A stretch of DNA of 64,000 nt. It comes from Polaromonas sp. (GTDB lineage: Bacteria; Pseudomonadota; Gammaproteobacteria; Burkholderiales; Burkholderiaceae_C). The stretch is from NCBI GenBank assembly GCA_044357185.1, contig JBIKPY010000006.1, forward strand, positions 4,086 through 68,085, written 5' to 3'. The notes under the pieces are model-generated. The model made no database searches. It was not told the DNA's origin and saw only the letters and a program-made list of their open reading frames with translations. A program made the translations under genes and the position numbers. This document shows, in pieces, positions 1 through 64,000 of this stretch. The first letter of the stretch is position 1. Every line of letters starts with the position of its first letter.

Positions 1-118
1 GCTGCAGGTTTTTCATCGCTTAAAGGTCACCAGGGCGGTTCACACAAAGCGCCTATTGTCAGGCTAAAGAAGCCTTGTTTGCCGGCCCCTTGCAGCCCGG
101 CCATCCTACAATTGCGCC

Positions 119-1165
119 ATGCCTTCACCCATCTACACCCGGGCCCAAGCCCTGCCCGCCTTGCTGCAGCAGCGCATCGCCATCCTCGACGGCGCCATGG
201 GCACCATGATCCAGCGCTTCAAACTCAATGAAGCGCAGTACCGCGGTGAGCGTTTCAAGGACTTTCACAAAGACGTCAAGGGCAATAACGAGCTGCTCAG
301 CCTCACGCGGCCCGATGTGATTCAGGACATTCACGAAGGCTACCTGGCCGCCGGTGCAGACTTGATAGAAACCAACACCTTTGGCGCCACCACCGTGGCC
401 CAGGCCGACTACGACATGGCCAGCCTGGCGGTCGAGATGAACTACGAATCCGCCCGCATTGCCCGCGCCGCTTGCGACAAATTCTCCACCTCCGACAAAC
501 CGCGCTTCGTGGTCGGCGCCCTGGGCCCCACGCCCAAAACCGCCAGCATCAGCCCCGACGTCAACGACCCTGGCGCGCGCAACACCAGCTTTGAAGAGTT
601 GCGCCAAGCCTATTACGAGCAGACCGAAGCACTGGTTAAAGGCGGCAGCGATGTGCTGCTGGTCGAAACCGTTTTTGACACGCTCAACGCCAAGGCCGCA
701 TTGTTTGCCATCGACGAGTACTTTGACAACTCGGGCGAGCGCCTGCCGCTCATCATCAGCGGCACCGTCACAGACGCCTCCGGCCGCATTTTGAGCGGGC
801 AAACGGTGACAGCTTTCTGGCACAGCGTGCGCCACGCCCAGCCGCTGGCCATCGGCCTGAACTGTGCGCTGGGCGCCACGCTCATGCGCCCCTACATTCA
901 GGAGCTCGCCCGCGTGGCCGGCGACACCTTCATCAGCTGCTACCCCAACGCCGGCCTGCCCAACCCCATGAGCGAGACCGGCTTTGACGAAACCCCCGAC
1001 GTCACCAGCCGCCTGCTGCGCGAGTTCGCCGCCGAGGGCCTGGTCAACATCGTTGGCGGCTGCTGCGGCACCACGCCCGAACACATAGGCGCCATCCACC
1101 AGGCCGTCGCCCCTTTGGGCCCACGTACTTTAAGCGCCGGGGTGTTTTACAAAGAAGCGGCTTGA
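119..1165 (+). CDS. metH: Methionine synthase, N-terminal homocysteine-binding (Hcy S-methyltransferase) module of a split MetH
   Basis: [34 protein letters not shown] and GGCCGTTP (Zn ligands) motifs. Confidence 0.95.
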
Positions 1166-1458
1166 GGCGCTCCTCCTTCTCACTGGCCGCTCTGCAGGCT
1201 GTGCTGCTCGTGGGCATGGCGCTCACCGCCTGTGGCCAGCAGCCCCCGTCGTGGGACAGCCTGCTCTCCGGCAAGATCACCGGCCAGTACCCCGACTACC
1301 GCGTCAACGTGACCGCCCCAGGCCAGCTGCGCATCGAGCGCCCCGGCATGCCGGCGCAAACCGTGGCGGTGGAGCCCATCGCCCAACACTGCCTGCGCGG
1401 CCCCAAAGACTGCAGCTACGCGGTTGAGCAGATGTTGCTGGTGCTGCGCGATCCCTGA
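1162..1458 (+). CDS. Small putative lipoprotein, unknown function
   Basis: TTG start overlaps the metH stop by 4 bp; hydrophobic signal with lipobox LTA-C. Confidence 0.65.
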
Positions 1459-1482
1459 TACGCTCCGGTTAAAATATCAACG

Positions 1483-1555
1483 TCCCAAGGAGCGTTGCAG
1501 CTTCGCCCGCGTGCGAAGTCAGGCTTGGGGCTCGATGCTTGCAACCACGCTCACC
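1483..1555 (+). ncRNA. SAH (S-adenosylhomocysteine) riboswitch
   Basis: CCAAG-GAGCGTTGCAG-[hairpin CTTCGC/GCGAAG]-TCAGG-CTTGG...GCAACCACGCTCACC matches the SAH aptamer (P1, P2 and the GAGCG/CGCTC pseudoknot); directly upstream of a metH gene. Confidence 0.9.
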
Positions 1556-1574
1556 TTTGTCCTAAGGTGAGTCC

Positions 1575-4406
1575 GTGTCTTCTTCTCTTATTCCTGCGGT
1601 TCCCCCCATGAAGCTGTCCGGCCTGGAGCCGGTCAGCATTGGTGCGGACAATTTGTTTGTCAACATCGGCGAGCGCACCAACGTCACAGGCTCCAAGGCG
1701 TTTGCCCGCATGATCCTGAATGGCGACTACGAGCAGGCGCTGGCCGTGGCCCGCCAGCAGGTGGAAAACGGTGCGCAGATCATCGACATCAACATGGACG
1801 AGGCCATGCTCGACAGCCAGGCCGCGATGGTCCGGTTTTTGAACCTGATTGCCAGTGAGCCCGACATTGCGCGCGTGCCCATCATGATCGACAGCTCCAA
1901 GTGGAGCGTCATTGAAGCGGGCCTGCGCTGCATCCAGGGCAAGGGCATCGTTAACTCGATCTCCATGAAAGAAGGGGTCGATGCTTTCAAGCAGCAGGCC
2001 AAGCTGCTCAAGCGCTATGGCGCTGCGGCCGTGGTCATGGCCTTTGACGAAAAAGGCCAGGCCGACACCTACCAGCGCAAGGTCGAGATTTGCGAGCGCG
2101 CTTATCGCGTGCTGGTCGATGAAGTGGGCTTTCCGCCCGAAGACATCATCTTTGACCCCAACATCTTTGCCATTGCCACGGGCATTGAAGAGCACAACAA
2201 CTACGCGGTTGATTTCATCGAAGCCACGCGCTGGATCAAGGCCAACTTGCCGGGCGCCAAGGTCAGCGGCGGCGTGTCCAATGTGTCCTTCAGCTTTCGC
2301 GGCAACGACCCGGTGCGCGAAGCGATTCACACCGTGTTTCTGTTCCACGCGATCCAGGCTGGCATGGACATGGGCATCGTCAACGCCGGCATGGTGGGCG
2401 TGTACGACGAGCTCGAGCCGGTGCTGCGCGAGCGGGTGGAAGACGTGGTGCTGAATCGCCGGCCCCGGATACCCGAAGGGGAGCCTTACGTCTCCCCCGG
2501 TGAGCGCCTGGTTGAAGTAGCCGAAACCGCCAAGAGCGGCGCGCGCGACGACAGCCTGAAAAATGAATGGCGCGCGCTGCCGGTGCGCGAGCGCCTGTCC
2601 CATGCGCTGGTGCGCGGCATGAACGAGTTCATCACCGAAGACACCGAAGAAATGTGGCGTGCCATCGAGGCCGACGGCGGCCGGCCGCTGCACGTGATCG
2701 AAGGCCCGCTGATGGACGGCATGAACGTGGTAGGTGACCTGTTCGGCCAGGGCAAGATGTTCTTGCCGCAGGTGGTCAAAAGCGCGCGTGTCATGAAGCA
2801 GGCCGTGGCGCATTTGCTGCCTTACATCGAAGCTGAAAAACTGCTGCTGGAAGCCGCCGGCGACGATGTCAAGACCAAGGGCAAGATCATCATCGCCACG
2901 GTCAAGGGCGATGTGCATGACATCGGCAAGAACATCGTCACCGTGGTCTTGCAGTGCAACAACTTTGAAGTCGTCAACATGGGCGTGATGGTGCCCTGCC
3001 ATGAGATCCTGGCGCGCGCCAAGGTCGAGGGCGCCGACATCGTCGGCCTGTCGGGGCTGATCACGCCCAGCCTGGAAGAGATGCAGTATGTCGCCGCTGA
3101 GATGCAAAAGGACGACCACTTCCGCATCAAGAAAATCCCGCTCATGATTGGCGGCGCCACCACCAGCCGCGTGCACACGGCGGTGAAAATTTCGCCGCAC
3201 TACGAAGGCCCGGTGGTCTATGTGCCCGACGCCTCGCGCAGTGTCAGCGTGGCGCAAAGCCTGCTGTCAGACCAGGCGTCCAAATACATTGACGAGCTCA
3301 ACGCCGACTACGTGAAAGTGCGCGAGCAGCACGCCAACAAAAAGCAAACGCCCATGTGGCCTATTGCCAAGGCGCGCGCCAATGCCACGCGACTCGACTG
3401 GACGCATTACACGCCGCCGGTGCCCAAGTTCATTGGCCGGCGCGTGTTTAAAAACTTTGACCTGGCCGAGCTGGCGCAGCACATCGACTGGGCGCCCTTC
3501 TTTCAGACCTGGGACCTGGCCGGGCCTTTCCCGGCGATTTTGAAAGACGAGGTAGTGGGCACCGAGGCCGTGCGCGTGTATGCCGACGCGCAGCGCATGC
3601 TCAAGCGCCTCATTGAAGGGCGCTGGCTGGCAGCCAACGGCGTGATGGCCTTTTACCCGGCCAACAGCGTGGGTGACGACATTGAGATCTACACCGACGA
3701 GAGCCGGCGCGAAGTGGCCATGGTCTGGCACGGCCTGCGCCAGCAGACCGAAAAAACCGCAGTGGCCGGCGCAGACGGCAAGCTGCACATGCGTCCCAGC
3801 CGCTGCCTGGCTGACTTTATTGCGCCCAAGACCTTGAACGCTGAAACCAAGGCCGTGCGTGCAGGCCATGCCGGTGCCGAAGGGCACAACAGTTTCATGC
3901 TGCCCGACTACATCGGCCTGTTTGCAGTGACAGCCGGCATCGGCGCCGAGAAAAAAGAAAAGTACTTTCAGGACGACCATGACGACTACTCGTCCATCAT
4001 GCTCAAGGCCCTGGCCGACCGCCTGGCCGAAGCTTTTGCCGAGAGCCTGCACCAGCGCGTGCGCCAAGACCTGTGGGGCTATGCGCCTGATGAATCGCTC
4101 ACGCCCGAAGAACTCATCGCCGAAAAATACCGCGGCATCCGCCCTGCGCCCGGCTACCCGGCCTGCCCGGACCACAGCGTCAAGCAAGCCATGTTCGAGC
4201 TGCTCAAGGCCGACGAGATCGGCATGGCTCTGACCGAAAGCCTGGCCATGACACCGGCGGCCAGCGTCAGCGGCTTTTACCTGAGCCACCCCGACAGCGC
4301 CTACTTCAATGTCGGCAAGATCGGCGACGACCAGGTGCACGAGCTGGCCAAGCGCCGCGGCGTCAAGGTCCAAGACCTCGAGCGCTTGCTGGCGCCGAAT
4401 TTGTAA
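1575..4406 (+). CDS. metH: Methionine synthase, pterin-binding + cobalamin-binding + AdoMet-activation modules (start may be ATG 1608)
   Basis: [21 protein letters not shown] (B12 DxHxxG), [23 protein letters not shown]. Confidence 0.97.
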
Positions 4407-4427
4407 AAGCTAAAGAAGAAAGCGCGC

Positions 4428-4691
4428 ATGAGCCGTTTGGGCCTGACCCGCGACAAGATTTACAAAACCGTCGCCCGCCAGCTGCACGGCGTGGTGCCGT
4501 GCTGGGTGTGCGGCCAGCACGTGCTGCCGGCTGCCGCCACGCTGGAGCACATCGTGCCCCTGAGCGAAGGCGGCAACTCGCACCAGGCCAACCTGGCCAT
4601 CAGCCACGAAGTGTGTAACGGCCAGCGCCACGCCAAAGGGCGGGTGATCGAGGCACAAGCTGCCCAAGGTCAGGTCGCACGCGCTCTTTGA
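4428..4691 (+). CDS. Small stand-alone HNH endonuclease-family protein
   Basis: CWVC...TLEHIVPLSEGG...NLAISHEVCN (beta-beta-alpha-Me HNH pattern). Confidence 0.8.
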   Translation: MSRLGLTRDKIYKTVARQLHGVVPCWVCGQHVLPAAATLEHIVPLSEGGNSHQANLAISHEVCNGQRHAKGRVIEAQAAQGQVARAL

Positions 4692-4704
4692 CGCAAGCCG
4701 GCGT

Positions 4705-5703
4705 TTAGTCGGCCGTGATGTTGTTGTCGCGGATGGCCTTGCCATAACGCGCCAGCTGTTCACGCACCAGGCTGGTCAGCTCTGCGGGGGTGGTGCCGTC
4801 ACGCTTGAGACCCAGGCCGGCAAAGCGCTCTTTGATCGACGGGTCGGCCAGTGCTTTGACGACTTCGCGATGCAAGCGGTCCTGAATTTCTTTGGGCGTG
4901 CCTTTGGGTGCTGTCAGCGCAAACCAGGTGCTGAAATCAAAGCCCTGAATGCCCTGCTCCTTGAGTGTGGGCGAGTCGGGGTATTCAGGCTGCCGGCTGT
5001 CGGTCATCACGCCAATCAGGCGCAGTTTGCTCGCCTTGGCCAGCGCGGCCACGGTGGCGATGCCCTGGAACGTCACGTCAACCTGGCCGCCCGCCACATC
5101 CAGCGCGGCCTGGCTGGCACCCTTGTAAGGCACATGCTTCATATCTATGCCGGTGTGGGCCGCGAACAGTGCTGCGCCCATGTGCTGCGGGCTGCCACTG
5201 CCACCTGATGCATAAGTGATGCGGCCTGGCGCGGCTTTGGCGGCAGCTACCAACTCGGCGGCTGTCTTGTACGGCGAGTTGGTGCCCGCCGCGATGCTGA
5301 ACTCAATGGTTGCCACCTTGGAGATGTGGGTGAAATCCGTGACGGGGTTGAACGGTGTGTTTTTGTTCAGGTTCGGTACCATGGTCAGAACACTGTCGTT
5401 GAAGCCACCGATGGTGTAACCGTCGGGTGCTGCCTTGGCCAGCCTGTCGGCACCGATGATGCCGGAGGCGCCCACAATGTTTTCGACCACGATGGACTGA
5501 CCCATGTTCTCGGCCATTTTTTGGGCCAGCAAGCGGGCTGCTACGTCCACCGCGCTACCGGCTGCCAGCGGAACAATCATGCGGATCGGCTTGTTGGGGT
5601 AGCTGCCTTGGGCCTGGGCCGGTGCGGCCAGGGCCAAGCCGGCCATGGCGGCCAGCGTGACCACGAGGCGTCGTTTGCTAAAGGTGGGGGCGTTGAGTTT
5701 CAT
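4705..5703 (-). CDS. Bug/TctC tripartite tricarboxylate transporter substrate-binding protein
   Basis: Signal peptide, YPNKPIRMIVPLAAGSAVD, VENIVGASG, MKHVPYKG; ATG at 5703 preceded by GGAG RBS. Confidence 0.93.
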   Translation of the reverse strand: MKLNAPTFSKRRLVVTLAAMAGLALAAPAQAQGSYPNKPIRMIVPLAAGSAVDVAARLLAQKMAENMGQSIVVENIVGASGIIGADRLAKAAPDGYTIGGFNDSVLTMVPNLNKNTPFNPVTDFTHISKVATIEFSIAAGTNSPYKTAAELVAAAKAAPGRITYASGGSGSPQHMGAALFAAHTGIDMKHVPYKGASQAALDVAGGQVDVTFQGIATVAALAKASKLRLIGVMTDSRQPEYPDSPTLKEQGIQGFDFSTWFALTAPKGTPKEIQDRLHREVVKALADPSIKERFAGLGLKRDGTTPAELTSLVREQLARYGKAIRDNNITAD

Positions 5704-5746
5704 GAAGTCTCCTTTGGTTTTTAAACGGGGTTGGGCCGTCAGGCCG

Positions 5747-6862
5747 TCAAACTGAAAGGCCCAGGACGCGAATGGCATTCTCACCAAGGATGGCGAGCCG
5801 GTCATCGTCGTTGAGTTCGGGCGTGGCCATCACATGGCCCACAGGGTCTTCTTCCCAGGGGATGGGATGGTCGGTACCAATCATGATCTGGGCTGTGTCC
5901 ACTTCGGCTGCCAGGTGGCGCAGCGCCTCACCGGTGAACACCAGCGAGTCAAAGTAAATCTGGCGCAGGTACTCGGTGGGCTTTTTCTTGAGCACGATGT
6001 CCGGGTTGCAGTTCTGCGGCGAGACAAAGCAGCCGCGGTCCATGCGCGGCGCATACGAGCCCAGAAAGCCGCCACCGTGCGCACCCAGCACTTTGAGCTC
6101 GGGAAACTTGTCGAACACACCTTCGAAGATCAATTTCTGAAGCGCAATCGTCGTGTCCAGCGGATTGCCGATCACATTGGACAGCCAGCCATTGCCCTTG
6201 AGCCGGGCCGCCAGCTCGGGCGTGCTCTGCGGATGAATGAACAGCATCACGCCCAGCTCTTGCGCCTTGGCCAGCACGGGGTGGTAGACCGGGTTGCTGA
6301 AGTCATCGCCGGCCACGCTGCCGCCGATGGCCGCGCCCTTGAGCCCATACTTCTTGACGGCCTCATCGAGCATCTGCACGGCCAGGTCGGGGAACTGCAT
6401 GGGCAGCGAAGCAAAGGCCGACAGACGCTTCGGGTGATTGGCACACAGCTCGGCGAAGCTTTCGTTGTGGATGCGGCAAATCGCCTCGGCAGTCTCGCGG
6501 TCTTTTTTGTACCAAAAGGGATTGATGCTCAGCACCTGCAAGTCGATGCCCATGCGGTCCATGGCTTCGAAGCGGGCGTCGAGCTGCTGCGCCATTTGCA
6601 GGAAATGCTCAGGCACCCCTTTGACCGGCGGCAAAATTCCTTTGGCGTCGGCACCCATCAGGTCCAGACCGGCCTGGAAATAGCAGTGCGCATGAGCGTC
6701 CACCGTTCGCGCGCGCTTGCCGCGAATGATCACCGGCGCGCGGCGCGTAGCGGTGCTGCCGCCGCCCCCGCCCGGCACGATGGGCAGGCCCGCGCAGCTG
6801 CAAAACCAAAAGCCGTTGCAGCCTTGTGCGTGTGAGTTGGATGAAAGCCAGTTCTTGATCAT
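5747..6862 (-). CDS. Amidohydrolase_2-family protein (ACMSD/decarboxylase/hydratase-like)
   Basis: VDAHAH (HxH), FIHP, HGGG, YFDSL and IGTDHP metal-binding motifs. Confidence 0.88.
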   Translation of the reverse strand: MIKNWLSSNSHAQGCNGFWFCSCAGLPIVPGGGGGSTATRRAPVIIRGKRARTVDAHAHCYFQAGLDLMGADAKGILPPVKGVPEHFLQMAQQLDARFEAMDRMGIDLQVLSINPFWYKKDRETAEAICRIHNESFAELCANHPKRLSAFASLPMQFPDLAVQMLDEAVKKYGLKGAAIGGSVAGDDFSNPVYHPVLAKAQELGVMLFIHPQSTPELAARLKGNGWLSNVIGNPLDTTIALQKLIFEGVFDKFPELKVLGAHGGGFLGSYAPRMDRGCFVSPQNCNPDIVLKKKPTEYLRQIYFDSLVFTGEALRHLAAEVDTAQIMIGTDHPIPWEEDPVGHVMATPELNDDDRLAILGENAIRVLGLSV

Positions 6863-6870
6863 GTTGGGGT

Positions 6871-7353
6871 TCAGGTATTTGAATTCGTTGTGGCGGCTGC
6901 CCGCTCAATGGCCCGCACCATGCGGGTTTGAGCGCCGCAGCGGCACAGGTGTTTTTCGAGGCTCTGCACGATCTCGTCGCGGCTGGGCTGCGGATTGCGC
7001 TCTAACAGCGCGCAGGCCGAGGTGATGATGCCGGCCACGCAATAACCGCACTGGGCGGCGCGTTCTTCGATGAAAGCTGCTTGCACGGCATGCGGTTGGG
7101 CTGGCGTTCCCAGACCCTCGAGCGTGGTGACCTGCCGCCCCAGCACGGACCAGACCGGCAGGTTGCAAGCTGTCTGGGGCTGGCCGTCCACCAGCACCAT
7201 GCAAGCGCCACACTCGCCCTGGCCGCAGCCGAACTTGGGGCCGCTCAGGTTCAATTCATCGCGCAGTACAGAGAGCAAATTGGTCTTGTCATCGCCGTCA
7301 AATTGCACGGGCTGTTGATTGACATGGAACATGGTTTTAGGGGGATTGCTCAT
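6871..7353 (-). CDS. 2x[2Fe-2S] small subunit of a molybdenum hydroxylase (CoxS/IorA/NicA-like)
   Basis: GPKFGCGQGECGAC, QCGYC, HLCRCG. Confidence 0.95.
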   Translation of the reverse strand: MSNPPKTMFHVNQQPVQFDGDDKTNLLSVLRDELNLSGPKFGCGQGECGACMVLVDGQPQTACNLPVWSVLGRQVTTLEGLGTPAQPHAVQAAFIEERAAQCGYCVAGIITSACALLERNPQPSRDEIVQSLEKHLCRCGAQTRMVRAIERAAATTNSNT

Positions 7354-9557
7354 ACGGACTCCGCAGCATGAACGGCGCGCAACAAGGTGTCGGCAGTCAA
7401 GGGCAATTCCCGCACCCGAACACCCAGGGCATCGTGCACGGCGTTGGCCAGTGCGGCTGCTACCGGCCCCTGTGCGGCCTCGCCGGCACCCACGGATGGT
7501 TCATCGGGGCGGTCGATCACATGCACCGTGACCTTGGGCACTTCACTGAAACGCATCACCGGGTAGCTGAGCCATTCGTCGCTGGTGATGGCCTCGCGGT
7601 TGAAGGTGACGCGTTCCTTGAGGGTACAGCTGGCGCTCTGGATGGCGCCGCCTTCAATCTGGTTGATCACGCCATCCAGGTCCACCACCATGCCGACATC
7701 GACCGCCAGATCCAGGTTGAGCACCCGCACCTCTTCGTCCACTCGCACGCGCGCAATCACCGCGCACCAGGCACCGGTATTTTTATAGCGCGCCCAGGCC
7801 AGCCCGTGGCCGATCCCCTCGGGCTCTTCGGCGCGGCGGTGCCACCAGCTGGAACGCTTCACCACGGCGTCTAGCAGGGCCAGTGCGCGCGGGTCGTCCA
7901 GATGCCGCTTTCGAAAGGCCAGCGCATCTTGACCGGATAGATGGGCCAGCTCGTCCATGAAAGACTCGATAGCAAACACATTGGCATAAGCCCCCAGTGC
8001 ACGCATGGCTGAGGTCCGCAGCGGCGCCACCGTCAAGCGGTGGTTGAGCACCTTCAAATGCGGCAATGTGTAGGCCGGCACGGCATTGCGCTCAGCCCCG
8101 CCGCCCGCCGCCAGCGGTGGGTTGATGGGCAGCGGCAGCGGCGTTGCGTCGGCGCGCTCACTGGCTGCCAACAAAGCCGGCGTGAGGGCGCGGCCGGGGC
8201 GCGAGCTGTAGCCATTGGCCCACAACTCGTGATGCCAGTGGGTGATCTGGCCCGTCGCGTCGCATCGGGCCTTGAGCATGGCACGGTGTGCCGAACCCAA
8301 AGGGCTGTGCGTCAACTCGTCGGCACGCGACCACAGCACGCGCACCGGCTGGCCGGGACAGCGCAAGGCCATCAGCACGGCATCAAAAGCCACATCGTCA
8401 GCGCCGTTGTGGCCATAGCAGCCGGAACCCTCGACGTGGTGAATCAGGATGTAGGCTTTGGCCACCGGCACAGCTTCTTTAGCGAGGGCCTTGACGATAT
8501 CGTCGCGCAAATTGTGAATGCCCTGGCTGTGCGTCCAGACCTGCAGTTGGCGGCCGTCCCACTGCGCCAGTGCGCACGAAGGGCCGACGGAGGCATGCGC
8601 CAGATAAGGCTTGAGGTAAACCGCCTCATGATGCAGGCCGTCAGCGGGCCATTCGGCATCACCCCGCTCCACCGTCACCGTGGTCTGGTGAGGGGCGGAG
8701 GTCAGGAAACTGCCCAGATCGTGCATGTCGGGCAAGGGCGCGCCGGCGCGCCACTCAACCAGGCCGGCCAAGCGGGTAGCTGCCGCATCGGCATCGCGCT
8801 CTGAGTCCGCCACCACGGCCACAAAGCGGCCGTCGGCCCACCAGCGTGCACCCGCCGGCAGCGCGACCGCCGCCGCATCGGGCAGGCGGGCCAATGTGGC
8901 ATCTGGCGTAGCGGGTCGCAGCACGCGCCCATGCAGCATGCCGGGCAGCCGCAGATCATGAATGAAGCGGGCCTGGCCAAACACTTTGTCGGCCAGGTCC
9001 AGCCGCGGTGTGCTTGCCTGTCCCAGCAGGCGACGCTCAGCCGCCGCCTTGGGGCGCGCAGTGCCCGCACACTCGATGTCCAGGTTGATACCCCGCAACA
9101 GCGTCGCGTAGTCACCAAGGTCAAGCCCTTGCGCCGATCGAAAGCGCCCATGGCTCACTGTGATCGTGTGGGCCGGCTGGCCTGCCATCGCTGCGGCGCG
9201 CAGCAAGGCCATCGCCCGCACCTCGGCGCAAGCTTGGCGCAATGCGCTGCCGCTGTCTTGCACCGACAGGCTGCCGGAGGTCATGCCTTCATCGGGGCCG
9301 CGTCCGGTGCTGGCGCTGCACACATGCACAGCCGACAGCGGCATGTCCAACTCTTCAGCAGCCAGCAGTTGCAAAGCGGTCAGGATGCCCTGGCCGAGCT
9401 CGACCTTGCCGGTGAACACCTGCACCAGGCCTGGCTCGCCAAAGGCCAGCCACTGCGACAGACGGCGGTTGGTATGCAGACTGCCCGGCAATGGGGCTTG
9501 GCCGTCCTGACGGTCAACGATGAAACCGCGGGGCTGAGGCGTTGAAACATTGGTCAT
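7350..9557 (-). CDS. Molybdopterin-binding large subunit, xanthine oxidase family (IorB/NicB-like)
   Basis: GKVELGQGI, AEELD, GSGCYG, MRALG, GAGE (catalytic Glu); stop overlaps the small-subunit start. Confidence 0.92.
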   Translation of the reverse strand: MTNVSTPQPRGFIVDRQDGQAPLPGSLHTNRRLSQWLAFGEPGLVQVFTGKVELGQGILTALQLLAAEELDMPLSAVHVCSASTGRGPDEGMTSGSLSVQDSGSALRQACAEVRAMALLRAAAMAGQPAHTITVSHGRFRSAQGLDLGDYATLLRGINLDIECAGTARPKAAAERRLLGQASTPRLDLADKVFGQARFIHDLRLPGMLHGRVLRPATPDATLARLPDAAAVALPAGARWWADGRFVAVVADSERDADAAATRLAGLVEWRAGAPLPDMHDLGSFLTSAPHQTTVTVERGDAEWPADGLHHEAVYLKPYLAHASVGPSCALAQWDGRQLQVWTHSQGIHNLRDDIVKALAKEAVPVAKAYILIHHVEGSGCYGHNGADDVAFDAVLMALRCPGQPVRVLWSRADELTHSPLGSAHRAMLKARCDATGQITHWHHELWANGYSSRPGRALTPALLAASERADATPLPLPINPPLAAGGGAERNAVPAYTLPHLKVLNHRLTVAPLRTSAMRALGAYANVFAIESFMDELAHLSGQDALAFRKRHLDDPRALALLDAVVKRSSWWHRRAEEPEGIGHGLAWARYKNTGAWCAVIARVRVDEEVRVLNLDLAVDVGMVVDLDGVINQIEGGAIQSASCTLKERVTFNREAITSDEWLSYPVMRFSEVPKVTVHVIDRPDEPSVGAGEAAQGPVAAALANAVHDALGVRVRELPLTADTLLRAVHAAESV

Positions 9558-9849
9558 AGAGTCTGTTGGCCCGGTAACGAAAGCTCAGTACGGCATACTG
9601 CAATAGGAACGCCCACTGAAATTTAAGGTGAAGCAAGGCCGGTTGCTTGTCTGCATTCACCACTTTGGTGATGGTGGAAAAGTTTTTTCATTCTAAATTC
9701 AACTCGAGCCGGGTCCAATACTGAATGCGTCCATCGCCATACCAAGATGAAATGGACACGGATCGGGTAAACCCTCGCTGCAACAGCCCGGTTTAAATGG
9801 AGAGCGGCACAACCTGTAAGGTGATGCGCTACACGCTACAATAAAACCA

Positions 9850-10128
9850 ATGATCAGAAGCTTCCGACACAAAGGTCTGCAGCGTTTTTTTGAGACCGGC
9901 AGCAAGGCGGGTATTCAGGCCGCGCATGCAGCCCGTTTACGCCTTCAGTTGGCAGCACTTGATCAGGCGGTAAAGCCGGAAGACCTGTCTGCTCCGGCGT
10001 GGGCGTTGCACCCCTTGAAGGGTGACCTGAAAGGCCATTGGGCGATTACCGTCAACGGAAACTGGCGCATGGTGTTTGCGTTCGAAGGAACGGACGCTGT
10101 GCTTGTAGATTACCGCGACTACCATTGA
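9850..10128 (+). CDS. higB: HigB toxin (RelE/ParE superfamily)
   Basis: MIRSFRHKGL..., LHPLKGDLKGHWAITVNGNWRMVF, VDYRDYH; toxin-first order. Confidence 0.93.
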   Translation: MIRSFRHKGLQRFFETGSKAGIQAAHAARLRLQLAALDQAVKPEDLSAPAWALHPLKGDLKGHWAITVNGNWRMVFAFEGTDAVLVDYRDYH

Positions 10129-10135
10129 GGCGCAT

Positions 10136-10411
10136 ATGACACGCATGCACAATCCCCCGCACCCCGGGGAAGTCCTTCGGGAATATTTGGGTGAAGTCAC
10201 TGTGACCGAGGCCGCGGTGAAGCTGGGCGTTAATCGCGTCACGCTGTCCCGCGTGGTCACACAATCGGCAGGTATTTCTGCTGACATGGCCTGCCGGCTG
10301 GCGCAGGCCTTTGGCACCAGCCCCGAGCTTTGGGCCGGCATGCAGATGCAGTACGACCTTTACCAGGCTGGCAAAGTGAAGCGCCCAAAGATTGAGCGGC
10401 TGGTGGCTTGA
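10136..10411 (+). CDS. higA: HigA antitoxin (Xre HTH)
   Basis: MHNPPHPGEVL, HTH, GTSPELWAGMQMQYDL. Confidence 0.93.
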   Translation: MTRMHNPPHPGEVLREYLGEVTVTEAAVKLGVNRVTLSRVVTQSAGISADMACRLAQAFGTSPELWAGMQMQYDLYQAGKVKRPKIERLVA

Positions 10412-10451
10412 CTGATCAAGCCAGCGCCCGTCAAGCCTAAGGCTTAGTACA

Positions 10452-11828
10452 TCAAGCCCCCAGAAGCGACAAGTCCACCTGCGGCGCGTCAAAGATCTGC
10501 TGGATCATGGCCAGCATGGCTTGGGCGCGCGGCCTGGCCAGGCCGCCGTGCTGGCAGTTGGCAAAGAACTTGGTTTGCAGATCGGCGTCGCTCAGCGGAT
10601 GGTCTGCGCCGCCCTTGAAGTAGCCCTGCCGCGCCTCCATCACGCTGCCGTTTTGTAGGGTGACGCGCAGGTGGCCTGTGAACTGTTTGGGGTAGGGGTT
10701 AGCAGGGTCGACCACGTAGCGCACCTTGGCGGCCAGCGCGCGCAGGTCGGCGCGTTGCACCATGGCTTCGGTGTATTCGCCCAGGCCGGCGTTATCTTGC
10801 AGCAGGCCGGCGGCAATCGCGTAGGGAATGCTGAACTTGGCGGAATAAGCATTCGGCGGCGACTGCTTGAGTGCCAGCGGCTCCCACAGGCGGTGAACAA
10901 TGCCTTCGGCGGTTTCGCACTCAATCTGCGCGATGTCAGCCGGCACCAGCCCCTGGCGCAGCAAGTCGCGGGCGCAGTCAATGTAAGGGTGGGCCATGGT
11001 GCCACAGGCGTAAGGCTTGAATGCAATCGTGGTCCAGATCCACTGGCTGCCTACGCCCTTGAGCATGGCTTCGAAGTCGCCGCTGTGGGTATTGGCAAAG
11101 CCATGAAACAAACCGTGCTCCCCTTCAAACACCGTGGCCGGGCCCTTGAAGCCGGCTTGCGCTAGGCGCACGGCGCGGTAGCCTGATTGCGCTGCCCAGC
11201 CGGGGTGCATGCGCTTGGTCCAGGCGCCGTCGGCCAGGTATTCGATGATGCCCGAGGCCATGCTGCCGGCGATGCCGAAGGCGTCCACCAGCTCGTCTTC
11301 GCTCAGGCGCAAGGCTGCGCCCAGGCCGGCCACGGCGCCCATCACACCAAAGATGGCAGTCGGGTGAAAGCCGGCTTTGTGCACTTTGGTGGGCGCCACG
11401 GCGCACAGGCGGCACATGACTTCAGAGCCCACCGCGATGCCACGCAACAAGTCGGCGCCCGACAGCTTGTGGCGCTGGGCGGCAGCCAGCAAAGCCGGCA
11501 CGATGACCACGCCGGCATGCACCGGCCCGCCTTCGTAGGTGTCGTCAAAGTCTTCGCCGTGCGCAGCAATGCCGTTGACAAAAGCAGCGGCTTCCACGCC
11601 GCAGGTCTGGGCAAAGCCGATCACGTTGCAAGGCCCGTCTTGCTCTACCGAGGCCAGTGCGGCCAGCACATAGTTTTCATGGCGGGCGGCGATGCAAATG
11701 CCGGCCACGTCCATCAGCAAGCGTTGGCCGATGGCTCGCGCGGCGGGCGAGCTTTCGGGGCGGGCGGTGACGATGGCTTGCGCCAGGCGACGCGAGACGG
11801 TCTGGCTTGGGGCGGTGGATGTGCTCAT
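10452..11828 (-). CDS. MmgE/PrpD-family protein
   Basis: AAFVNGIAAHGEDFDD, HAG, GFHPT, KRMHPGWAA, FKPYACG, AKFSIPY. Confidence 0.92.
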   Translation of the reverse strand: MSTSTAPSQTVSRRLAQAIVTARPESSPAARAIGQRLLMDVAGICIAARHENYVLAALASVEQDGPCNVIGFAQTCGVEAAAFVNGIAAHGEDFDDTYEGGPVHAGVVIVPALLAAAQRHKLSGADLLRGIAVGSEVMCRLCAVAPTKVHKAGFHPTAIFGVMGAVAGLGAALRLSEDELVDAFGIAGSMASGIIEYLADGAWTKRMHPGWAAQSGYRAVRLAQAGFKGPATVFEGEHGLFHGFANTHSGDFEAMLKGVGSQWIWTTIAFKPYACGTMAHPYIDCARDLLRQGLVPADIAQIECETAEGIVHRLWEPLALKQSPPNAYSAKFSIPYAIAAGLLQDNAGLGEYTEAMVQRADLRALAAKVRYVVDPANPYPKQFTGHLRVTLQNGSVMEARQGYFKGGADHPLSDADLQTKFFANCQHGGLARPRAQAMLAMIQQIFDAPQVDLSLLGA

Positions 11829-12021
11829 TGGGCTGCCTTGAAGCCGTTGGATGGTTTGCGGCTGCTTTTCAGGGTGCTGGCGGCGGCAGGGTGCTGGCCG
11901 ATTTCAAAAACGCTTGGTGGCATGGTGTGTTGGGGGGTGTTCAGGTGGAAAGTGCTGCGAGGTATGGGCACGCAACAAGGTGCGCCGCTGCACTTTACTT
12001 GATTTGTGCCTGGCGCTGCGC

Positions 12022-13554
12022 TCAAGCGCCTTTCAAACCCCGCCGGTACTGCACCGCCTCGCCCACATGGCCGGTTTGCACCTGCGCTGCGCCGGCCAGG
12101 TCGGCCACGGTGCGGGCGACTTTGAGGCAGCGGTGAATGCTGCGGCCCGACCAGCCCAGTTTGCCGGCGGCCAGGTTCAAAAACTTGGCAGCTTCGGGCG
12201 CCAGGGCGCATTGCGCGTCGATGGCCTGGCCTTGCAGTGCCTGGTTGGCGCTGCCCTGGCGGCTGAAGGCGCGCTCACGCGCGGCGACTACGCGGGCGCG
12301 GATGCTGGCGCTGCTTTCGCCCGGCGGCGCGTTGACCAGTTCATGCGCGGCCAACGCGCCCACTTCCACGTGAAGGTCAATGCGGTCCAGCAGCGGGCCG
12401 CTGAGCCGGCCCTGGTAGCGCGACACCTGCTCGGGCGAGCAGCGGCAGGCGCGCAGGCTCGAGCCCAGGTAGCCGCAGGGGCAGGGGTTCATGGCGGCAA
12501 TCAGTTGAAAGCGCGCCGGAAACTCGGCCCGCTGCGCCGCGCGCGAGATGGTGATACTGCCCGACTCCAGCGGTTCGCGCAGAGCTTCAAGGGCGCCGCG
12601 TGGAAACTCGGGCAGCTCGTCGAGAAAAAGCACGCCACCGTGCGCCAGCGAGATTTCACCGGGCCGCGGTGGCGAGCCGCCGCCCACCAGCGCCACGGCA
12701 CTGGCCGTGTGGTGCGGCGCGCAGGTCGGTCGCACGGCCCACCGGTCGATTGAAAAGCGCCCGCCCAGCGAGGCAATGGCCGCGCTTTCCAGGGCTTCTT
12801 GCGTGCTCATGGCGGGCAGCAGGCCGGCAAAGCGCTGCGCCAGCATGGACTTACCCGAGCCCGGCGAGCCCGCCAAGAGCAGCGAATGGCCGCCGGCCGC
12901 CGCAATCTCCAATGCACGCTTGGCCGCGGCCTGGCCTTTGACGTCGGCCAGGTCCGGGTAGTGGGCCTGGCCCGGCCGGCTGCCGTTGAGTGCGCGGGCC
13001 CAGCCTTGGCTTTCGGGCGGGGCTTCGTCGCCGGGCAAAAACTGTTGCACCACGTCCAGCAGGTGGCGGGCGCGGTAGATGCGCACGTCGGGCACCAGCG
13101 CCGCTTCTTGTGCGCTGCCTTCGGGTAGCACCAGTTGCGACAAAGCCGCGCCGGGGCTGCCCGGCAGGGCCAGACTCATGGCCAGCGCACCACGCACCGG
13201 CCGCAGGTCGCCGCCCAGCGAGAGCTCGCCCGCAAACTCGAAGCCCGCCAGCTTGGCGCCGTCAATCTGGGCGCTGGCCGCCAGAATGCCCAGCGCGATC
13301 GGCAGGTCAAAACGCCCCGAGTCCTTGGGCAGGTCGGCCGGCGCCAGGTTGACGGTGATGCGTTTGTTGCCCGGAAACTCCAGCCCGCTGTTCTGGATGG
13401 CCGAGCGCACCCGCTCGCGGGCTTCCTTGACTTCGGTCTCTGCCAGCCCGACCAGGGTGAAGCTGGGCAGACCGTTGGCCAGATGAACTTCCACCGTGAC
13501 CGGTTTGGCCTGCAGACCGAGCAGCGTCCGGCTATGCACTAAAGATAAGCTCAT
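12022..13554 (-). CDS. comM: ComM/YifB Mg-chelatase-like AAA+ ATPase
   Basis: VEVHLANGLPSF, NLAPADLPKDSGRFDL, GSPGSGKS (Walker A), PGEISLAHGGVLFLDELPEF, AMNPCPCG. Confidence 0.95.
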   Translation of the reverse strand: MSLSLVHSRTLLGLQAKPVTVEVHLANGLPSFTLVGLAETEVKEARERVRSAIQNSGLEFPGNKRITVNLAPADLPKDSGRFDLPIALGILAASAQIDGAKLAGFEFAGELSLGGDLRPVRGALAMSLALPGSPGAALSQLVLPEGSAQEAALVPDVRIYRARHLLDVVQQFLPGDEAPPESQGWARALNGSRPGQAHYPDLADVKGQAAAKRALEIAAAGGHSLLLAGSPGSGKSMLAQRFAGLLPAMSTQEALESAAIASLGGRFSIDRWAVRPTCAPHHTASAVALVGGGSPPRPGEISLAHGGVLFLDELPEFPRGALEALREPLESGSITISRAAQRAEFPARFQLIAAMNPCPCGYLGSSLRACRCSPEQVSRYQGRLSGPLLDRIDLHVEVGALAAHELVNAPPGESSASIRARVVAARERAFSRQGSANQALQGQAIDAQCALAPEAAKFLNLAAGKLGWSGRSIHRCLKVARTVADLAGAAQVQTGHVGEAVQYRRGLKGA

Positions 13555-13575
13555 GATGAAACCCGTCCCGGTTGA

Positions 13576-13617
13576 CGCACCATCTCGGCGCGCGCTTGTG
13601 CGCACGATTTTGGTGCG
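13576..13617. promoter_or_regulatory. Two NtrC-like enhancer sites
   Basis: cGCACCATCTCGGCGCg (13576-13592) and cGCACGATTTTGGTGCg (13601-13617) resemble TGCACCA-N3-TGGTGCA; about 80-120 bp upstream of a sigma54 promoter. Confidence 0.8.
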
Positions 13618-13696
13618 CCGCTTCAAAGAGTTATTTAGTATGCACTTTTTGTGCCGGATTCGCTATTTTTATAAGTACAAGGAGGCTGTGTGGAGG

Positions 13697-13712
13697 TGGC
13701 ATGTTCTGTGCA
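13697..13712 (+). promoter_or_regulatory. sigma54 (-24/-12) promoter of glnK-amtB
   Basis: TGGCATGTTCTGTGCA = GG-N10-GC. Confidence 0.85.
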
Positions 13713-13731
13713 TTATGGAAACCGGAACTAA

Positions 13732-14127
<396 letters not shown>

Positions 14128-14160
14128 GCCTCAGCCTCCATCCTCATAGAGAACACTGAC

Positions 14161-15702
14161 ATGAAAAAACTACTTGCTAGCCTCGCCCTCGGGTTGAGTT
14201 TGTTGACTTCCGGCGCCGTCATGGCGCAAGCCCCGGCTGCCGCCCCGGCTGTTGCTGCACCGGCTGAAGCCAAAGCGGCTGACGCTGCTGCGCCGGCCGC
14301 TGCCGCTGCCGCCCCGGCCGCAGCGACCCCTGCTGCTGCACCGGCCGCGCCTGCCGCGCCAGTTCTGGTACCCAACAAGGGTGACACCGGCTGGATGATG
14401 GTTTCCACCATTTTGGTCATCCTCATGACCATTCCCGGCCTGGCTCTTTTCTACGGCGGCCTGGTGCGCAGCAAAAACATGCTGTCCGTGCTGATGCAGG
14501 TCATGGTCACGTTCTCGATGATCGTGGTGCTGTGGTTCATCTACGGTTACAGCCTGGCCTTCACCGAGGGCAATGCCTTCTTTGGCGGCTTTGACCGCTT
14601 GATGATGGCCGGTGTCTGGGACAACGCGGCGGGCACTTTCGCCAATGCCGCCACTTTCAGCAAGGGCGTGGTCATTCCTGAGATCGTGTTCGCCGCCTTC
14701 CAGGCCACGTTTGCAGGTATCACTTGCGCACTGATCGTCGGCGCTTTTGCGGAGCGCATGAAGTTCTCCGCCGTATTGATGTTCATGGTGATCTGGTTCA
14801 CCTTCAGCTACGCACCGATCGCTCACATGGTCTGGTTCTGGATGGGCCCTGACGCTTACACGGGCAAAGAAGTGGTGGATGCCATGAACGCCAAAGCCGG
14901 CTACATCTGGCAGTCGGGCGCGCTGGACTTTGCCGGTGGCACCGTCGTGCACATCAACGCCGCTGTGGCCGGTCTGGTCGGTGCTTACATGCTGGGCAAG
15001 CGCATTGGTTACGGCAAAGAAGCCATGGCCCCTCATAGCCTGACACTGACCATGGTCGGCTCTGCCCTGCTGTGGGTGGGCTGGTTCGGTTTCAACGCCG
15101 GCTCTGCACTTGAAGCCAACGGTTTCGCTGCACTGGCCTTCATCAATACCCTGGGTGCCACGGCTGCGGCTGTGCTGGCCTGGTGCGTCGGTGAAGCGCT
15201 GATGCGCGGCAAGGCTTCCATGCTGGGCGCAGCCTCGGGTGCGGTCGCCGGCCTGGTGGCCATCACACCGGCAGCGGGCAACGTCGGCATCGGCGGCGGT
15301 CTGATCATCGGTTTCATTGCAGGTTTCGCCTGCCTCTGGGGTGTCAATGGTCTGAAGAAAATGCTGGGTGCGGATGACTCGCTGGACGTCTTCGGCGTGC
15401 ACGGCATCGGCGGTATCCTGGGCGCGCTGCTCACCGGCGTGTTCAATTCGCCAAGCCTGGGCGGCCCCGGCTACGTGGCCGACTGGGTCACAGCCACCGT
15501 TGTCACCGCGGCTGATTACTCGATCGCAGCACAGGTCTGGACGCAAGCCAAGGCGGTGTTCATCACAGTCATCTGGTCAGGTGTGGTGTCCTTCATTGCC
15601 TACAAAATTGTGGACCTGACCATTGGATTACGCGTGTCTGAAGAAGACGAGCGCGAAGGCCTGGACATCACTTCCCACGGCGAGACAGCCTACAACCGGT
15701 GA
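14161..15702 (+). CDS. amtB: Ammonium transporter with signal peptide and Ala/Pro-rich N-terminal linker
   Basis: LFYGGLVRSKN, LDFAGGTVVHINA, GWFGFNAGS, DDSLDVFGVHG, GLDITSHGE. Confidence 0.97.
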   Translation: MKKLLASLALGLSLLTSGAVMAQAPAAAPAVAAPAEAKAADAAAPAAAAAAPAAATPAAAPAAPAAPVLVPNKGDTGWMMVSTILVILMTIPGLALFYGGLVRSKNMLSVLMQVMVTFSMIVVLWFIYGYSLAFTEGNAFFGGFDRLMMAGVWDNAAGTFANAATFSKGVVIPEIVFAAFQATFAGITCALIVGAFAERMKFSAVLMFMVIWFTFSYAPIAHMVWFWMGPDAYTGKEVVDAMNAKAGYIWQSGALDFAGGTVVHINAAVAGLVGAYMLGKRIGYGKEAMAPHSLTLTMVGSALLWVGWFGFNAGSALEANGFAALAFINTLGATAAAVLAWCVGEALMRGKASMLGAASGAVAGLVAITPAAGNVGIGGGLIIGFIAGFACLWGVNGLKKMLGADDSLDVFGVHGIGGILGALLTGVFNSPSLGGPGYVADWVTATVVTAADYSIAAQVWTQAKAVFITVIWSGVVSFIAYKIVDLTIGLRVSEEDEREGLDITSHGETAYNR

Positions 15703-15777
15703 TTTTTTAAACCCTTTTTGGCCGGTACGCTTTGCGCGTTGCCGGTTGATGCAAGCGAGAGAGTCTTTTTGGATGTT

Positions 15778-15813
15778 CAGCCCGCCGGTGCAAACCGGCG
15801 GGCTGTTTTTTTT
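15778..15813 (+). terminator. Intrinsic terminator after amtB
   Basis: CAGCCCGCCGGT-gcaa-ACCGGCGGGCTG 12-bp stem followed by a T-run. Confidence 0.9.
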
Positions 15814-15830
15814 GCCGCTACAGTGCCTGC

Positions 15831-16766
15831 ATGACTTGGCACGCCGTAACACCTGCACCGAATGAGCTCGGTGAATCCCCTTTCTGGCACCCGCAGGAGG
15901 CGCGTCTTTACTGGATTGATATTCCTGGCCGCCTCTTGATGCGCATGGATGAGACCCAAAAGCAGATTGAAAGCTGGCCCCTGTCTGAAGAGCCCGGTTG
16001 CATAGCGCCGGCACGAGGCGGCGGGCTGGTGGTGGCGCTGCGCAGCGGCATTTACCGGGCGCCCGTGTGGGGCGGGGAACTTTCGCAGATTGTTCCCGCG
16101 CCTTACGACACGGCGACCATGCGCTTTAACGACGGCAAGGCCGACCCGCTGGGGCGTTTTTGGAGCGGCACAATTTTCGAGCCACGCAACGCCAATACGG
16201 CGCAACTCTGGTCGCTGGACTGCCGCGGACCGGCTCCGCTGCTGCAGAGCAAGGCCGGCGAAGCCACCACCGGCAACGGCCTGGCCTGGTCGCCCGATGC
16301 GCGCACGCTCTACTGGACAGACACCCCCGGCCACACCATCCGCGCCTGGGACTGGGACGCTCAGACCAACACCTTGAGCCGACCGCGCGTTTTTGCCAGC
16401 TGGCCGGGCAAGCCTGCGCAATGGCAGCCGGGCCTGCCGGGCAATGGCGGTTATGGCGGGCGACCAGACGGTGCGGCAGTCGATACAGACGGCAATTACT
16501 GGGTGGCCATGTTTGAAGGCGGGCGCGTGTTGCAACTGTCCCCTGGCGGCGAGCTGCTCGGGCAGTGGCCTGTGCCGGCGCTGTGTCCGACCATGCCCTG
16601 CTTTGGCGGTCATGATTTGAAAACGCTGTACGTCACCAGCGCCAGCCGCCAGCGTCCGGCTGCAGAGCTGGCGGCCCTGCCCGACTCAGGCTGCGTTTTT
16701 GCCATGCGCGTGGCGGTGCCGGGCTTAACGGTTCAGTTTTTTGATGGCGGTGATGCGCCGCACTGA
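15831..16766 (+). CDS. SMP-30/gluconolactonase/LRE-family protein
   Basis: LGESPFW, RFNDGKADPLGRFW, GNGLAW, PDGAAVD, FGGHDLKTLYVTSA. Confidence 0.92.
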   Translation: MTWHAVTPAPNELGESPFWHPQEARLYWIDIPGRLLMRMDETQKQIESWPLSEEPGCIAPARGGGLVVALRSGIYRAPVWGGELSQIVPAPYDTATMRFNDGKADPLGRFWSGTIFEPRNANTAQLWSLDCRGPAPLLQSKAGEATTGNGLAWSPDARTLYWTDTPGHTIRAWDWDAQTNTLSRPRVFASWPGKPAQWQPGLPGNGGYGGRPDGAAVDTDGNYWVAMFEGGRVLQLSPGGELLGQWPVPALCPTMPCFGGHDLKTLYVTSASRQRPAAELAALPDSGCVFAMRVAVPGLTVQFFDGGDAPH

Positions 16767-16849
16767 GAGCGCAGCCGCTTCAATCTTCACACAAGCGCTG
16801 TTCAAAAAATTCAAAACCTATGCGCCCCCCGGCGCGTACCATCGGGGTC

Positions 16850-18046
16850 ATGGCAACAGATAACGCTTTCGGCGCCGACCTGACGGAGCAACTGCGCGCC
16901 CAAGTGCAACAGGCCTTGGCCGCCGGCACGCGCTTGCGCTTGCGCGGCGGCGGCAGCAAAGACTTTTACGGGGAAACTTTGAACGGTGCGCTGCTGGAAA
17001 TGCGTGGCCACCACGGCGTTGTCAGTTACGAGCCCAGCGAGCTGGTGGTGACGGCGCGTACCGGCACGCCGCTGACCGAACTCGAAGCGCTGTTGGCCAG
17101 CCAGGGCCAGTGCCTGGCCTTTGAGCCGCCGCATTTCGGCCCGGGCGCCACGGTGGGCGGCATGGTGGCCAGCGGTCTGAGCGGCCCGGCCCGCGCCAGC
17201 GTGGGCGCGCTGCGCGATTTCATTCTGGGCGTCAAGATCATCAACGGCCGCGGCGAAGCACTGACCTTTGGTGGCCAGGTCATGAAAAATGTCGCCGGCT
17301 ATGACGTCTCGCGCCTGATGGCGGGCTCCTTGGGCACGCTGGGCGTGTTGCTGGAGGTCTCGCTCAAAGTCTTGCCGGTGGCCCCCGCCCAAGCCACGCT
17401 CTGGCTGACCGGTGTGGGCCAACAGCAGGCGCTGGATTTGCTCAACCGCTGGGGCGGCCAAGCACTGCCCTTGAATGCCAGTTGCTGGGTGCACGAAAGC
17501 ACTGAGCTGCCGTCGCGCGACGCGTTGTTTGTGCGCTTGCGCGGCGCAGTGGCCGCTGTCGAGGCCGCCTGCCCCCGCTTGTCAGCTGACGCGCTTGCGC
17601 TGGGCGCGCAGGTGCAGCGCATGGACGCTGCGCAAGCAGGCGCCGACTGGAACGCCTGTCGCGAACACATGTTGCCGTTTTTCAAAGCGCCGCCGCCCGC
17701 TTTGCAAGCGCTTCACACCGAGCTGTGCCTGTGGCGGCTGAGCGTGCCGCAGACCACGCCGGCGCTGGCGTTGCCAGCCGTGGTGTCCTCGCCCCTGATC
17801 GAATGGCACGGTGGTTTACGCTGGGTCTGGGCGCCAGCCAGTGCGGCCGCGCTGCTGCGTAACGCGGCGCAAAAAGCAGGCGGTCATGCAACCCTGTTTC
17901 GCGCCAGTGCATCGCGCGGCGACGCGGACAAAGCGGGCGGCGTGTTCACCCCGCTGTCGCCGGTGCAGCAAGGCATTCAGCGCGAGCTGCAAAAGCAGTT
18001 TGATCCGGCCGGCATTTTCGCCACCGGCCGGCTGGGTGCCGGCTAA
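16850..18046 (+). CDS. glcE: Glycolate oxidase FAD-binding subunit (alternative start 16820)
   Basis: YEPSELVVTARTGTPL, FEPPHFG, GGQVMKNVAGYDVSRLMAGSLG, FDPAGIF. Confidence 0.93.
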   Translation: MATDNAFGADLTEQLRAQVQQALAAGTRLRLRGGGSKDFYGETLNGALLEMRGHHGVVSYEPSELVVTARTGTPLTELEALLASQGQCLAFEPPHFGPGATVGGMVASGLSGPARASVGALRDFILGVKIINGRGEALTFGGQVMKNVAGYDVSRLMAGSLGTLGVLLEVSLKVLPVAPAQATLWLTGVGQQQALDLLNRWGGQALPLNASCWVHESTELPSRDALFVRLRGAVAAVEAACPRLSADALALGAQVQRMDAAQAGADWNACREHMLPFFKAPPPALQALHTELCLWRLSVPQTTPALALPAVVSSPLIEWHGGLRWVWAPASAAALLRNAAQKAGGHATLFRASASRGDADKAGGVFTPLSPVQQGIQRELQKQFDPAGIFATGRLGAG

Positions 18047-18051
18047 GCGAT

Positions 18052-18822
18052 ATGCGCCGCTTGCTCCACCTGACCGGACAGCACCGCACGGCCAGTACCA
18101 ACCGGCTGCTGGGAGCCCTGCTGGCCTTTAATGCGGGCGCCATCAACGCCGGCGGTTTTCTGGTGGTGGGCATGTACACCTCGCACATGACCGGCTTTGC
18201 CTCGATGATTTCCGACATGCTGGTGCTGGGCAGCTTCACGGTCGCTATCGGTGCGACGGGTGCCTTGCTGGCCTTTGTGGCCGGTGCTGCGTGCACGGCG
18301 GTGTTGGTCAACTGGGCCAGGCAAAACCACTTGCGCAGTGAATACGCCCTGCCCTTGCTGCTGGAGGCCGGCTTGCTGCTGGTGTTCGGTTTGCTGGGCG
18401 CTACGCTCAACCGGCAAACGCCTTTTGCCGTGCCGCTGACGGTGCTGGTACTGGCCTTCACCATGGGCTTGCAAAATGCGCTGGTGAGCAAAATATCGGC
18501 CTCGCAGATTCGCACCACGCACATGACCGGCGTCATCACCGACATGGGCATTGAGCTGGGCAAGCTGTTTTACTGGAACCAGGGCGCCCGCCCGCCGGAG
18601 TTACAGGTGCGGGCCAACCGCATCAAATTACGCCTGTATGCCATGCTCCTGGGGGCGTTCATGGCGGGGGGCGTGGTGGGCGCTGCCGGCTTCAAGTACC
18701 TGGGCTTTGTGTGGGTGCTGCCCATGGCCGGTTTGCTGCTGCTCATGTCATTGCCGCCTTTGTGGTCTGACTGCTTGCGCTACCGGCGACGCCACAGCAT
18801 GGTCCTACCCTTTTACCGCTGA
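18052..18822 (+). CDS. YoaK/DUF1275-family membrane protein
   Basis: AGAINA, YTSHMTG, MGLQNA, IRTTHMTG; multiple hydrophobic segments. Confidence 0.88.
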   Translation: MRRLLHLTGQHRTASTNRLLGALLAFNAGAINAGGFLVVGMYTSHMTGFASMISDMLVLGSFTVAIGATGALLAFVAGAACTAVLVNWARQNHLRSEYALPLLLEAGLLLVFGLLGATLNRQTPFAVPLTVLVLAFTMGLQNALVSKISASQIRTTHMTGVITDMGIELGKLFYWNQGARPPELQVRANRIKLRLYAMLLGAFMAGGVVGAAGFKYLGFVWVLPMAGLLLLMSLPPLWSDCLRYRRRHSMVLPFYR

Positions 18823-18832
18823 GAGCTTTTTC

Positions 18833-20068
18833 ATGCAAACCCATCTCGCACCCGAATTCCAAGGCACGGCCGACGGCCTGGCTGCCGAAGCTATTTTGCG
18901 CAAGTGCGTGCACTGCGGTTTTTGCACTGCCACCTGCCCGACTTACCAGCTTCTGGGCGACGAGCTCGACGGCCCGCGCGGACGCATTTACCTTATCAAG
19001 CAAGTGCTCGAAGGTCAGACGCCCACGCGCAAGACGCAACAGCATCTGGACCGCTGCCTGACCTGCCGCAACTGCGAAAGCACCTGCCCCAGCGGCGTGG
19101 ACTACGGCCACCTGGTGGACATCGGCCGCAAGCTGGTGGACGAACGCGTGGCACGCCCCGCCGCTGAAAAAGCCCTGCGCTGGGCACTCAAAGAGGGCTT
19201 GCCTTCGCCTTTGTTTGCGCCGGCCATGAAGCTCGGCCAGGCCGTGCGTGGACTGTTGCCCGCCAGCCTGAAGAACAAGGTGCCGGCCGCGCAAGACGCC
19301 GGTGTGTGGCCTACGCGCACGCATGCGCGCAAGGTGCTGATGCTGGCGGGTTGCGTGCAGCCGGCCATGCAACCGAACATCAACAGTGCCACCGCGCGCG
19401 TGCTGGACGCTGCCGGCATCGAGGTGGTGCTGGCCGCCAAAGCAGCTTGCTGCGGTGCGGTGAAGTTCCACCTGAACGACCACGATGGCGCCAAGGCCGA
19501 GATGCGCCGCAACATTGACGCGTGGTGGCCGCTCATGCAAGACGGATCCGGGGTTGAGGCCTTGGTGATGAATGCCTCAGGCTGCGGCGTGATGGTCAAA
19601 GACTACGGCCATGCATTGCAGGGCGATCCCCTGTACGCAGCCAAAGCGCAGCGCGTGAGTGAACTCACACGCGACCTGAGCGAGCTGCTGCCCGACCTGG
19701 TGCCGGCGTTGCGGGCTCGCCTGCAAAGCGCACCGGCGCAGCAAATCACGTTTCACCCGCCCTGCACTTTGCAGCACGGCCAGCAACTGCGCGGCGGCGT
19801 TGAAAAGCACCTAGGCGATCTGGGCTTCAAGATCAATGTGGCCAGTTGCGAGGCCCACCTGTGCTGCGGCTCAGCCGGCACCTACTCGGTGTTGCAGCCT
19901 GAGCTGTCTTACGCGCTGCGTGACCGCAAACTGGCCAACCTGGCGCAGATGCAGCCGGACACCATCGTCTCAGCCAACATCGGCTGCATCACCCATTTGC
20001 AAAGCGGCACCGCCACGCCGGTGCGTCATTGGGTCGAGGTGCTGGACGAGGCGCTGAGCCAGGTCTGA
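18833..20068 (+). CDS. glcF: Glycolate oxidase Fe-S subunit
   Basis: ILRKCVHCGFCTATCP, CLTCRNCESTCP, two CCG domains. Confidence 0.96.
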   Translation: MQTHLAPEFQGTADGLAAEAILRKCVHCGFCTATCPTYQLLGDELDGPRGRIYLIKQVLEGQTPTRKTQQHLDRCLTCRNCESTCPSGVDYGHLVDIGRKLVDERVARPAAEKALRWALKEGLPSPLFAPAMKLGQAVRGLLPASLKNKVPAAQDAGVWPTRTHARKVLMLAGCVQPAMQPNINSATARVLDAAGIEVVLAAKAACCGAVKFHLNDHDGAKAEMRRNIDAWWPLMQDGSGVEALVMNASGCGVMVKDYGHALQGDPLYAAKAQRVSELTRDLSELLPDLVPALRARLQSAPAQQITFHPPCTLQHGQQLRGGVEKHLGDLGFKINVASCEAHLCCGSAGTYSVLQPELSYALRDRKLANLAQMQPDTIVSANIGCITHLQSGTATPVRHWVEVLDEALSQV

Positions 20069-20090
20069 ACTCCGCCTGAACTCAGCCTGG

Positions 20091-20474
20091 CTAGGCTGTA
20101 TCAGCACGCCACTCGGCACGCGTCATGCTGTAGTGCAGGCCCACGCTGTCGCAGTCGGGGTACACCGCGGTTTTGGCGCTGCGCACATCCACAGCGCGCA
20201 CCCGCCCGTCCAGCGCAAAGCAGATGTCGATGACTTCCTGCATCAGCGTTTCCTGCAAATTGAAGTGGCGCGAGCCCATCAAGGCAGAGACCTGCGCACG
20301 CAAGGCGTCATAGTCCACCGTTTCGGCGATGGTGTCATGCCGGGTGCGGTAGTCCGCATCAAGGGCTAAGCGCAGGTCCAGGCGAAAGGGTTGAGGGCCT
20401 GTTTTTTCAAAAGCGTGAATGCCGATAGACACCGGCAATTGCAGTGCGGCCAGTTCAATCCATTTGTCCATCAC
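20091..20474 (-). CDS. folB: FolB/FolX-family protein (dihydroneopterin aldolase/epimerase)
   Basis: IGIHAFEK, TVDY, FNLQETL, KTAVYPD; the Glu/Tyr/Glu/Lys catalytic positions of the T-fold are present. Confidence 0.82.
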   Translation of the reverse strand: MMDKWIELAALQLPVSIGIHAFEKTGPQPFRLDLRLALDADYRTRHDTIAETVDYDALRAQVSALMGSRHFNLQETLMQEVIDICFALDGRVRAVDVRSAKTAVYPDCDSVGLHYSMTRAEWRADTA

Positions 20475-21256
20475 AAGTCCTTGTTCTCAAAAGCCACGTC
20501 GCGCTGGCGCGGCACCAGGTGCTGGCCGCCGTCCACCAGCAACGTCTGGCCGGTGACGGCCAGGGCGTCGTCAAGCATCAGTACCGCCATGGCAATGTCT
20601 TGCGGCGTGCTGGACTGGCCGAGTGCGGCGATTTTTTGCGAGCGCTCAAACTCGGCCGGCGTCATGTCGCCGCTGAGCAGGGTCACGCCGGGGCTGATGG
20701 CGTTGACGCGCAAATAAGGCGCGCAGCATTGCGCCAGATAGCGGATGCTGGCGCCTGAACCCAGCTTGGCTAGTGTGTACGACAGGTAGTCGATGTTGAG
20801 GTTTTCCAGCTTCTGGTCGAGCAGCGTCACCACATGGCCGGACCGCGTGCCTGCTGCTTGGCTGTGTTGCGCAAGGTAGTGCCGGTGCAGCGCCATGGTC
20901 AGCTCGACCGGCGCGATGAAGTTGGTTTGAAGGTGCTGCTCAAAGCGCGCCGGCTCAAAACTGTGGGCGTTGTCGTACTCAAACATGGAAGCGTTGTTGA
21001 CGAGCAGGTGCAACTCGCCCGTCAGGCGCAGCACCGCGTCTACCAAGCCCGTGCGCTGGGCCGTGTCGGCCAGATCGGCCTGAATGATGAAGGCCGCCGC
21101 GGCGCCAGCGGCCAGGCAGTCCTCGCGTGTGCGCGCGGCTGCTTTGTCGCTGCCTTTGTAGTGAATCACCACCGTGTCACCGCGGCCGGCCAGCGCCAGG
21201 CAGATCTCACGCCCCAGGCGCTGGGCGCCGCCGGTCACCAGACTGACGCGGCTCAT
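20471..21256 (-). CDS. Pteridine-reductase-like SDR (FolM/PTR1/PruA type)
   Basis: TGGAQRLG (Arg in the Gly motif), VVIHY, LVNNASMF, YTLAK (YxxxK), RVNAISPG; overlaps the folB-like start. Confidence 0.82.
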   Translation of the reverse strand: MSRVSLVTGGAQRLGREICLALAGRGDTVVIHYKGSDKAAARTREDCLAAGAAAAFIIQADLADTAQRTGLVDAVLRLTGELHLLVNNASMFEYDNAHSFEPARFEQHLQTNFIAPVELTMALHRHYLAQHSQAAGTRSGHVVTLLDQKLENLNIDYLSYTLAKLGSGASIRYLAQCCAPYLRVNAISPGVTLLSGDMTPAEFERSQKIAALGQSSTPQDIAMAVLMLDDALAVTGQTLLVDGGQHLVPRQRDVAFENKDL

Positions 21257-21532
21257 GACACGCGCCCCTTGGCATTTGGATTCGTTAGCATCTGACTGTC
21301 CGTGTTCATGGTCGTGTTCGTTCGGGTGTGGCTGAGCCAGCCCCAATTACAACACCTGGCGAATCTGCATGGTGTCCGGTGTCGGCCCGGCTGGCTTGGA
21401 CATTGCTTGTCTTCAAAAGCAAGCACTTAAAGGCTTTGCTAAAGTAAGAAAAACATCACATGATTGCGTAGTTTTTTGTGGTGAAATAGAACTTTAAGTT
21501 GATTTTCGTTTAACTCAGTGTCAAAAGTACTT

Positions 21533-22045
21533 ATGGAAAACAGATTCGTAGCATGGTGGCTGGCTGTTGTTTTCACTGCTGGTTTTCCGTCCTGGGCAGC
21601 AGCCGCAGACCCGGCCGCTGTTTTGTTGACGGTGACGGGCAATATCCAGCCGGCCAAAAATACGGCCGGCAACAAAGTCACCTTCAACTTTAAAGAGCTC
21701 AGCGCAATGCCCGTCACCAGCATCCGCGCCACCACCAACTATTCGGGCAACGCCGAATACACCGGCCCGTTGATGAAAGACGTGCTCGCCAAGGCGGGCA
21801 TGCCGGCCACGGCCAAGGAGGTCATTTTGGTCGGGCTTGACGGTTACCAGATCCGAGTACCTGTCAGCGACTTCGTGAAGTGGGAGGTGGTGTTGGCCTA
21901 CACCCAGAACGGCAAACGCCTGGAGATTGAAACCAAGGGCCCCTTGCTCGTCATGTACCCGAACGACAAATACCCTAAAGAGTTGCGCAACCATGCCACC
22001 AACATCAAGCAGGTCTGGGCGCTGGTGAGCGTCAAGGTTCAGTAG
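21533..22045 (+). CDS. Periplasmic SUOX/YedY-fold protein, PruR-like putative pterin receptor (GTG 21518 also possible)
   Basis: Sec signal ending AAA; LLTVTG, YTGPLMKDVL, GLDGY, KGPLLVMYPND, VWAL; no Cys and no Tat motif. Confidence 0.8.
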   Translation: MENRFVAWWLAVVFTAGFPSWAAAADPAAVLLTVTGNIQPAKNTAGNKVTFNFKELSAMPVTSIRATTNYSGNAEYTGPLMKDVLAKAGMPATAKEVILVGLDGYQIRVPVSDFVKWEVVLAYTQNGKRLEIETKGPLLVMYPNDKYPKELRNHATNIKQVWALVSVKVQ

Positions 22046-22055
22046 GTCGCCATAG

Positions 22056-23933
22056 ATGCCAAACATACCGGACAAAATCGAGCAGAAAAAATCGGGGTTT
22101 CTGCTCAAGCAGTCACGCCGTTCGATACGGTTCAAACGCTGGCTCACCGTCAGTGCGGCGAGCTCCATTCTGGTTTTGTTTGGCCTGATTGCCTACCAGT
22201 TCGCAAGCACCTGGAAGGACTACAACGAACATCTGGGGGCCAGCAGCGCGACTGAAAGCTGGCTGAACCGCAAGCTCATCAGCTACAAAAGCATTGACAG
22301 TTACGACATGCTGCTGGCCTTGCGGCGTCTGGAGGCTGCCACCCTGCGCCATGCTGTTGGCAACATGAGCCAGAAGGACCTGTCGGACCAGCGCAAACAA
22401 GTCGCTTCCATGTTTGTGCACTTTGCCCCCGGCAGCATCTTCTACAAAGATTTTTTGGTCGACTATCCATCATTCGATCCTGCCTACCAGAGCACCCTCA
22501 CTTTTTTGAATACGGCGCAAAAGTTCGAAGCCGGGTTACAGACCATCAACGTGGTTCTGGAGAGTGCCGACACTGCGCTGGGCGACTGGATGATGTTCAC
22601 GCAAGACACGATCCGCGTGGAAATCGAATTGCGCGACGGAATGGAGAGCACCATCATTTCTTTCAGGCCGCTGGCCGAGCGCACCTTCTGGATCATCAGC
22701 ATTTTGCTGAGCCTGTTTGCGGCCGCCTCGCTGGCCGCCATTTACGCCGGTTGGGGCCTGATCAAGGGCGAGCAAAGACGCTTTTCGCGCTTTGAGCTCC
22801 TGGTGTCTTCGGTCGGGCACGACCTGCTGAGCCCGCTGCAGGCTATTCAGGGTGCGGGTAGCCTGCTGGCCACCGAGCTGAGCCCGGAAAAGCGCAAGCG
22901 CTTTGCCGGCATCATCCGGCTTTCCTCGCAAACATTGGCGCGGCTGGTCGGTGACATTTTGCAGATTTCGCAAGACAAGTCGCTGGACATCCGACCCCGT
23001 GCTGTCCCTCTCGAAGACTTTTTCAGCCAGATCGCCGCCGCTTTTGAAAGCAAGGCGGAGGCCAGAGGCCTGGTCTTCAGGCGAAATTTTCTGTTGCAAG
23101 GCGCCGAGGTGAAAGTAGACCCCGAACGCCTGTCGCAGTGCGTTGGCAACTTGCTTGAAAATGCGCTGCGCTACACCGAGCTGGGCTCAGTCACCCTGTA
23201 TTGCCGGCTGGACCTGCCCGGCGACGAGTTCAGCGCCCCGCAGCTGGTGGTTGAAGTCAGCGACACCGGTATCGGCATACCGATCGAAGACCAAAGCCGG
23301 GTGTTCGAGCCTTTCGAGCAAGTCAAGGGCGCCAAGAAGCAGGGCATGGGGCTGGGCCTGTCTATCGTGCGCAGTATCGTGACGGCCATGCATGGCGAGA
23401 TACGCTTGGAGTCAGTGCATCAGCGCGGCAGCAAGTTCACCATCACGCTGCCGGTTGTGCTGGTGCAAAGCACCATTGCCGAAGCCGCGGCCGATGCGGC
23501 ACCTGTGCTGCATCCACACTGCCAACCGGTACCGGCCAAACCGGGCGGCGCTGCTATTTTGGTGGTCGATGACGATGAACTGATTCGCATCTCTGTGGTC
23601 GAGATCCTGCGGGGCGCAGGTTACAACACTGACGAAGCGCCCTCCGGCGAAGAAGCGCTGACCAAGGTGCTGGCCGGCACTTACCAGGCGGTGGTGAGCG
23701 ACATTCAAATGGGCGGCATGGACGGCTTTGAGCTGGCCCAAAGCATCCGCCAGCAAAAGCCGGCCCGGCCTTACCTGATTGCCATGACGGCGCACACCCG
23801 CAACCTGGGCAGCGGTCCCAAGGCCGCGATGTTTGATGGGTTTTTGGGCAAGCCGTTTTCTGCTGAAAGCTTGCTTGAGCAGCTGGACAAAGCCCGCGGC
23901 CGCGCCGGCGATAGCGTGGCGCTCAGCGTTTAA
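22056..23933 (+). CDS. Membrane-bound hybrid sensor histidine kinase (periplasmic sensor, HisKA, HATPase, REC)
   Basis: Two TM segments; H-box VGHDLLSPL, N-box NLLENALRYT, G1 DTGIGI, G2 GMGLGL; receiver VVDDD...SDIQM...KPF. Confidence 0.93.
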   Translation: MPNIPDKIEQKKSGFLLKQSRRSIRFKRWLTVSAASSILVLFGLIAYQFASTWKDYNEHLGASSATESWLNRKLISYKSIDSYDMLLALRRLEAATLRHAVGNMSQKDLSDQRKQVASMFVHFAPGSIFYKDFLVDYPSFDPAYQSTLTFLNTAQKFEAGLQTINVVLESADTALGDWMMFTQDTIRVEIELRDGMESTIISFRPLAERTFWIISILLSLFAAASLAAIYAGWGLIKGEQRRFSRFELLVSSVGHDLLSPLQAIQGAGSLLATELSPEKRKRFAGIIRLSSQTLARLVGDILQISQDKSLDIRPRAVPLEDFFSQIAAAFESKAEARGLVFRRNFLLQGAEVKVDPERLSQCVGNLLENALRYTELGSVTLYCRLDLPGDEFSAPQLVVEVSDTGIGIPIEDQSRVFEPFEQVKGAKKQGMGLGLSIVRSIVTAMHGEIRLESVHQRGSKFTITLPVVLVQSTIAEAAADAAPVLHPHCQPVPAKPGGAAILVVDDDELIRISVVEILRGAGYNTDEAPSGEEALTKVLAGTYQAVVSDIQMGGMDGFELAQSIRQQKPARPYLIAMTAHTRNLGSGPKAAMFDGFLGKPFSAESLLEQLDKARGRAGDSVALSV

Positions 23934-24841
23934 GACGCCGGTTTTTTAGCGCTTGCTTCAGGCGCCAGAGCCGCCAGCAGCGCTGCCAGCACAATCAACC
24001 CCCCGCCGGCCAGTGTGCGGGTGCTGAACTCGGCCGCGTCCAGCCAGGCCGAAGAGGCGCTGGCAAACAAAATCTCGGTCAGCATGACCAGTGCCGTGGT
24101 GCTGGCGGCCAGCCGCGCTGCACCGTATTGCAGCGCCAGGTTGCCCAGCAAGAAGGCCAGACACAGGCCCAGGGCCGCCGGCACACCGGCCAGCGCAAAG
24201 GCCGGTGCCGGCACAATTTGCGCGCTCATGCCGGCCCAGGCTGCGGCACCGGCCATGATGGCGCCACCGGCGAACATGGCCAGCATGCGCGACTCTGCGG
24301 GCGTCTGCCCGTGCTTGCGCAGCAACACATTGGTGAGCGCAAAAGCCAGGCCGCCCATCAGTGCCAGCCAGTCAGCGATGCTGGCCGGCACCGGCCACGG
24401 CGAGCCGGGTGACTTCAGCACGATCACCACGCCGGCCAGTGCCAGCGCCAGGCGAAAAAGCGAGCCCGCGGTGGGCTTTTCATTGAGCAGCAGCCAGGCA
24501 ATGAGCACCGACCAGGCGGGCATCAGGTAAAACAGCAGCACCACGCGCACCACATCGCCCACTGTCACGGCCCAATTGAAGCCGACGTTCGTCAGGCCCG
24601 AGGCCACCAGCAGCAGCAAGAGGCCGCGGTGTTGCAGCAAGCCGCGCCAGGCCTGCGGCTTCCATACCCACACGCCAATGGCCGCTACCAGGTAAATCAT
24701 CACCGTTGACCACAGCGGATGCAGGCCCTTGGCCTGAAGCTCGCGCAAAGGCCACCATGAAATACCCCAGACCAGCGCATTGAGCACCAGTGCCAGCACG
24801 GCCAGCGTGGGGCGGCTGGCGCCACCCTGAGTTGGCTGCAT
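23930..24841 (-). CDS. DMT/EamA-family transporter
   Basis: NALVWGISW, about 10 hydrophobic segments, LFYLMPAW, LTEILFA. Confidence 0.9.
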   Translation of the reverse strand: MQPTQGGASRPTLAVLALVLNALVWGISWWPLRELQAKGLHPLWSTVMIYLVAAIGVWVWKPQAWRGLLQHRGLLLLLVASGLTNVGFNWAVTVGDVVRVVLLFYLMPAWSVLIAWLLLNEKPTAGSLFRLALALAGVVIVLKSPGSPWPVPASIADWLALMGGLAFALTNVLLRKHGQTPAESRMLAMFAGGAIMAGAAAWAGMSAQIVPAPAFALAGVPAALGLCLAFLLGNLALQYGAARLAASTTALVMLTEILFASASSAWLDAAEFSTRTLAGGGLIVLAALLAALAPEASAKKPAS

Positions 24842-26121
24842 CAGTGGCTCTTGTCGCTGCGGGCGATGCGGAGCAGGTCTTCGACCTCCTCCTTGTGGTG
24901 CACGCAGTTGCTTTGGTGCCAGCGCTGGATGATCCACATGAAGCCGGCCACCACGATGCCAAAGGCGGTGATGGCACCAAAGGCCGACAGGCCCAGGCCG
25001 GTGGACAGGCTGTAAAACCCACCCAGCGCCAGAATGCAGGCCTGCTCGTTGAAGTTCTGCACGGCGATCGAGCGGCCGGCACCCATCAGGTTGTGGCCTC
25101 GGTGCTGCAAGAGCGCGTTCATGGGCACCACCAGAAAGCCGCCCAGGCCGCCCAGCAGAATCAGGAAAGGCGCAGCCACCCACACGTTGTCAATGAAATT
25201 CATCAGGATCACCAACAGGCCCATGCCGATGCCCAGCGGCATCACGCTGGTGGCCTGGTCCAGCCGCATGCGCATGGAGGCCAGCACCGCACCCACGGCA
25301 GTGCCGATGGCCACCACGCCCACCAGTGAGGAGGCCTGCGTGGTGCTGTAGCCCAGAGCAGCGGCGCTCCATGCCAGCACGATGTAGCGCAAGTTGCCCG
25401 ACACACCCCAGAACAGCGTGGTGGTCGCCAGCGAAATCTGGCCCAGCTTGTCGCGCCACAGGGCGGTGTTGCAGCGCCAGAAGTCAGGCAGCAGTTCGAG
25501 CTTGTTGCCTGGCATGGGCCGCATTTCGACGCCGGTGCGTGGAATGCGCGTGTTGAACCAGGCTGCCAGTATGTAGACAAAAATCAGGCAGCTGATGGCG
25601 GCTTCAGCAGCGGTATCGACGCCGGTCGTGAGACCGGGCATATCAATCTGCAGGAGCGCGGCGGAAATGTTGGCGCCCACCAGCTGGCCGCCCAGCAGCA
25701 CACCCAAAATGATGGAGGCAATGGTCAGGCCCTCGATCCAGCCGTTCGCCTTGACCAGCTGTGAGGCCGGCAGCAGCTCGGTCAGGATGCCGTACTTGGC
25801 AGGCGAGTAAGCGGCAGCGCCCAGGCCCACGATGGCGTAGGCCATCAGCGGGTGCGAGCCGAACAGCATCATCAGGCAACCCACCACCTTGATGGAGTTG
25901 CTGATGAACATGACTTGGCCTTTGGGACGGGCGTCAGCCAAAGCGCCCACAAAGGGCGCCAGCACCACGTAAAACAGCGCAAACATGGGCACCAGCGCAG
26001 CGGGCTGCCATTTGGGCGCGCCACTGTTGCGCAGCAACTCCACAGCCACCACAAACAGGGCGTTGTCAGCCAGCGAGCTGAAAAACTGCGCCGCCATGAT
26101 GGTGTAAAAACCGCGCTTCAT
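24841..26121 (-). CDS. lplT: Lysophospholipid transporter (MFS)
   Basis: MAAQFFSSLADNAL, YSPAKYGILTEL, VKANGWIEG, GRSIAVQNFNEQ. Confidence 0.93.
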   Translation of the reverse strand: MKRGFYTIMAAQFFSSLADNALFVVAVELLRNSGAPKWQPAALVPMFALFYVVLAPFVGALADARPKGQVMFISNSIKVVGCLMMLFGSHPLMAYAIVGLGAAAYSPAKYGILTELLPASQLVKANGWIEGLTIASIILGVLLGGQLVGANISAALLQIDMPGLTTGVDTAAEAAISCLIFVYILAAWFNTRIPRTGVEMRPMPGNKLELLPDFWRCNTALWRDKLGQISLATTTLFWGVSGNLRYIVLAWSAAALGYSTTQASSLVGVVAIGTAVGAVLASMRMRLDQATSVMPLGIGMGLLVILMNFIDNVWVAAPFLILLGGLGGFLVVPMNALLQHRGHNLMGAGRSIAVQNFNEQACILALGGFYSLSTGLGLSAFGAITAFGIVVAGFMWIIQRWHQSNCVHHKEEVEDLLRIARSDKSH

Positions 26122-26297
26122 AAATGATGCGCAATCACGGTCGGGGCGACTTCAGGTAGGGGGGCGGCAGAAAAAAAATAGCAGTTCTCCGTAGCGGTCA
26201 GGGTTTATAGCATGCGCGCCGGTGCCAAAATGGCTGCAATTAAAACCTTGACTGTCGCCCCGACCTGGTCTTGGTGATTACCCTTGAGTTTTCTCAC

Positions 26298-27389
26298 ATG
26301 CCCCGTCCGATTCTGGCAACTGTTCACACTGAGGCACTGCGCCACAACTTGCAAGCATTGCAAGTGGCCGCCGGCGATGCGCGGGTATGGGCTGTCGTCA
26401 AAGCCAACGCTTACGGCCACGGCATTGAAAGGGTGTTCGAAGGTTTGCGGGCGGCCGATGGCTTTGCACTGCTCGATCTCAACGAGGCGCAGCGCCTGCG
26501 TACTTTGGACTGGCGCGGGCCGATCCTGCTGCTAGAAGGCATTTTTGAAGCGCGCGACCTCGAGTTGTGTTCGCGCCTGGGTCTGTGGCACGTCATTCAT
26601 TGCAATGAACAGATCGACATGCTGGCTGCCCACAAAACGCAGTTGCCGCAGCGCGTGTTCCTCAAAATGAACAGCGGCATGAACCGGCTGGGCTTCAAGC
26701 CCGACCGCTTTCGCGCCGCCTGGACGCGGCTGAACGCACTGCCGCAGGTGGACGAGATTTCGCTCATGACGCACTTCAGTGATGCCGATGGGCCGGCCGG
26801 TGTTGCCGCGCAGTTTCAGGCCTTTGAGGCGACCACACACGACCTGCCCGGGGAGCGTACTTTGAGCAACAGCGCAGCCCTGTTGCGCCACGGCGAAGCG
26901 CTGGCCGAGCGCTCGGATTGGGTGCGCCCCGGCATCGCGGTCTACGGCAGCGCTGCAGATTTTCCGCAGCACAGCGCCGGCCAGTGGGGCCTGCAGCCGG
27001 CCATGACGCTCAGTGCCAAGTTGATCGCTGTGCAGCAACTGGAAACCGGTGACTCGGTGGGCTACGGCGCCACATTCACGGCAGACCGCGCCATGCGCAT
27101 TGGCGTGGTGGCTTGCGGTTATGCCGACGGCTACCCGCGCCACAGCGGCACCGGTGCGCCTGTGCTGGTGGACGGTGTGCGCACCCGGCTGGTGGGCCGC
27201 GTCAGCATGGACATGATTGCGGTGGACCTGAGTCCGGTGCCCGGTGCCGGCATCGGCAGCGAGGTCACACTGTGGGGCACGTCCGCCAGCGGCGCCGTCT
27301 TGCCCATCGACGAAGTGGCCGCTGCCGCCGGCACCGTGAGCTACGAGCTGATGTGCGCCGTGGCTGCCCGCGTGCCTTTTGCGGTTTAG
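26298..27389 (+). CDS. alr: Alanine racemase
   Basis: [11 protein letters not shown] (PLP Lys), [21 protein letters not shown]. Confidence 0.96.
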
Positions 27390-27412
27390 GCGGCTTAAGC
27401 GGCTTAGGCGGC
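27386..27412 (+). repeat. Tandem 9-bp repeat x3 (TTARGCGGC) containing the alr stop
   Basis: TTAGGCGGC-TTAAGCGGC-TTAGGCGGC read directly. Confidence 0.85.
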
Positions 27413-27424
27413 TAGCACCCGCAC

Positions 27425-27450
27425 CGTCATTCCTGCGCAGGCAGGAATCC
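27425..27450 (+). repeat. CGTC-tagged REP/dRS3-like palindrome
   Basis: CGTC-ATTCCT-GCGCAGGC-AGGAAT-CC, i.e. ATTCCY-N8-RGGAAT, between convergent genes. Confidence 0.8.
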
Positions 27451-27460
27451 ATTCCCACAC

Positions 27461-28363
27461 TCAGCGCTTGCGCAGCCCCAGTGCCATCACGGCGCCGACC
27501 ACCAGCAGCGCGCCGGCCACTTGCACGGGCGCAATCGACTGGTCCAGCAGCAGCCAGGCCAGCGCCAGCGCAAACACCGGCTCCACGTTCATGATGGCGG
27601 AATTACCAACCACGCCAAGCTTGGGCAGCAGCGTGAACATGACGGGAAAAGCCGTGCCGTAAAGCACGCTCAAGGCAGCCAGACCCCACCAGCCGATAGC
27701 CGCTTGCGGAAAATGAAAGCCGCCTTGCACGCCCACCAGGCAGAGTGCCATCAGACCGGCCATCGACAAGGTGGTGGCGGTGCGCACGCGGCCGTCAATG
27801 TCCGCAGCTTCGTGCTGCGTGATCACCAGCGCCAGGCCGAAGGTGCAGGCGGCAGCCAGCGCAAAGCCCACACCGGCGCCAATGCGTGACCATTGAAGAG
27901 ACGCACCCAGCCCCGATGCGGCGCCCAGCACGTCCAGCGCCAGTGCCAGGCCCAGCAAAATCACCGGCATGGCCAGCAAGAGGGCGCGCTCCGGTGCCTG
28001 CCGGTAAATCACGCGGGCCCACAGCGCCGTCCAGATCGGGTAAGTGTTGAAAGCCAGCAGCGCCAGCGCCACGGGCAGACGTGCCACCGACGAATAAAGA
28101 CACAGGCTTTGCACGCCAACCAACAGGCCGATCAGCGGCAGCATGCGCTTGTGGCGCGGCGTGAAATGCTGCGGAACGCGCTGCACCCACAGGATCACCG
28201 CCAGCACCAGCACCGTCACGCCGCTGCGAAAAACCACCGCCGTAGCCACGTCGACCCCGTTGTTGAAGGCCAGGCGGGCGGCCACGTGGTTGGCACCCAT
28301 CATCAGCGCGATCAGCAGCAAGGTGGCAAAAGCAAGGCCGCTCAGGGCGCGTGGGTTGTTCAT
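27461..28363 (-). CDS. DMT/EamA-family transporter
   Basis: Two EamA repeats, LAFNTYPIWTAL, MNVEPVFA. Confidence 0.9.
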   Translation of the reverse strand: MNNPRALSGLAFATLLLIALMMGANHVAARLAFNNGVDVATAVVFRSGVTVLVLAVILWVQRVPQHFTPRHKRMLPLIGLLVGVQSLCLYSSVARLPVALALLAFNTYPIWTALWARVIYRQAPERALLLAMPVILLGLALALDVLGAASGLGASLQWSRIGAGVGFALAAACTFGLALVITQHEAADIDGRVRTATTLSMAGLMALCLVGVQGGFHFPQAAIGWWGLAALSVLYGTAFPVMFTLLPKLGVVGNSAIMNVEPVFALALAWLLLDQSIAPVQVAGALLVVGAVMALGLRKR

Positions 28364-28463
28364 GGGCGTGTGTTTCAGACGGCGGGTTGCAAGCCAAGCC
28401 ATTATTGACTGCACCCCTGTACCCCTGTGAGCCGGCATGACCGGTGGCCGTTATATTCAGTGC

Positions 28464-29831
28464 ATGGCCAAAGACAAAACGATTTACACCTGCAGTGACT
28501 GCGGCGGCACCAGCCCCAAGTGGCTGGGCAAATGCCCGCACTGCAACGCCTGGAACACGCTCATCGAGGGCGTGGCTGAAAGCGCCTCGCCCGTCAAAAA
28601 CCGCTTTGCCTCTCTGGCCAAGGCGTCAGAGCTCACGGCGCTGGCTGACATCGAGGCCACCGACATGGCTTACACGCCCACCGGCCATGACGAGCTCGAC
28701 CGGGTTTTGGGTGGCGGCATTGTGGAAGGCGGCGTGGTGCTCATAGGCGGCGACCCCGGCATCGGTAAATCAACCCTTTTGCTGCAGGCGCTGGACGCAC
28801 TGCAACGTGCCGGGCAGAAGACGCTGTATGTGACCGGCGAAGAAAGCGGCGCGCAAGTGGCACTGCGCGCGCGAAGGCTGGGGCTGGACGGCTCGCAGGT
28901 CCAGGTGCTGGCCGAAATTCAGCTTGAAAAAATCCTCGCCACCTTGAACGCGCACGCGCCGACGATTGCGGTCATCGACTCGATCCAGACTGTGTACTCC
29001 GACCAGCTGACTTCGGCGCCTGGCTCGGTAGCGCAGGTGCGCGAATGCGCCGCGCATCTCACGCGCGCGGCCAAGGCCAGCGGCGTGTGCATCGTGTTGG
29101 TCGGCCATGTCACCAAAGAAGGCGCGCTGGCCGGCCCGCGCGTGCTCGAGCACATGGTGGACACCGTGCTGTATTTTGAAGGCGACACGCATTCGAGCTT
29201 TAGGCTGGTGCGCGCCATCAAGAACCGCTTCGGCGCGGTCAATGAGATCGGCGTTTTTGCAATGACTGAAAAAGGCCTCAAGGGCGTCAGCAACCCCAGC
29301 GCCATCTTTTTGAGCCAGCACAGCGAGCCGGTACCCGGCAGCTGCGTGATGGTCACGCTCGAGGGCACGCGCCCCTTGCTGGTCGAGATCCAGGCGCTGG
29401 TGGACAGCGGCGGCCCGAGCCCGCGGCGGCTGTCGGTGGGCCTGGACCGCGACCGGCTGGCCATGCTGCTGGCGGTGCTGCACCGCCATGCTGGTGTGGC
29501 CTGTATGGACCAGGACGTGTTTGTCAACGCGGTGGGCGGCGTGCGCATCAGCGAGCCGGCGGCTGACCTGGCCGTCATGCTGGCCATCACCAGCAGCCTG
29601 CGCGGCCGGCCTTTGCCCAAGGGCTTTTTTGCCTTTGGCGAAGTCGGTCTGGCCGGCGAGGTGCGGCCGGCGCCGCGCGGCCAGGAGCGCCTTAAAGAAG
29701 CTGCCAAGCTGGGTTTCAGTGTGGCCGTTGTCCCCAAAGCGAACGCGCCTAAAAAACCGATCGAAGGCTTGACGATTCATGCCGTCGAGCGTGTTGAAGA
29801 GGCCATGGAAGTCGTGCGCAGCCTGGCCTGA
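28464..29831 (+). CDS. radA: DNA repair protein RadA/Sms
   Basis: CSDCG...GKCPHC Zn finger, GGDPGIGKST, KNRFG, Lon-like C-terminus. Confidence 0.97.
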   Translation: MAKDKTIYTCSDCGGTSPKWLGKCPHCNAWNTLIEGVAESASPVKNRFASLAKASELTALADIEATDMAYTPTGHDELDRVLGGGIVEGGVVLIGGDPGIGKSTLLLQALDALQRAGQKTLYVTGEESGAQVALRARRLGLDGSQVQVLAEIQLEKILATLNAHAPTIAVIDSIQTVYSDQLTSAPGSVAQVRECAAHLTRAAKASGVCIVLVGHVTKEGALAGPRVLEHMVDTVLYFEGDTHSSFRLVRAIKNRFGAVNEIGVFAMTEKGLKGVSNPSAIFLSQHSEPVPGSCVMVTLEGTRPLLVEIQALVDSGGPSPRRLSVGLDRDRLAMLLAVLHRHAGVACMDQDVFVNAVGGVRISEPAADLAVMLAITSSLRGRPLPKGFFAFGEVGLAGEVRPAPRGQERLKEAAKLGFSVAVVPKANAPKKPIEGLTIHAVERVEEAMEVVRSLA

Positions 29832-29857
29832 GCCGGCAAACTGCCAAAATAAGCATC

Positions 29858-30289
29858 ATGAACCTTCAAAAAATCTGGGTCCCTGTGGCTGGCGCCGCCA
29901 CCGTGGTACTGGGGTATGTGTACAGCGGCTGGCCCGGCGTGGCCTTGATCGTCGGGGCGCTTGTCATGTGGCTGCTGCTTCACTTCAACCGCATGATGCA
30001 AGTGCTCAAACGCGCCGCCAACCGCCCGATTGGCTATATTGAGAGCGCCGTCATGCTCAACGCCAAGCTCAAGCCGCGCGCCACCTTGATGCATGTGGTG
30101 GCCATGACGCGCTCGCTCGGTGAACAGCGCAGTCCTAAAGACGTGCAGCCCGAGGTGTTTCGCTGGACCGACACCGGCGGCTCCTATGTAGACTGCACTT
30201 TTGCCGGCGGCAAGCTGGTCGGGCATCAACTCACACGGCCCGCAGAAGAAACTCAAGCCCCCGCACACCAGACGCCGCCAGCCCCTTAA
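29858..30289 (+). CDS. Conserved small membrane-anchored hypothetical protein
   Basis: Two N-terminal TM segments, host-like codon use, operonic spacing between radA and ilvE. Confidence 0.75.
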   Translation: MNLQKIWVPVAGAATVVLGYVYSGWPGVALIVGALVMWLLLHFNRMMQVLKRAANRPIGYIESAVMLNAKLKPRATLMHVVAMTRSLGEQRSPKDVQPEVFRWTDTGGSYVDCTFAGGKLVGHQLTRPAEETQAPAHQTPPAP

Positions 30290-30365
30290 AATCCCACTTT
30301 CAAGATTGGCGGCAAGATGCGGCTGGTCAATTCATGACTTCAACAGAGACCATAAGGATCAGACC

Positions 30366-31304
30366 ATGTCCACAGTAGCCCCCTCCATGGAAGACCGCGA
30401 CGGCAAAATCTGGATGGACGGCCAGATGGTCGAATGGCGTGACGCCAAGATCCACGTGCTGACCCACACCCTGCACTACGGCTGCGGCGCCTTTGAAGGT
30501 GTGCGCGCTTACAAGACGCCGCAGGGCACGGCGATCTTCCGCCTGGAAGAGCACACCGAGCGCCTGTTCAACAGCGCCAAGATTTTGCGCATGAAGATTC
30601 CCTTCACGCAGCAAGAAGTGATGGACGCGCAGCGCGCCGTGGTGCGCGAGAACAAGCTCGAAAGCGGTTACATCCGCCCGCTCACCTGGATCGGCTCTGA
30701 AAAGCTGGGCGTCAGCCCCAAGGGCAACAAGATTCACCTGATGGTCGCCGCCTGGACCTGGGGCGCCTACCTGGGCGAAGACGGCATGAAGCGCGGCATC
30801 CGCGTCAAGACTTCGAGCTTCACGCGCCACCACGTCAACATCACCATGATTCACGCCAAGGCGGTGAGCAATTACACCAACTCGATTCTGGCCAATATGG
30901 AAGCTCTCGACGAGGGTTACGACGAAGCCCTGCTGCTAGACCCGCAAGGCTTTGCCTCTGAAGGCGCCGGCGAAAACCTGTTCATCGTGCGCAAAGGGGT
31001 GGTCTACACGCCCGACTCCAGCGCCGGCGCACTCAACGGCATCACGCGCAACACGATTTTTTCGATCTGCAAAGACTTGGGACTAGAGCTCAAAGAAAAA
31101 CCCATCACGCGCGACGAGATCTACATCGCCGACGAAGCCTTTTTCTCCGGCACGGCGGCTGAAGTCACGCCCATCCGCGAACTCGACCGCATCGAGATCG
31201 GCAGCGGCTCGCGCGGCCCCATCACCGAAAAAATCCAGGCGGCGTTCTTTGACATCGTCAATGGCCGCAACCCCAAATATGCCAGCTGGCTGACCCGGGT
31301 CTGA
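30366..31304 (+). CDS. ilvE: Branched-chain amino acid aminotransferase
   Basis: THTLHYGCGAFEG, AKAVSNY, EGAGENLF, GITR, FFSGTAAEV. Confidence 0.96.
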   Translation: MSTVAPSMEDRDGKIWMDGQMVEWRDAKIHVLTHTLHYGCGAFEGVRAYKTPQGTAIFRLEEHTERLFNSAKILRMKIPFTQQEVMDAQRAVVRENKLESGYIRPLTWIGSEKLGVSPKGNKIHLMVAAWTWGAYLGEDGMKRGIRVKTSSFTRHHVNITMIHAKAVSNYTNSILANMEALDEGYDEALLLDPQGFASEGAGENLFIVRKGVVYTPDSSAGALNGITRNTIFSICKDLGLELKEKPITRDEIYIADEAFFSGTAAEVTPIRELDRIEIGSGSRGPITEKIQAAFFDIVNGRNPKYASWLTRV

Positions 31305-31306
31305 GC

Positions 31307-31522
31307 ATGAGCAAAACACCCAAAACCGGTGCCGTGGTCGAACTGCGCGCCAGCGAACTCAACAGCCAGGGCGGCGTTTTTTGCCCCAACCCCAACATGA
31401 ACCTGCAAAGCAGTCATCCCAAGGTGTATCTGGGGCTGGCCGAGAGCGGACAGGCGCGCTGCCCATATTGCAGCACCCTGTACAAGCTCAAAGAAGGCGA
31501 GCACTTCAGCGCCCACCACTGA
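31307..31522 (+). CDS. zf-CHCC zinc-finger protein
   Basis: C...HPKVYL...CPYC. Confidence 0.88.
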   Translation: MSKTPKTGAVVELRASELNSQGGVFCPNPNMNLQSSHPKVYLGLAESGQARCPYCSTLYKLKEGEHFSAHH

Positions 31523-31549
31523 GCGCCGCCCGGCTCTTCAAGCCGGCAA

Positions 31550-32923
31550 TCAGCGTCCAGCGGGCGGTGCGGCATGGCGCGAAGCCAGCCACACCAGCAG
31601 CAGCACCGGCACGCCCAGCAGGGCTGTGCCTATAAAGAAAGTCGGGTAATCGTACGCGTCGACAAAAGCGCCTGAGTAGCCGGCCAGAAACTTGGGCAGC
31701 AGCAGCATCATGGAGCTGAACAACGCGTACTGGGTGGCAGAGTAGTTCACGTTCGTCAGGCCCGACAGGTAGGCGATGAAGGCCGCCGAGGCAATGCCGC
31801 TGGCCAGGTTGTCGGCCGAGATCACCCACACCAAAGCCGTCAGGTCGTGGCCGCGCGTGCCCAGCCAGGCAAACAGCAGGTTGCTGCCAGCGCTGAGCAC
31901 GGCGCCCAACATCAGCACCCGCATCACGCCCAGGCGCATGGCCAGCGCACCACCCACAAAAGCGCCCACCAGCGTCATGATCACGCCATAGACTTTGGTG
32001 ACAGCCGCCACCTCGTCTTTGGTGAAACCCATGTCCACGTAAAACGGATTGGCCATGATGCCCATCACCACGTCGCTGATGCGGTAGACCGCGATCAGCA
32101 TCAGGATGAGCACGGCCTGGCGGCCGTAGCGCCGCAGAAAATCGGCAAAGGGCTCGATCAGCGCACCCTGCAGCCATTCGGCGGCATTGCGCGCACGCTG
32201 CATCTCAACGGCCTTCGGCTCGGGCGAAAACAGCACCGTCACCATGCCCAGCAGCATCGACGCGGCCATCACCAGGTAAGCGGCTTGCCAGGCGCCGTGC
32301 TGGTAGCTGGCCGCGCCCAGCGCGGGCGTGACTTCGGCGCGGGCTGCAATCCACAGCACGCCGGCGCCGGCCCAGATCATGGCGATGCGGTAGCCCGTCT
32401 GGTAAGAAGCGGCCAGCGCGGCCTGGCGCTGCGTGTCGGCCGACTCAATACGAAAAGCGTCCAGCGCAATGTCTTGCGTGGCCGAGCCCACAGCCACTGC
32501 CAGCGCGCACCAGACCATGGGCAGCAGCGCCTGCTGCGGGTCGGTCAGCGCCATGCCGACCAGCGCCGCCATGATGACGCACTGTGACAGCAGCAGCCAG
32601 CTGCGACGCCGGCCCAGCCAGCGCGTGAGCAAGGGAATCGGCAAGCGGTCCACCAGCGGCGCCCAGACCCACTTAAAGCCGTAGGCCAGACCCACCCAGC
32701 TCAGGTAACCAATCGTGGTGCGGTTGATGCCTGCTTCACGCAGCCAAAAACTCAGCGTGCCAAACACCAGCAGCAGCGGCAGGCCGGCCGAAAAACCCAG
32801 CAGCAGCATGCGCAGCGTGGCGGCTTCAAGGTACACGCGCAGGGTCTGGCCCCAGCTCGGGGGCGTGGGCTCTGCCGGGGTGCTGCCGGGGGTGGCGACG
32901 GGTTGGCTGACAGGTGGGACCAT
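31550..32923 (-). CDS. ampG: AmpG-family muropeptide MFS transporter (start uncertain)
   Basis: LGFSAGLP, FKWVWAPLVD, SATQDIALDAFRIE, YSATQYALFSS. Confidence 0.92.
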   Translation of the reverse strand: MVPPVSQPVATPGSTPAEPTPPSWGQTLRVYLEAATLRMLLLGFSAGLPLLLVFGTLSFWLREAGINRTTIGYLSWVGLAYGFKWVWAPLVDRLPIPLLTRWLGRRRSWLLLSQCVIMAALVGMALTDPQQALLPMVWCALAVAVGSATQDIALDAFRIESADTQRQAALAASYQTGYRIAMIWAGAGVLWIAARAEVTPALGAASYQHGAWQAAYLVMAASMLLGMVTVLFSPEPKAVEMQRARNAAEWLQGALIEPFADFLRRYGRQAVLILMLIAVYRISDVVMGIMANPFYVDMGFTKDEVAAVTKVYGVIMTLVGAFVGGALAMRLGVMRVLMLGAVLSAGSNLLFAWLGTRGHDLTALVWVISADNLASGIASAAFIAYLSGLTNVNYSATQYALFSSMMLLLPKFLAGYSGAFVDAYDYPTFFIGTALLGVPVLLLVWLASRHAAPPAGR

Positions 32924-32960
32924 AAGGGGAATAATACGCGCTGGCTTATCTCCAGCCTAC

Positions 32961-33791
32961 ATGAAGACGCATCCCATGACTGCCCTTGAACGCTATGCCA
33001 CTGCCCTGTTGACCGCTGCCTTGCTGCTGCCTGGCGCAGCGCTGGCGCAGCGTGAGGGTGTTGATGTGGGAGCCAACTCCGGCTTTGCTTCTTTGGTGCC
33101 GGCCAAGGATATTGAGCTTTCTGCGGCCAAGCAATACAAAACCCTGTTGGCCGAAGCGGCCAGCAAAAACGCACTGGCACCGCCCGAGCATCCCCAGCTG
33201 CTGCGCTTGCGGCGCATTGCAGACCAGCTGATTCCCTTTGCCAATGAGTGGAACCCGCGCGCCAAATCCTGGCAATGGGAGGTCAACTTGATTGGCAGCA
33301 AACAGATCAATGCTTTTTGCATGCCGGGCGGCAAGATTGTTTTTTACACCGGCATCATCGAGCAGCTCAAGCTGACCGACGATGAGGTGGCGCAAATCAT
33401 GGGCCACGAAATTGCGCATGCCTTGCGCGAGCATGCGCGTGAGCGCATGGGCAAAAGCACCGCCACCAGCATTGGCGCGGGTGTGGTGTCGCAATTGCTC
33501 GGGCTGGGCGATCTGGGGCGTACCGTCACCAACTACGGCGTTCAACTGCTGAACCTGACCTTCAGCCGGTCAGACGAGTCCGAGGCCGATCTGGTCGGGC
33601 TGGAGCTGGCAGCGCGCGCCGGCTACGACCCGCAGGCCGGCGTCACCTTGTGGCAAAAAATGTCGGCCAGCAGCAAAGGCGCACCGCCGCAATGGCTGAG
33701 CACGCACCCGGCGGGCAACACGCGCATCACGGACATCGAGCGCAATCTGCCGCGCGTCATGCCGCTCTACGAGCGGGCGCGCAAAGGCTGA
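32961..33791 (+). CDS. M48-family metalloprotease (start 32961 or 32976)
   Basis: NAFCMPGGKI, GHEIAH (HExxH), ESEAD, WLSTHP. Confidence 0.92.
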   Translation: MKTHPMTALERYATALLTAALLLPGAALAQREGVDVGANSGFASLVPAKDIELSAAKQYKTLLAEAASKNALAPPEHPQLLRLRRIADQLIPFANEWNPRAKSWQWEVNLIGSKQINAFCMPGGKIVFYTGIIEQLKLTDDEVAQIMGHEIAHALREHARERMGKSTATSIGAGVVSQLLGLGDLGRTVTNYGVQLLNLTFSRSDESEADLVGLELAARAGYDPQAGVTLWQKMSASSKGAPPQWLSTHPAGNTRITDIERNLPRVMPLYERARKG

Positions 33792-33925
33792 CACTGGCCA
33801 AGGGCGCCACTTCAGGCGCCGCATAGAAACCGCGCACGCCAGCTGCGACAAAGCGTCAGTCGCCCCAACCCTGAAGCGAACACCCAAAGCACCCGCAGGC
33901 GCTTTGCACAGCACTTGCAAGACAT

Positions 33926-33937
33926 CTTGTACACAAG
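33926..33937. promoter_or_regulatory. Palindromic operator candidate (GntR-like) upstream of atzF
   Basis: CTTGT-AC-ACAAG perfect inverted repeat. Confidence 0.5.
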
Positions 33938-33952
33938 TATGGATGCTTCAAA

Positions 33953-35701
33953 TTGGTGCAACACACATTAACTGACAGCCCAAATACGGGCAACACACTG
34001 CAAGGTTCTAAACCGGAAGCGCCTGACAACGCGTGGCTGTTGCGGACCACCGTGGCGCCCAGTCAGAAAACAACAGGCCCGCAGTCTTTAGCGGGCTTGC
34101 GCTTTGCGGTCAAAGACAACATCGATGTTGCAGGCCTGGTGACCAGCGCCGCCTGTCCGGCATTTGCCTTTGAGGCACAAGAAAGCGCACAAGTGGTGCA
34201 CAAACTGCTCAAGGCCGGTGCAACGCTGGCGGGCAAGACCAATCTGGACCAGTTCGCCTGCGGCCTCAATGGCACGCGCTCGCCGCATGGTCCGGTGCCC
34301 AATGCCTTCGACCCCGCTTATGTATCAGGCGGGTCGAGCTCCGGCTCTGCTTATGTGGTGGCCACGGGCCAGGTTGATTTTTCACTCGGCACCGACACCG
34401 CCGGCTCCGGCCGCGTGCCGGCCGGGCTTAACAACATCGTCGGCCTCAAGCCCTCACGCGGGCTGATCAGCACGCGCGGCGTGTTGCCGGCTGCGCAAAG
34501 CGTGGACTGCGTCTCTATATTTGCGCGCACGGTGGCCACGGCCGCGCAGGTGCTTGAAAGCGCCATCGGGCACGATCCGCTGGACGCGTATTCCAGAGCA
34601 CTGCAACTGAACGACCAAGCTTTTCCTGCCCGCTTTGTGTTTGGTGTGCCGGAGCAGCTCGAGTTCTTTGGCGACACGCTGGCCGAAGCTGCATTTGCCG
34701 AGGCCATCGAGCGCCTGCAAGCCATGGGCGGCACGCCCGTGCGGCTGGACTTTGCGCCTTTCAAGCAAGCGGCGCAATTGCTCTACGGCAGTGCGCTGGT
34801 GGACGAGCGTTACGCCGCGATCCGGCCGTTTTTCGACGCGCATGACAAGGATGTGATCGAGCCGGTGCGCAGCATCATTGCCAATGGCAAAAAGTTCAGC
34901 GCGGCGGACCTCTTTGACGCGCAGACGCAGCTCAAGCTGCTTGGCCAGCGTGCCGACGCCCTGTGGCTGGGGCTGGACTTGCTGGTGGTGCCGACCGCAC
35001 CGACCCACTACAGCGTCGCCGCCATGCAAGCCGACCCGGTCGAGCTCAACCGGCGCCTGGGCGAATACACCAACTTCGTCAACCTGCTCGACTACGCGGC
35101 CCTGTCGGTGCCCAGCGCTATCCGGCCTGACGGCATGCCTTTCGGCATCACGCTGATCGGCCGCTGCGGCAGCGACTGGCAACTTGCCGAGCTCGGTCAG
35201 CGTTATCACCATCTGACCGGACTCACGCAAGGCGCCATGGGCGAGCCGCTGCCAGCGCCCCAGCCGATTGCCGGCCTGAGCCGCCCTGCAGCAGCCAGCG
35301 TGCGCGTCGCCGTGGTCGGCGCGCACCTGTCAGGAATGCCGCTCAACAGCCAGCTCATTGAGCGCGGCGCCACGCTGGTGGGCTCCGCAAGCACCGCCCC
35401 CGATTACCGCTTTTACGCGCTGCCAGGCAGCACACCGCCCAAGCCGGGCTTGTTGCGCGTGGCGGCCGGCCAGGGCGCGGCCATCGCCCTGGAAATCTGG
35501 GACATGCCGCTGGCGCACTACGGCTCATTCGTTGCGCTCATTGCAGCCCCGCTGGGCATAGGCACGCTGCGGCTGGCCGACGGCAGCAGCGTGCAGGGCT
35601 TTGTGTGCGAAGCCGAAGGCATGCAAGGCGCGCAAGACATCACGCACCTGGGTGGCTGGCGGGCCTATGTCGCGCTGATGTCGCGCAAGGCTGAGCCCTA
35701 G
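33953..35701 (+). CDS. atzF: Allophanate hydrolase (amidase-signature + C-terminal GGCT-like domain); start uncertain
   Basis: AVKDNID, GKTNLDQFA, GGSSSGS, GTDTAGSGRVPA, VVGAHLSGMPL, GGWRAY. Confidence 0.93.
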   Translation: MVQHTLTDSPNTGNTLQGSKPEAPDNAWLLRTTVAPSQKTTGPQSLAGLRFAVKDNIDVAGLVTSAACPAFAFEAQESAQVVHKLLKAGATLAGKTNLDQFACGLNGTRSPHGPVPNAFDPAYVSGGSSSGSAYVVATGQVDFSLGTDTAGSGRVPAGLNNIVGLKPSRGLISTRGVLPAAQSVDCVSIFARTVATAAQVLESAIGHDPLDAYSRALQLNDQAFPARFVFGVPEQLEFFGDTLAEAAFAEAIERLQAMGGTPVRLDFAPFKQAAQLLYGSALVDERYAAIRPFFDAHDKDVIEPVRSIIANGKKFSAADLFDAQTQLKLLGQRADALWLGLDLLVVPTAPTHYSVAAMQADPVELNRRLGEYTNFVNLLDYAALSVPSAIRPDGMPFGITLIGRCGSDWQLAELGQRYHHLTGLTQGAMGEPLPAPQPIAGLSRPAAASVRVAVVGAHLSGMPLNSQLIERGATLVGSASTAPDYRFYALPGSTPPKPGLLRVAAGQGAAIALEIWDMPLAHYGSFVALIAAPLGIGTLRLADGSSVQGFVCEAEGMQGAQDITHLGGWRAYVALMSRKAEP

Positions 35702-35764
35702 AACCGTTCACTTTTTTTACCTCACTTTTCACCTCACTTTTTATCCCATCCAAGGAGTTTCATC

Positions 35765-36367
35765 ATGACCGCATCAAGCCAGCCCTTCAAATCCGCCGCC
35801 TCACGCCGCCTGTTACTCCAAGCCGGCGCTGCCGTGCTGGGCACGCTGGCCATGCCCGCCATCGTGAGGGCGCAGGCGCGTCCGAAAATCCGCATCGGTT
35901 ATTGGCCAGTAGCCGCCGGCTTGCCGTTTTTTGCGGTCATTGAAAAAGGCTATTTCAAAGAAGCCGGTCTGGATGTCGAGGCCATCAAGTTCGCTGGCGC
36001 TCAGCAGGTGATGGAAGCCATGCTCGCCGGCCGCTCGGACGGCAGCTCCAACGGCACCGGTTCGGCCAATCTGGCCATCGGCGAGATTGCCCAGCCCGGC
36101 CTGTTCAAAATTTTTGCCACCAACCCGAGCAACGCCAAGTTTGTGCTGGACGAGTTCATCGTGCCCAAAGACAGCCCCGTCAAAACCATGGCCGATCTCA
36201 AAGGCAAGAAAGTCGCTTCCGGCCCCGGCATCCAGAACGTCACGCTGGCCAAGACCATGCTCAAGCGTGGGCGTGAATCTCGTATTTCTGCAGTGCCTCG
36301 TACGGCAGTGGCGCAAAATTTAACTACCCGTCCAAGCCCGTCAACGCGCAAGCGCGCTGCGACTTGA
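35765..36367 (+). pseudogene. 3'-truncated ABC transporter substrate-binding protein (NMT1/SsuA-like); native sequence ends near 36268
   Basis: Tat-like SRRLLL signal, KIRIGYW, GLDVEAIKF, DLKGKKV; about 170 aa of family-like sequence, then unrelated sequence running through an attC site; no permease/ATPase follows. Confidence 0.8.
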
Positions 36368-36381
36368 TTCGAACCTTAGGT
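36318..36381 (+). mobile_element. Integron attC site (64 bp), R' core mutated
   Basis: R'' ATTTAAC - TACCCG - L'' TC(C)AAGC - GCGC-AA-GCGC loop - L' ACTTGA - TTCGAAC - R' CTTAGGT (GTTAGGT with G>C). Confidence 0.82.
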
Positions 36382-36410
36382 CACAAAAACAATCACCATC
36401 ATCCTTCACC

Positions 36411-36890
36411 ATGGTCGAATCCCAAATTATCGAAATTCGAAGCGCCACTCTAAGCGACCTAGACGCGGTCACACAGTTGGTAGCTGGATTCCGAGACTTC
36501 CTACAACGATCAGAACCCGCTAACGACGAGCTACGCGCCAGCGTCATCAAATGGCTTGGAAGTGAAGACACTGAAGTCTCGATTGCTCTGTTGAACGGTG
36601 TAGCTGTTGGATATGCAAGCACGCTCTATCAGTACTCGCTTTGGGCAAGCGGAATCAATGCAACCATCTCAGACCTCTTCGTCACGGATAGCGTTCGCAA
36701 GTCAGGTGCAGGCAGACGCTTGATTGAGCACGCCCTCGAGGTTGCCGCACGCCGCGGAGCGCGAGCAGCAAATCTGAGCACGAACGAGAGGAACACCGCA
36801 TCAATCCGAATCTACGAGAGCCTTGGCTTCAACTCCTTTTCTAATCTATGGCAAGGTAGGCAAGTCGCGTACCGCAAATCCATCCCTTAA
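36411..36890 (+). CDS. GNAT-family acetyltransferase (gene cassette)
   Basis: ISDLFV...RKSGAGRRL (motif A), N..SIRIYESLGF (motif B); atypical codon use; bracketed by TTAGG and GCCTAAC. Confidence 0.9.
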   Translation: MVESQIIEIRSATLSDLDAVTQLVAGFRDFLQRSEPANDELRASVIKWLGSEDTEVSIALLNGVAVGYASTLYQYSLWASGINATISDLFVTDSVRKSGAGRRLIEHALEVAARRGARAANLSTNERNTASIRIYESLGFNSFSNLWQGRQVAYRKSIP

Positions 36891-36899
36891 AACTGCGGC

Positions 36900-37229
36900 C
36901 TAACCCCGGGCTCGGGTCAAAAGCTCATCCAGCGCGTCGGCAATGATTTGTCCCTCTTGCGCCAGTGACCCGACCCTCTCGCCCAATTGATCGACGGCCA
37001 CCGAAACCGTGTCCAGAGGATTCAGGACAACACGTACACCTTCAACAACAAAAGCGGGGTTCATCCTGGCGCCTATCGTCGGGGTGTTCCGGGGAAGCAG
37101 CGTGTCACGCACCAGGGGGACCACCACGCGTCTGCGATAGCCGTCAAACTGCGCAGACTGAACAATCACGACGAAAGGAATCGCGTCGCGCAAGGCCCCC
37201 TTGTTGCGATGAACATCGAATTGCGCCAT
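36900..37229 (-). CDS. ccdB: CcdB-family toxin
   Basis: MAQFDVHRN, VIVQS, RRVVVPLV, MNPAFVVEG, VGSL; TAATG-coupled to ccdA. Confidence 0.88.
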   Translation of the reverse strand: MAQFDVHRNKGALRDAIPFVVIVQSAQFDGYRRRVVVPLVRDTLLPRNTPTIGARMNPAFVVEGVRVVLNPLDTVSVAVDQLGERVGSLAQEGQIIADALDELLTRARG

Positions 37230-37477
37230 TACAAGGTGGTGTGCTCGTCTGCAAAAGAGCCGACTGCGTCGTGCACCGCATTCCAGTCGGCCACACAGGC
37301 ATCAGCTTCTTGTTGGCGGTTGCGTTGCGCGCTTTGCTGAGTGGCGACAAACTCAGCAAGCAGAGACTCCATGGTGGCCGACAAGTTGTCGGTGTACGAC
37401 TTGGCCTGCGTGACGAGAGCCTCATTCATGGTGAGATTGACGGGCCGCTTGCGCGTTGTTGCGTTACGGGTTTCCAT
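37229..37477 (-). CDS. ccdA: CcdA-family antitoxin
   Basis: RKRPVNLTM (RHH strand), NLSATMESLL, WN...GSFADE C-terminus. Confidence 0.88.
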   Translation of the reverse strand: METRNATTRKRPVNLTMNEALVTQAKSYTDNLSATMESLLAEFVATQQSAQRNRQQEADACVADWNAVHDAVGSFADEHTTL

Positions 37478-37534
37478 TGGCAGACTCCAAAATGGGCAAT
37501 GCGCACATTATGCGCATAAAGCCTTTTAAGTGCA

Positions 37535-37594
37535 CCATGTGCTTGGGGGCACGAGCCGCCATTCAAGGCGTGAAGTCGTAGCCGACAGTTATGG
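37535..37594 (-). mobile_element. Degenerate attC-like site (60 bp)
   Basis: Minus strand: R'' CCATAAC - TGTCG - L'' GC(T)ACGA - CGCC/GGCG stem - L' TCGTGC - CCCCAAG - R' CACATGG (GTT lost). Confidence 0.55.
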
Positions 37595-37619
37595 GCGCAT
37601 CGGCTTGCAACACGCCGGC

Positions 37620-38096
37620 TTAGCTTGTCCAGCGCATCAACGACACGAGTAGAACCAAAAAACCTGTACCGAGGTTGATGGAGACCCACCTGCGAATCTG
37701 CGCCATGACCGCAGCACCTGCGCTCCACTCGGACGCTGCCACGGCTTGGGCTAGCCTTTTGAAAAGCACGAAGCGGATGTGCATAAAGATTGCCACCATG
37801 ACAATACCGAGCACCGCCATGATGGTCCATGCCAGCGGCATCTCGAAGCTGCCACCCGACTGCACAACTTGCTTGGCCACCCGGCCCAGCATCCAAACAC
37901 CGCTGATTAAAGTGAGCAGCGAAGCCACAAGCACCGCTTGGAAGAAGCGGCCAAGAACGTCATGCATCAGCCGCAAGCGGACTGACGCTTCGAGCTGAGC
38001 GACTGCCGGTCGCAGAAAGAAGTGGGCAAAGGCCATGCCACCGATCCATAGGACGATGGAAAAAACATGAATAGTCTTAAGGGTTGCGTAGATCAT
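37620..38096 (-). CDS. CopD/DUF2269-like integral membrane protein
   Basis: LKTIHVFSIVLWIGGMAF, four TM segments. Confidence 0.82.
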   Translation of the reverse strand: MIYATLKTIHVFSIVLWIGGMAFAHFFLRPAVAQLEASVRLRLMHDVLGRFFQAVLVASLLTLISGVWMLGRVAKQVVQSGGSFEMPLAWTIMAVLGIVMVAIFMHIRFVLFKRLAQAVAASEWSAGAAVMAQIRRWVSINLGTGFLVLLVSLMRWTS

Positions 38097-38133
38097 CAGT
38101 GAGTCCTTTTTTAGCTTATAGCAGGCTCAGGAT

Positions 38134-38286
38134 CTACGCGCTGCCCCAAGCCCATTTCGCCAGCAAGAGCCCAGCCCTTGCAAACAAGACTACCCCCGAC
38201 AGCAGCAGCCCGCAGACCAGCGCTATTGCAGGCATCACGACGATCGGTGGCGTCATATGTGCCGGATACCAGTCACTCGCCAATGA
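38134..38286 (-). pseudogene. Probable orphan fragment of a membrane-protein gene (40 aa from ATG 38256)
   Basis: Open hydrophobic frame DWYPAHMTPPIVVMPAIALVCGLLLSGVVLFARAGLLLAKWAWGSA* immediately after the xth stop. Confidence 0.35.
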
Positions 38287-39105
38287 TCAAAGCGCAAATT
38301 CATAGCCCACCGTGATGGGCGCATGGTCTGAAAACCGTTCGTCTTTGTAAATCGCTTCGCTGCGCGCCAGCGCGGCAAAGGCCGCGGTGGCCAGGTGGTA
38401 GTCGAGCCGCCAGCCCACGTTCTTGGCGTAGGCCTGGCCGCGGTTACTCCACCAGGTGTAGCAGGCGTCTGTCGCAGTGGGTTGCAACTGACGGTACACA
38501 TCGACCAGACCGCCGCCTGTTTTGTCTTGGCGCAGCAAGTTGCTCATCCAGTCGCGTTCTTCGGGCAAAAAGCCGCTGTTCTTTTTGTTGCCCTTGAAGT
38601 TTTTCAAATCAATTTCCTGGTGCGCGATGTTGATGTCGCCGCACAGCACCACTTCGCGGCCGCCGCTTTTGAGCGCCTGCAGGTGCGGGCGCAGCTCGGC
38701 CAGAAATCTAAACTTGGCAGCCTGGCGGTCTTCGCCTGACGAGCCGCTGGGAAAGTAGCAGCTGATGATCGACAGCTTGGACGCCTGCGCGCGGCCGGGG
38801 CTGTCAAAGCGCAGCTCCACATAGCGGCCTTCGGCGTCAAATTCGCTGGAGCCGTAACCGACGATGACGTCGCTGGGTTCGTAACGGGTGTACACGCCCA
38901 CGCCCGAGTAGCCTTTTTTCTCAGCGAACTGAAAGTGGCCGTTGAGGCCGGCCAGTGACTCGAAGCGCCCGGCCATGTCGGGGGCCTGAGCTTTGATCTC
39001 CTGCACGCAAATACAATCGGGTTTGGCTTTTTCAAGCCAGGCTTCGACGCCCTTGCTGGTGGCGGAGCGGATGCCGTTGAGGTTGAGGCTGGTGAGTGTG
39101 AACAA
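38287..39105 (-). CDS. xth: Exodeoxyribonuclease III (TTG start; ATG 39117 alternative)
   Basis: SLNLNGIRS, CVQEIK, GYSGV, CGDINIAH, YTWWSNR, GWRLDY, FSDHAP. Confidence 0.95.
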   Translation of the reverse strand: MFTLTSLNLNGIRSATSKGVEAWLEKAKPDCICVQEIKAQAPDMAGRFESLAGLNGHFQFAEKKGYSGVGVYTRYEPSDVIVGYGSSEFDAEGRYVELRFDSPGRAQASKLSIISCYFPSGSSGEDRQAAKFRFLAELRPHLQALKSGGREVVLCGDINIAHQEIDLKNFKGNKKNSGFLPEERDWMSNLLRQDKTGGGLVDVYRQLQPTATDACYTWWSNRGQAYAKNVGWRLDYHLATAAFAALARSEAIYKDERFSDHAPITVGYEFAL

Positions 39106-39115
39106 GGAATTTCCC

Positions 39116-39814
39116 ATGACAACAAGTAAGGCGGCCAACGACATGCTGGCCCAGGAGTTTGTGCAATTCTCGCTGGATTGCGGGGTGCTCAAGTTCGGGG
39201 AGTTCAAAACCAAGGCCGGCCGCATGAGCCCCTACTTTTTCAACGCCGGTTTGTTTGACGACGGCGCCAAGCTCGGGCGCCTGGCCGGCTTTTATGCGCA
39301 GCGCCTGGTGAGCAGCGGTATCGAGTTCGACATGATCTTTGGCCCCGCCTACAAGGGCATACCTTTGGGTGCAGCGGTGGCCATTGAGCTAGCGCGTCTG
39401 GGGCGCAACGTGCCTTTTGCCTACAACCGCAAAGAGGCCAAAGACCACGGCGAAGGCGGCAGCCTGGTGGGCGCGCCGCTCAAAGGGCGTGTGCTGATCA
39501 TTGACGACGTGATGAGCGCCGGCACCGCTGCGCGCGAGTCAATTGCGCTGATCAAGGCGGCGGGCGCCACGCCGCACGCGGTGGCCATTGCGCTGGATCG
39601 CCAGGAAATGGCGACTGAAACCCAGGCCGACGGCAGTACGCGCGACGTGCCTTACAGCGCAGTGCAGTACGTGCGCGAGCAGGTCGGCTTGCAGGTGTGC
39701 GCAATTGCAGAACTCAGCGACTTGCTGGCCTACCTGAGCGCGCAACCCGGTAACGCCATGGGCGAGCACCTGGTGCGGGTACAGGCTTACCGCGACCGCT
39801 ACGGTGTTCAGTAA
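39116..39814 (+). CDS. pyrE: Orotate phosphoribosyltransferase
   Basis: KAGRMSPYFFNAG, FGPAYKGIP, NRKEAKDHGEGG, VLIIDDVMSAG. Confidence 0.96.
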   Translation: MTTSKAANDMLAQEFVQFSLDCGVLKFGEFKTKAGRMSPYFFNAGLFDDGAKLGRLAGFYAQRLVSSGIEFDMIFGPAYKGIPLGAAVAIELARLGRNVPFAYNRKEAKDHGEGGSLVGAPLKGRVLIIDDVMSAGTAARESIALIKAAGATPHAVAIALDRQEMATETQADGSTRDVPYSAVQYVREQVGLQVCAIAELSDLLAYLSAQPGNAMGEHLVRVQAYRDRYGVQ

Positions 39815-39831
39815 AGCCCGCGGCCTGAGGC

Positions 39832-40347
39832 CTAGCTGCCTGCGCCCATCAAAAACTCAGTTTTGCCGATGGCCACGCCGTTGTGGCGCAGGATGGCGTA
39901 AGCCGTGGTGATGTGGAAAAACATATTGGGCAGCGCCCAGTTTTTCAGGTAGTCCTCGCCGCTCATGGTACGCGTGGCGGTCTTGCCGGACGGGAAGGTG
40001 ACTTGCTTGTCTTCCAGGCCGTCGAGTGCGGCTGGCGGCACGGTTTGCAGCCAGGCCAGCGTTTTGTCGATGCGGCCCACTAACGCTTCAAGCGTTTCTT
40101 CGGTGTTTTCATACACCGGCGCTTCAAGCCCAGAGACGCGCGCCGCCCACAGCTTGCCGGCGTCGCAGGCAATAGAAATCTGCCTTTTGAAGGGCAGCAT
40201 GTCCGGCGCCAGCCGGAACTGCACCAGCGCCTGTTCGTCATAGCCGCGCGCCAGCACGTCAGCCTGCGCCTTGGTCAGAAGGTGGCGCAGATTGCCCAGA
40301 AACTTCGCAAAAACAGGAAGGCTGGCGGAAGAAAGCGAGATGGTCAT
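39832..40347 (-). CDS. DUF1993 (DinB-like) family protein
   Basis: RLAPDMLPF, PNMFFHITTAYAILRHNGV.IGK. Confidence 0.9.
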   Translation of the reverse strand: MTISLSSASLPVFAKFLGNLRHLLTKAQADVLARGYDEQALVQFRLAPDMLPFKRQISIACDAGKLWAARVSGLEAPVYENTEETLEALVGRIDKTLAWLQTVPPAALDGLEDKQVTFPSGKTATRTMSGEDYLKNWALPNMFFHITTAYAILRHNGVAIGKTEFLMGAGS

Positions 40348-40397
40348 GGTGCAGGTTCCTGAGGGTTGAGTTGAAAGCGGAAATTCGTGCTCGGTGA

Positions 40398-41891
40398 TCA
40401 GCTGAGTTTTTTCTTGAGCATGTCGTTGACTTGCGCCGGGTTGGCCTTGCCTTTGCTGGCCTTCATGGCCTGACCGACCAGGGCGTTGAAGGCCTTGGCA
40501 TTGCCGGCTTTGTATTCTTCAACGTTCTTGGCGTTGGCGGCCAGCACTTCATCAATGATGGCTTCGAGCGCGCCGCTGTCGTTCATTTGCTTGAGGCCTT
40601 TGGCTTCGATGATGGTGTCAACGTTCTCGGGTTGAACTGGTTCTTCGGCGGCCCAAAATTCTTGAAACAATTTCTTTGCGCTGGCATTAGAAATCGTGTC
40701 ATCGACGATACGGCTGATGATTTTGGCAAGCGTACTTGCCGGGACGCGAAAAGTCTCCCCATCTTCGCGCACTTCTTGTGCCCTAGGCCCGTCGTCATCT
40801 CTAGCGCCATCCGTAAAGAAGCGTCGAACCTCATTGATAACCCAATTGGCAGCCAATTTCGGCTGGCTGCATGAAGCGGAGGTGCGTTCAAAGTAGTCGG
40901 CAAAAGTTTTGCGCTGCGTCAGCTGTGCAGCGTCGTATTCCGGCAGGCCATAGTCGCGCACAAACCGCGCCGCCATCACCCAGGGAAGCTCCACCATCTC
41001 GGAGCGCACGCGCTCCACCCAGTCGCGGCTGATCACCAGCGGGGGCAGGTCGGGGTCGGGGAAGTAGCGGTAGTCGGCGGCGTCTTCTTTGGTGCGCATG
41101 GCGCGAGTCTCGCCCGTGTCGGGGTTGAACAGCACCGTGGCTTGCTGGATCTCGCGGCCCTCTTCAATCTCTTCAATCTGCCAGCGCACCTCATAGTCAA
41201 TGGCCTGCTGCATGAACTTGAAGCTGTTGAGGTTTTTGATCTCGCGGCGCGTGCCCAGCGCCGCGCCGGGCTTGCGCACCGACACATTCGCGTCGCAGCG
41301 AAAGCTGCCCTCTTGCATATTGCCGTCACAAATGCCAATCCAGGTGACGATTTCTTGCAGCTTTTTGGCATAGGCCACGGCCTCGTCGCTGCTTCGCATG
41401 TTGGGCTCGGTCACGATCTCCAGCAGCGGTGTGCCGGCACGGTTCAGGTCAATGCCGGACTGCCCAATAAAGTCTTCGTGCAGCGACTTGCCGGCGTCTT
41501 CTTCCAAGTGCGCGCGCACCAGGCGCACAGTTTTTTTCTCGTCGCCCAGCATGAAGCTGACCTCGCCGCCCTGCACCACCGGAATCTCAAACTGACTGAT
41601 CTGGTAGCCCTTGGGCAGGTCGGGGTAAAAGTAGTTTTTGCGCGCGAAGATGCTGCGCTCGGCGATGTGCGAGCCCAGTGCCAGACCAAGCTCGATGGCG
41701 CGCTCGACCGCGCCAAGGTTCATCACCGGCAGTGTGCCGGGCAGCGCTAAGTCCACCGCGCAGGCCTGGGTGTTGGGCTCGGCGCCAAAGGCGGTGGGCG
41801 CACGGCTGAAAATTTTGCTTTGCGTGGAGAGCTGGGCGTGGGTCTCAAAGCCGATCACCACTTCGTAGCCCTGAACCAGTTTGGCGCTCAT
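40398..41891 (-). CDS. gatB: Asp/Glu-tRNA amidotransferase subunit B
   Basis: [56 protein letters not shown]. Confidence 0.97.
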
Positions 41892-43351
41892 GCTGCGGCT
41901 CCGGGTTGTTGTTGGTGATGAGCAGTGGCCAATTGGTACTGGTGCGCCACGTTCAGCAGCTTGGCTTCTTGCAAGTAGTTGCCAATGAGCTGCAGCCCCA
42001 CCGGCATGCCGCCTTCGCCCAGGCCCACGGGCAGGCTCATGCAGGGCAAACCGGCCACGGACGCGGGCAGGGTAAAGATGTCTGCCAGGTAGCTGGCCAC
42101 CGGGTCGTCGGCTTTGTCGCCCAGCTTCCAGGCGGTGGTGGGTGCCACCGGGCCGGCAATCACGTCGCATTGGGCAAATGCGCTTTGAAAATCATCGGCA
42201 ATCATGCGGCGGATTTTTTGCGCTTGCAGGTAGTACGCGTCGTAGTAACCGTGCGAGAGCACATAGGCGCCGGTCATGATGCGGCGCTTGACCTCCTGGC
42301 CAAAGCCCTCGGCGCGGGACTTTTTGTACATGTCGGTCAGGTCGGCAAAGTCAGCGGCGCGGTGGCCGAATTTGACGCCGTCAAAGCGGCTCAGGTTAGA
42401 GCTGGCCTCAGCCGGAGCGATGATGTAATAAACCGGAATGGACAGCTCGGTGCGCGGCAAGGCAATGGGCACCAGTGTGGCGCCTTGCGCTTGCAATTGC
42501 GCCAGCGCTGCGTCAATGGCGCTGCGTACATCGGCGGCCAGGCCCTCACCAAAAAACTCTTGGGGCACGCCCACGCGCAGGCCTTTGAGGCTGTGGCCCA
42601 GGCCGGCAGAAAAATCTTCTGCCGCCACATCCAGCGACGTTGAATCACGGTCCATATCAGGCCCGCACATGGCTGTTAGCAGCAGCGCGCAATCTTCGGC
42701 GCTGCGCGCCATCGGCCCGGCCTGGTCCAGGCTGGAGGCGTAGGCCACCATGCCGTAGCGGCTGGCGCGGCCATAGGTCGGTTTGATGCCGGTGATGCCG
42801 CAAAACGCGGCGGGTTGGCGGATGGAGCCGCCGGTGTCGGTGCCGGTGGCGGCAGGTGTCAGGTGCGCGGCCACGGCAGCGGCGCTGCCGCCGGACGACC
42901 CGCCGGGCACATGCGCTGTGTTCCAGGGGTTGCTGACCGCGCCATAGGCCGAGTTTTCGTTGGCAGAACCCATGGCGAACTCGTCGCAATTGAGCTTGCC
43001 CAAAGTCACCATGCCGGCCTGGCGCAGGCGCGCAACCACGGTGGCGTCAAAGGGTGAGCGGTAGCCGCTGAGCATGCGTGAGCCAGCGGTGGTGGCCAGG
43101 TCTTTGGTGACAAAAACGTCTTTGTGTGCAATCGGCACGCCTTCGAGCGGGCCGGCGGTGCCAGCGGCCAGTTTGGCGTCGGATTCACGGGCCTGGGCCA
43201 GGGTGACTTCGCTGTTGATGTCTAAAAACGCGTTGTGCGGGTTGCCGCCCAAACGGGCTAAAAAACGGGTGGCGACTTCAACCGCGCTCACTTTTTTGTT
43301 TTTTAGCAGGGCCGCGAGCTCGGCCACGCTGTGCTTGTGCAGTTCATCCAT
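41888..43351 (-). CDS. gatA: Asp/Glu-tRNA amidotransferase subunit A
   Basis: [43 protein letters not shown]. Confidence 0.97.
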
Positions 43352-43354
43352 GGC

Positions 43355-43663
43355 TTATTCAATCACTTTCGGAACCAGAAACAGGCCGCGTTCCACGGCC
43401 GGTGCGCTGCGCTGGTTGGCCTGGCGGTCGTTGGGCTCGCTGGCCTCGTCGGGGCGCAGGCGCAAATGGATGGGCGGCATGGTGGGCATGGCGTCCAGCG
43501 GGTGGGCCATGGGCAGCACGCCGTCGGTGTTGACCTGGCTGATTTGCGTGACGATGTCAAAGAAGGCGTTGATCTGGCCGAGCATTCGCTCGCCCTCTTC
43601 GGGCGCAAGCTCCAGGCGGGCCAGGTTGGCGATGCGGGCGATGTCTTGGGGTGTCAGTGCCAT
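43355..43663 (-). CDS. gatC: Asp/Glu-tRNA amidotransferase subunit C
   Basis: [18 protein letters not shown]. Confidence 0.95.
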
Positions 43664-43859
43664 GGCTTTGAAAAAAAGGGCTGAAACGGGGTGTAAGTCA
43701 GAAGGCTGCAGGTGCGCCACAGCCCTTGTCCTGTGGGCGATGCGTTATTATCCCGCCTTTGGAGTTGTCGCTTGCGCCAGCCAGATAATGGTGCGCTTTC
43801 ACCCCGGTTTAGGCGCCGGCCGCACGCGCTTAAACCTAAAAAAATTTGATACCTGGTGA

Positions 43860-44945
<1,086 letters not shown>

Positions 44946-44988
44946 GCGCCGCTCGCTGACAACTTTTTTGTAGTGAGCGTATCCAGCC

Positions 44989-45906
44989 ATGCCTTTAGGA
45001 ACGCTTGACCGCACCCCGCCGCCCTTCTTCAAGCAGGGTGCATCGGCTTTTTCTAAACTGCTTTTGTTCAGCGCCATGGCCCTGTTTTTGATGGTGGCCG
45101 ATTCCCGTTTTCAAATGACCCAACCGTTGCGGGCGGTGCTGGCGACTGCGCTTTACCCCGTGCAGTGGCTGGCCATGCAGCCGGTACATGCCCTGCGAGC
45201 CATGGGCGATTACTTCATCAGCCTGGAGTCAGCGAAAACCGAGTCCCAGGAAGCGTCCACCAAACTTTTGTCGCAGGCGCTTCGCGCCACTCAGGTTGAG
45301 CAGCTCACGCTGGAGAACAAGCGCTTGCGCACTTTGCTGGACTTGCGCGAGCAACTCAAGGTGGAGGGCATGGCGGCAGAGGTTTTGTACGACGCGGCCG
45401 ACCCTTACACGCGCAAAGTGATCATCAGCAAAGGTATGACCTCGGGCATTGCGCTCGGCTCACCTGTGATTGACGAATCGGGCGTGCTTGGGCAGGTCAC
45501 GCTGGTCCATCCTTTGGTCAGTGAAGTCACCCTCATCATTGACCGTGACCTGGCGATTCCGGTGCTCAATGTGCGCACCGGCGTTCGCAGCCTTGCTTTC
45601 GGCGATGCCGCAGGAGGCGGTGGACTGGAGCTGCGTTTCATGGGCAGCAACACAGATGTTTTGCAAGGCGACCTGCTCACCACCAGCGGCGTTGACGGCG
45701 TCTACCCGCCGGGTTTGCCCGTGGCCCGCATCGATCGGATAGAGCGCCGCGCCGAAACGGCTTTTGCCCGCATTCATTGCATACCTTTGGCGCTGGTTTC
45801 CGGCGTGCGACATGTGGTGGTGCTCACGCCGCAGTCTTCGCAAATTGCACCCCGGCCGCCTGAAGCTGCGCCTGTCGCCCCTGTCAAGAAAGGCGGCCGC
45901 TCATGA
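44989..45906 (+). CDS. mreC: Rod shape-determining protein MreC
   Basis: TM + coiled coil (LENKRLRTLL), GDLLTTSGVDGVYPPG. Confidence 0.95.
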   Translation: MPLGTLDRTPPPFFKQGASAFSKLLLFSAMALFLMVADSRFQMTQPLRAVLATALYPVQWLAMQPVHALRAMGDYFISLESAKTESQEASTKLLSQALRATQVEQLTLENKRLRTLLDLREQLKVEGMAAEVLYDAADPYTRKVIISKGMTSGIALGSPVIDESGVLGQVTLVHPLVSEVTLIIDRDLAIPVLNVRTGVRSLAFGDAAGGGGLELRFMGSNTDVLQGDLLTTSGVDGVYPPGLPVARIDRIERRAETAFARIHCIPLALVSGVRHVVVLTPQSSQIAPRPPEAAPVAPVKKGGRS

Positions 45907-46421
45907 TCATGCGCGGAGGGCAGCAGCTTTTGTTGCCGGCCAGCCCCACCTTCATCTGGGCCAGTCTGTTGACGGCGCTTTTGTTGGACATGCTGCCTTT
46001 CGGTCGCAACCCCTGGATGCCCGACTTCATGGCCTTGGTGCTGGTGTTCTGGAATGTGCATCAGCCGCTGCGCATCGGCATTGCGCTGGCCTTTATGTTT
46101 GGTTTGGCTGTGGATGTTCACCAGACCGCGCTGCTCGGGCAGCACGCGTTGTCTTACACCACGCTGAGCTTTTTTGCGACCATGATCCATCGGCGGCTGC
46201 TGTGGTTTCCGATGTCATCGCAGGCCATACAGGTTTTGCCCTTGTTTTTTGTATCGCACATGGTGGACCTGTGTATTCGCCTGGTCAATGGCGATGCCTT
46301 TCCGGGCTGGAGTTTGTTGCTGGCACCTTTGATCGAGGCCTTGTTATGGCCTGTGGTCAGCGTACTTTTGCTGGCACCGCAGCGCCGGGCGCCGGACCCG
46401 GATGAGAACCGGCCCCTTTAA
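45903..46421 (+). CDS. mreD: Rod shape-determining protein MreD
   Basis: PDFMALVLVFW, GLAVDV, LGQHALSY; position in the operon. Confidence 0.93.
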   Translation: MIMRGGQQLLLPASPTFIWASLLTALLLDMLPFGRNPWMPDFMALVLVFWNVHQPLRIGIALAFMFGLAVDVHQTALLGQHALSYTTLSFFATMIHRRLLWFPMSSQAIQVLPLFFVSHMVDLCIRLVNGDAFPGWSLLLAPLIEALLWPVVSVLLLAPQRRAPDPDENRPL

Positions 46422-46426
46422 AAATA

Positions 46427-46531
46427 TGGCCCCCACGCTTGTCGCTTCGCGTACTGCGCTGCCCCCCGAGGGGGCTGGCCTTGCTCGGGGCGGCCCGGCG
46501 CTGCGGCCTGTGGCCCCCACGCTTGTCGCTT
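46427..46531 (+). repeat. About 84-bp GC-rich structured intergenic element with a 21-bp direct repeat
   Basis: TGGCCCCCACGCTTGTCGCTT at 46427-46447 and 46511-46531; internal CCCCC-GA-GGGGG hairpin. Confidence 0.8.
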
Positions 46532-46544
46532 TGGCTGTCGCAAC

Positions 46545-48632
46545 ATGATTGAGCTGCGCAATATTGAAACGGACCTGAATCGTTTTCGCGACCGGGTGCT
46601 GGTGGCGAGCATGGTGATGTTGCTGGCTTTTTTTGTGCTGGCGCTGCGGCTGGTGTATTTGCAGGTTATTCGCTATGACGACTTGAACGAGCAGGCTGAA
46701 AGCAATCGCACTGCGATCGTGCCTATCGTGCCCAACCGCGGCTTGATCCTGGACCGCAATGGCGTGGTTCTGGCCACCAATTATTCGGCCTACACCTTGG
46801 AGATCATGCCGTCGAAGGTGGCCAATATAGATGCCACCATTGAGGCGCTTGCGCAGTTCATTGACATTCAACCGCGTGACAAACGGCGCTTTAAAAAATT
46901 GCGCGAGGACACCAAGAGCTTTGAGTCTTTGCCGATTCGCACGCGCCTGACAGACGAAGAAGTCGCGCGCTTTGCAGCGCAGCGCTTTCGCTTTCCCGGG
47001 GTGGACATCAAGGCCCGGCTGTTTCGCAGCTACCCGTATGGTGAGTTGGGCAGCCACGTGGTGGGCTATATAGGCCGTATCAACCAGCGCGAGAAAGAGC
47101 GCATCGAAGAAAGCGACGAAGAGGGCAATTACCGCGGCACCGATTACATCGGCAAGCTGGGCGTCGAGCAGAGTTACGAGACGCAGTTGCACGGCATCAC
47201 CGGCGTCGAGCAGGTGGAAACCTCGGCCGGCGGGCGCGCCATCCGCAAGCTGGCCAGCAGCCCATCTACACCCGGCAACACGGTCATGCTGAGCATTGAC
47301 ATCAAGTTACAAAAGCTGGTGGAGGACATGTTCGGTGACCGGCGCGGCGCGCTGGTGGCCATAGACCCTCGCTCGGGTGAAGTGCTGGCCTTTGTCAGCA
47401 AGCCGACGTTTGACCCGAACCTGTTTGTGGACGGCATTGACAACGAAAGCTGGCAGGCGCTGAATGAATCGATCGAGAAACCGCTGCTCAACCGGGCTTT
47501 GCGCGGCACCTACCCGCCCGGGTCGACCTATAAACCGTTCATGGCCATGGCCGCGCTGGAGGCCGGCAAGCGAACGGCCGGCACCGTTATCAATGACACC
47601 GGCTCCTGGACTTTCGGCGGGCACCAGTTCCGCAGCCACGGGCTACCGCTGGGGCCTGTGGACATGCACCAGAGCATCGTTAAATCCAGCAATGTGTACT
47701 ACTACTCCCTGGCCAATGAGTTGGGCGTAGAAGCCATCTATGACTTCATGATGCCGCTGGGCTTCGGCCAGATCACCGGCATCGACATCAATGGAGAAGT
47801 GCGCGGTGTGTTGCCCAACCAGCAATGGAAGCGCAACAACTACAAAAAGCCGGAGCAACAAAAATGGTACGCCGGCGAGACGATTTCGCTTGGCATCGGC
47901 CAGGGTTACAACGCATTCACCATGCTGCAGCTGGCCCAGGCAACGGCTGTGCTGGCCGCCAACGGCATCAAGCACAAGCCCCGCCTGATTCTCGGCACCC
48001 AGGACAGCGTCACGCGCGCACTGGTGCCGGCTGTCATTGAGCCGCCTGAAGACCTGAATTACAAGCCCGACAATGTGGAGGTCGTGCGGCGTGCCATGGT
48101 GAGTGTCACCCAGGATGGCACTTCGGCCCGTGTCTTTGCCGGCGCCAGCTACCTCAGCGGGGGCAAGACCGGAACAGCCCAGGCTGTGTCAGTCGGCCAA
48201 AAAGAAAAGTACAACGCCGCCAAGCTCGAAGAGCATTTGCGCGACCACGCGCTCTACACCGCATTTGCGCCGGCGGATAACCCGCAAATCGCTTTGGCGC
48301 TGGTGGTTGAAAACGCAGGCTTCGGTGCTGCCCAGGCCGCCCCCATTGCGCGGCGTGTGTTTGACTATGTTTTGCTTGGGCACTACCCCAATGAAGACGA
48401 TCTGCAAGCGGTGAAGGCCGGTCAGGCTGCAGCGCCTATGGGCAAGCCGCGTGAAGTTGCCAATGTGAATGTGATGGGAGTCACCGAGCTGCTCCCCGGC
48501 GCCCCGGGTGTGGCGCCGGCCAGCTTGTTCACGCCCTCGGGTGCGCCGCAAGCCCGGCCTAAGGCGCCCGGCGTGCCGCTGGCTTCACCTCCTGCCTCAT
48601 CTGCCTCACCTGCTTTTAGCCCGGCGCGTTAA
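46545..48632 (+). CDS. mrdA: Penicillin-binding protein 2
   Basis: PNRGLILDRNG, PPGSTYK (SxxK), SSN (SxN), GKTGTAQ. Confidence 0.96.
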   Translation: MIELRNIETDLNRFRDRVLVASMVMLLAFFVLALRLVYLQVIRYDDLNEQAESNRTAIVPIVPNRGLILDRNGVVLATNYSAYTLEIMPSKVANIDATIEALAQFIDIQPRDKRRFKKLREDTKSFESLPIRTRLTDEEVARFAAQRFRFPGVDIKARLFRSYPYGELGSHVVGYIGRINQREKERIEESDEEGNYRGTDYIGKLGVEQSYETQLHGITGVEQVETSAGGRAIRKLASSPSTPGNTVMLSIDIKLQKLVEDMFGDRRGALVAIDPRSGEVLAFVSKPTFDPNLFVDGIDNESWQALNESIEKPLLNRALRGTYPPGSTYKPFMAMAALEAGKRTAGTVINDTGSWTFGGHQFRSHGLPLGPVDMHQSIVKSSNVYYYSLANELGVEAIYDFMMPLGFGQITGIDINGEVRGVLPNQQWKRNNYKKPEQQKWYAGETISLGIGQGYNAFTMLQLAQATAVLAANGIKHKPRLILGTQDSVTRALVPAVIEPPEDLNYKPDNVEVVRRAMVSVTQDGTSARVFAGASYLSGGKTGTAQAVSVGQKEKYNAAKLEEHLRDHALYTAFAPADNPQIALALVVENAGFGAAQAAPIARRVFDYVLLGHYPNEDDLQAVKAGQAAAPMGKPREVANVNVMGVTELLPGAPGVAPASLFTPSGAPQARPKAPGVPLASPPASSASPAFSPAR

Positions 48633-48661
48633 GCACGCCCTGCTTGTGCGGCGTGCGGCCT

Positions 48662-49420
48662 TCAGCGCAAGAAGGCGTCGTAGCCGGTCTTCAGGATCAG
48701 CGCGCTGACCACCAGAATGAAAACCACACGAACAAATCGCGCGCCATGTTTGAGCGCCATGTGTGTCCCCAGCAAGCTGCCCAGCACGTTGGCCACGGCC
48801 AGCGTCAAGGCAATGTGCCACCAGACGTGGCCTTTGTAGGCGAACAATAGCAAGGCCGACAAGTTGGTGGCGGTGTTGACCAGTTTGGCCGACGCTGAGG
48901 CATTTAAAAAGTCATAGCCCAGCCAGCGCACAAACAAAAAAACCAAAAAACTGCCGGTGCCCGGGCCGAAGAAGCCATCGTAAAAACCGATCACCAGCCC
49001 GATGCAACAGGCCGCCAGTGTTTCCGCGCGGCCGGCAAAGCGCGGCGCATGGTGGTGGCCGAGTTCTTTTTTGGCCAGGGTGTAGATCAACACACCCAGC
49101 AATACCAGCGGCAGCAGCTTGCGTAAAAACTGCGGAGAAATTTCAGTGACCAGCCAGGCCCCGGCCATGGAGCCGGCAAAGCCGGCCAGGGCGGCAGGCA
49201 GCAAGGCGTGCCAGCGCAAGTCAACCCGACGGGCATATTGCACGGAGGCCACGGCGGTGCCGCAGATGGAGGCCCCTTTGTTAACGCCAAAAAGTGTGGC
49301 CGGGTGGGTGCTTGGAAAGGCTGCAAACAGGGCCGGTACCAGCACCAGGCCACCACCGCCGACGATGGCGTCTACAAACCCGGCCAGCAAAGAGGCGGCG
49401 GTGACAAAGAAGATTTCCAT
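48662..49420 (-). CDS. TauE/SafE (TSUP) sulfite-exporter-family protein
   Basis: AGFVDAIVGGGGL, GFYDGFFGPGTGSF. Confidence 0.92.
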   Translation of the reverse strand: MEIFFVTAASLLAGFVDAIVGGGGLVLVPALFAAFPSTHPATLFGVNKGASICGTAVASVQYARRVDLRWHALLPAALAGFAGSMAGAWLVTEISPQFLRKLLPLVLLGVLIYTLAKKELGHHHAPRFAGRAETLAACCIGLVIGFYDGFFGPGTGSFLVFLFVRWLGYDFLNASASAKLVNTATNLSALLLFAYKGHVWWHIALTLAVANVLGSLLGTHMALKHGARFVRVVFILVVSALILKTGYDAFLR

Positions 49421-49459
49421 CCCGATGATTGTCTCAGGCCGCTTGCTGGAGCCGGGCAT

Positions 49460-49590
49460 AAAAAAAGCGCCGGGGTTGCCAGCGCTTTTTCGGGTCCATC
49501 GTGTGGACGGCCCGGTCATCTTGTTGCTTAGTTGACTTCTGAGTCTCCCCCACTCCTCGCAAGACGAGAGCTTGTCTCGTTTGCAATGGG
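49460..49590 (-). ncRNA. Candidate small structured RNA or leader with intrinsic terminator
   Basis: TATAGT -10 at 49599-49594, three hairpins, last one AGCGCTGG/CCGGCGCT followed by a 7-nt U-run. Confidence 0.5.
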
Positions 49591-49640
49591 ATCACTATAG
49601 GCGGCTGAACCAATGACCGCATTGGTGCTTTCCCGAGGGC

Positions 49641-51371
49641 TTATTCGCCGCGGGTGATCCAGGCCGCAGCTTTTTCCGCAATCATCAGGGTGGGTGAATT
49701 GGTGTTGCCGCTGGTGATGAGCGGCATCACGCCGGCATCGACCACGCGCAGCCCGCTGATGCCGCGCACCCGCAGGTGCGAGTCCACCACGGCCATCGGG
49801 TCGTCCAATTTGCCCATTTTGGTGGTGCCCACCGGGTGAAAAATGGTGGTGGCAATGTCGCCTGCCAGCCGCGTCAGTTCATCGTCGCTCTGGTGCTGAG
49901 CGCCGGGGCGGAACTCTTCGGGCTGGTAGGCGGCCAGCGCGCTCTGCCCGACGATGCGCCGCGTCAGGCGCAAAGACTCGACTGCCACCTGCCGGTCTTC
50001 GGGCGTGCTCAGGTAGTTCGGGGCAATGGCCGGTGCATCTTCAAAGCGAGAGCTCTTGATACTGACGCTGCCGCGGCTGGTCGGGTTGAGGTTGCAGACG
50101 CTGGCGGTGAAAGCGTTGAAGTCGTGCAGCGGCTCGCCAAAGGCGTCCAAGGACAGGGGTTGCACGTGGTACTGAATGTTTGGGTGGGGCCGCTCGGGGC
50201 TGGAGCGCGTGAAAGCGCCCAGCTGCGAAGGCGCCATGCTCATCGGACCGGTGCGGGACCAAGCGTATTCCAAACCGATTTTGGCCTTGCCCCAAAGCGA
50301 ATTGGCCATGGTGTTGAGGGTCACGTTGCGTTTGCCGCCGGTCCCGATTTTGTAGACCGAACGGATCTGCAAATGGTCTTGCAAGTTGGCGCCCACGCCG
50401 GGCAGGTCTTGTTTAACTTCAATGCCGTGCTGCTTGAGCAGCGCTGCCGGACCGATGCCCGAGAGTTGCAGGATCTGCGGCGAGCCGATGCTGCCAGCGC
50501 ACAGCAGCACCTCGCCGCGCAGCCCGCCCGAGTCGCGCGTGGCCAGCGCCTTGACGCGCTCGCTACCGCTCCAGACCTCAACGCCGGTGCAGCGCTGGCT
50601 GCCATCCGATTGCTTTTCAATGATCAACTGGCAGACTTGCGCGCTGGTCCACATTTCAAAGTTGGGCCGGCCAAAGCAGGTGGGGCGCAGAAAGGCTTTG
50701 GCCGTGTTCCAGCGAAAGCCGCTTTTCTGGTTGACTTCGAAATAGCCCACACCTTCGTTGTCGCCGGTGTTGAAGTCGTCAGTCGCCGGAATTCCGGCTT
50801 GCTGCGCCGCCAGCGAGAAGGCGTCCAGAATGTCCCAGCGCAGGCGCTGCTTTTCCACGCGCCATTCGCCGCCGAATTTTTGGGCCAGGCCCTGGCTGCC
50901 GGCGTGCTGGCTTTTGTGGCCGTGCAATCGCCGGAAGTTTTCGTTGACCTGGCCCTGCGATGCGTCAAGCTTGTAGTGGTCCTCGTGCATGCGAAAGCTG
51001 GCCAGCGCGCTGTCCCAGCGCCAGACATCGTCGCCGGTGAGTTCGGCCCAGCGTTCGTAGTCGCGCGCCTGACCGCGCATGTAGATCATGCCGTTGATGC
51101 TGGACGAGCCGCCCAGCGTCTTGCCGCGCGGGTAGCGCAACGAGCGGCCGTTCAGGCCGGGTTCTGACTCGGTCTGGTAGAGCCAGTCGGTGCGGGGGTT
51201 CCCGATGCAATGCAGGTAGCCCACCGGAATGTGGATCCAGTGGTAGTCGTCGCGCCGGCCGGCCTCGATCATCAGCACCCGCTTGCTGGCGTTGGCGCTC
51301 AGGCGGTTGGCGAGCAGACAACCGGCGGTGCCGCCGCCGATGATGATGTAGTCGAAGGTGGTGTCGCTCAT
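49641..51371 (-). CDS. GMC-family oxidoreductase (choline dehydrogenase-like)
   Basis: IIGGGTAG, GKTLGGSSSINGMIY, GANLQDH, FHPVGT, GNTNSPT. Confidence 0.93.
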   Translation of the reverse strand: MSDTTFDYIIIGGGTAGCLLANRLSANASKRVLMIEAGRRDDYHWIHIPVGYLHCIGNPRTDWLYQTESEPGLNGRSLRYPRGKTLGGSSSINGMIYMRGQARDYERWAELTGDDVWRWDSALASFRMHEDHYKLDASQGQVNENFRRLHGHKSQHAGSQGLAQKFGGEWRVEKQRLRWDILDAFSLAAQQAGIPATDDFNTGDNEGVGYFEVNQKSGFRWNTAKAFLRPTCFGRPNFEMWTSAQVCQLIIEKQSDGSQRCTGVEVWSGSERVKALATRDSGGLRGEVLLCAGSIGSPQILQLSGIGPAALLKQHGIEVKQDLPGVGANLQDHLQIRSVYKIGTGGKRNVTLNTMANSLWGKAKIGLEYAWSRTGPMSMAPSQLGAFTRSSPERPHPNIQYHVQPLSLDAFGEPLHDFNAFTASVCNLNPTSRGSVSIKSSRFEDAPAIAPNYLSTPEDRQVAVESLRLTRRIVGQSALAAYQPEEFRPGAQHQSDDELTRLAGDIATTIFHPVGTTKMGKLDDPMAVVDSHLRVRGISGLRVVDAGVMPLITSGNTNSPTLMIAEKAAAWITRGE

Positions 51372-51412
51372 GGTGTTTCGATACTTTCGAAAGTGAAGTC
51401 CAGCGCGAGAGA

Positions 51413-52051
51413 TCAGGCGTTGCCGCGTAAAACCGGAAACAGTTTGCTCAGGCCGTCGGCCATCAGTTCCACGGCCAGTGCTGCCAGGACCAGGCCCATC
51501 AGCCGGGTCATCACATTAATGCCGGTCTTGCCGAGTGCGCGTGCGATCGGGCCGGCCAGCGAAAAGCACAGCGCTGTGGCCAGCGCCACCACCACGCCGT
51601 AGCCGATCAGCGTGGCCATTTGCCAGAAGGTCTTGGCCTTGTCGGCATAAATCACCACGGTGGACATGGTGGCCGGGCCGGTCAGCAGCGGAATGGTCAG
51701 CGGCACCACAGCGATGCTGGCGCCTTGCGCGGCGCGTTCTTCGGCGTCATGCAATTCGTCGGAGTTGGTTTTGGTTTGCGGTGTTTCGGCGTTCAGCATG
51801 CTCAGTGAGGCAGTCAGCAGCAGCATGCCGCCGCCGACTTGAAAGCTGGCCAGGGAAACGCCGAAAAACTCCAGAATCTGCACGCCCAGCAATGCGCTTG
51901 CGGCAATCACCGCAAATGCGCTGCAAGAAGAAATCAGGATCGTGTGGCGACGCTGCTCCGGCGAGAAGCTTTGTGTGTAGTGAATGAAAAATGCCACGCA
52001 GGCCAGCGGGTTGACGATGGCCAGCAGCGTCACCAGGGGCTTGAAATCCAT
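51413..52051 (-). CDS. MarC-family membrane protein
   Basis: LLAIVNPL, FQVGGG, VPLTIPLLTGPA, TRLMGLVL. Confidence 0.93.
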   Translation of the reverse strand: MDFKPLVTLLAIVNPLACVAFFIHYTQSFSPEQRRHTILISSCSAFAVIAASALLGVQILEFFGVSLASFQVGGGMLLLTASLSMLNAETPQTKTNSDELHDAEERAAQGASIAVVPLTIPLLTGPATMSTVVIYADKAKTFWQMATLIGYGVVVALATALCFSLAGPIARALGKTGINVMTRLMGLVLAALAVELMADGLSKLFPVLRGNA

Positions 52052-52797
52052 CAGCGGCCGCCTGTCACGTCCAGCACGGTGCCGGTGGTGTAGCTGGACT
52101 CGGGGCTCATCAGCCAGAGGATGCTGCGGGCGACTTCTTCGGCGCTGCCGGGGCGCTGCATGGGCACCTGCGGCGCCATATCGCGGGCCCGGTCGGGCAG
52201 GCCGCCCGAAGCATGAATGTCGGTGTCGATGATGCCGGGCCGCACGGCGTTAACGCGTATACCCTCGGCGGCCACTTCCTTGGCCAGACCGACGGTGAAG
52301 CTGTCAATGGCGCCCTTGGCCGCTGCATAGTCCACGTACTGGCCGGGCGCGCCCAGGCGGGCCGCCACGCTGGACAGGTTGACGATTGTGCCGCCTGCGC
52401 CGCCGTGCCGCGTGCTCATGCGCCGCACGGCCTCGCGCGCGCAAATAAAGCTGCCATAGACATTGATCTCGAACATGCGCCTAAAGCGCGCCATGCTCAT
52501 GGCGTCCACGCGCGAGGTCTGGTCCACCACGCCGGCGTTGTTGACCAGTGCTGTCAGGCGGCCTAGCTTGGCATCGACTTTTTCAAACATCGTCAGCACT
52601 TGCGCTTCGTCTGCAACGTCAGCTTGAACCGCCATGGCAGTACCGCCGGCTTGACGGATTTGCCGCACGACTTCGTCGGCGGCCAAAGAATTGGCGCTGT
52701 AATTGACGGCAACGGCATAACCTTGGCGCGCTGCCAGCAGCGCCGTGGCAGCGCCAATACCGCGCGAAGCGCCAGTGATCAAAACAACAGCTGACAT
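52051..52797 (-). CDS. SDR-family oxidoreductase
   Basis: ITGASRGIG, LVNNAG, YAAAKG, RVNAVRPG. Confidence 0.94.
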   Translation of the reverse strand: MSAVVLITGASRGIGAATALLAARQGYAVAVNYSANSLAADEVVRQIRQAGGTAMAVQADVADEAQVLTMFEKVDAKLGRLTALVNNAGVVDQTSRVDAMSMARFRRMFEINVYGSFICAREAVRRMSTRHGGAGGTIVNLSSVAARLGAPGQYVDYAAAKGAIDSFTVGLAKEVAAEGIRVNAVRPGIIDTDIHASGGLPDRARDMAPQVPMQRPGSAEEVARSILWLMSPESSYTTGTVLDVTGGR

Positions 52798-52882
52798 GGG
52801 TTTCTCCGGCAACAATGGTGATGCCGGATATAAATGCCGGCAAGGATTCAATGTAACTCACTGCAACACTCCGGAGAGCCCC

Positions 52883-53485
52883 TTGAGCGCCACCATCGAC
52901 TACTACTTCAGCCCGCCAAGCCCCTGGACTTACCTGGGCCATGCGCGTTTTACCGACATGGCCCGCCGGGCCGGCGCCAGCATTCGCTTGCTGCCCACGG
53001 ATTTCGGCAAGGTTTTTGCCGTCTCCGGTGGCCTGCCGCTGGGCCAGCGTGCGCCGCAGCGCCAGGCTTACCGCCTGCTTGAGCTGGCGCGTTTCAGCCA
53101 GCATTTGCAGCTGCCCATGCATGTCAAGCCGCGCTTTTTCCCTGTGGCCGGCGACGACGCGGCTTGCCTGATCATTGCGGTAGACCTGTATGACGGCGTG
53201 GAGGCGGCGATGCGCTTGAGCGGCGCTGTCTTTGAAGCCGTCTGGCGCGACGAGCGCAATATTGCCGATGCCGCTGTACTGGCCCAATTGCTCAGCGAGC
53301 AAGGCTTGAGCGCGCAGCGCCTGCAACAAGCCGGCAGTGCTGAAGTTACCCAGCGCTACCATGCCAATACCCAGCAGGCTATCGACAAGTCCGTGTTCGG
53401 GGCGCCGACCTATGTGGTCGATGGCGACATGTTCTGGGGCCAGGACCGGCTTGACTTTGTCGAGCGAAAACTGCTGGCCGACTAA
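52883..53485 (+). CDS. 2-hydroxychromene-2-carboxylate isomerase/DsbA-family (GST kappa) protein, TTG start
   Basis: IDYYFSPPSPWTYLG, VFGAPTYVVDGDMFWGQDRL. Confidence 0.9.
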   Translation: MSATIDYYFSPPSPWTYLGHARFTDMARRAGASIRLLPTDFGKVFAVSGGLPLGQRAPQRQAYRLLELARFSQHLQLPMHVKPRFFPVAGDDAACLIIAVDLYDGVEAAMRLSGAVFEAVWRDERNIADAAVLAQLLSEQGLSAQRLQQAGSAEVTQRYHANTQQAIDKSVFGAPTYVVDGDMFWGQDRLDFVERKLLAD

Positions 53486-53517
53486 ATCCTTTTTCTTTTT
53501 TTCAGGAGTGACTCAAC

Positions 53518-54207
53518 ATGGGCTCTTTCATTGAACTTACCGCTGCCGATGGTTTCAAGCTGCCGGCCTACTTGGCCGCGCCGGCCGGCCAACCCAAGGG
53601 CGCGGTGGTCGTGCTGCAAGAAATTTTCGGCGTCAATTCGCACATCCGCGCGGTCGCAGATGGCTACGGAGCGGCCGGCTACCTGGCGATTGCGCCGGCC
53701 ACTTTTCACCGCGTTCAGGCGGGTGTCGAGCTGGGCTATACCGAACCCGACTTTGGCCAGGGCTTTGGTCTGAAGGCCGCTGTCGAGGCGCTGCCGGCGC
53801 CCGGCGTTTTGCAAGACATTCAGGCGACGATTGACCACGCCCGCCAGGCCAGCGGCGGCAAGGTCGGCATCGTCGGCTATTGCTGGGGCGGCTTGCTGAG
53901 CTGGCGTGCAGCCTGCTTGCTCAAGGGCCTGAGCGCAGCGGTTTGCTACTACGGCGGCGGTATGACAGGCCCCGCAGAGTCAGCGCGCCAGCCGGCCTGC
54001 CCGGTGCTGGCCCATTTCGGTAAAAAAGACCACTGGATTGCCATGGACACGGTCAATGCATTCGCCGCCGCGCACCCGGAGGTGACGGTGCAGGCCTATG
54101 AGGCCGACCATGGTTTCAACTGTGACCAGCGCGGCTCTTACGATGAGCCCGCAGCAACGCTGGCACGCGCGCGCACGCTGGAATTCTTTGGCAGGCACTT
54201 GGCCTGA
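53518..54207 (+). CDS. Dienelactone hydrolase-family protein
   Basis: QEIFGVN, GYCWGG (nucleophile Cys), D and H triad (AHFGKKD, ADHGF). Confidence 0.94.
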   Translation: MGSFIELTAADGFKLPAYLAAPAGQPKGAVVVLQEIFGVNSHIRAVADGYGAAGYLAIAPATFHRVQAGVELGYTEPDFGQGFGLKAAVEALPAPGVLQDIQATIDHARQASGGKVGIVGYCWGGLLSWRAACLLKGLSAAVCYYGGGMTGPAESARQPACPVLAHFGKKDHWIAMDTVNAFAAAHPEVTVQAYEADHGFNCDQRGSYDEPAATLARARTLEFFGRHLA

Positions 54208-54221
54208 CTTGCGGCCTAAAG

Positions 54222-55376
54222 TTATCGCGCGGTTCTGGCCAGGTACTGCTTGCGCCAGAACACCATCACCACGACGATCACCAGCAGGATCATGGCGCCG
54301 AACACCCACCAGAAGCCGTCGGCTGAGTGAATCAGCGGCATGAATTCGAAGTTCATGCCGAAAAAGCCGGTGATCAGGTTCAGCGGCAAAAAGATGGCGG
54401 TGAGCGCGGTGAGCGTGCGCATGATGCTGTTGGTACGGTTGCTCTGCGCGCTGAAGTGGATTTGCACCACTGTTTCAGCGGATTGCTCAAGCCGGCGTGC
54501 GTGATGCACCACGCGTTGGATGTGTTCAATCACATCGCGCGCCCGCGCCACCAGCTGGTCGCGCCGGGTGTGCGCCAGCTGCGTATCGGCGGCAAACGAG
54601 GACATCGGCTGCTCGCGCAATGAATCGAGCCACTCCTGCATGGCGTCATGCTGTTCGTCACACAGGTCTTCCAGAACATGCAGCTGGCTGCGCGCACTCA
54701 TCAGCGAGCCCCAGTTGATAAAGCGCGAATTGGGTTTGAGCAGCTCAGCTTGCCAGTGCTCTAGTTGTTGGGTGAGTTCCTTGCGCACGTCGATGTAGCT
54801 GTCGACCATGGTGTTGACCATGCGCAGCACCAGGTCGGCGGGGCTGGAGGGCATGCGGTTGCGCGACGAGACACTGTCCACGCTGAACTTGGCATCGCTC
54901 AGTGCGCGTTCGATGAAGTTCGTGGCGGTGTAGCAGCCGCGCGGGTGCACGCTGATCAGCAGCCGGTCAAACACCACAAACCCCACCGCCTTGGAGTTGA
55001 TGCGATTGAAGGCGGGCAGGCCGCCGCGAGGTTTGATGTACGGCTCGCCACCCTGCCCGTGGTAGAGCTCGACGGCGGCTTCCTGCTCGCGGTCTAGCCG
55101 TGTTTCGAGCGGCGTGGCCAGTCGCCGGAAAATAATCAGGTCGTAAATGGAGGTGTAGTCGTAGTGGGAGCAATGGCCCGCGTTGCCCAGGTCCTGGCTG
55201 TGCAGGTCCAGCAGCACGGAGCCGCCCAGTTGCTGGGCTGCAAGCTGCAGCAAGGGCTCCTGGGTCTCGACTTCGGGGCGGTCCAGAAACACCCAGACAA
55301 AACCGTCAGACGGCGCCTGCGCAGGCAGGGTGTCTGAAAAGCGCAAGCAGTCGGCGGTGAATTCAACTATTTGCAC
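54222..55376 (-). CDS. corA: CorA-family divalent cation transporter
   Basis: C-terminal TM pair with FFGMNF. Confidence 0.88.
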   Translation of the reverse strand: MQIVEFTADCLRFSDTLPAQAPSDGFVWVFLDRPEVETQEPLLQLAAQQLGGSVLLDLHSQDLGNAGHCSHYDYTSIYDLIIFRRLATPLETRLDREQEAAVELYHGQGGEPYIKPRGGLPAFNRINSKAVGFVVFDRLLISVHPRGCYTATNFIERALSDAKFSVDSVSSRNRMPSSPADLVLRMVNTMVDSYIDVRKELTQQLEHWQAELLKPNSRFINWGSLMSARSQLHVLEDLCDEQHDAMQEWLDSLREQPMSSFAADTQLAHTRRDQLVARARDVIEHIQRVVHHARRLEQSAETVVQIHFSAQSNRTNSIMRTLTALTAIFLPLNLITGFFGMNFEFMPLIHSADGFWWVFGAMILLVIVVVMVFWRKQYLARTAR

Positions 55377-55399
55377 ATGGCTGGCCGGCTAGATGGTGA

Positions 55400-58052
<2,653 letters not shown>

Positions 58053-58061
58053 AATCAAGGC

Positions 58062-58433
58062 ATGACTCTTGTGACAACTTCGCCTTCAGATGGCAGTGCA
58101 GCGCCGGCATCTTATTACCAGCGCCATGTTTTCTTTTGTTTGAATGAGCGCAGTAACGGCCAGAACGCCTGCGCGCATCACGGGGCGCAAGCCGCGTTTG
58201 ACCATTGCAAGTCTCGCGTCAAAGACGCCGGCTTGAGCGGCCCCGGGCAGGTGCGCGTTAACAAGGCCGGTTGCTTGGACCGTTGTGCTGCAGGCCCTGT
58301 GCTGGTGGTGTACCCGGAGGCGGTCTGGTACAGCTACGTTGATGTGCATGACATTGACGAAATTGTTCAATCGCACCTTCAAAACGGTCAGGTGGTGGAG
58401 CGTTTGCTGACGCCGCCGCATCTGGGTCGCTGA
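58062..58433 (+). CDS. Thioredoxin-like [2Fe-2S] ferredoxin
   Basis: HVFFCLN...C, NKAGCLDRCAAGP, VYPEAVWY. Confidence 0.93.
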   Translation: MTLVTTSPSDGSAAPASYYQRHVFFCLNERSNGQNACAHHGAQAAFDHCKSRVKDAGLSGPGQVRVNKAGCLDRCAAGPVLVVYPEAVWYSYVDVHDIDEIVQSHLQNGQVVERLLTPPHLGR

Positions 58434-58459
58434 AGCCTAGTCTTCACGAACGCCTGGTT

Positions 58460-59080
58460 TTGAACGCACAAACACAAAAACTCACGATCCAAGGCCAGTC
58501 GGGCCGGATCGAAATGGCCCTGGACGAGCCCGCCGTCGCCTCCAAAGGTGTGGCCGTGATTGCCCATCCGCATCCTTTGTTTGGCGGCACCATGGACAAC
58601 AAGGTGGTGCAAACATTGGCCCGCGCCTTCACCCAGTGTGGCTGGACGGCGGTCCGCTTTAATTTCCGGGGTGTGGGCGGCAGCGAGGGCAGCCATGACG
58701 AAGGCCGCGGCGAACTGTTGGACATGCTGTCCGTGGTCCGGTATGCCGCACCGGCCGGGCGATTGGCGCTGGCGGGTTTTTCTTTCGGCGCCTTTGTCAC
58801 CACACACGCTTTGGCCGCCCTGGAGCAAGAGCGTGAGATCGACAGCCTGGTGCTGGTCGGTACCGCCGCCAGCCGGTTTGCGGTCGCGCCTGTTCCGAGC
58901 CAGGCGCTTGCCAAGACCTTGGTGATCCACGGCGAGAGCGACGACACGGTGCCCTTGGCCAATGTGCTCGACTGGGCTCGTCCTCAATTCCTGCCGGTCA
59001 CGGTGGTGCCGGGAGTGGGTCATTTCTTTCATGGACAATTGCCTTTGTTAAAGAGCCTGGTGGTCCGTCATTTGAGTTAA
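58460..59080 (+). CDS. Alpha/beta hydrolase
   Basis: HPHPLFGGTMDNKV, GFSFG, HGESDD, HFFHG. Confidence 0.92.
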   Translation: MNAQTQKLTIQGQSGRIEMALDEPAVASKGVAVIAHPHPLFGGTMDNKVVQTLARAFTQCGWTAVRFNFRGVGGSEGSHDEGRGELLDMLSVVRYAAPAGRLALAGFSFGAFVTTHALAALEQEREIDSLVLVGTAASRFAVAPVPSQALAKTLVIHGESDDTVPLANVLDWARPQFLPVTVVPGVGHFFHGQLPLLKSLVVRHLS

Positions 59081-59150
59081 AGACGTGCCGGCTAGCCGCC
59101 CTTTTTTTGAACAGTTACGGCGCGCCTTCTTATTGAAGAAAAAAACACCC

Positions 59151-60350
59151 ATGCCCCGATTCACACGCGTGCTGGCCGCTCTTGCCAGCTTTTTTGTTTT
59201 TTTTGCAACGCTGTTGCAGGGTGCCCCGGTGCTGGCCCAGCAAGTTCAGCCGCCAGAGGTGGCGGCGCGTGCTTATCTGGTGCTGGACATCACGGCCAAC
59301 CAGATTCTGGCGGCCAAAGACATTGACACGCCCATTGAGCCGGCGTCGCTGACAAAGCTGATGACGGCCTATCTGGTATTTGATGCACTCAGAGCCAAAA
59401 AAATAGACCTCAAGCAAACCTTGGGGGTGAGCGAGCGCGCCTGGAAAATGCCAGGTTCGCGCATGTTCATCGATCCCAAGATGAAAGTGCCGGTTGAGGA
59501 TCTGATCAAAGGCATGATCGTGCAGTCAGGCAATGACGCTACGGTGGCCCTGGCAGAGGGCGTGGGCGGCACTGTCGAGCGCTTTGTGCAGATGATGAAC
59601 GAGCGCGCCAAGATTTTGGACATGAAGTCCACCAGCTTCACCAACCCCGAAGGCTTGACCGAGCCAGGCCACAGCACAACCGCCCGCGATTTGAGCCTGC
59701 TGGCAACCCGGCTGCTGCAGGATTTCCCCGACTACACGGGCTACTATGCCCTGAAAAAATACCGCTACCCGGGCACACCTGCAGCCAACGACAGCAACCG
59801 AAACTTGTTGCTGTTTCGCGACCCTTCAGTCGACGGCCTCAAAACCGGCCACACAGCTGCAGCGGGTTTTTGCATGATCGCCACCGCCAAGCGGGAGGTT
59901 CCCGGTCTGGGCGCTCAGGGGGCGCAGGGAAATCGCCGCCTTATGGCCATTGTGCTGGGCGCCGCCAGCGAAAACGCCCGGGCCACCGAGGCGCAAAAAC
60001 TGCTTAATTGGGGCTATACCGCGTTTGAAGTGGTCAAGCTGTTTGACGCAGCGCAACCGGTGGTGTCCCCCCCGGTCTGGAAGGGTAAGTCCAATGTAGT
60101 CAATCTGGGCCGTCCTGAAGCCATCGTGGTGGCGGTACCGGCGGGCAGCGGCGCCAAGCTCAAAACGCAGGTGGTCCGGCCCAACCCCTTGGTCGCCCCG
60201 TTCCGGCGCGGCCAGGCGATCGGCACGCTCAGGGTCACCGCGGCCAATGATGCTGTGCTGGCCGAAGTGCCTTTGCTGGCGCTGGAAGCTGTCGACGAGG
60301 CTGGCGTCCTGGGGCGGGCCTGGGACTCGATCCGCCTTTGGATCAAGTAA
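59151..60350 (+). CDS. D-alanyl-D-alanine carboxypeptidase (PBP5/6, peptidase S11)
   Basis: PASLTKLM (SxxK), SGND (SxN), LKTGHT. Confidence 0.95.
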   Translation: MPRFTRVLAALASFFVFFATLLQGAPVLAQQVQPPEVAARAYLVLDITANQILAAKDIDTPIEPASLTKLMTAYLVFDALRAKKIDLKQTLGVSERAWKMPGSRMFIDPKMKVPVEDLIKGMIVQSGNDATVALAEGVGGTVERFVQMMNERAKILDMKSTSFTNPEGLTEPGHSTTARDLSLLATRLLQDFPDYTGYYALKKYRYPGTPAANDSNRNLLLFRDPSVDGLKTGHTAAAGFCMIATAKREVPGLGAQGAQGNRRLMAIVLGAASENARATEAQKLLNWGYTAFEVVKLFDAAQPVVSPPVWKGKSNVVNLGRPEAIVVAVPAGSGAKLKTQVVRPNPLVAPFRRGQAIGTLRVTAANDAVLAEVPLLALEAVDEAGVLGRAWDSIRLWIK

Positions 60351-60384
60351 AGGCCGCTTGATTGGGCGGCGGCAAGCCCTGGAT

Positions 60385-60413
60385 TTGCGCGCCTCATTCC
60401 GGCCTGCTACACT
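60385..60413 (+). promoter_or_regulatory. sigma70-like promoter of the str operon
   Basis: TTGCGC-N17-TACACT upstream of rpsL. Confidence 0.65.
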
Positions 60414-60523
60414 CATAGGCTTTTCCGGAAATTCCGGAGGGATTTACGTTTTTCCGGTTTTTCACGTGCCAGGCACGGCCTGACCGGGTCAGTTAGATAT
60501 CAGACGTTGAGGGACGTTTTTAA

Positions 60524-60901
60524 ATGCCAACCATTAACCAGCTAGTGCGTCAGGGGCGCGAAGTCGAGAAAGTCAACTCGAAAAGCCCCGCGATGCAAAA
60601 CTCTCCGCAGCGCCGCGGCGTGTGCACCCGTGTGTACACCACGACGCCAAAGAAACCAAACTCTGCCTTGCGTAAAGTCGCCAAAGTGCGCCTGACCAAC
60701 GGTTTTGAGATCATCTCCTACATCGGCGGCGAAGGCCACAACCTGCAGGAACACAGCGTGGTGCTGGTTCGTGGCGGTCGTGTCAAGGACTTGCCCGGTG
60801 TTCGTTACCACATCGTGCGCGGTTCGCTCGACTTGCAAGGCGTGAAAGACCGCAAGCAGTCACGCTCCAAGTACGGCGCGAAAAAGCCAAAGGCCAAATA
60901 A
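60524..60901 (+). CDS. rpsL: 30S ribosomal protein S12
   Basis: [27 protein letters not shown]. Confidence 0.99.
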
Positions 60902-61129
60902 GCCCGGCCGGCTCGGCCTGCGAAAGCAGTGTCCGCGCCAGAAGCGCTTGCAAATGGTTTGCAAACGACTTCAAAACAAGGTGCTCCCTTCGTCCCGGCA
61001 GGGCGTTGAGAGCGAAGTGACCCAAGCGCAAATAGTTGTGCCGGTCGAGTAAGTGAGAGTTTTTTAACTCTCGCGGCGTTTCCCCAGGTCTGCCTGGTGT
61101 GATGCCAACTGAAGCAAAGAGGTGAAAAA

Positions 61130-61603
61130 ATGCCACGTCGTCGCGAAGTCCCTAAACGTGAAATTCTTCCTGATCCAAAATTTGGCGATGTCGATCTCGC
61201 CAAGTTCATGAACGTGATCATGCAAGGCGGTAAAAAAGCCGTCGCCGAGCGCATCATTTATGGCGCGCTCGACTTTATCGAGAAAAAGAACCCCGGCAAA
61301 GACCCGCTCGAGGCTTTCCACATGGCCATCGGCAACATCAAGCCCATGGTTGAAGTGAAGTCCCGTCGTGTCGGCGGTGCCAACTACCAGGTGCCGGTTG
61401 AAGTTCGCCCTGTGCGCCGTATGGCTTTGGCCATGCGCTGGCTCAAAGAAGCTGCCAAAAAGCGTGGTGAAAAATCCATGTCTTTGCGTCTGGCCAATGA
61501 GCTAATGGAAGCAACCGAAGGCCGTGGCGGCGCCATGAAAAAGCGTGACGAAGTTCACCGCATGGCCGAAGCCAACAAGGCCTTCAGCCACTTCCGCTTC
61601 TAA
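61130..61603 (+). CDS. rpsG: 30S ribosomal protein S7
   Basis: [29 protein letters not shown]. Confidence 0.99.
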
Positions 61604-61798
61604 AGTCGATGTGCGTGTTGGCTGCAGGAATTTGAGGCGTTGACAGCTGGCCCCCGGCGCACTGTGTGCCGGGCCCGCAAAGCTCTAGCCCCAATGCCTG
61701 CCGGCTGTCACTGCAAAGTGCCGACGGCACTCGCGCAGTGAAAACATGCGCCATGTTTTTAGTTATCTCTTGTTCGTTTGGTGAACTGAAAGAAATTT

Positions 61799-63901
61799 AT
61801 GTCCCGCGCTACACCCATTAAAAACTACCGCAACATCGGTATTTCCGCGCACATTGACGCCGGCAAAACCACCACGACCGAGCGCATTTTGTTTTACACC
61901 GGCGTGAGCCACAAAATTGGTGAAGTTCATGATGGTGCTGCCACCATGGACTGGATGGAGCAAGAGCAAGAGCGTGGCATCACGATCACCTCGGCGGCCA
62001 CCACCTGCTTTTGGAAGGGCATGGACTCGTCCTACCCTGAGCACCGCATCAACATCATTGACACCCCGGGCCACGTTGACTTCACCATCGAAGTCGAGCG
62101 CTCGATGCGTGTGCTTGACGGCGCTTGCATGGTTTACTGCGCAGTGGGTGGCGTGCAGCCGCAGTCCGAGACCGTCTGGCGCCAGGCCAACAAGTACAAA
62201 GTGCCCCGTCTGGCCTTTGTGAACAAGATGGACCGCACGGGTGCCAACTTCTTCAAGGTTGTCGAAGGCATGAAGCTGCGCCTCAAAGCCAGCCCCGTGC
62301 CCATGGTGATCCCCATCGGCGCTGAAGAAAGCTTTACCGGCGTGGTCGATCTGATCATGATGAAAGCCATCATCTGGGACGAGGCTTCGCAGGGTATGAA
62401 GTTCGAGTACCGCGAAATCCCTCCGGAATTGCTGGCGTCTGCCAAAGAGTGGCGCGAAAAGATGGTTGAGGCCGCCGCCGAAGCCAACGAAGAGCTGATG
62501 AACAAATACCTCGAAGAAGGTGACCTGTCTGAGGCGGAAATTAAATTCGGCATCCGCACCCGTACCATCGCCAGCGAAATCCAGCCCATGTACTGCGGCT
62601 CGGCTTTCAAGAACAAGGGTGTTCAGCGCATGCTGGACGCCGTGATCGACTTCATGCCGGCCCCTATCGACATCCCGCCTGTTTCTGGCACGGACGATGA
62701 CGAAGCACCGGTGAGCCGCAATGCGGACGACGGCGAGAAATTCTCGGCCCTGGCATTCAAGTTGATGACCGACCCGTTTGTGGGTCAGCTCACTTTCGTG
62801 CGCGTTTACTCGGGCGTTCTGAAAAAGGGCGACACCGTTTACAACCCGATCAAGGGCAAGAAAGAGCGTATCGGCCGTATCGTTCAGATGCACGCCAATG
62901 AGCGCCAGGAAGTCAGCGAAATTGTGGCCGGCGACATTGCAGCCTGCGTGGGTCTGAAAGACGTGACGACGGGCGAAACCTTGTGCGATCCGGACGCCAT
63001 CATCATGCTCGAGCGCATGGTGTTCCCTGAGCCTGTGATTGCGCAGGCTGTCGAGCCCAAAACCAAAGCTGACCAGGAAAAAATGGGTATCGCCTTGCAG
63101 CGTCTGGCTGCAGAAGACCCGTCTTTCCGCGTCAAGACCGACGAAGAATCCGGTCAGACCATCATCGCCGGCATGGGCGAGTTGCACCTCGAGATCATCG
63201 TTGACCGCATGAAGCGCGAGTTCGGCGTTGAGGCCAACGTCGGCAAGCCGCAAGTGGCTTACCGCGAGACCATCCGCAAGACCGTGGAAGATGCCGAAGG
63301 CAAGTTCGTGCGTCAGTCCGGCGGTAAGGGTCAGTACGGCCACGTGGTGCTGAAGATCGAACCCAACGAGCCTGGCAAGGGCATTGAATTCATTGACGCC
63401 ATCAAGGGCGGTGTGGTGCCGCGCGAATACATTCCTGCGGTTGAAAAAGGCATTCATGAAGCCGTCACCACAGGCGTTTTGGCCGGCTACCCTGTGGTGG
63501 ACGTCAAAGTCACACTGCACTTCGGTTCGTACCACGACGTGGACTCGAACGAGTTGGCCTTCAAGATGGCTGCTATCTTCGGCTTCAAAGAAGGCTGCCG
63601 CAAGGCCGGCCCGGTGATTCTGGAGCCGATGATGGCCGTAGAAGTCGAAACACCTGAAGACTACGCAGGTAACGTGATGGGCGATTTGTCTTCACGCCGC
63701 GGCATGGTCCAAGGCATGGAAGACATGATCGGCGGCGGCAAGGCCATCAAGGCCGAAGTGCCTCTGTCGGAAATGTTCGGCTACTCGACCACACTGCGAT
63801 CTGCAACGCAAGGCCGTGCCACGTACTCCATGGAGTTCAAGCACTACGCTGAAGCACCACGCAACGTCTCTGAAGCCATCATGGCTGCCCGCGCCAAGTA
63901 A
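61799..63901 (+). CDS. fusA: Elongation factor G
   Basis: [38 protein letters not shown]. Confidence 0.99.
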
Positions 63902-64000
63902 ATTTTCCTTGTCTGCGATTGTGTGCCCCCCGCTGCCCGTGGCGGGGGAATCAGCAACACAGTGCAGACGTTAAACCTGTCACGTGGCACGTTCTTTATC

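Follow-up and report, generated by a model that had tools for sequence, protein, structure and literature searches.

A putative pteridine reductase and FolB paralogue beside a PruR-like sensor and hybrid kinase in Polaromonas sp.: a candidate pterin make-and-sense module

Results

We analysed a gene neighbourhood within a stretch of 64,000 nucleotides from Polaromonas sp. (contig JBIKPY010000006.1, positions 4,086 to 68,085 of the forward strand), which as a whole is referred to as the window. SDRw, FolBw and PruRw are our labels for the SDR (short-chain dehydrogenase/reductase), FolB-family and PruR-like proteins encoded in it. The locus contains the following features:

20091-20471, minus strand: FolBw, a FolB-family paralogue of about 126 aa (the open reading frame spans 20091-20474)
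20471-21259, minus strand: SDRw, a putative PruA-type SDR of 262 aa
21260-21532: divergent intergenic region with the presumed promoters of both units, AT-rich (47% G+C)
21533-22045 (alternative start 21518), plus strand: PruRw, a PruR-like protein of 170 aa that contains an Oxidored_molyb domain and whose N-terminus resembles a signal peptide
22056-23933, plus strand: hybrid histidine kinase (HK), HisKA-HATPase-REC
23930-24844, minus strand: EamA gene, with a 4-bp overlap between its stop and that of the kinase

Comparison with homologues starting with M[DE]KWI indicated the ATG at 20471 as the likely start of FolBw. The stop codon of SDRw overlaps this start (TGATG / GTGA), which supports translational coupling of the two genes. 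The gap between the divergent SDRw and PruRw genes is 258-273 bp, or about 171-186 bp with the conserved upstream TTG at 21346 as the SDRw start. The region upstream of SDRw encodes a peptide conserved within the SDRw clade, and the protein may have a 29-aa His-rich N-terminal extension beginning at this TTG. The PruRw and kinase genes are separated by 10 bp. The first-pass annotation of this DNA had described an SDR with a pteridine-reductase signature, coupled to a FolB gene, with both divergent from a PruR-like gene, and our analysis confirmed each of these points. A simple scan of the divergent region gave no match to the sigma-70 consensus, and no shared operator or inverted repeat was found there, its conservation being at the clade level only. 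With a view to a recent foreign origin of PruR-kinase, base composition was compared: the pair has 56-59% G+C, the genome 59.6% and the flanks 63-66%, with similar GC3. No exporter or response regulator was identified at the window module.

SDRw carries the motifs TGGAQRLG (TGX3RXG), NNAS and YTLAK (YX3K), the arginine of TGX3RXG being specific to pteridine reductases (PMC13259868). R14 and Y161 were invariant and K165 nearly so in an alignment of 16 SDR sequences. The best NCBIfam model was PRK09134, with 246.7 bits, below its cut-off of 281; the scores for PRK09135 'pteridine reductase' (155 bits, cut-off 288) and PRK06483 dihydromonapterin reductase (90.7 bits, cut-off 249) were also below cut-off. 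The best PDB matches were 5bt9 and 5tgd ('FolM alternative dihydrofolate reductase'), with E of about 2e-32. SDRw groups with the SDRs of other cassettes (clade support 100/100) and is the sole SDR of its type in the genome at E<=1e-30. From its motifs and relatives, we regard it as a putative NADPH pteridine reductase of the PruA type.

FolBw passes the cut-offs of the Pfam FolB model (78 bits, cut-off 31.8) and of the FolB domain model TIGR00526 (46.5 versus 45.05); it fails the equivalog models for housekeeping folB, TIGR00525 (47 bits, cut-off 72.15), and for FolX, NF008418 (34.6 bits, cut-off 152). Its residues E23, Y55, E75 and K101 were invariant across all FolB types in an alignment of 21 sequences. 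The catalytic Glu/Tyr/Glu/Lys set of the FolB family, which we take to be E22, Y54, E74 and K100 in S. aureus numbering, is present in FolBw. The best PDB profile match was 3v9o (E 4e-14), and the match to the FolX structure 1b9l (E 2e-7) was similar in strength to those to canonical FolB structures. In the tree, the FolBw clade was separate from housekeeping FolB2 (support 99/98). The earlier label 'FolB/FolX-like' is thus right as to the FolB family and only loosely apt as to FolX, FolBw being about equally distant from FolX and canonical FolB and an orthologue of neither. FolBw is probably a dihydroneopterin aldolase/epimerase-type enzyme of an accessory cassette, the two activities not being separable from sequence.

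PruRw matched the PruR structures 7rkb, 7kos, 7kom and 7kp2 in phmmer with E from 3e-14 to 6e-11. Its AlphaFold2 (AF2) model (pLDDT 83) was closest to Agrobacterium PruR 7kos/7kou (TM 0.86-0.89, rmsd 1.5 A), and Foldseek ranked 7kos/7kou, 7rkb, 7kom and 7kp2 first (TMt 0.85-0.89, rmsd 1.5-1.9 A), with sulfite oxidases below them. As modelled, PruRw is a member of the group with the degenerate sulfite-oxidase (SUOX) fold of PruR, and the Mo-binding Cys is missing from it, as in PruR. The N-terminus, as read from the sequence, is hydrophobic, MENRFVAWWLAVVFTAGFPSWAAAADP, with an Ala-X-Ala site, and the low confidence of the N-terminal helix in the model is consistent with a secretion signal. In the alignment, the positions of the pterin-sandwich residues Y104 and W160 (Agrobacterium numbering) are taken by Y110 and W167. 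W167 was nearly invariant among 26 aligned homologues, and Y110 was kept in the linked subclade described below and in most others, with Phe in three. PruRw does not have the Asn102 and Pro-Trp70 characteristic of PruR: Asn102-Asp is replaced by Asp108-Gly109, within a GLDGY motif conserved in the linked subclade, and Trp70 by Tyr (His or Phe in subclade relatives), the PW motif being absent. These changes in the pocket suggest that the GLDGY subclade binds a ligand somewhat unlike that of Agrobacterium PruR. We predict PruRw to be a PruR-like periplasmic pterin-binding protein.

The PruR-like gene lies directly upstream of a gene for a two-TM TorS-like kinase, which is the arrangement of PruR-DTB systems. 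In the kinase, two TM segments (hydrophobic segments at residues ~35-52 and ~203-225) flank a periplasmic helical domain of about 145 aa, followed by HisKA, HATPase_c and REC domains (Pfam). Its best NCBIfam resemblance was to TorS, and an HPt domain is lacking. Among the kinases of the related modules, H255, the N and G boxes and D549 were invariant, as were W53, S64, Y83, D84, L92, S139, D184 and E189 in the periplasmic domain. The AF2 model of residues 1-250 was a helical bundle; the fold search with the sensor domain gave no significant PDB match and a weak resemblance to four-helix-bundle sensors. The WX7E motif was not found in the module kinases, none of which has a Trp with a Glu eight residues on, as judged from their own sequences. 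Elsewhere in the genome we found one stand-alone HPt candidate, on contig C82, and only receiver-level similarity to the HTH-receiver regulator of other module copies, with no close homologue.

We then looked at the same gene families in relatives. Five distinct PruR lineages (seven sequences), the only linked ones known, have the GLDGY pocket and an SDR gene no more than a few hundred bp away. The seven sequences form one side of a branch (77/93) within a clade supported at 98/94, so that support for their monophyly is moderate. The neighbouring SDR was of the SDRw type in four linked lineages (55-60% identical to that of the window, with about 260 bits for PRK09134 where scanned), and the one on the P0020 contig is known to family level only. 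The FolBw type was also present in four of the five, at 52-63% identity. The gene orders, with RR for response regulator, were as follows:

Window clade: FolB-SDR / PruR-HK
L019 (plasmid-like): flavoprotein-SDR-FolB-PruR-HK
L062/L063 and Rhodoferax antarcticus: RR-HK-PruR / flavoprotein-SDR-FolB
L065 (ICE-like): SDR-FolB-flavoprotein-PruR-HK / RR
P0020 contig: SDR-PruR-HK

Three of the five linked contexts are plasmid- or ICE-like. The flavoprotein of the L019- and L065-type modules is TrxB-like, and in the assembly of R. antarcticus ANT.BR the SDR gene of the module appears to be split. Recurrence of SDR and FolB with PruR-kinase in rearranged form is the expected signature of functional coupling, and the initial idea of ligand synthesis next to sensing gains support from its return in five PruR lineages with differing gene orders. 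The link to the enzymes holds for the GLDGY PruR subclade and is confined to it. A wider rule, that all PruR homologues of at least 40% identity are linked, was rejected, since two sister PruR-kinase pairs, G589 and G539 (43-44% identical), come without the enzymes. A scan of viral contigs gave no match to the subclade.

The enzyme cassette was also found without PruR-kinase, in 6 of 10 sampled contexts. The sister species G002 has SDR-FolB at the same EamA/glcF locus and lacks PruR-kinase; so does a contig of a related lineage, P0055, which has a different kinase there. It follows that the enzymes can do without the sensor, and that the adjacency in the window arose when PruR-kinase was either inserted or deleted beside a resident cassette. 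Homology between the window and G002 breaks cleanly at ~21395 and at the EamA stop, which could reflect insertion in the window lineage or deletion in G002. The neighbourhood might then be accidental, a mobile PruR-kinase pair having been inserted or retained beside resident SDR-FolB with no joint function in this genome; besides the two relatives and the clean breaks, the interspersion of linked and unlinked SDR-FolB pairs in the trees would fit this. However, a chance landing beside the very enzymes that accompany every other member of the subclade is very unlikely, and none of the distant PruR homologues examined, which come from 162 of 401 genomes in the family, 7 of 400 further genomes in the order and 20 loci of metagenomes or genomes, adjoins an SDRw or FolB gene. 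We thus consider accidental adjacency improbable.

EamA, which the first-pass annotation had offered as a possible exporter, was rejected as a pterin exporter. LplT-EamA is a resident flank, kept in G002 and on the P0055 contig without PruR-kinase, and the module copies of L019, L062, L065 and R. antarcticus have no EamA gene nearby.

A second, housekeeping folB (FolB2) is located beside ttcA on contig C41, so that the window folB, for which such a second copy had been suggested as a check, is not the only one. The findings named in advance as speaking against a make-and-sense module included the absence of another folB, which was not what we found, and the same context of the SDR-folB pair in relatives lacking the sensor and kinase, which was found in part, in G002 and on the P0055 contig. 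The housekeeping locus of the genus is MT / SDR-FolB2-ttcA, and the SDR has been lost from it in the window genome. SDRw and FolBw each form strongly supported clades apart from the housekeeping pair, and by phylogeny the window SDR and FolB are a distinct accessory clade.

These observations bear on a purely metabolic reading, according to which the SDR is an alternative dihydrofolate reductase, or makes tetrahydromonapterin as a cofactor for a hydroxylase, and has no role in signalling. SDR-FolB pairs are common in Burkholderiales, SDRw may have replaced the lost housekeeping SDR, and its best PDB relative bears the FolM label given above. On the other hand, the genome has folA-thyA and folE in addition to the separate FolB2, so SDRw is not needed as a dihydrofolate reductase, and no aromatic amino-acid (Biopterin_H) hydroxylase needing a pterin cofactor was found in this metagenome-assembled genome (92% complete). 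Moreover, the SDRw cassette is patchy, accessory and often plasmid- or ICE-borne, and a housekeeping role would leave its recurrent linkage to PruR-kinase unexplained. We regard this reading as very improbable.

Discussion

On balance, we think it probable that the four genes make up a module for both making and sensing a pterin, as a variant within the PruR-DTB class. Since the partners are found together again, in other gene orders, on plasmids and further mobile elements, the adjoining enzymes are most likely the source of the sensor's signal. In such a module, cytoplasmic FolBw would divert 7,8-dihydroneopterin to a side-branch pterin by aldolase or epimerase chemistry, and SDRw with NADPH would reduce this dihydropterin to the tetrahydro form. 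The pterin would reach the periplasm and bind secreted PruRw, in which the Tyr/Trp sandwich is kept and the pocket is changed (Asp-Gly for Asn-Asp, and Tyr for Trp70). Ligand-loaded PruRw could then dock on the periplasmic helical domain of the kinase and shift its kinase/phosphatase balance, the signal being passed on via a separate HPt protein, for which the one on contig C82 is a candidate, and a response regulator.

Alternatively, regulation may run in the opposite direction. PruR-kinase would then read an external cue, either exogenous pterin or periplasmic redox state via a pterin, and control transcription of the SDR-FolB(-flavoprotein) genes, so that the enzymes would be the regulated target instead of, or in addition to, providing the ligand; a feedback loop would reconcile this with a make-and-sense module. 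The divergent or co-directional arrangement of the units is typical of a regulator beside its target, three versions of the module have a neighbouring regulator in which an N-terminal HTH-like region is combined with a C-terminal receiver, and the occurrence of the cassette elsewhere without the sensor fits an optional layer of control on a metabolic cassette. However, no response regulator adjoins the window copy, its genome lacks a close homologue of the regulator in the other modules, the search for an operator motif gave nothing, and in L019 and L065 the enzymes and sensor apparently form one co-directional unit, which makes differential control less obvious. We consider this direction of control unlikely, although it carries appreciable weight.

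Going further than the make-and-sense module itself, flavoprotein-SDR-FolB together with GLDGY PruR-kinase might constitute a mobile, plasmid- or ICE-borne 'private channel', in which a distinct reduced pterin is made and released, and the re-tuned PruR reads its periplasmic level or redox state. This is a speculative proposal that we hold to be rather unlikely. If it were true, the pterin would act like a horizontally spreading autoinducer or redox reporter, with cells carrying the cassette only as producers and cells with the full module as producer-responders.

PruR-DTB kinase systems have so far been known from genome surveys alone, and a 2026 review of pterin signalling lists as open the in vivo ligand of PruR, the dependence on PruA-like reductases and the way in which pterins leave the cell (PMC13259868). 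The recurrent linkage of a dedicated reductase and FolB paralogue with one PruR-kinase subclade provides a compact, testable system. The neighbouring enzymes could help to identify the signal of the sensor, and expressing two or three of them should yield a candidate ligand. The exchanges in the pocket, to Asp-Gly and from Trp to Tyr, provide a direct hypothesis about specificity.

Comparison with known systems

The enzymes resemble the FolX-FolM branch towards tetrahydromonapterin in E. coli and Pseudomonas aeruginosa (Pribat et al. 2010, as cited in PMC4488946 and PMC13259868), in which a FolB-superfamily enzyme and a pteridine-reductase-type SDR act on a side route that leads from dihydroneopterin (phosphates) to a tetrahydropterin. 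However, FolBw is not an orthologue of FolX (34.6 bits, cut-off 152), SDRw is nearer to the PruA/PRK09134 group than to FolM (PRK06483, 90.7 bits), and no phenylalanine hydroxylase that could use the cofactor was found in the window genome. On the sensing side, an analogy of PruR-kinase systems to TorT-TorS has been drawn (PMC11194511), where a soluble periplasmic ligand-binding protein also modulates a TorS-like hybrid kinase via a periplasmic helical domain. TorT, though, is of an unrelated fold and binds TMAO, and TorS has its own HPt, which the window kinase lacks.

In Agrobacterium, tetrahydromonapterin made by PruA promotes the PruR-DcpA interaction (PMC11194511). The window locus shares with the PruA-PruR-DcpA system of Agrobacterium tumefaciens (PMC4488946, PMC11194511) a PruA-type SDR with the Arg motif TGX3RXG, the PruR fold (TM 0.86-0.89 to 7kos/7kou) with its Tyr/Trp pterin sandwich, and a PruR gene directly upstream of that for a membrane regulator with a periplasmic domain. 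It differs in the output, which in DcpA is a GGDEF-EAL enzyme and in the window a hybrid histidine kinase, and in gene linkage: in Agrobacterium, pruA adjoins uvrC and is unlinked to pruR, whereas in the window the reductase and a dedicated FolB paralogue adjoin the sensor. PruRw has Asp-Gly for Asn102-Asp and Tyr for Trp70, and WX7E, the motif by which DcpA-type periplasmic domains are defined, was not found in the kinase.

A further parallel to the window pair is PruR-DTB, in which PruR accompanies a TorS/BaeS-like kinase fused to a periplasmic domain of the DcpA type, a class named from genome surveys (PMC11194511; reviewed in PMC13259868). Both are two-gene PruR-kinase operons, and the window kinase agrees with the class in its two TM segments, its HisKA-HATPase and receiver domains, its TorS-like character by NCBIfam and its periplasmic domain of ~145 aa, within the ~140-190 aa expected. 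Linkage to pterin-synthesis genes is mentioned in neither of these two papers, and we found none reported for PruR-kinase in the literature searched (Dataset S1 of PMC11194511 excepted). Unlike PruR-DTB, the window kinase subfamily has no WX7E and its subclade resides largely on mobile elements. That the module travels on plasmids and ICEs suggests that cells can gain pterin sensing all in one unit.

Organization of the window locus

The SDR-FolB pair described in the first-pass annotation was present next to a PruR-like gene and a hybrid histidine kinase (HK) gene, with the SDR motifs that it gave (TGGAQRLG, NNAS and YTLAK). The locus is real and intact; the source genome is a freshwater MAG of 2.75 Mb, 92% complete.

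Genes of the window locus
18833-20068, + strand: glcF
20091-20471, - strand: FolB-family gene (FolBw)
20471-21259, - strand: SDR gene (SDRw), its stop overlapping the FolB start
258-273 bp: AT-rich gap from the SDR gene to the PruR-like gene
21533-22045, + strand: PruR-like gene (PruRw)
22056-23933, + strand: hybrid histidine kinase
23930-24844, - strand: EamA, convergent with the kinase, stops overlapping
24841-26121, - strand: LplT

The 87 nt preceding the SDR ATG (21260-21346, - strand) were kept without indels across the clade and read in frame as a His/acidic-rich peptide, LGLAQPHPNEHDHEHGQSDANESKCQGARV, starting with TTG/GTG right behind a stop codon. It could encode an N-terminal extension resembling the one reported in PruA of Agrobacterium; a conserved leader is the other possibility.

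The top NCBIfam models for SDRw were PRK09134 and PRK09135 ("pteridine reductase"), both under the cut-off; the closest solved structures were 5bt9 and 5tgd ("FolM alternative dihydrofolate reductase"), and the pteridine-reductase Arg motif was present. FolBw retained all four dihydroneopterin aldolase catalytic residues, which we take to be the aligned Glu, Tyr, Glu and Lys positions. It scored below the cut-offs of the equivalog models for housekeeping folB and for FolX, and was roughly equidistant from FolX and canonical FolB structures, so that its chemistry may be of either the aldolase or the epimerase type, with the product differing accordingly.

The window pair is not the housekeeping pair

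A search for a second, housekeeping folB in the source genome found one (FolB2) beside ttcA on contig C41, and the window SDR-FolB is not this housekeeping pair. In our trees the SDRw and FolBw clades had supports of 100/100 and 99/98, and left out both the housekeeping proteins and those of a third SDR-FolB type; the housekeeping proteins of the genus were 45-47% (SDR) and 30-33% (FolB2) identical to those of the window. Most species of the genus have the order methyltransferase / SDR-FolB2-ttcA. Compared with the related genome G019, the methyltransferase, ttcA and FolB2 (87% identical) of C41 were all orthologous, and the SDR was lost from this locus (DUF185-like methyltransferase; C41:8325-10559, L002, versus L010, G019:C80), just 2 bp remaining between FolB2 and the divergent methyltransferase. 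SDRw is thus the sole SDR of its type in the source genome, and may have taken over the role of the lost one. Since folA-thyA and folE were also encoded and no Biopterin_H hydroxylase was detected in this MAG, the pair would not be needed as a DHFR substitute or, as far as the MAG shows, for a hydroxylase cofactor. One species of the genus carried an SDR-FolB-FolB tandem (L008, G003:C95, 7254-8790), with the third FolB type (40% identical to FolBw) followed by the FolB2 type.

Local history of the locus

Sequence comparison indicates that, locally, the PruR-kinase adjacency in the source genome is an indel. In the sister species G002 (FolB 86%, SDR 92% identical) the ~2.5-kb PruR-kinase segment was missing: homology ended at ~21395 and restarted at the EamA stop, and EamA-LplT came directly after the pair. 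A contig of a related lineage (P0055; FolB 70% identical) had the order alr / LplT-EamA-GSHPx-SDR-FolB-kinase / glcFED, in which the kinase was a different one of 1195 aa with two HisKA-HATPase-REC units. Because both carry SDR-FolB without PruR-kinase, the enzyme pair is resident at this locus. Among the findings that the first-pass annotation would have counted against its module were the same SDR-folB context in relatives lacking PruR-kinase and a folB with no second copy in the genome; the former was partly seen, in G002 and on the P0055 contig, the latter was not, given FolB2. Its suggestion of EamA as a pterin exporter was not supported, LplT-EamA being present in the same two relatives. 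A short hairpin with a T-run at 23926-23948, across the overlapping kinase and EamA stops, may be a terminator of the PruR-kinase unit, at the indel edge.

Recurrence of the linkage

The synteny of SDR-folB with PruR-like and kinase genes recurred, rearranged, in PruR lineages of the GLDGY subclade, which have an altered pterin pocket. These relatives of PruRw were always beside an SDR, and usually also a FolBw-type FolB, in varying gene orders and contexts. The SDR was confirmed as SDRw type in four lineages, and on the P0020 contig as SDR family only.

Linked loci
L019: flavoprotein-SDR-FolB-PruR-HK; plasmid-like (ParA, KfrA, replication protein, PIN-MazE); identity to the window 60% (SDR), 63% (FolB), 52% (PruR), 43% (HK)
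L062/L063 and Rhodoferax antarcticus: RR-HK-PruR / flavoprotein-SDR-FolB; mobile-element genes
L065: SDR-FolB-flavoprotein-PruR-HK / RR; TraI-type ICE context
P0020 contig: SDR-PruR-HK

In the PruR tree, seven linked sequences (five lineages) fell on one side of a branch with support 77/93, inside a 98/94 clade whose other two members (G589 and G539, 43-44% identical) had PruR-kinase with no enzymes nearby. More distant PruR homologues were common (found in 162 of the 401 family genomes and at 20 further loci), and none adjoined an SDRw or FolB gene; for the family, this comparison of contigs and coordinates was made by eye, in the ~35-40 genomes shared by both match lists. Four of ten sampled FolBw-type contexts were linked to PruR-kinase and six were unlinked, several of the latter being flavoprotein-SDR-FolB cassettes on plasmid-like DNA. 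It seems that the sensor depends on the enzymes, whereas the enzymes do not need it.

The flavoprotein, a TrxB-like FAD/NAD(P) oxidoreductase of ~310 aa, lay beside SDR-FolB in five versions of the cassette, some having PruR-kinase and some lacking it (L019:7878-8801, L062:5308-6231, L065:6400-7356, L088:4300-5238 and L089:4293-5225), and its gene was missing from the window. It fitted no curated family: thioredoxin reductase came closest, at ~80-88 bits where the cut-off is 343. The pterin branch may have in it a third enzyme, acting e.g. in redox recycling.

Three module versions were accompanied by a regulator of unusual layout (HTH-like N-terminus, middle domain, C-terminal receiver; L062:2021-2836, L065:9751-10563, L021:9495-10613), in which Pfam sees the receiver alone; the source genome had no close homologue. 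In R. antarcticus ANT.BR (L021:5515-6025) the module SDR was called as two overlapping fragments of 88 and 111 aa, owing either to a frameshift or to faulty assembly; in the metagenome (L062) the gene was intact. At L064:1-6405, SDR-FolB closed an apparent operon of biotin-synthesis-like genes (two aminotransferases, BioD-like, BioB) and a cytochrome P450, on an element also bearing ArdC, Toprim and Fic genes. The flavoprotein-SDR-FolB cassette of L089 had a type IV (Csf) CRISPR-Cas cluster as its neighbour (L089:9511-12468), which fits a plasmid location.

The sensor proteins

By sequence, PruRw matched the PruR proteins of known structure at E 3e-14 to 6e-11, and the top match of its predicted fold was Agrobacterium PruR (TM 0.86-0.89, rmsd 1.5 A), with sulfite oxidases ranking lower. 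In PruR crystal structures, Y104 and W160 sandwich the pterin ring (PMC11194511); their counterparts Y110 and W167 were conserved in PruRw. However, Asp-Gly replaced the hydrogen-bonding Asn102-Asp, and Trp70 of the "PW" motif was Tyr (His or Phe in relatives). Both changes were common to the enzyme-linked subclade, whereas unlinked sisters had TLD[N/D]YP and Trp. This co-variation of pocket and linkage is our best hint that linked PruRs may read a particular pterin.

The window kinase had every catalytic box and the receiver Asp, and no HPt domain; one stand-alone HPt candidate was found in the source genome (contig C82). Its periplasmic region (~145 aa) was predicted to be helical and lacked WX7E, the motif by which DcpA-type domains are defined.

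Interpretation and comparison with known systems

Our functional assignments draw on sequence, predicted structure and gene neighbourhoods. With the recurrent linkage, making and sensing of a pterin by one locus is the best-supported reading and a rather probable one. The first-pass idea of ligand synthesis next to sensing was supported in part, its EamA export element not. The main alternative is a reversed or feedback regulatory link between the PruR-kinase and the enzymes.

It is established for Agrobacterium that pterins control PruR-DcpA in a PruA-dependent manner; the pruA and pruR genes are not linked there (PMC4488946, PMC11194511), whereas the window SDR adjoins the PruR-like gene. 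PruR-DTB kinase systems, in which PruR accompanies a DcpA-type periplasmic domain fused to a kinase, are known from survey naming alone (PMC11194511). Neither that paper nor a 2026 review (PMC13259868) mentions folB, aldolase or adjacent synthesis genes. Open questions named in the review are which ligand is bound, whether PruR systems need PruA-like enzymes, and how pterins are exported. The window locus holds a PruR-kinase system from a divergent subclade, travelling with a dedicated PruA-type reductase and a FolB paralogue, and making and sensing would be combined in it.

Follow-up and report, generated by a model that had tools for sequence, protein, structure and literature searches.

A deep-branching PruR-like receptor and its hybrid histidine kinase in a predicted four-gene pterin signalling cassette of Polaromonas

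What does a small, exported, cysteine-free protein with SUOX-fold motifs do directly upstream of a hybrid histidine kinase? The pair lies in a 64,000-nucleotide stretch of Polaromonas DNA, hereafter the window, and an earlier note on this DNA had read it as a PruR-like pterin receptor wired to a kinase instead of a c-di-GMP enzyme. The pairing stands; its novelty does not, as PruR with a kinase partner was published in 2024 as PruR-DTB (PMC11194511). Our reading, to which we give a probability of roughly 0.65, is that the locus is a make-and-sense pterin signalling cassette, similar to PruR–DcpA and PruR-DTB yet on a separate deep branch. The adjacent SDR and FolB genes, the non-DcpA sensor, the behaviour of the cassette as a unit and its link to conjugative elements had been missed in the earlier note.

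Table 1. Coordinates of the cassette and its parts, in positions of the window
Feature	Position	Strand	Remarks
FolB-domain protein, second FolB paralog	20091..20474	-	127 aa
SDR pteridine reductase, FolM/PruA/PTR1 type (predicted)	20471..21256	-	261 aa from ATG 21256
Divergent intergenic region	21257..21532		~276 bp, AT-rich towards the PruR-like gene; both operons presumably have their promoters here
PruR-like periplasmic receptor (predicted)	21533..22045	+	170 aa, ATG start
Hybrid histidine kinase	22056..23933	+	625 aa
Kinase TM1	22137-22205	+	
Kinase periplasmic helical domain (predicted)	22206-22679	+	
Kinase TM2	22680-22763	+	
Kinase HisKA	22800-22973	+	residues 249-306 (Pfam); H255
Kinase HATPase_c	23118-23456	+	residues 355-467 (Pfam)
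Kinase REC	23556-23885	+	residues 501-610 (Pfam); D549
Four-gene accessory cassette, FolB2-SDR / PruR-like-HK	20069..23929		glcF stop to eamA stop; 3.9 kb

The receptor, for which an alternative GTG start exists at 21518, begins with MENR, a hydrophobic stretch and AAA followed by AD, a Sec signal of approximately 25 residues. As previously described, it contains no cysteine in its 170 residues and no twin-arginine (RR) motif, and all the quoted SUOX motifs are present: LLTVTG (residues 31–36), YTGPLMKDVL (76–85), GLDGY (101–105), KGPLLVMYPND (135–145) and W162-A-L. Its best sequence matches in the PDB are the PruR structures 7rkb, 7kos, 7kom and 7kp2 (phmmer, E = 2.9e-14 to 6e-11), with sulfite dehydrogenase at 8e-5 in the same search. 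The structural check that had been proposed gave the same placement: the AF2 model (pLDDT 80.7, with residues 1–24 below 50) was matched by Foldseek to PruR structures in all of its best 7 matches, with target-normalised TM-scores of 0.83–0.87 and r.m.s.d. of 1.8–2.4 Å. By sequence and predicted fold, the receptor is a truncated SUOX fold of approximately 140 aa that belongs to the PruR family.

Within that family, the receptor clade is a deep branch, falling outside the other 34 PruRs sampled. The divergence of the TPW and ALNDY motifs suspected earlier is borne out by alignment with PruR, in which TPW is replaced by TNY and LNDY by LDGY. The Pro-Trp pair (P69-W70), whose Trp stands where SUOX has its Cys and which is ‘conserved in most PruR homologs’, is N69-Y70 in the receptor, and other clade members carry I-D, R-F, G-Y, P-H or D-Y at this position. 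The hydrogen-bonding Asn102 of PruR corresponds to D103, an exchange that also occurs naturally in SSN Groups C and D of PruR (PMC13259868). The two residues that stack on the pterin ring, Tyr104 and Trp160 in PruR, correspond to Y105 and W162 and are invariant across the clade (alignments A1, A3). This deep-branching clade, with N69-Y70 for PW, D103 for N102 and both Y105 and W162 kept, appears to be new.

The receptor stop codon (TAG, 22043–22045) and the kinase ATG at 22056 are separated by 10 nt, as the earlier note had stated, and this spacing suggests translational coupling. A hydropathy scan places TM1 near residues 28–50 and TM2 near 209–236, so that the periplasmic domain measures approximately 158 aa rather than the 170 aa first estimated; the two-TM architecture with HisKA, HATPase and receiver domains was correctly described. 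The catalytic and receiver motifs are complete (GHDLLSP, NLLENA, DTGIGI, GMGLGLS, DDD, VSDIQM, T578 and K599), Pfam finds no GGDEF or EAL domain, and the best partial match in NCBIfam is TorS (4.4e-56).

The periplasmic domain of the kinase differs from the DcpA type. It contains no WX7E and no W-x7-E/D, with Y77 in place after W69. Profile comparison by hhalign of the kinase-family periplasmic domains with GGDEF-linked, kinase-linked and combined canonical DcpA-type domains gave probabilities of 0.3, 2.1 and 4.1%, as opposed to 0.4% for a reversed sequence and 98.8% (E = 8e-17) between the GGDEF-linked and kinase-linked canonical domains. A phmmer search with this domain among 1.84 billion proteins returned just 29 clusters, all of them hybrid kinases of approximately 600 aa. 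Judged by these profiles, the sensor domain is not DcpA-type, and a PruR partner kinase with such a domain appears to be new; without WX7E and profile similarity, the docking mode of Agrobacterium tumefaciens is not transferable to it by homology. The AF2 model of residues 25–240 is all-helical (pLDDT 88), and Foldseek against the PDB found no significant match (best E-value 0.1). A weak, non-significant resemblance to the helical sensor domains of NarQ, Tsr and Tar makes a helical bundle only suggestive as the fold class.

Divergently from the receptor–kinase pair, two genes are transcribed whose products point to pterin synthesis. The first encodes a FolB-domain protein (Pfam FolB 9.4e-22; NCBIfam folB_dom above cut-off) with dihydroneopterin aldolase 3v9o as its best PDB match (5e-12); it reaches 34.6 bits with the FolX model of NCBIfam, for which the cut-off is 152, and the other FolB copy of the genome sits on contig C41. 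Dihydroneopterin is the FolB substrate, and the paralog is a candidate dihydroneopterin aldolase or epimerase that would feed a pterin side branch. The second encodes an SDR whose start was placed at ATG 21256 from homologues opening MSRVSLVTGG, the longest ORF reaching a TTG at 21346. The SDR matches NCBIfam PRK09134 (8e-74) and the pteridine reductase PRK09135 (3e-45), both under the curated cut-offs, and its best PDB matches include FolM 5tgd (3e-32), followed by PTR2 and PTR1. It carries TGGAQRLG (residues 8–15) and YTLAK (160–164), which fit the TGX3RXG and YX3K motifs of pteridine reductases, the Arg of TGX3RXG being described as specific to them (PMC13259868). On these signatures, the SDR is a predicted FolM/PruA-type pteridine reductase.

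The four genes move together as one unit, because congeners show the empty site: the glcF and eamA stops are separated by just 49–54 nt in two of them (G432 and G420), and a third (G410) has a 723-nt toxin–antitoxin-like insert there. Most congeners are without the cassette, with G401 and G402 as carriers. Its GC content is 59.1%, compared with 61.9% for the window. All four genes are under purifying selection, with dN/dS of 0.06–0.26: 0.06 for the FolB paralog, 0.21–0.26 for the receptor and 0.16–0.23 for the kinase, the periplasmic part of which is the most constrained at 0.07–0.17. A promoter scan of the intergenic region found no sigma-70 consensus match, and this region is 88% identical across four close relatives, too similar to define operators. 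The divergent arrangement of a FolM/PruA-type reductase and a second FolB with the receptor and kinase, all four genes forming one cassette, is also new.

The receptor–kinase pairing is, on gene order, not a chance arrangement. The survey of downstream partners proposed in the earlier note found a histidine kinase directly after the PruR-like gene in all eight related loci on genome contigs, retrieved with a clade-only receptor alignment; a PruR-like gene likewise precedes the kinase in six of the eight distant kinase-family members examined, and the pair is retained from 90% down to 30% identity. Two family members, L085 and L090, have no intact PruR-like gene upstream. The word-indexed homologue searches reached close relatives only: most were over 80% identical, and for the receptor the lowest identity was 40%. 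In Rhodoferax antarcticus, with a receptor 43% identical, FolB and SDR genes adjoin the receptor and kinase genes; the two also neighbour the pair in a metagenomic member with 30% identity in the kinase sensor domain, and the SDR alone is adjacent in two further members.

Most relatives of this branch are found on conjugative elements, where the distant kinase-family members stand immediately upstream of type IV secretion genes. A convergent HTH-receiver regulator gene is present in all seven of their contigs that are long enough, and in R. antarcticus, and T4SS or relaxase genes occur in 5/5 of the contigs that extend further. The copy in the window has neither the HTH-receiver regulator nor the type IV secretion genes; in its own genome, orthologues of the regulator, VirB4, TraI_2 and DUF1173 were not found, with generic receiver similarity only. 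This regulator-less arrangement is retained in at least four related MAGs. A tblastn search with the kinase N-terminus among 72,556 PLSDB plasmids gave no match, so the conjugative-element relatives are not among these sequenced plasmids. Tentatively, and as something possible rather than probable, the whole branch of receptor, non-DcpA kinase and HTH-receiver regulator could be a conjugative-element signalling device that heads a T4SS operon and gates DNA transfer by a pterin that the element makes itself (with the SDR, with or without FolB), the pterin serving as a mating or density signal. In that case, the copy in the window would derive from such an element: now chromosomal, it would have retained the genes that make and sense the signal, shed those for the regulator and for transfer, and come to work through an Hpt and HTH_17-receiver pair of the host.

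Such a host pair can be named. In agreement with the earlier note, no Hpt and no other receiver was found on the contig of the window; as the locus encodes no regulator, its output has to go elsewhere. The genome has two hybrid kinases and one detectable Hpt, a free-standing protein of 130 aa encoded on contig C82, whose gene overlaps that of an HTH_17-receiver regulator by 4 nt. This Hpt is the best relay candidate for the kinase output. Of 41 genomes of the genus, just three have a strong orthologue of it, the three that carry the cassette; these are mutually closest, so the co-occurrence may be a single event of shared ancestry. In R. antarcticus the only Hpt shows no relationship to this one (29% identity; its gene context includes one for a methyl-accepting chemotaxis protein), which leaves the pairing without independent support, and at 92% completeness the assembly may not contain every partner.

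The closest described class is PruR-DTB, named by Greenwich et al. (PNAS 2024), which accounts for 23–29% of more than 5,500 PruR pairs (PMC11194511). It combines PruR with a DcpA-type periplasmic domain on a TorS/BaeS-like histidine kinase, as exemplified by a kinase of Ruegeria pomeroyi (PMC11194511, PMC13259868); a response regulator gene is often proximal. Genome surveys are the only source on PruR-DTB, and no bench study of it was found in the literature searched. Similar to PruR-DTB, a Sec-exported, Cys-less protein of the predicted PruR fold lies here directly upstream of a two-TM sensor with a periplasmic domain of ~150 aa, followed in the cytoplasm by HisKA, HATPase and REC, the kinase being TorS/BaeS-like. 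Unlike PruR-DTB, the kinase is without WX7E or hhalign similarity to the DcpA type, the receptor has no PW motif and falls outside the other PruRs sampled, no response regulator is near the window locus (orthologous loci elsewhere have one), and pterin-synthesis genes adjoin the pair.

In A. tumefaciens, PruR–DcpA is encoded by Atu3496–Atu3495 (PDB 7kos, 7kou; Feirer 2015, PMC4488946; Greenwich 2024, PMC11194511), and periplasmic contact between the two is stimulated by tetrahydromonapterin made by PruA (PMC11194511). The Polaromonas pair shares with it the receptor fold, the stacking Tyr and Trp and a two-gene operon with a two-TM partner, and may plausibly rely on a PruA-type reductase too. 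The two differ in output, which is a phosphorelay here as opposed to GGDEF/EAL, and in the receptor, which is 27–28% identical, with Asp for N102 and NY for PW. Here the reductase gene is adjacent, whereas pruA of A. tumefaciens has a distant locus tag, Atu1130. The combination of a FolB-fold protein and an SDR pteridine reductase with TGX3RXG has its counterpart in PruA and in the FolX/FolM tetrahydromonapterin branch known from E. coli and P. aeruginosa (Pribat et al. 2010, as cited in PMC13259868); here, though, the FolB paralog scores poorly with the FolX model, and both genes are linked to a sensor. The logic also recalls TorT–TorS, in which a hybrid kinase with two TM segments and a helical sensor domain answers to a soluble ligand-binding protein of the periplasm; TorT, however, has an unrelated periplasmic-binding-protein fold, and TorS has its own Hpt and a linked TorR.

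A mechanism can be outlined from these parts. The FolB paralog and the pteridine reductase most likely make a pterin, reduced and unconjugated, that arrives in the periplasm, where the PruR-like protein probably binds the pterin ring between Y105 and W162, with D103 hydrogen-bonding. The loaded receptor would dock onto the helical periplasmic domain of the kinase and alter both its autophosphorylation on H255 and the onward phosphotransfer to D549, and the signal would leave the locus, with the C82 Hpt and then the HTH_17-receiver regulator as the best candidates. We infer the ligand, the receptor–kinase contact, the direction of regulation and the Hpt and response-regulator partners. Counted against the mechanism are the variable PW position, Asp at N102, the lack of a DcpA-type sensor and the absence of the regulator from the genome.

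The ligand itself might differ. A receptor that is PruR-like in fold could bind another flat heteroaromatic or redox-active metabolite, made or modified by the SDR and FolB; the N-Y pair in place of PW and its variability across the clade, the Asp at N102, the position outside all other sampled PruRs, a sensor domain unrelated by sequence to the DcpA type and an SDR under the pteridine-reductase cut-offs would all fit. We consider this unlikely, given that both ring-stacking residues are invariant, that the SDR has the reductase-specific Arg, that FolB acts on dihydroneopterin and that recognised PruR groups share the N-to-D exchange. A catalytic SUOX/YedY (MsrP) molybdoenzyme is suggested by the Pfam Oxidored_molyb match (1.8e-13) and by the record of the R. 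antarcticus homologue, named ‘molybdopterin-dependent oxidoreductase’. That reading is effectively refuted: the Mo-ligand Cys and any RR motif or Tat signal are absent, the mature domain is truncated to ~145 aa as opposed to more than 260 aa in the catalytic enzymes, and PruR structures match far better than enzymes do.

Two further explanations concern function rather than ligand. The cassette could be what a conjugative element left behind, without function, its kinase deprived of an output by loss of the regulator and type IV secretion genes; this would agree with the constant presence of the regulator in distant members, the neighbouring T4SS or relaxase genes and the lack of their orthologues in the own genome. 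Four intact genes under selection, strongest on the sensor domain, a full set of kinase and receiver motifs and the persistence of the arrangement in related MAGs make it improbable. It is improbable, too, that receptor and kinase are merely co-transcribed, the PruR-like protein being a periplasmic pterin carrier or scavenger while the kinase senses something else directly: the conserved pairing, the close gene spacing and the precedent of PruR–DcpA (PMC11194511) favour contact, against the weak resemblance of the sensor domain to ligand-binding four-helix bundles and the kinases L085 and L090 with no intact PruR-like gene upstream.

As a predicted make-and-sense pterin cassette, the locus bears on a signalling principle that has so far been studied at the bench only with the c-di-GMP enzyme DcpA. 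It is a compact test system, in which four genes appear both to make and to sense the signal, and the cultured relative R. antarcticus ANT.BR retains the cognate regulator. At least one sensor-domain family that appears to partner PruR-type receptors would probably escape searches built on the DcpA periplasmic domain, so the spread of pterin sensing may be underestimated. The position of relatives directly upstream of type IV secretion genes makes pterin control of horizontal gene transfer an idea open to testing.

The receptor–kinase locus reported in the window is confirmed to exist, and the replacement of a c-di-GMP enzyme by a kinase, the headline of an earlier note, is already published as a class. 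Greenwich et al. (PMC11194511) named these PruR-DTB systems, a name repeated in a review (PMC13259868): of >5,500 PruR-linked partners, 23% (29% in their Discussion) are TorS/BaeS-like sensor kinases with no c-di-GMP output, often bearing PAS and/or receiver domains. Within the literature searched, the term appears in these two papers alone, and neither describes bench work on a PruR-DTB system. Our own sample of PruR loci agrees with the kinase-linked class. A PruR profile (E <= 1e-8) matches in 68 of 401 genomes of the phylum, some of these matches, in longer open frames, probably being other SUOX-type proteins. Among the best 29 loci, a GGDEF partner occurs at 5 and an H-box partner, found by pattern search, at 18; locus L024 has a kinase by separate evidence, and the remaining five are assigned to neither GGDEF nor kinase. 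The partner at locus L030 (genome G155) is a kinase with a periplasmic domain unlike both the window type and that of DcpA, the c-di-GMP partner of PruR in A. tumefaciens; those at L036 and L041 (G103, G355) have two TM segments, a length of about 342 aa and neither an H-box nor a GGDEF motif.

Features of the receptor–kinase cassette in the window
Feature	Position	Strand or placement	Details
FolB-domain protein	20091-20474	divergent to receptor	one of the genome's two FolB paralogs
SDR	20471-21256	divergent to receptor	261 aa from ATG 21256
PruR-like receptor ORF	21533-22045	+	170 aa, ATG start, TAG stop; in-frame GTG at 21518
Hybrid histidine kinase ORF	22056-23933	+	625 aa, start 10 nt past receptor TAG
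Four-gene cassette	20069-23929	between glcF and eamA	presence/absence among congeners

The receptor matches Oxidored_molyb in Pfam (1.8e-13), contains neither a cysteine nor a twin-arginine motif, and has a Sec-type signal at its N-terminus (MENR, then a hydrophobic run, then AAA|AD). Searched against all PDB sequences, its top four matches are PruR ‘pterin binding proteins’, from K. pneumoniae (7rkb, 2.9e-14), A. tumefaciens (7kos), V. vulnificus (7kom) and V. cholerae (7kp2), followed by a sulfite dehydrogenase at only 8e-5. An AlphaFold2 model built from an 11-sequence alignment has a mean pLDDT of 80.7, with a disordered signal peptide, and when it is compared with the PDB by Foldseek, PruR structures take the first seven places (target-normalised TM-score 0.83-0.87, rmsd 1.8-2.4 Å); catalytic SUOX enzymes and YedY rank after them (target-normalised TM-score 0.24-0.40). 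These sequence and structure matches bear out the PruR-like identity proposed in the earlier note, and every sequence motif quoted there is found in the protein. In PruR, the pterin ring stacks between Y104 and W160 and receives a hydrogen bond from N102, and a P69-W70 motif stands where SUOX has its cysteine (Greenwich et al., PMC11194511). By alignment, the window receptor keeps the stacking pair as Y105 and W162, but has D103 in place of the Asn and N69-Y70 in place of Pro-Trp; the same Asn-to-Asp swap occurs in two sequence groups of the 2026 review (PMC13259868). The ligand would presumably be a pterin.

In the kinase, hydrophobic segments lie near residues 28-50 and 209-236, with about 158 periplasmic residues between them. 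The earlier description of a two-TM hybrid kinase starting 10 nt after the receptor stands; the one correction is to the periplasmic domain, put there at roughly 170 aa and in fact nearer 158. The cytoplasmic part comprises HisKA, HATPase_c and then a receiver domain, with complete catalytic motifs (H255, N box, G1, G2) and all receiver residues (D505-507, D549, T578, K599). Canonical PruR partners have in common W-x3-Q-x3-E (the published WX7E) and an LRFDILYSR-like motif, and their GGDEF-linked and kinase-linked periplasmic domains align with an hhalign probability of 98.8% (E 8e-17). The window kinase family reaches just 0.3-4% against these DcpA-type domains, no better than a reversed-sequence control (0.4%). 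Two other Burkholderiales partners without the Glu score 95.4% against the canonical set, so the test tolerates loss of the motif. The periplasmic domain is thus not DcpA-type by any sequence test run. Exhaustive phmmer of this domain against 1.84 billion representative proteins returns only 29 clusters, whose full-length members, about 560-640 aa long, are hybrid kinases, several others being shorter fragments; the family has motifs of its own (SYDML..L.RLE, RRQV, SF.PA and W.LF..D...E...RD). For residues 25-240, AlphaFold2 confidently predicts an all-helical structure (pLDDT 88.2). The Foldseek resemblance of this model to the sensor domains of NarQ, Tsr and Tar is non-significant, a weak likeness that would fit a four-helix bundle such as the one proposed for DcpA. 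Contact between receptor and kinase is presumed.

In a maximum-likelihood tree of 42 sequences, the window clade (Polaromonas and Rhodoferax MAGs, R. antarcticus and metagenomic relatives) splits from the other 34 PruRs with support of 98/97. When a SUOX outgroup is added for rooting, this clade branches first, on a root made unsure by the long outgroup branch; the window receptor thus appears to belong to a deep branch of PruR-like proteins. In the same tree (loci L005-L041), the GGDEF-linked PruRs, those of A. tumefaciens and K. pneumoniae included, group together with good support, and their clade lies nested within the kinase-linked PruRs. The kinase partner may be the older PruR arrangement, a reading that depends on the same long outgroup branch.

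Two genes, an SDR and a FolB-domain protein, run divergently from the receptor. The mechanical SDR ORF has a TTG start (20471-21346, 291 aa), and homologues begin at the ATG listed in the table; with that start, the intergenic region between the divergent genes grows to about 276 bp. The SDR carries YX3K and TGGAQRLG, which fits TGX3RXG, a motif whose Arg is described as specific to pteridine reductases (PMC13259868). Its best PDB relatives include FolM (5tgd, 3e-32), then trypanosomatid PTR2 and PTR1; its NCBIfam scores lie under the curated cut-offs. Together, FolB and SDR are the two enzymes that a FolX/FolM-like side branch leading to a reduced unconjugated pterin would be expected to have. 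Both flank the receptor in close MAGs (only the SDR at L003, where the contig ends), in R. antarcticus and at metagenomic locus L084, where the kinase sensor domain is only 30% identical; the SDR alone, without FolB, occurs in two further members (L088, L091). Within the flanks read, none of the canonical PruR loci fetched has FolB or SDR, and neither PMC11194511 nor PMC13259868 mentions linkage of such synthesis genes to PruR. The R. antarcticus receptor-side SDR (L004:4394-4904) is split into two overlapping ORFs, a frameshift or sequencing error, and a Pyr_redox_2 gene sits between it and the receptor.

The window genome is a 2.75-Mb MAG, 92% complete; the named genomes nearest to it are MAGs from lake water that carry the label Polaromonas or Rhodoferax. 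Of the 41 genus genomes, just one besides the window's own, G401, has the kinase; a second, G402, has FolB and SDR at a contig end. The glcF and eamA stops lie just 49-54 nt apart in G432 and G420, and G410 (L045) instead holds a 723-nt insert with two small ORFs resembling a toxin–antitoxin pair, which marks the spacer as a variable spot and indicates that the four cassette genes were gained or lost together. Such joint gain or loss supports a shared function. All four genes are under purifying selection among carriers (dN/dS 0.06-0.26), with the periplasmic part of the kinase most constrained (0.07-0.17).

We examined the contigs around eight kinases of the same family that are distant from the window's, with sensor domains 30-45% identical to its own. 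A PF00174 PruR-like gene lies directly upstream of the kinase in six of the eight, and a convergent protein of about 272-353 aa lies directly downstream in all seven whose contig extends. Conjugation genes come next in 5/5 members whose contig goes further, either SLT-TrbC-VirB3-VirB4(-TrbL) or a TraI_2 relaxase with a TraG-type coupling protein and primase, and DUF1173 is frequently nearby (L081-L091). The convergent proteins are orthologous to one another: an HTH-like region at the N-terminus is followed by a middle domain and, at the C-terminus, a receiver (DWRLPD.DG). In R. antarcticus, too, a full-length protein of this family is encoded convergently to the kinase (E 5e-78). These neighbourhoods place the usual home of the kinase family on conjugative elements, heading the transfer genes, and suggest that kinase and HTH-receiver regulator form a sensory module of such elements. 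No relative of the kinase N-terminus was found among PLSDB plasmids. The window genome has no orthologue of the HTH-receiver regulator, VirB4, TraI_2 or DUF1173; its copy is a regulator-less chromosomal derivative, still under selection. The upstream PruR-like gene is not intact at L085:5283-6000 and L090:344-893 (stops in every frame, or nothing but ORFs of 78-79 aa), and the L081:4499-4975 protein diverges towards its C-terminus and has no counterpart of the conserved Trp there, perhaps through decay or a frameshift. At L091:2288-3450, a Fic and VbhA toxin–antitoxin pair lies a few kb from the PruR-like/kinase/T4SS module.

Neither an Hpt nor a second receiver is encoded on the window's contig. 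Genome-wide there are 14 receiver domains, two hybrid kinases (that of the window and a frame of 1,233 aa where a contig ends) and one detectable Hpt, a stand-alone protein of 130 aa on contig C82 (L009:782-1815). The Hpt gene has a 4-nt overlap with the gene for a 214-aa regulator, in which HTH_17 is N-terminal and the receiver C-terminal, an unusual order with the DNA-binding domain first. Within the genus, strong Hpt orthologues occur only in G401, G402 and the window's own genome, the same three with cassette genes, and also in three related MAGs. This co-occurrence may be a single event, because the carrier genomes are each other's closest relatives, and R. antarcticus offers no independent support for the pairing. 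A relay from the kinase to the Hpt/HTH_17-receiver pair is therefore a tentative lead, and the downstream relay as a whole is presumptive.

The window locus acts like a PruR-DTB system, but its kinase periplasmic domain is not of the DcpA type, so it lacks one defining feature of that class and is a variant not previously described. New here are a receptor that branches deeply and has no PW motif, and a kinase whose sensor domain falls outside the DcpA family. So are the adjoining pterin-synthesis genes, which share a single mobile cassette with them, and the relatives on conjugative elements.

What the first reader, a model, noticed from the sequence alone, without database searches (positions are those of the whole stretch)
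36318..36904. Hidden integron gene cassette (attC + GNAT) with no integrase nearby
Seen: a 64-bp site has the full attC architecture (R'' ATTTAAC; L'' TC(C)AAGC pairing with L' ACTTGA with the extrahelical base; GCGC-AA-GCGC loop; 7-nt spacer; R' CTTAGGT). A promoter-less GNAT gene with foreign codon use follows, then GCCTAAC, the inverse core complementary to the cassette's own leading TTAGG. Known: this is how IntI-mobilised cassettes are bounded. Inference: a fossil CALIN. The G>C change in the invariant GTT of R' would block excision and fix the GNAT in the chromosome.
Basis: partly seen in the sequence, partly recalled or inferred. Interest (0 to 1): 0.75.

Follow-up and report, generated by a model that had tools for sequence, protein, structure and literature searches.

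The report
Decayed integron cassette remnant (GNAT)
This is a worn-down leftover of an integron gene-cassette array in a freshwater Polaromonas genome that has lost its integron integrase: a damaged attC recombination site followed by an acetyltransferase cassette whose own attC has been cut off. Such leftovers are well known, so the case is real but ordinary.

Summary
Window 36318-36381 (+) is a 64-nt attC site: R'' ATTTAAC, L'' GTC(C)AAG, L' CTTGAT, R' CTTAGGT.

General evidence is weak. Covariance models built only from attCs of other arrays give 13.5 and 16.1 bits, the top hit of the window but not significant genome-wide. Its single-strand fold is no better than shuffles.

Homology is decisive. 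The site belongs to a fixed-length 64-nt attC family found in about 14 Polaromonas genomes. Canonical GTT copies score 26-38 bits and sit beside 47-73-bit attCs, one next to an intI fragment. The 40 nt upstream are a relic of a brnA antitoxin gene, fused by deletion to a truncated transporter gene at 36270-36276.

GNAT (36411-36890; GC3 0.55 against 0.75-0.78) has rare homologues that are attC-flanked cassettes in large arrays. Its own attC is reduced to GCCTAACCCC and is replaced by ccdB.

The genome has no IntI, whereas 34 of 151 genus genomes do. The sister genome keeps an intI stub at the syntenic locus.

The cassette is immobile mainly because its 3' attC and the integrase are gone. The G>C change is at most a contributing cause. 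Verdict: new member of a known kind (CALIN/SALIN); low interest.

The parts
35765..36269 (+). 5' half (about 168 codons) of an NMT1-type ABC-transporter substrate-binding protein gene, cut off by a deletion
   Evidence: Pfam NMT1 match covers profile positions 6-114 of 216 only. The 97% homology to the intact gene in Polaromonas MAG locus L096 ends at 36269. Relatives match up to about 36270.
36270..36276 (.). Deletion/illegitimate-recombination junction (GGCGTGA, origin unassigned)
   Evidence: It lies between the end of the SBP homology (36269) and the start of the brnA homology to L056 (about 36277).
36277..36324 (+). Relic of the 3' end of a brnA (DUF4415) antitoxin gene, running into the attC
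   Evidence: 86% identity over 110 nt to G100 locus L056, where this stretch is the end of an intact brnA ORF (...YYQSRISAVLRTAVAQNLTARPS...). The window reads ...SRISAVPRTAVAQNLTTRPS....
36318..36381 (+). Degenerate 64-nt attC site of the brnA/HTH-cassette family. R'' 36318-36324 ATTTAAC; L'' 36330-36336 GTC(C)AAG; L' 36363-36368 CTTGAT; R' 36375-36381 CTTAGGT, with C at 36375 instead of G.
   Evidence: Top hit in the window for CM R1 (13.5 bits) and R2 (16.1 bits), full-length and on the + strand. 50 of 64 positions match the consensus of canonical family copies, which score 26-38 bits and sit in attC arrays.
36376..36897 (+). Body of the GNAT cassette. It starts at TTAGGT (the recombination point follows base 36375). 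The GNAT ORF is 36411-36890 (159 aa).
   Evidence: Pfam Acetyltransf_1, E = 2e-15. In G001 the same cassette follows a different attC (that of DinB), with the junction at the same point. Homologues at 58-68% identity are attC-flanked cassettes. dN/dS is 0.18 against G001.
36898..36907 (+). Stub of GNAT's own attC: R'' GCCTAAC plus CCC. The rest of the attC is missing.
   Evidence: Homologous cassettes start their attC at the same place with GCCTAACCCCTCGCTCAAGCGG / ACCTAACCCCACG. No CM hit appears here on either strand with filters off. CTAACCCC is also the native end of ccdB.
36900..37229 (-). ccdB toxin gene. Its stop codon overlaps the attC stub.
   Evidence: Pfam CcdB, E = 2e-22. ccdAB lies directly next to xth in several Polaromonas genomes that have no cassette array.
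37229..37477 (-). ccdA antitoxin gene
   Evidence: Pfam CcdA, E = 1.5e-16.
37563..37605 (-). Relic copy of the 3' end of xth (77% identical to the real end at 38287-38329). It marks the former xth-ccdAB junction.
   Evidence: Direct repeat D2. In G001 and L098 this sequence is the true end of xth, directly followed by ccdA.

Best explanation
The locus is a decayed fragment of a sedentary chromosomal integron cassette array in a Polaromonas (Comamonadaceae) genome that no longer encodes an integron integrase.

What is shown:
- 36318-36381 is a diverged copy of a 64-nt attC family that ends brnTA and HTH-antitoxin cassettes in this genus.
- The 40 nt before it are the tail of brnA.
- The GNAT gene that follows is a cassette. 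Its start (TTAGGT) lies exactly at the attC crossover point.
- GNAT's own attC is reduced to its first 10 nt.

What is inferred:
- The array once lay in the variable xth-M48 gap, as in the sister genome G001, which still has an intI stub, a GTTAGGC first-cassette junction where attI would lie, and DinB and GNAT cassettes.
- One deletion joined the middle of a transporter SBP gene to the end of brnA, removing the upstream part of the array.
- Another junction joined GNAT's attC to the stop-codon region of ccdB. It probably used the shared CTAACCCC, and it predates the G000/G001 split.

The cassette cannot move today. There is no IntI, no 3' attC, and the 5' attC has CTT instead of GTT with a C-C mismatch in the R box.

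The GNAT ORF is intact and under purifying selection. It is most likely still expressed by read-through from the upstream allophanate-hydrolase/SBP operon on the same strand. It most likely acts as a small-molecule N-acetyltransferase of unknown substrate.
For:
- CM R1 was built from 24 attCs of IntI-linked arrays in other genomes. CM R2 was built from 119 attCs. Both place their best window hit at 36318-36381 (+), over the full model length.
- About 14 homologous 64-nt copies exist in the genus, with BLAST E-values down to 1.8e-22.
- Canonical copies score 26-38 bits and lie next to 47-73-bit attCs. One copy is 860 bp from an intI fragment, in the correct divergent orientation.
- 34 of 151 genus genomes carry IntI above the TIGR02249 cut-off. 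G000 and G001 do not.
- G001 has an intI stub at the syntenic locus: 43 codons, 56% identity, 2 stops.
- Cassettes are shuffled at the exact crossover point. GNAT follows the DinB attC in G001 (23.4 bits) and the brnA attC here. The DUF433 cassette follows the HTH attC in G001 and the brnA attC in G100.
- GNAT homologues are attC-flanked cassettes in arrays that together gave 47 attC hits over seven loci.
- GNAT has GC3 0.55 and dN/dS 0.18.
- The same genome has two further attC + BrnTA islets, on contigs C51 and C29.
- The left junction is mapped against the intact SBP gene.
Against: - Taken alone, the site is not statistically secure. It scores 13.5-16.1 bits, with E = 0.17-0.77 per 64 kb and an extrapolated E of about 7-33 for the whole genome. 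A second, unrelated 12-bit hit occurs in the same window.
- The ssDNA fold energy is not better than that of shuffles.
- The R' core lacks the invariant G. In 119 array attCs, 115 have GTT and none has CTT.
- No second attC lies within 4 kb.
- No intI relic is in the window itself.
- The order of events is inferred from two genomes only (which deletion came first, and whether the array was born at xth).
Confidence: 0.88

Rival explanations
1. The cassette DNA did not decay in place from a resident integron. It was inserted directly into the chromosome at a secondary genomic site (attG) by an integrase acting in trans, which is the route proposed for isolated cassettes (SALIN).
For: Isolated cassettes are common, and IntI can insert cassettes outside att sites (10.1101/2022.09.11.507474). 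Most CALIN have no intI pseudogene nearby (PMC4889954). The window itself has no intI relic. G000 has two other small attC + BrnTA islets at unrelated loci.
Against: The left junction lies inside the brnA coding relic (36270-36277), not at a cassette boundary, so it is a deletion scar and not an IntI crossover. The syntenic locus in G001 carries an intI stub plus a GTTAGGC first-cassette junction upstream of the same GNAT cassette. The right end is a truncated attC, not a complete attC joined to a target.
Confidence: 0.06
2. The 64-nt site is not a recombination site at all. It is a chance imperfect palindrome: the coding tail of an antitoxin gene, a terminator or a REP-like element. GNAT is then an ordinary horizontally acquired gene.
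For: The CM score is below genome-wide significance. Fold energy is not better than shuffles. An ORF reads through the site in all family copies.
Against: Family copies keep a fixed length of 64 nt and the R''/L''/L'/R' layout. They follow two unrelated genes (brnA and an XRE-type HTH gene). They score up to 38 bits with a model trained on unrelated attCs, and they lie within arrays of strong attCs. Sequence downstream of the G|TT point switches between genomes exactly as cassette exchange predicts. GNAT homologues are attC-flanked.
Confidence: 0.03
3. The site is still usable. CTT-type sites form a compatible subset that an incoming integrase could recombine with each other, so the region is a dormant, mobilisable cassette reservoir rather than a fossil.
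For: Recombination is restored when both partners carry the same first-base change (PMC2811028). CTT occurs in 5 of 14 family copies. Authors have proposed that CALIN cassettes can be recruited by incoming integrons (PMC4889954).
Against: GNAT has no 3' attC, so no second site exists for excision. R'' keeps its C, so the folded R box has a C-C mismatch. The published rescue used complementary double mutants. All CTT copies are in IntI-less genomes, and none occurs among 119 array attCs. This fits decay.
Confidence: 0.03

Closest known systems
CALIN / SALIN (clusters of attC sites, or single attC sites, lacking an integron integrase; Cury et al. 2016 PMC4889954; Neron et al. 2022 PMC9024848; Loot et al. 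preprint 10.1101/2022.09.11.507474)
   Same: attC-bounded cassette DNA in a genome without IntI. The cassette function is unrelated to antibiotic resistance. The origin is by loss of intI and rearrangement, one of the routes those authors propose.
   Different: Only one recognisable attC is present, and it is so decayed that a genome-wide CM scan would probably miss it. The second attC is a 10-nt stub, so the CALIN definition of at least 2 attC sites is not met. Unlike about 95% of CALIN, an intI pseudogene can be found, but only in the sister genome's syntenic locus.
Sedentary chromosomal integrons of Polaromonas / Comamonadaceae (IntI-positive genomes of the same genus)
   Same: The attC family is the same: 64 nt, ATTTAAC...GTCCAAG...CTTGAC TTCGAC GTTAGGC. 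The cassette types are the same: brnTA, HTH antitoxins, small ORFs. The orientation logic is the same.
   Different: There is no intI, no attI and no Pc in the window. R' is CTT. The array is reduced to one and a half cassettes and fused to housekeeping genes.
Canonical attC sites such as attC-aadA7 (structure recalled from the literature; cleavage-site requirements from PMC2811028)
   Same: R''-spacer-L''...L'-spacer-R' layout. The extra base lies on the 5' arm of the top strand (an extrahelical G on the bottom strand). The L box is of the GTYCAAG type.
   Different: The first base of the cleavage triplet is C. The R box pairs poorly (ATTTAAC against CTTAGGT). The predicted hairpin is not unusually stable.
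Toxin-antitoxin cassettes that stabilise chromosomal cassette arrays (known from Vibrio superintegrons; own knowledge)
   Same: TA modules (brnTA, ccdAB, and vapBC and HTH/DUF433 in G001) are interleaved with the cassettes. They are what survives in the integrase-less genomes.
   Different: ccdAB here shows no attC of its own. It sits next to xth in several Polaromonas genomes that have no array, so it may be a resident neighbour rather than a cassette.

Membership tests
attC recombination site | R'' inverse core RYYYAAC at the 5' end | tested here: met
   ATTTAAC at 36318-36324. The same box occurs in nearly all family copies.
attC recombination site | R' core GTTRRRY at the 3' end, with the invariant GTT | tested here: not met
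   CTTAGGT at 36375-36381. Of 119 array attCs, 115 have GTT and none has CTT.
attC recombination site | L''/L' boxes with unpaired spacers and an extra base on the 5' arm (an extrahelical base on the bottom strand), giving strand asymmetry | tested here: met
   The CM alignment pairs GTC-AAG with CTTGAT, with C36333 bulged, and has 5/6-nt spacers. The hit is on the + strand only, the same strand as GNAT.
attC recombination site | Significant hit to an attC covariance model | tested here: inconclusive
   R1 gives 13.5 bits (E = 0.77 per window) and R2 gives 16.1 bits (E = 0.17 per window). It is the top hit but below a genome-wide threshold. IntegronFinder's own model was not available.
attC recombination site | Stable single-strand hairpin | tested here: not met
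   DNA fold energies are -8.1 to -9.3 kcal/mol, with z-scores between -0.13 and +0.71 against shuffles.
attC recombination site | Homology to sites that lie at cassette boundaries in integrase-linked arrays | tested here: met
   The 64-nt family copies reach 38 bits, lie beside 47-73-bit attCs, and one is 860 bp from an intI fragment.
attC recombination site | Recombined by an integron integrase | not testable with these tools
   This needs an in vivo excision or integration assay.
Integron gene cassette (GNAT) | The ORF starts just after a G|TT crossover point, and the upstream partner differs between genomes | tested here: met
   The window has brnA-attC|TTAGGT...GNAT. G001 has DinB-attC|CTAGGC...GNAT.
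Integron gene cassette (GNAT) | The cassette carries its own complete attC at the 3' end | tested here: not met
   Only GCCTAACCCC remains at 36898-36907, and no CM hit is found there.
Integron gene cassette (GNAT) | Homologues occur as attC-flanked cassettes | tested here: met
   In L085, L086 and L087 an attC lies directly before and after the gene, each scoring 37.8-51.1 bits.
CALIN (IntegronFinder definition) | At least two attC sites clustered (4 kb or less apart) | tested here: not met
   One weak attC plus a 10-nt stub, and no other hit within 35500-38400.
CALIN (IntegronFinder definition) | No integron integrase nearby | tested here: met
   No TIGR02249 hit over the cut-off in the genome. 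No IntI relic in the window by tblastn.
Complete integron | intI with an adjacent attI and Pc | tested here: not met
   Absent from the window and the genome. Only G001 keeps a 43-codon intI stub.

The most novel reading that the evidence does not exclude
The C-for-G change at the first base of R' may not be random decay. It appears in 5 of 14 copies of this one attC family, on at least three different 3' arms. All five are in integrase-less genomes, and none is found among 119 attCs in arrays. It could be a selected 'locking' change that freezes cassettes next to toxin-antitoxin modules. Alternatively, it could mark an attC subfamily with altered cleavage-site specificity whose members recombine only with one another, as the published same-base rule would allow.
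Probability: 0.06. Interest if true: 0.55.

Novelty: new member of a known kind. Interest (0 to 1): 0.25.

Why it matters
The case documents how a chromosomal integron erodes after the integrase is lost. The cleavage triplets mutate, attC sites are clipped by deletions, toxin-antitoxin cassettes survive, and a cassette gene (GNAT) is kept under purifying selection as an ordinary chromosomal gene driven by a neighbouring operon.

It also shows a practical limit. Remnants like this fall below covariance-model thresholds and are recognised only by homology to attC families of related integrase-positive genomes. Surveys of CALIN/SALIN therefore probably undercount old remnants.

None of this changes current understanding of integrons.

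Tried and rejected
- Rfam was not searched. I know of no attC family in it, so I built my own models instead (R1 from 24 attCs, R2 from 119).
- ssDNA folding of the site and of the region after GNAT gave no signal above shuffles.
- I looked for a full attC after GNAT, or after ccdA, on either strand with filters off, and found none. The hairpin GGG(C)TCGGGTCA...TGACCCGACCC inside the ccdB 3' end is coding sequence without R boxes, so I rejected it as an attC.
- I suspected that the G001 region upstream of the first cassette (...CCATAACAAAGTTAGGC) resembles class 1 attI1. BLAST against 72,556 plasmids found nothing, so I dropped the idea.
- I looked for integrons or attCs downstream of xth in 20 other Polaromonas/Comamonadaceae loci and found none. 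The array at xth is therefore specific to the G000/G001 lineage.
- GNAT substrate assignment failed. All NCBIfam hits are far below their cut-offs (best is PhnO-like at 40 bits against 142), and PDB hits are generic GNATs.
- I considered a GNAT-type toxin reading. No DUF1778/RHH partner gene is present, so I rejected it.
- Earlier-findings look-up returned nothing for this genome.
The same C occurs in the independently assembled G001 copy.

Full report
**Layout of the region**

The window is contig C83 of a 2.75-Mb, 92%-complete genome in 122 contigs. Relatives found with the xth protein are Polaromonas and other Comamonadaceae MAGs from lakes.

On the + strand the region reads as follows:

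| Coordinates | Strand | Feature |
|---|---|---|
| 32715-33791 | + | M48 peptidase |
| 33953-35701 | + | allophanate hydrolase |
| 35765 to about 36269 | + | NMT1-type substrate-binding protein (SBP) gene, N-terminal half only |
| 36318-36381 | + | the 64-nt site |
| 36411-36890 | + | GNAT |
| 36900-37229 | - | ccdB |
| 37229-37477 | - | ccdA |
| 37563-37605 | - | 43-nt copy of the xth 3' end |
| 37620-38096 | - | CopD-like gene |
| 38287-39225 | - | xth |
| from 38993 | + | pyrE |

**The observation**

- R'' ATTTAAC
- spacer TACCC
- L'' GTC(C)AAG
- a central GCGC-AA-GCGC palindrome
- L' CTTGAT
- spacer TCGAAC
- R' CTTAGGT, with C at 36375 where G is expected

GNAT is compositionally foreign, with GC3 0.55 against 0.75-0.78 in the neighbouring genes. 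No promoter-like site on the + strand and no terminator lie upstream of it. GCCTAAC is at 36898-36904.

**Is the site more than chance?**

On generic criteria, barely. As single-stranded DNA the site folds no better than shuffled sequence.

I built a covariance model, R1, from 24 attC sites taken from cassette arrays next to IntI genes in other genomes of the genus. It has 16 base pairs: the R box plus the L box with bulges. I then built a broader model, R2, from 119 attCs. These also include two metagenomic arrays from elsewhere.

With all filters off, both models place their best hit of the 64-kb window at exactly 36318-36381 on the + strand, over the full model length. The scores are only 13.5 and 16.1 bits, with E = 0.77 and 0.17 for the window. 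Extrapolated to the genome these are not significant. An unrelated 12-bit hit appears at 61228-61280.

**The homology evidence is decisive**

A BLAST search of 96 nt around the site against 204 genomes of the genus found about 14 related copies. They are 74-86% identical, with E-values down to 1.8e-22.

All copies are exactly 64 nt long and share the architecture ATTTAAC-TGGTC-GTCCAAG-(26 nt)-CTTGAC-TTCGAC-GTTAGGC. They follow the 3' end of either brnA (DUF4415 antitoxin) or an XRE-type HTH gene.

Canonical copies score 26-38 bits with R1, which was trained without them. They lie beside attCs of 47-73 bits, which means they sit in cassette arrays. In G140 one copy lies 860 bp from an intI fragment, in the divergent orientation expected for a first cassette.

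The window copy matches the family consensus at 50 of 64 positions. The 40 nt upstream of it (from about 36277) are homologous to the end of brnA. The window reads ...SRISAVPRTAVAQNLTTRPS..., and the intact G100 gene reads ...YYQSRISAVLRTAVAQNLTARPS....

**Integrons in the genus**

IntI over the TIGR02249 cut-off is present in 34 of 151 genomes of the genus. It is absent from this genome and from its closest relative, G001.

G001 carries the same GNAT (94% aa identity) in the syntenic xth-M48 gap, inside a larger remnant. In order, this remnant holds:
1. an intI stub of 43 codons, 56% identical to a genus IntI, with two in-frame stops;
2. a canonical GTTAGGC junction before the first cassette;
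3. a DinB-like cassette with an attC of 23.4 bits whose R' reads GCTAGGC;
4. GNAT;
5. a ccdB fragment, vapBC, a truncated HTH gene with a CTT copy of the 64-nt family, a DUF433 cassette, a membrane protein, ccdAB and xth.

The same cassettes follow different attCs in different genomes, and the switch falls exactly at the G|TT point. GNAT follows the DinB attC in G001 and the brnA attC here. The DUF433 cassette follows the HTH attC in G001 and the brnA attC in G100. This is the signature of IntI-mediated cassette exchange.

**GNAT as a cassette gene**

GNAT is rare. It is found in 3 of 204 genomes of the genus and has 15 homologues among 5.8 billion proteins.

The homologues with enough context sit in dense arrays of small, same-strand ORFs with IS110-family transposases. 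These are P0010 (68% identity) and P0011 (58% identity, present twice on one 52.8-kb contig). R1 finds 47 attCs over the seven homologue loci searched, including one directly before and one directly after each GNAT copy.

In those cassettes the attC starts at or just after the stop codon, with GCCTAACCCCTCGCTCAAGCGG or similar. In the window and in G001 the sequence is GCCTAACCCC and then runs straight into the antisense 3' end of ccdB. No attC is detectable there.

CTAACCCC is also the native end of ccdB: it holds the stop codon, and it is present in the G001 copy that is not next to GNAT. The junction therefore lies within a short shared sequence, and a microhomology-mediated deletion is the simplest reading. 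This is an inference.

ccdAB lies directly next to xth in several Polaromonas genomes without arrays. It may be a resident neighbour rather than a cassette.

**The left junction**

An almost identical intact SBP gene exists in Polaromonas MAG locus L096, at 97% nucleotide identity. Homology to it stops at window position 36269, and brnA homology starts at about 36277. This is a deletion scar inside a gene and inside a cassette ORF. It is not an integrase crossover, which argues against direct insertion at a secondary site.

**How it works now**

The cassette is immobile for three reasons. No IntI is encoded in the genome. GNAT's 3' attC is gone. The 5' attC has CTT with a C-C mismatch in the R box.

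Frumerie et al. (PMC2811028) found a 10^3-10^4-fold drop when the first base of GTT is changed in one partner only, and full restoration when both partners carry the same change. It is not what fixes GNAT.

GNAT itself is intact, and its dN/dS against the G001 copy is 0.18. It is probably expressed by read-through from the hydrolase/SBP operon. Its substrate is unknown.

**Comparison with known systems**

The locus fits the published picture of CALIN and SALIN elements arising by loss of intI and by rearrangement (PMC4889954; PMC9024848; 10.1101/2022.09.11.507474). It fails the formal CALIN criterion of two or more attC sites, and it would probably be missed by a genome-wide CM scan.

It is a new member of a known kind. 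The one mildly unusual point is the recurrence of CTT in 5 of 14 family copies, all in IntI-less genomes, against none among 119 array attCs. With so few independent events this is compatible with neutral decay.

Noticed in passing
window 37563-37605 and 38287-38329; L017 9140-9179; L096: Diverged direct copies (77-93% identity) of the last 40-43 nt of xth occur in the xth-M48 gap in this genome, in G001 and in the MAG behind L096. In many Comamonadaceae xth and M48 are directly adjacent. The gap therefore looks like a hotspot where elements integrate at the 3' end of xth and bring a replacement gene end. In G001 the two copies bracket the whole integron remnant.
   Followed up: partly
window 37603-38286: The CopD-like gene plus a relic of an exoD-like gene's 3' end lies between xth and the old xth end. 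In G001 the same 638 bp (88% identity) sits on another contig (C80), after an intact exoD-like gene and before a HigA-type antitoxin gene. In G000 that HigA gene is on contig C29, next to an attC + BrnTA islet. This suggests a rearrangement between two TA/cassette loci.
   Followed up: partly
G000 contig C51:7182-7890 (L018 2183-2891) and contig C29:10775-10903 (L054 1501-1629): There are two further cassette islets in the same integrase-less genome. C51 holds a DUF2513-like ORF, a 107-aa ORF, an attC (28.6 bits), BrnT-BrnA, and a terminal copy of the 64-nt family with a mutated R'' (ATTTGGC). C29 holds an attC (23.3 bits) followed by BrnT-BrnA. BrnTA cassettes are what persists.
   Followed up: partly
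L017 (G001:C25) 5146-5476 and 7430-7679: G001 has a 250-bp partial duplicate of ccdB flanking a segment of about 2 kb (vapBC, truncated HTH gene, DUF433, membrane protein). Homologous recombination between the two copies would produce exactly the GNAT-ccdB-ccdA arrangement seen in the window.
   Followed up: no
L085, L086, L087 (GCA_031414735.1 contig; ENA ERZ26165376 contig of 52.8 kb): These are large cassette arrays with very homogeneous 78-nt or 129-nt attCs, IS110-family transposase genes at the edges, and the same GNAT cassette present twice 29.6 kb apart on one contig.
   Followed up: no
attC family copies: window 36375, L017 about 6352, L066, L081, L057: The first base of R' is C instead of G in 5 of 14 copies of one attC family. 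All five are in genomes without IntI. None of the 119 attCs in arrays has CTT. The DinB attC of G001 has GCT. The cleavage triplets appear to be among the first features to go, or to be selected against, after integrase loss.
   Followed up: partly
window 61228-61280 (+): This is the second-best covariance-model hit in the window (12.0-12.5 bits, E = 1.4-1.8). Its R boxes are poor (CGGTAAA / CTTTATC) and it was not examined for cassette context. It is most likely noise.
   Followed up: no
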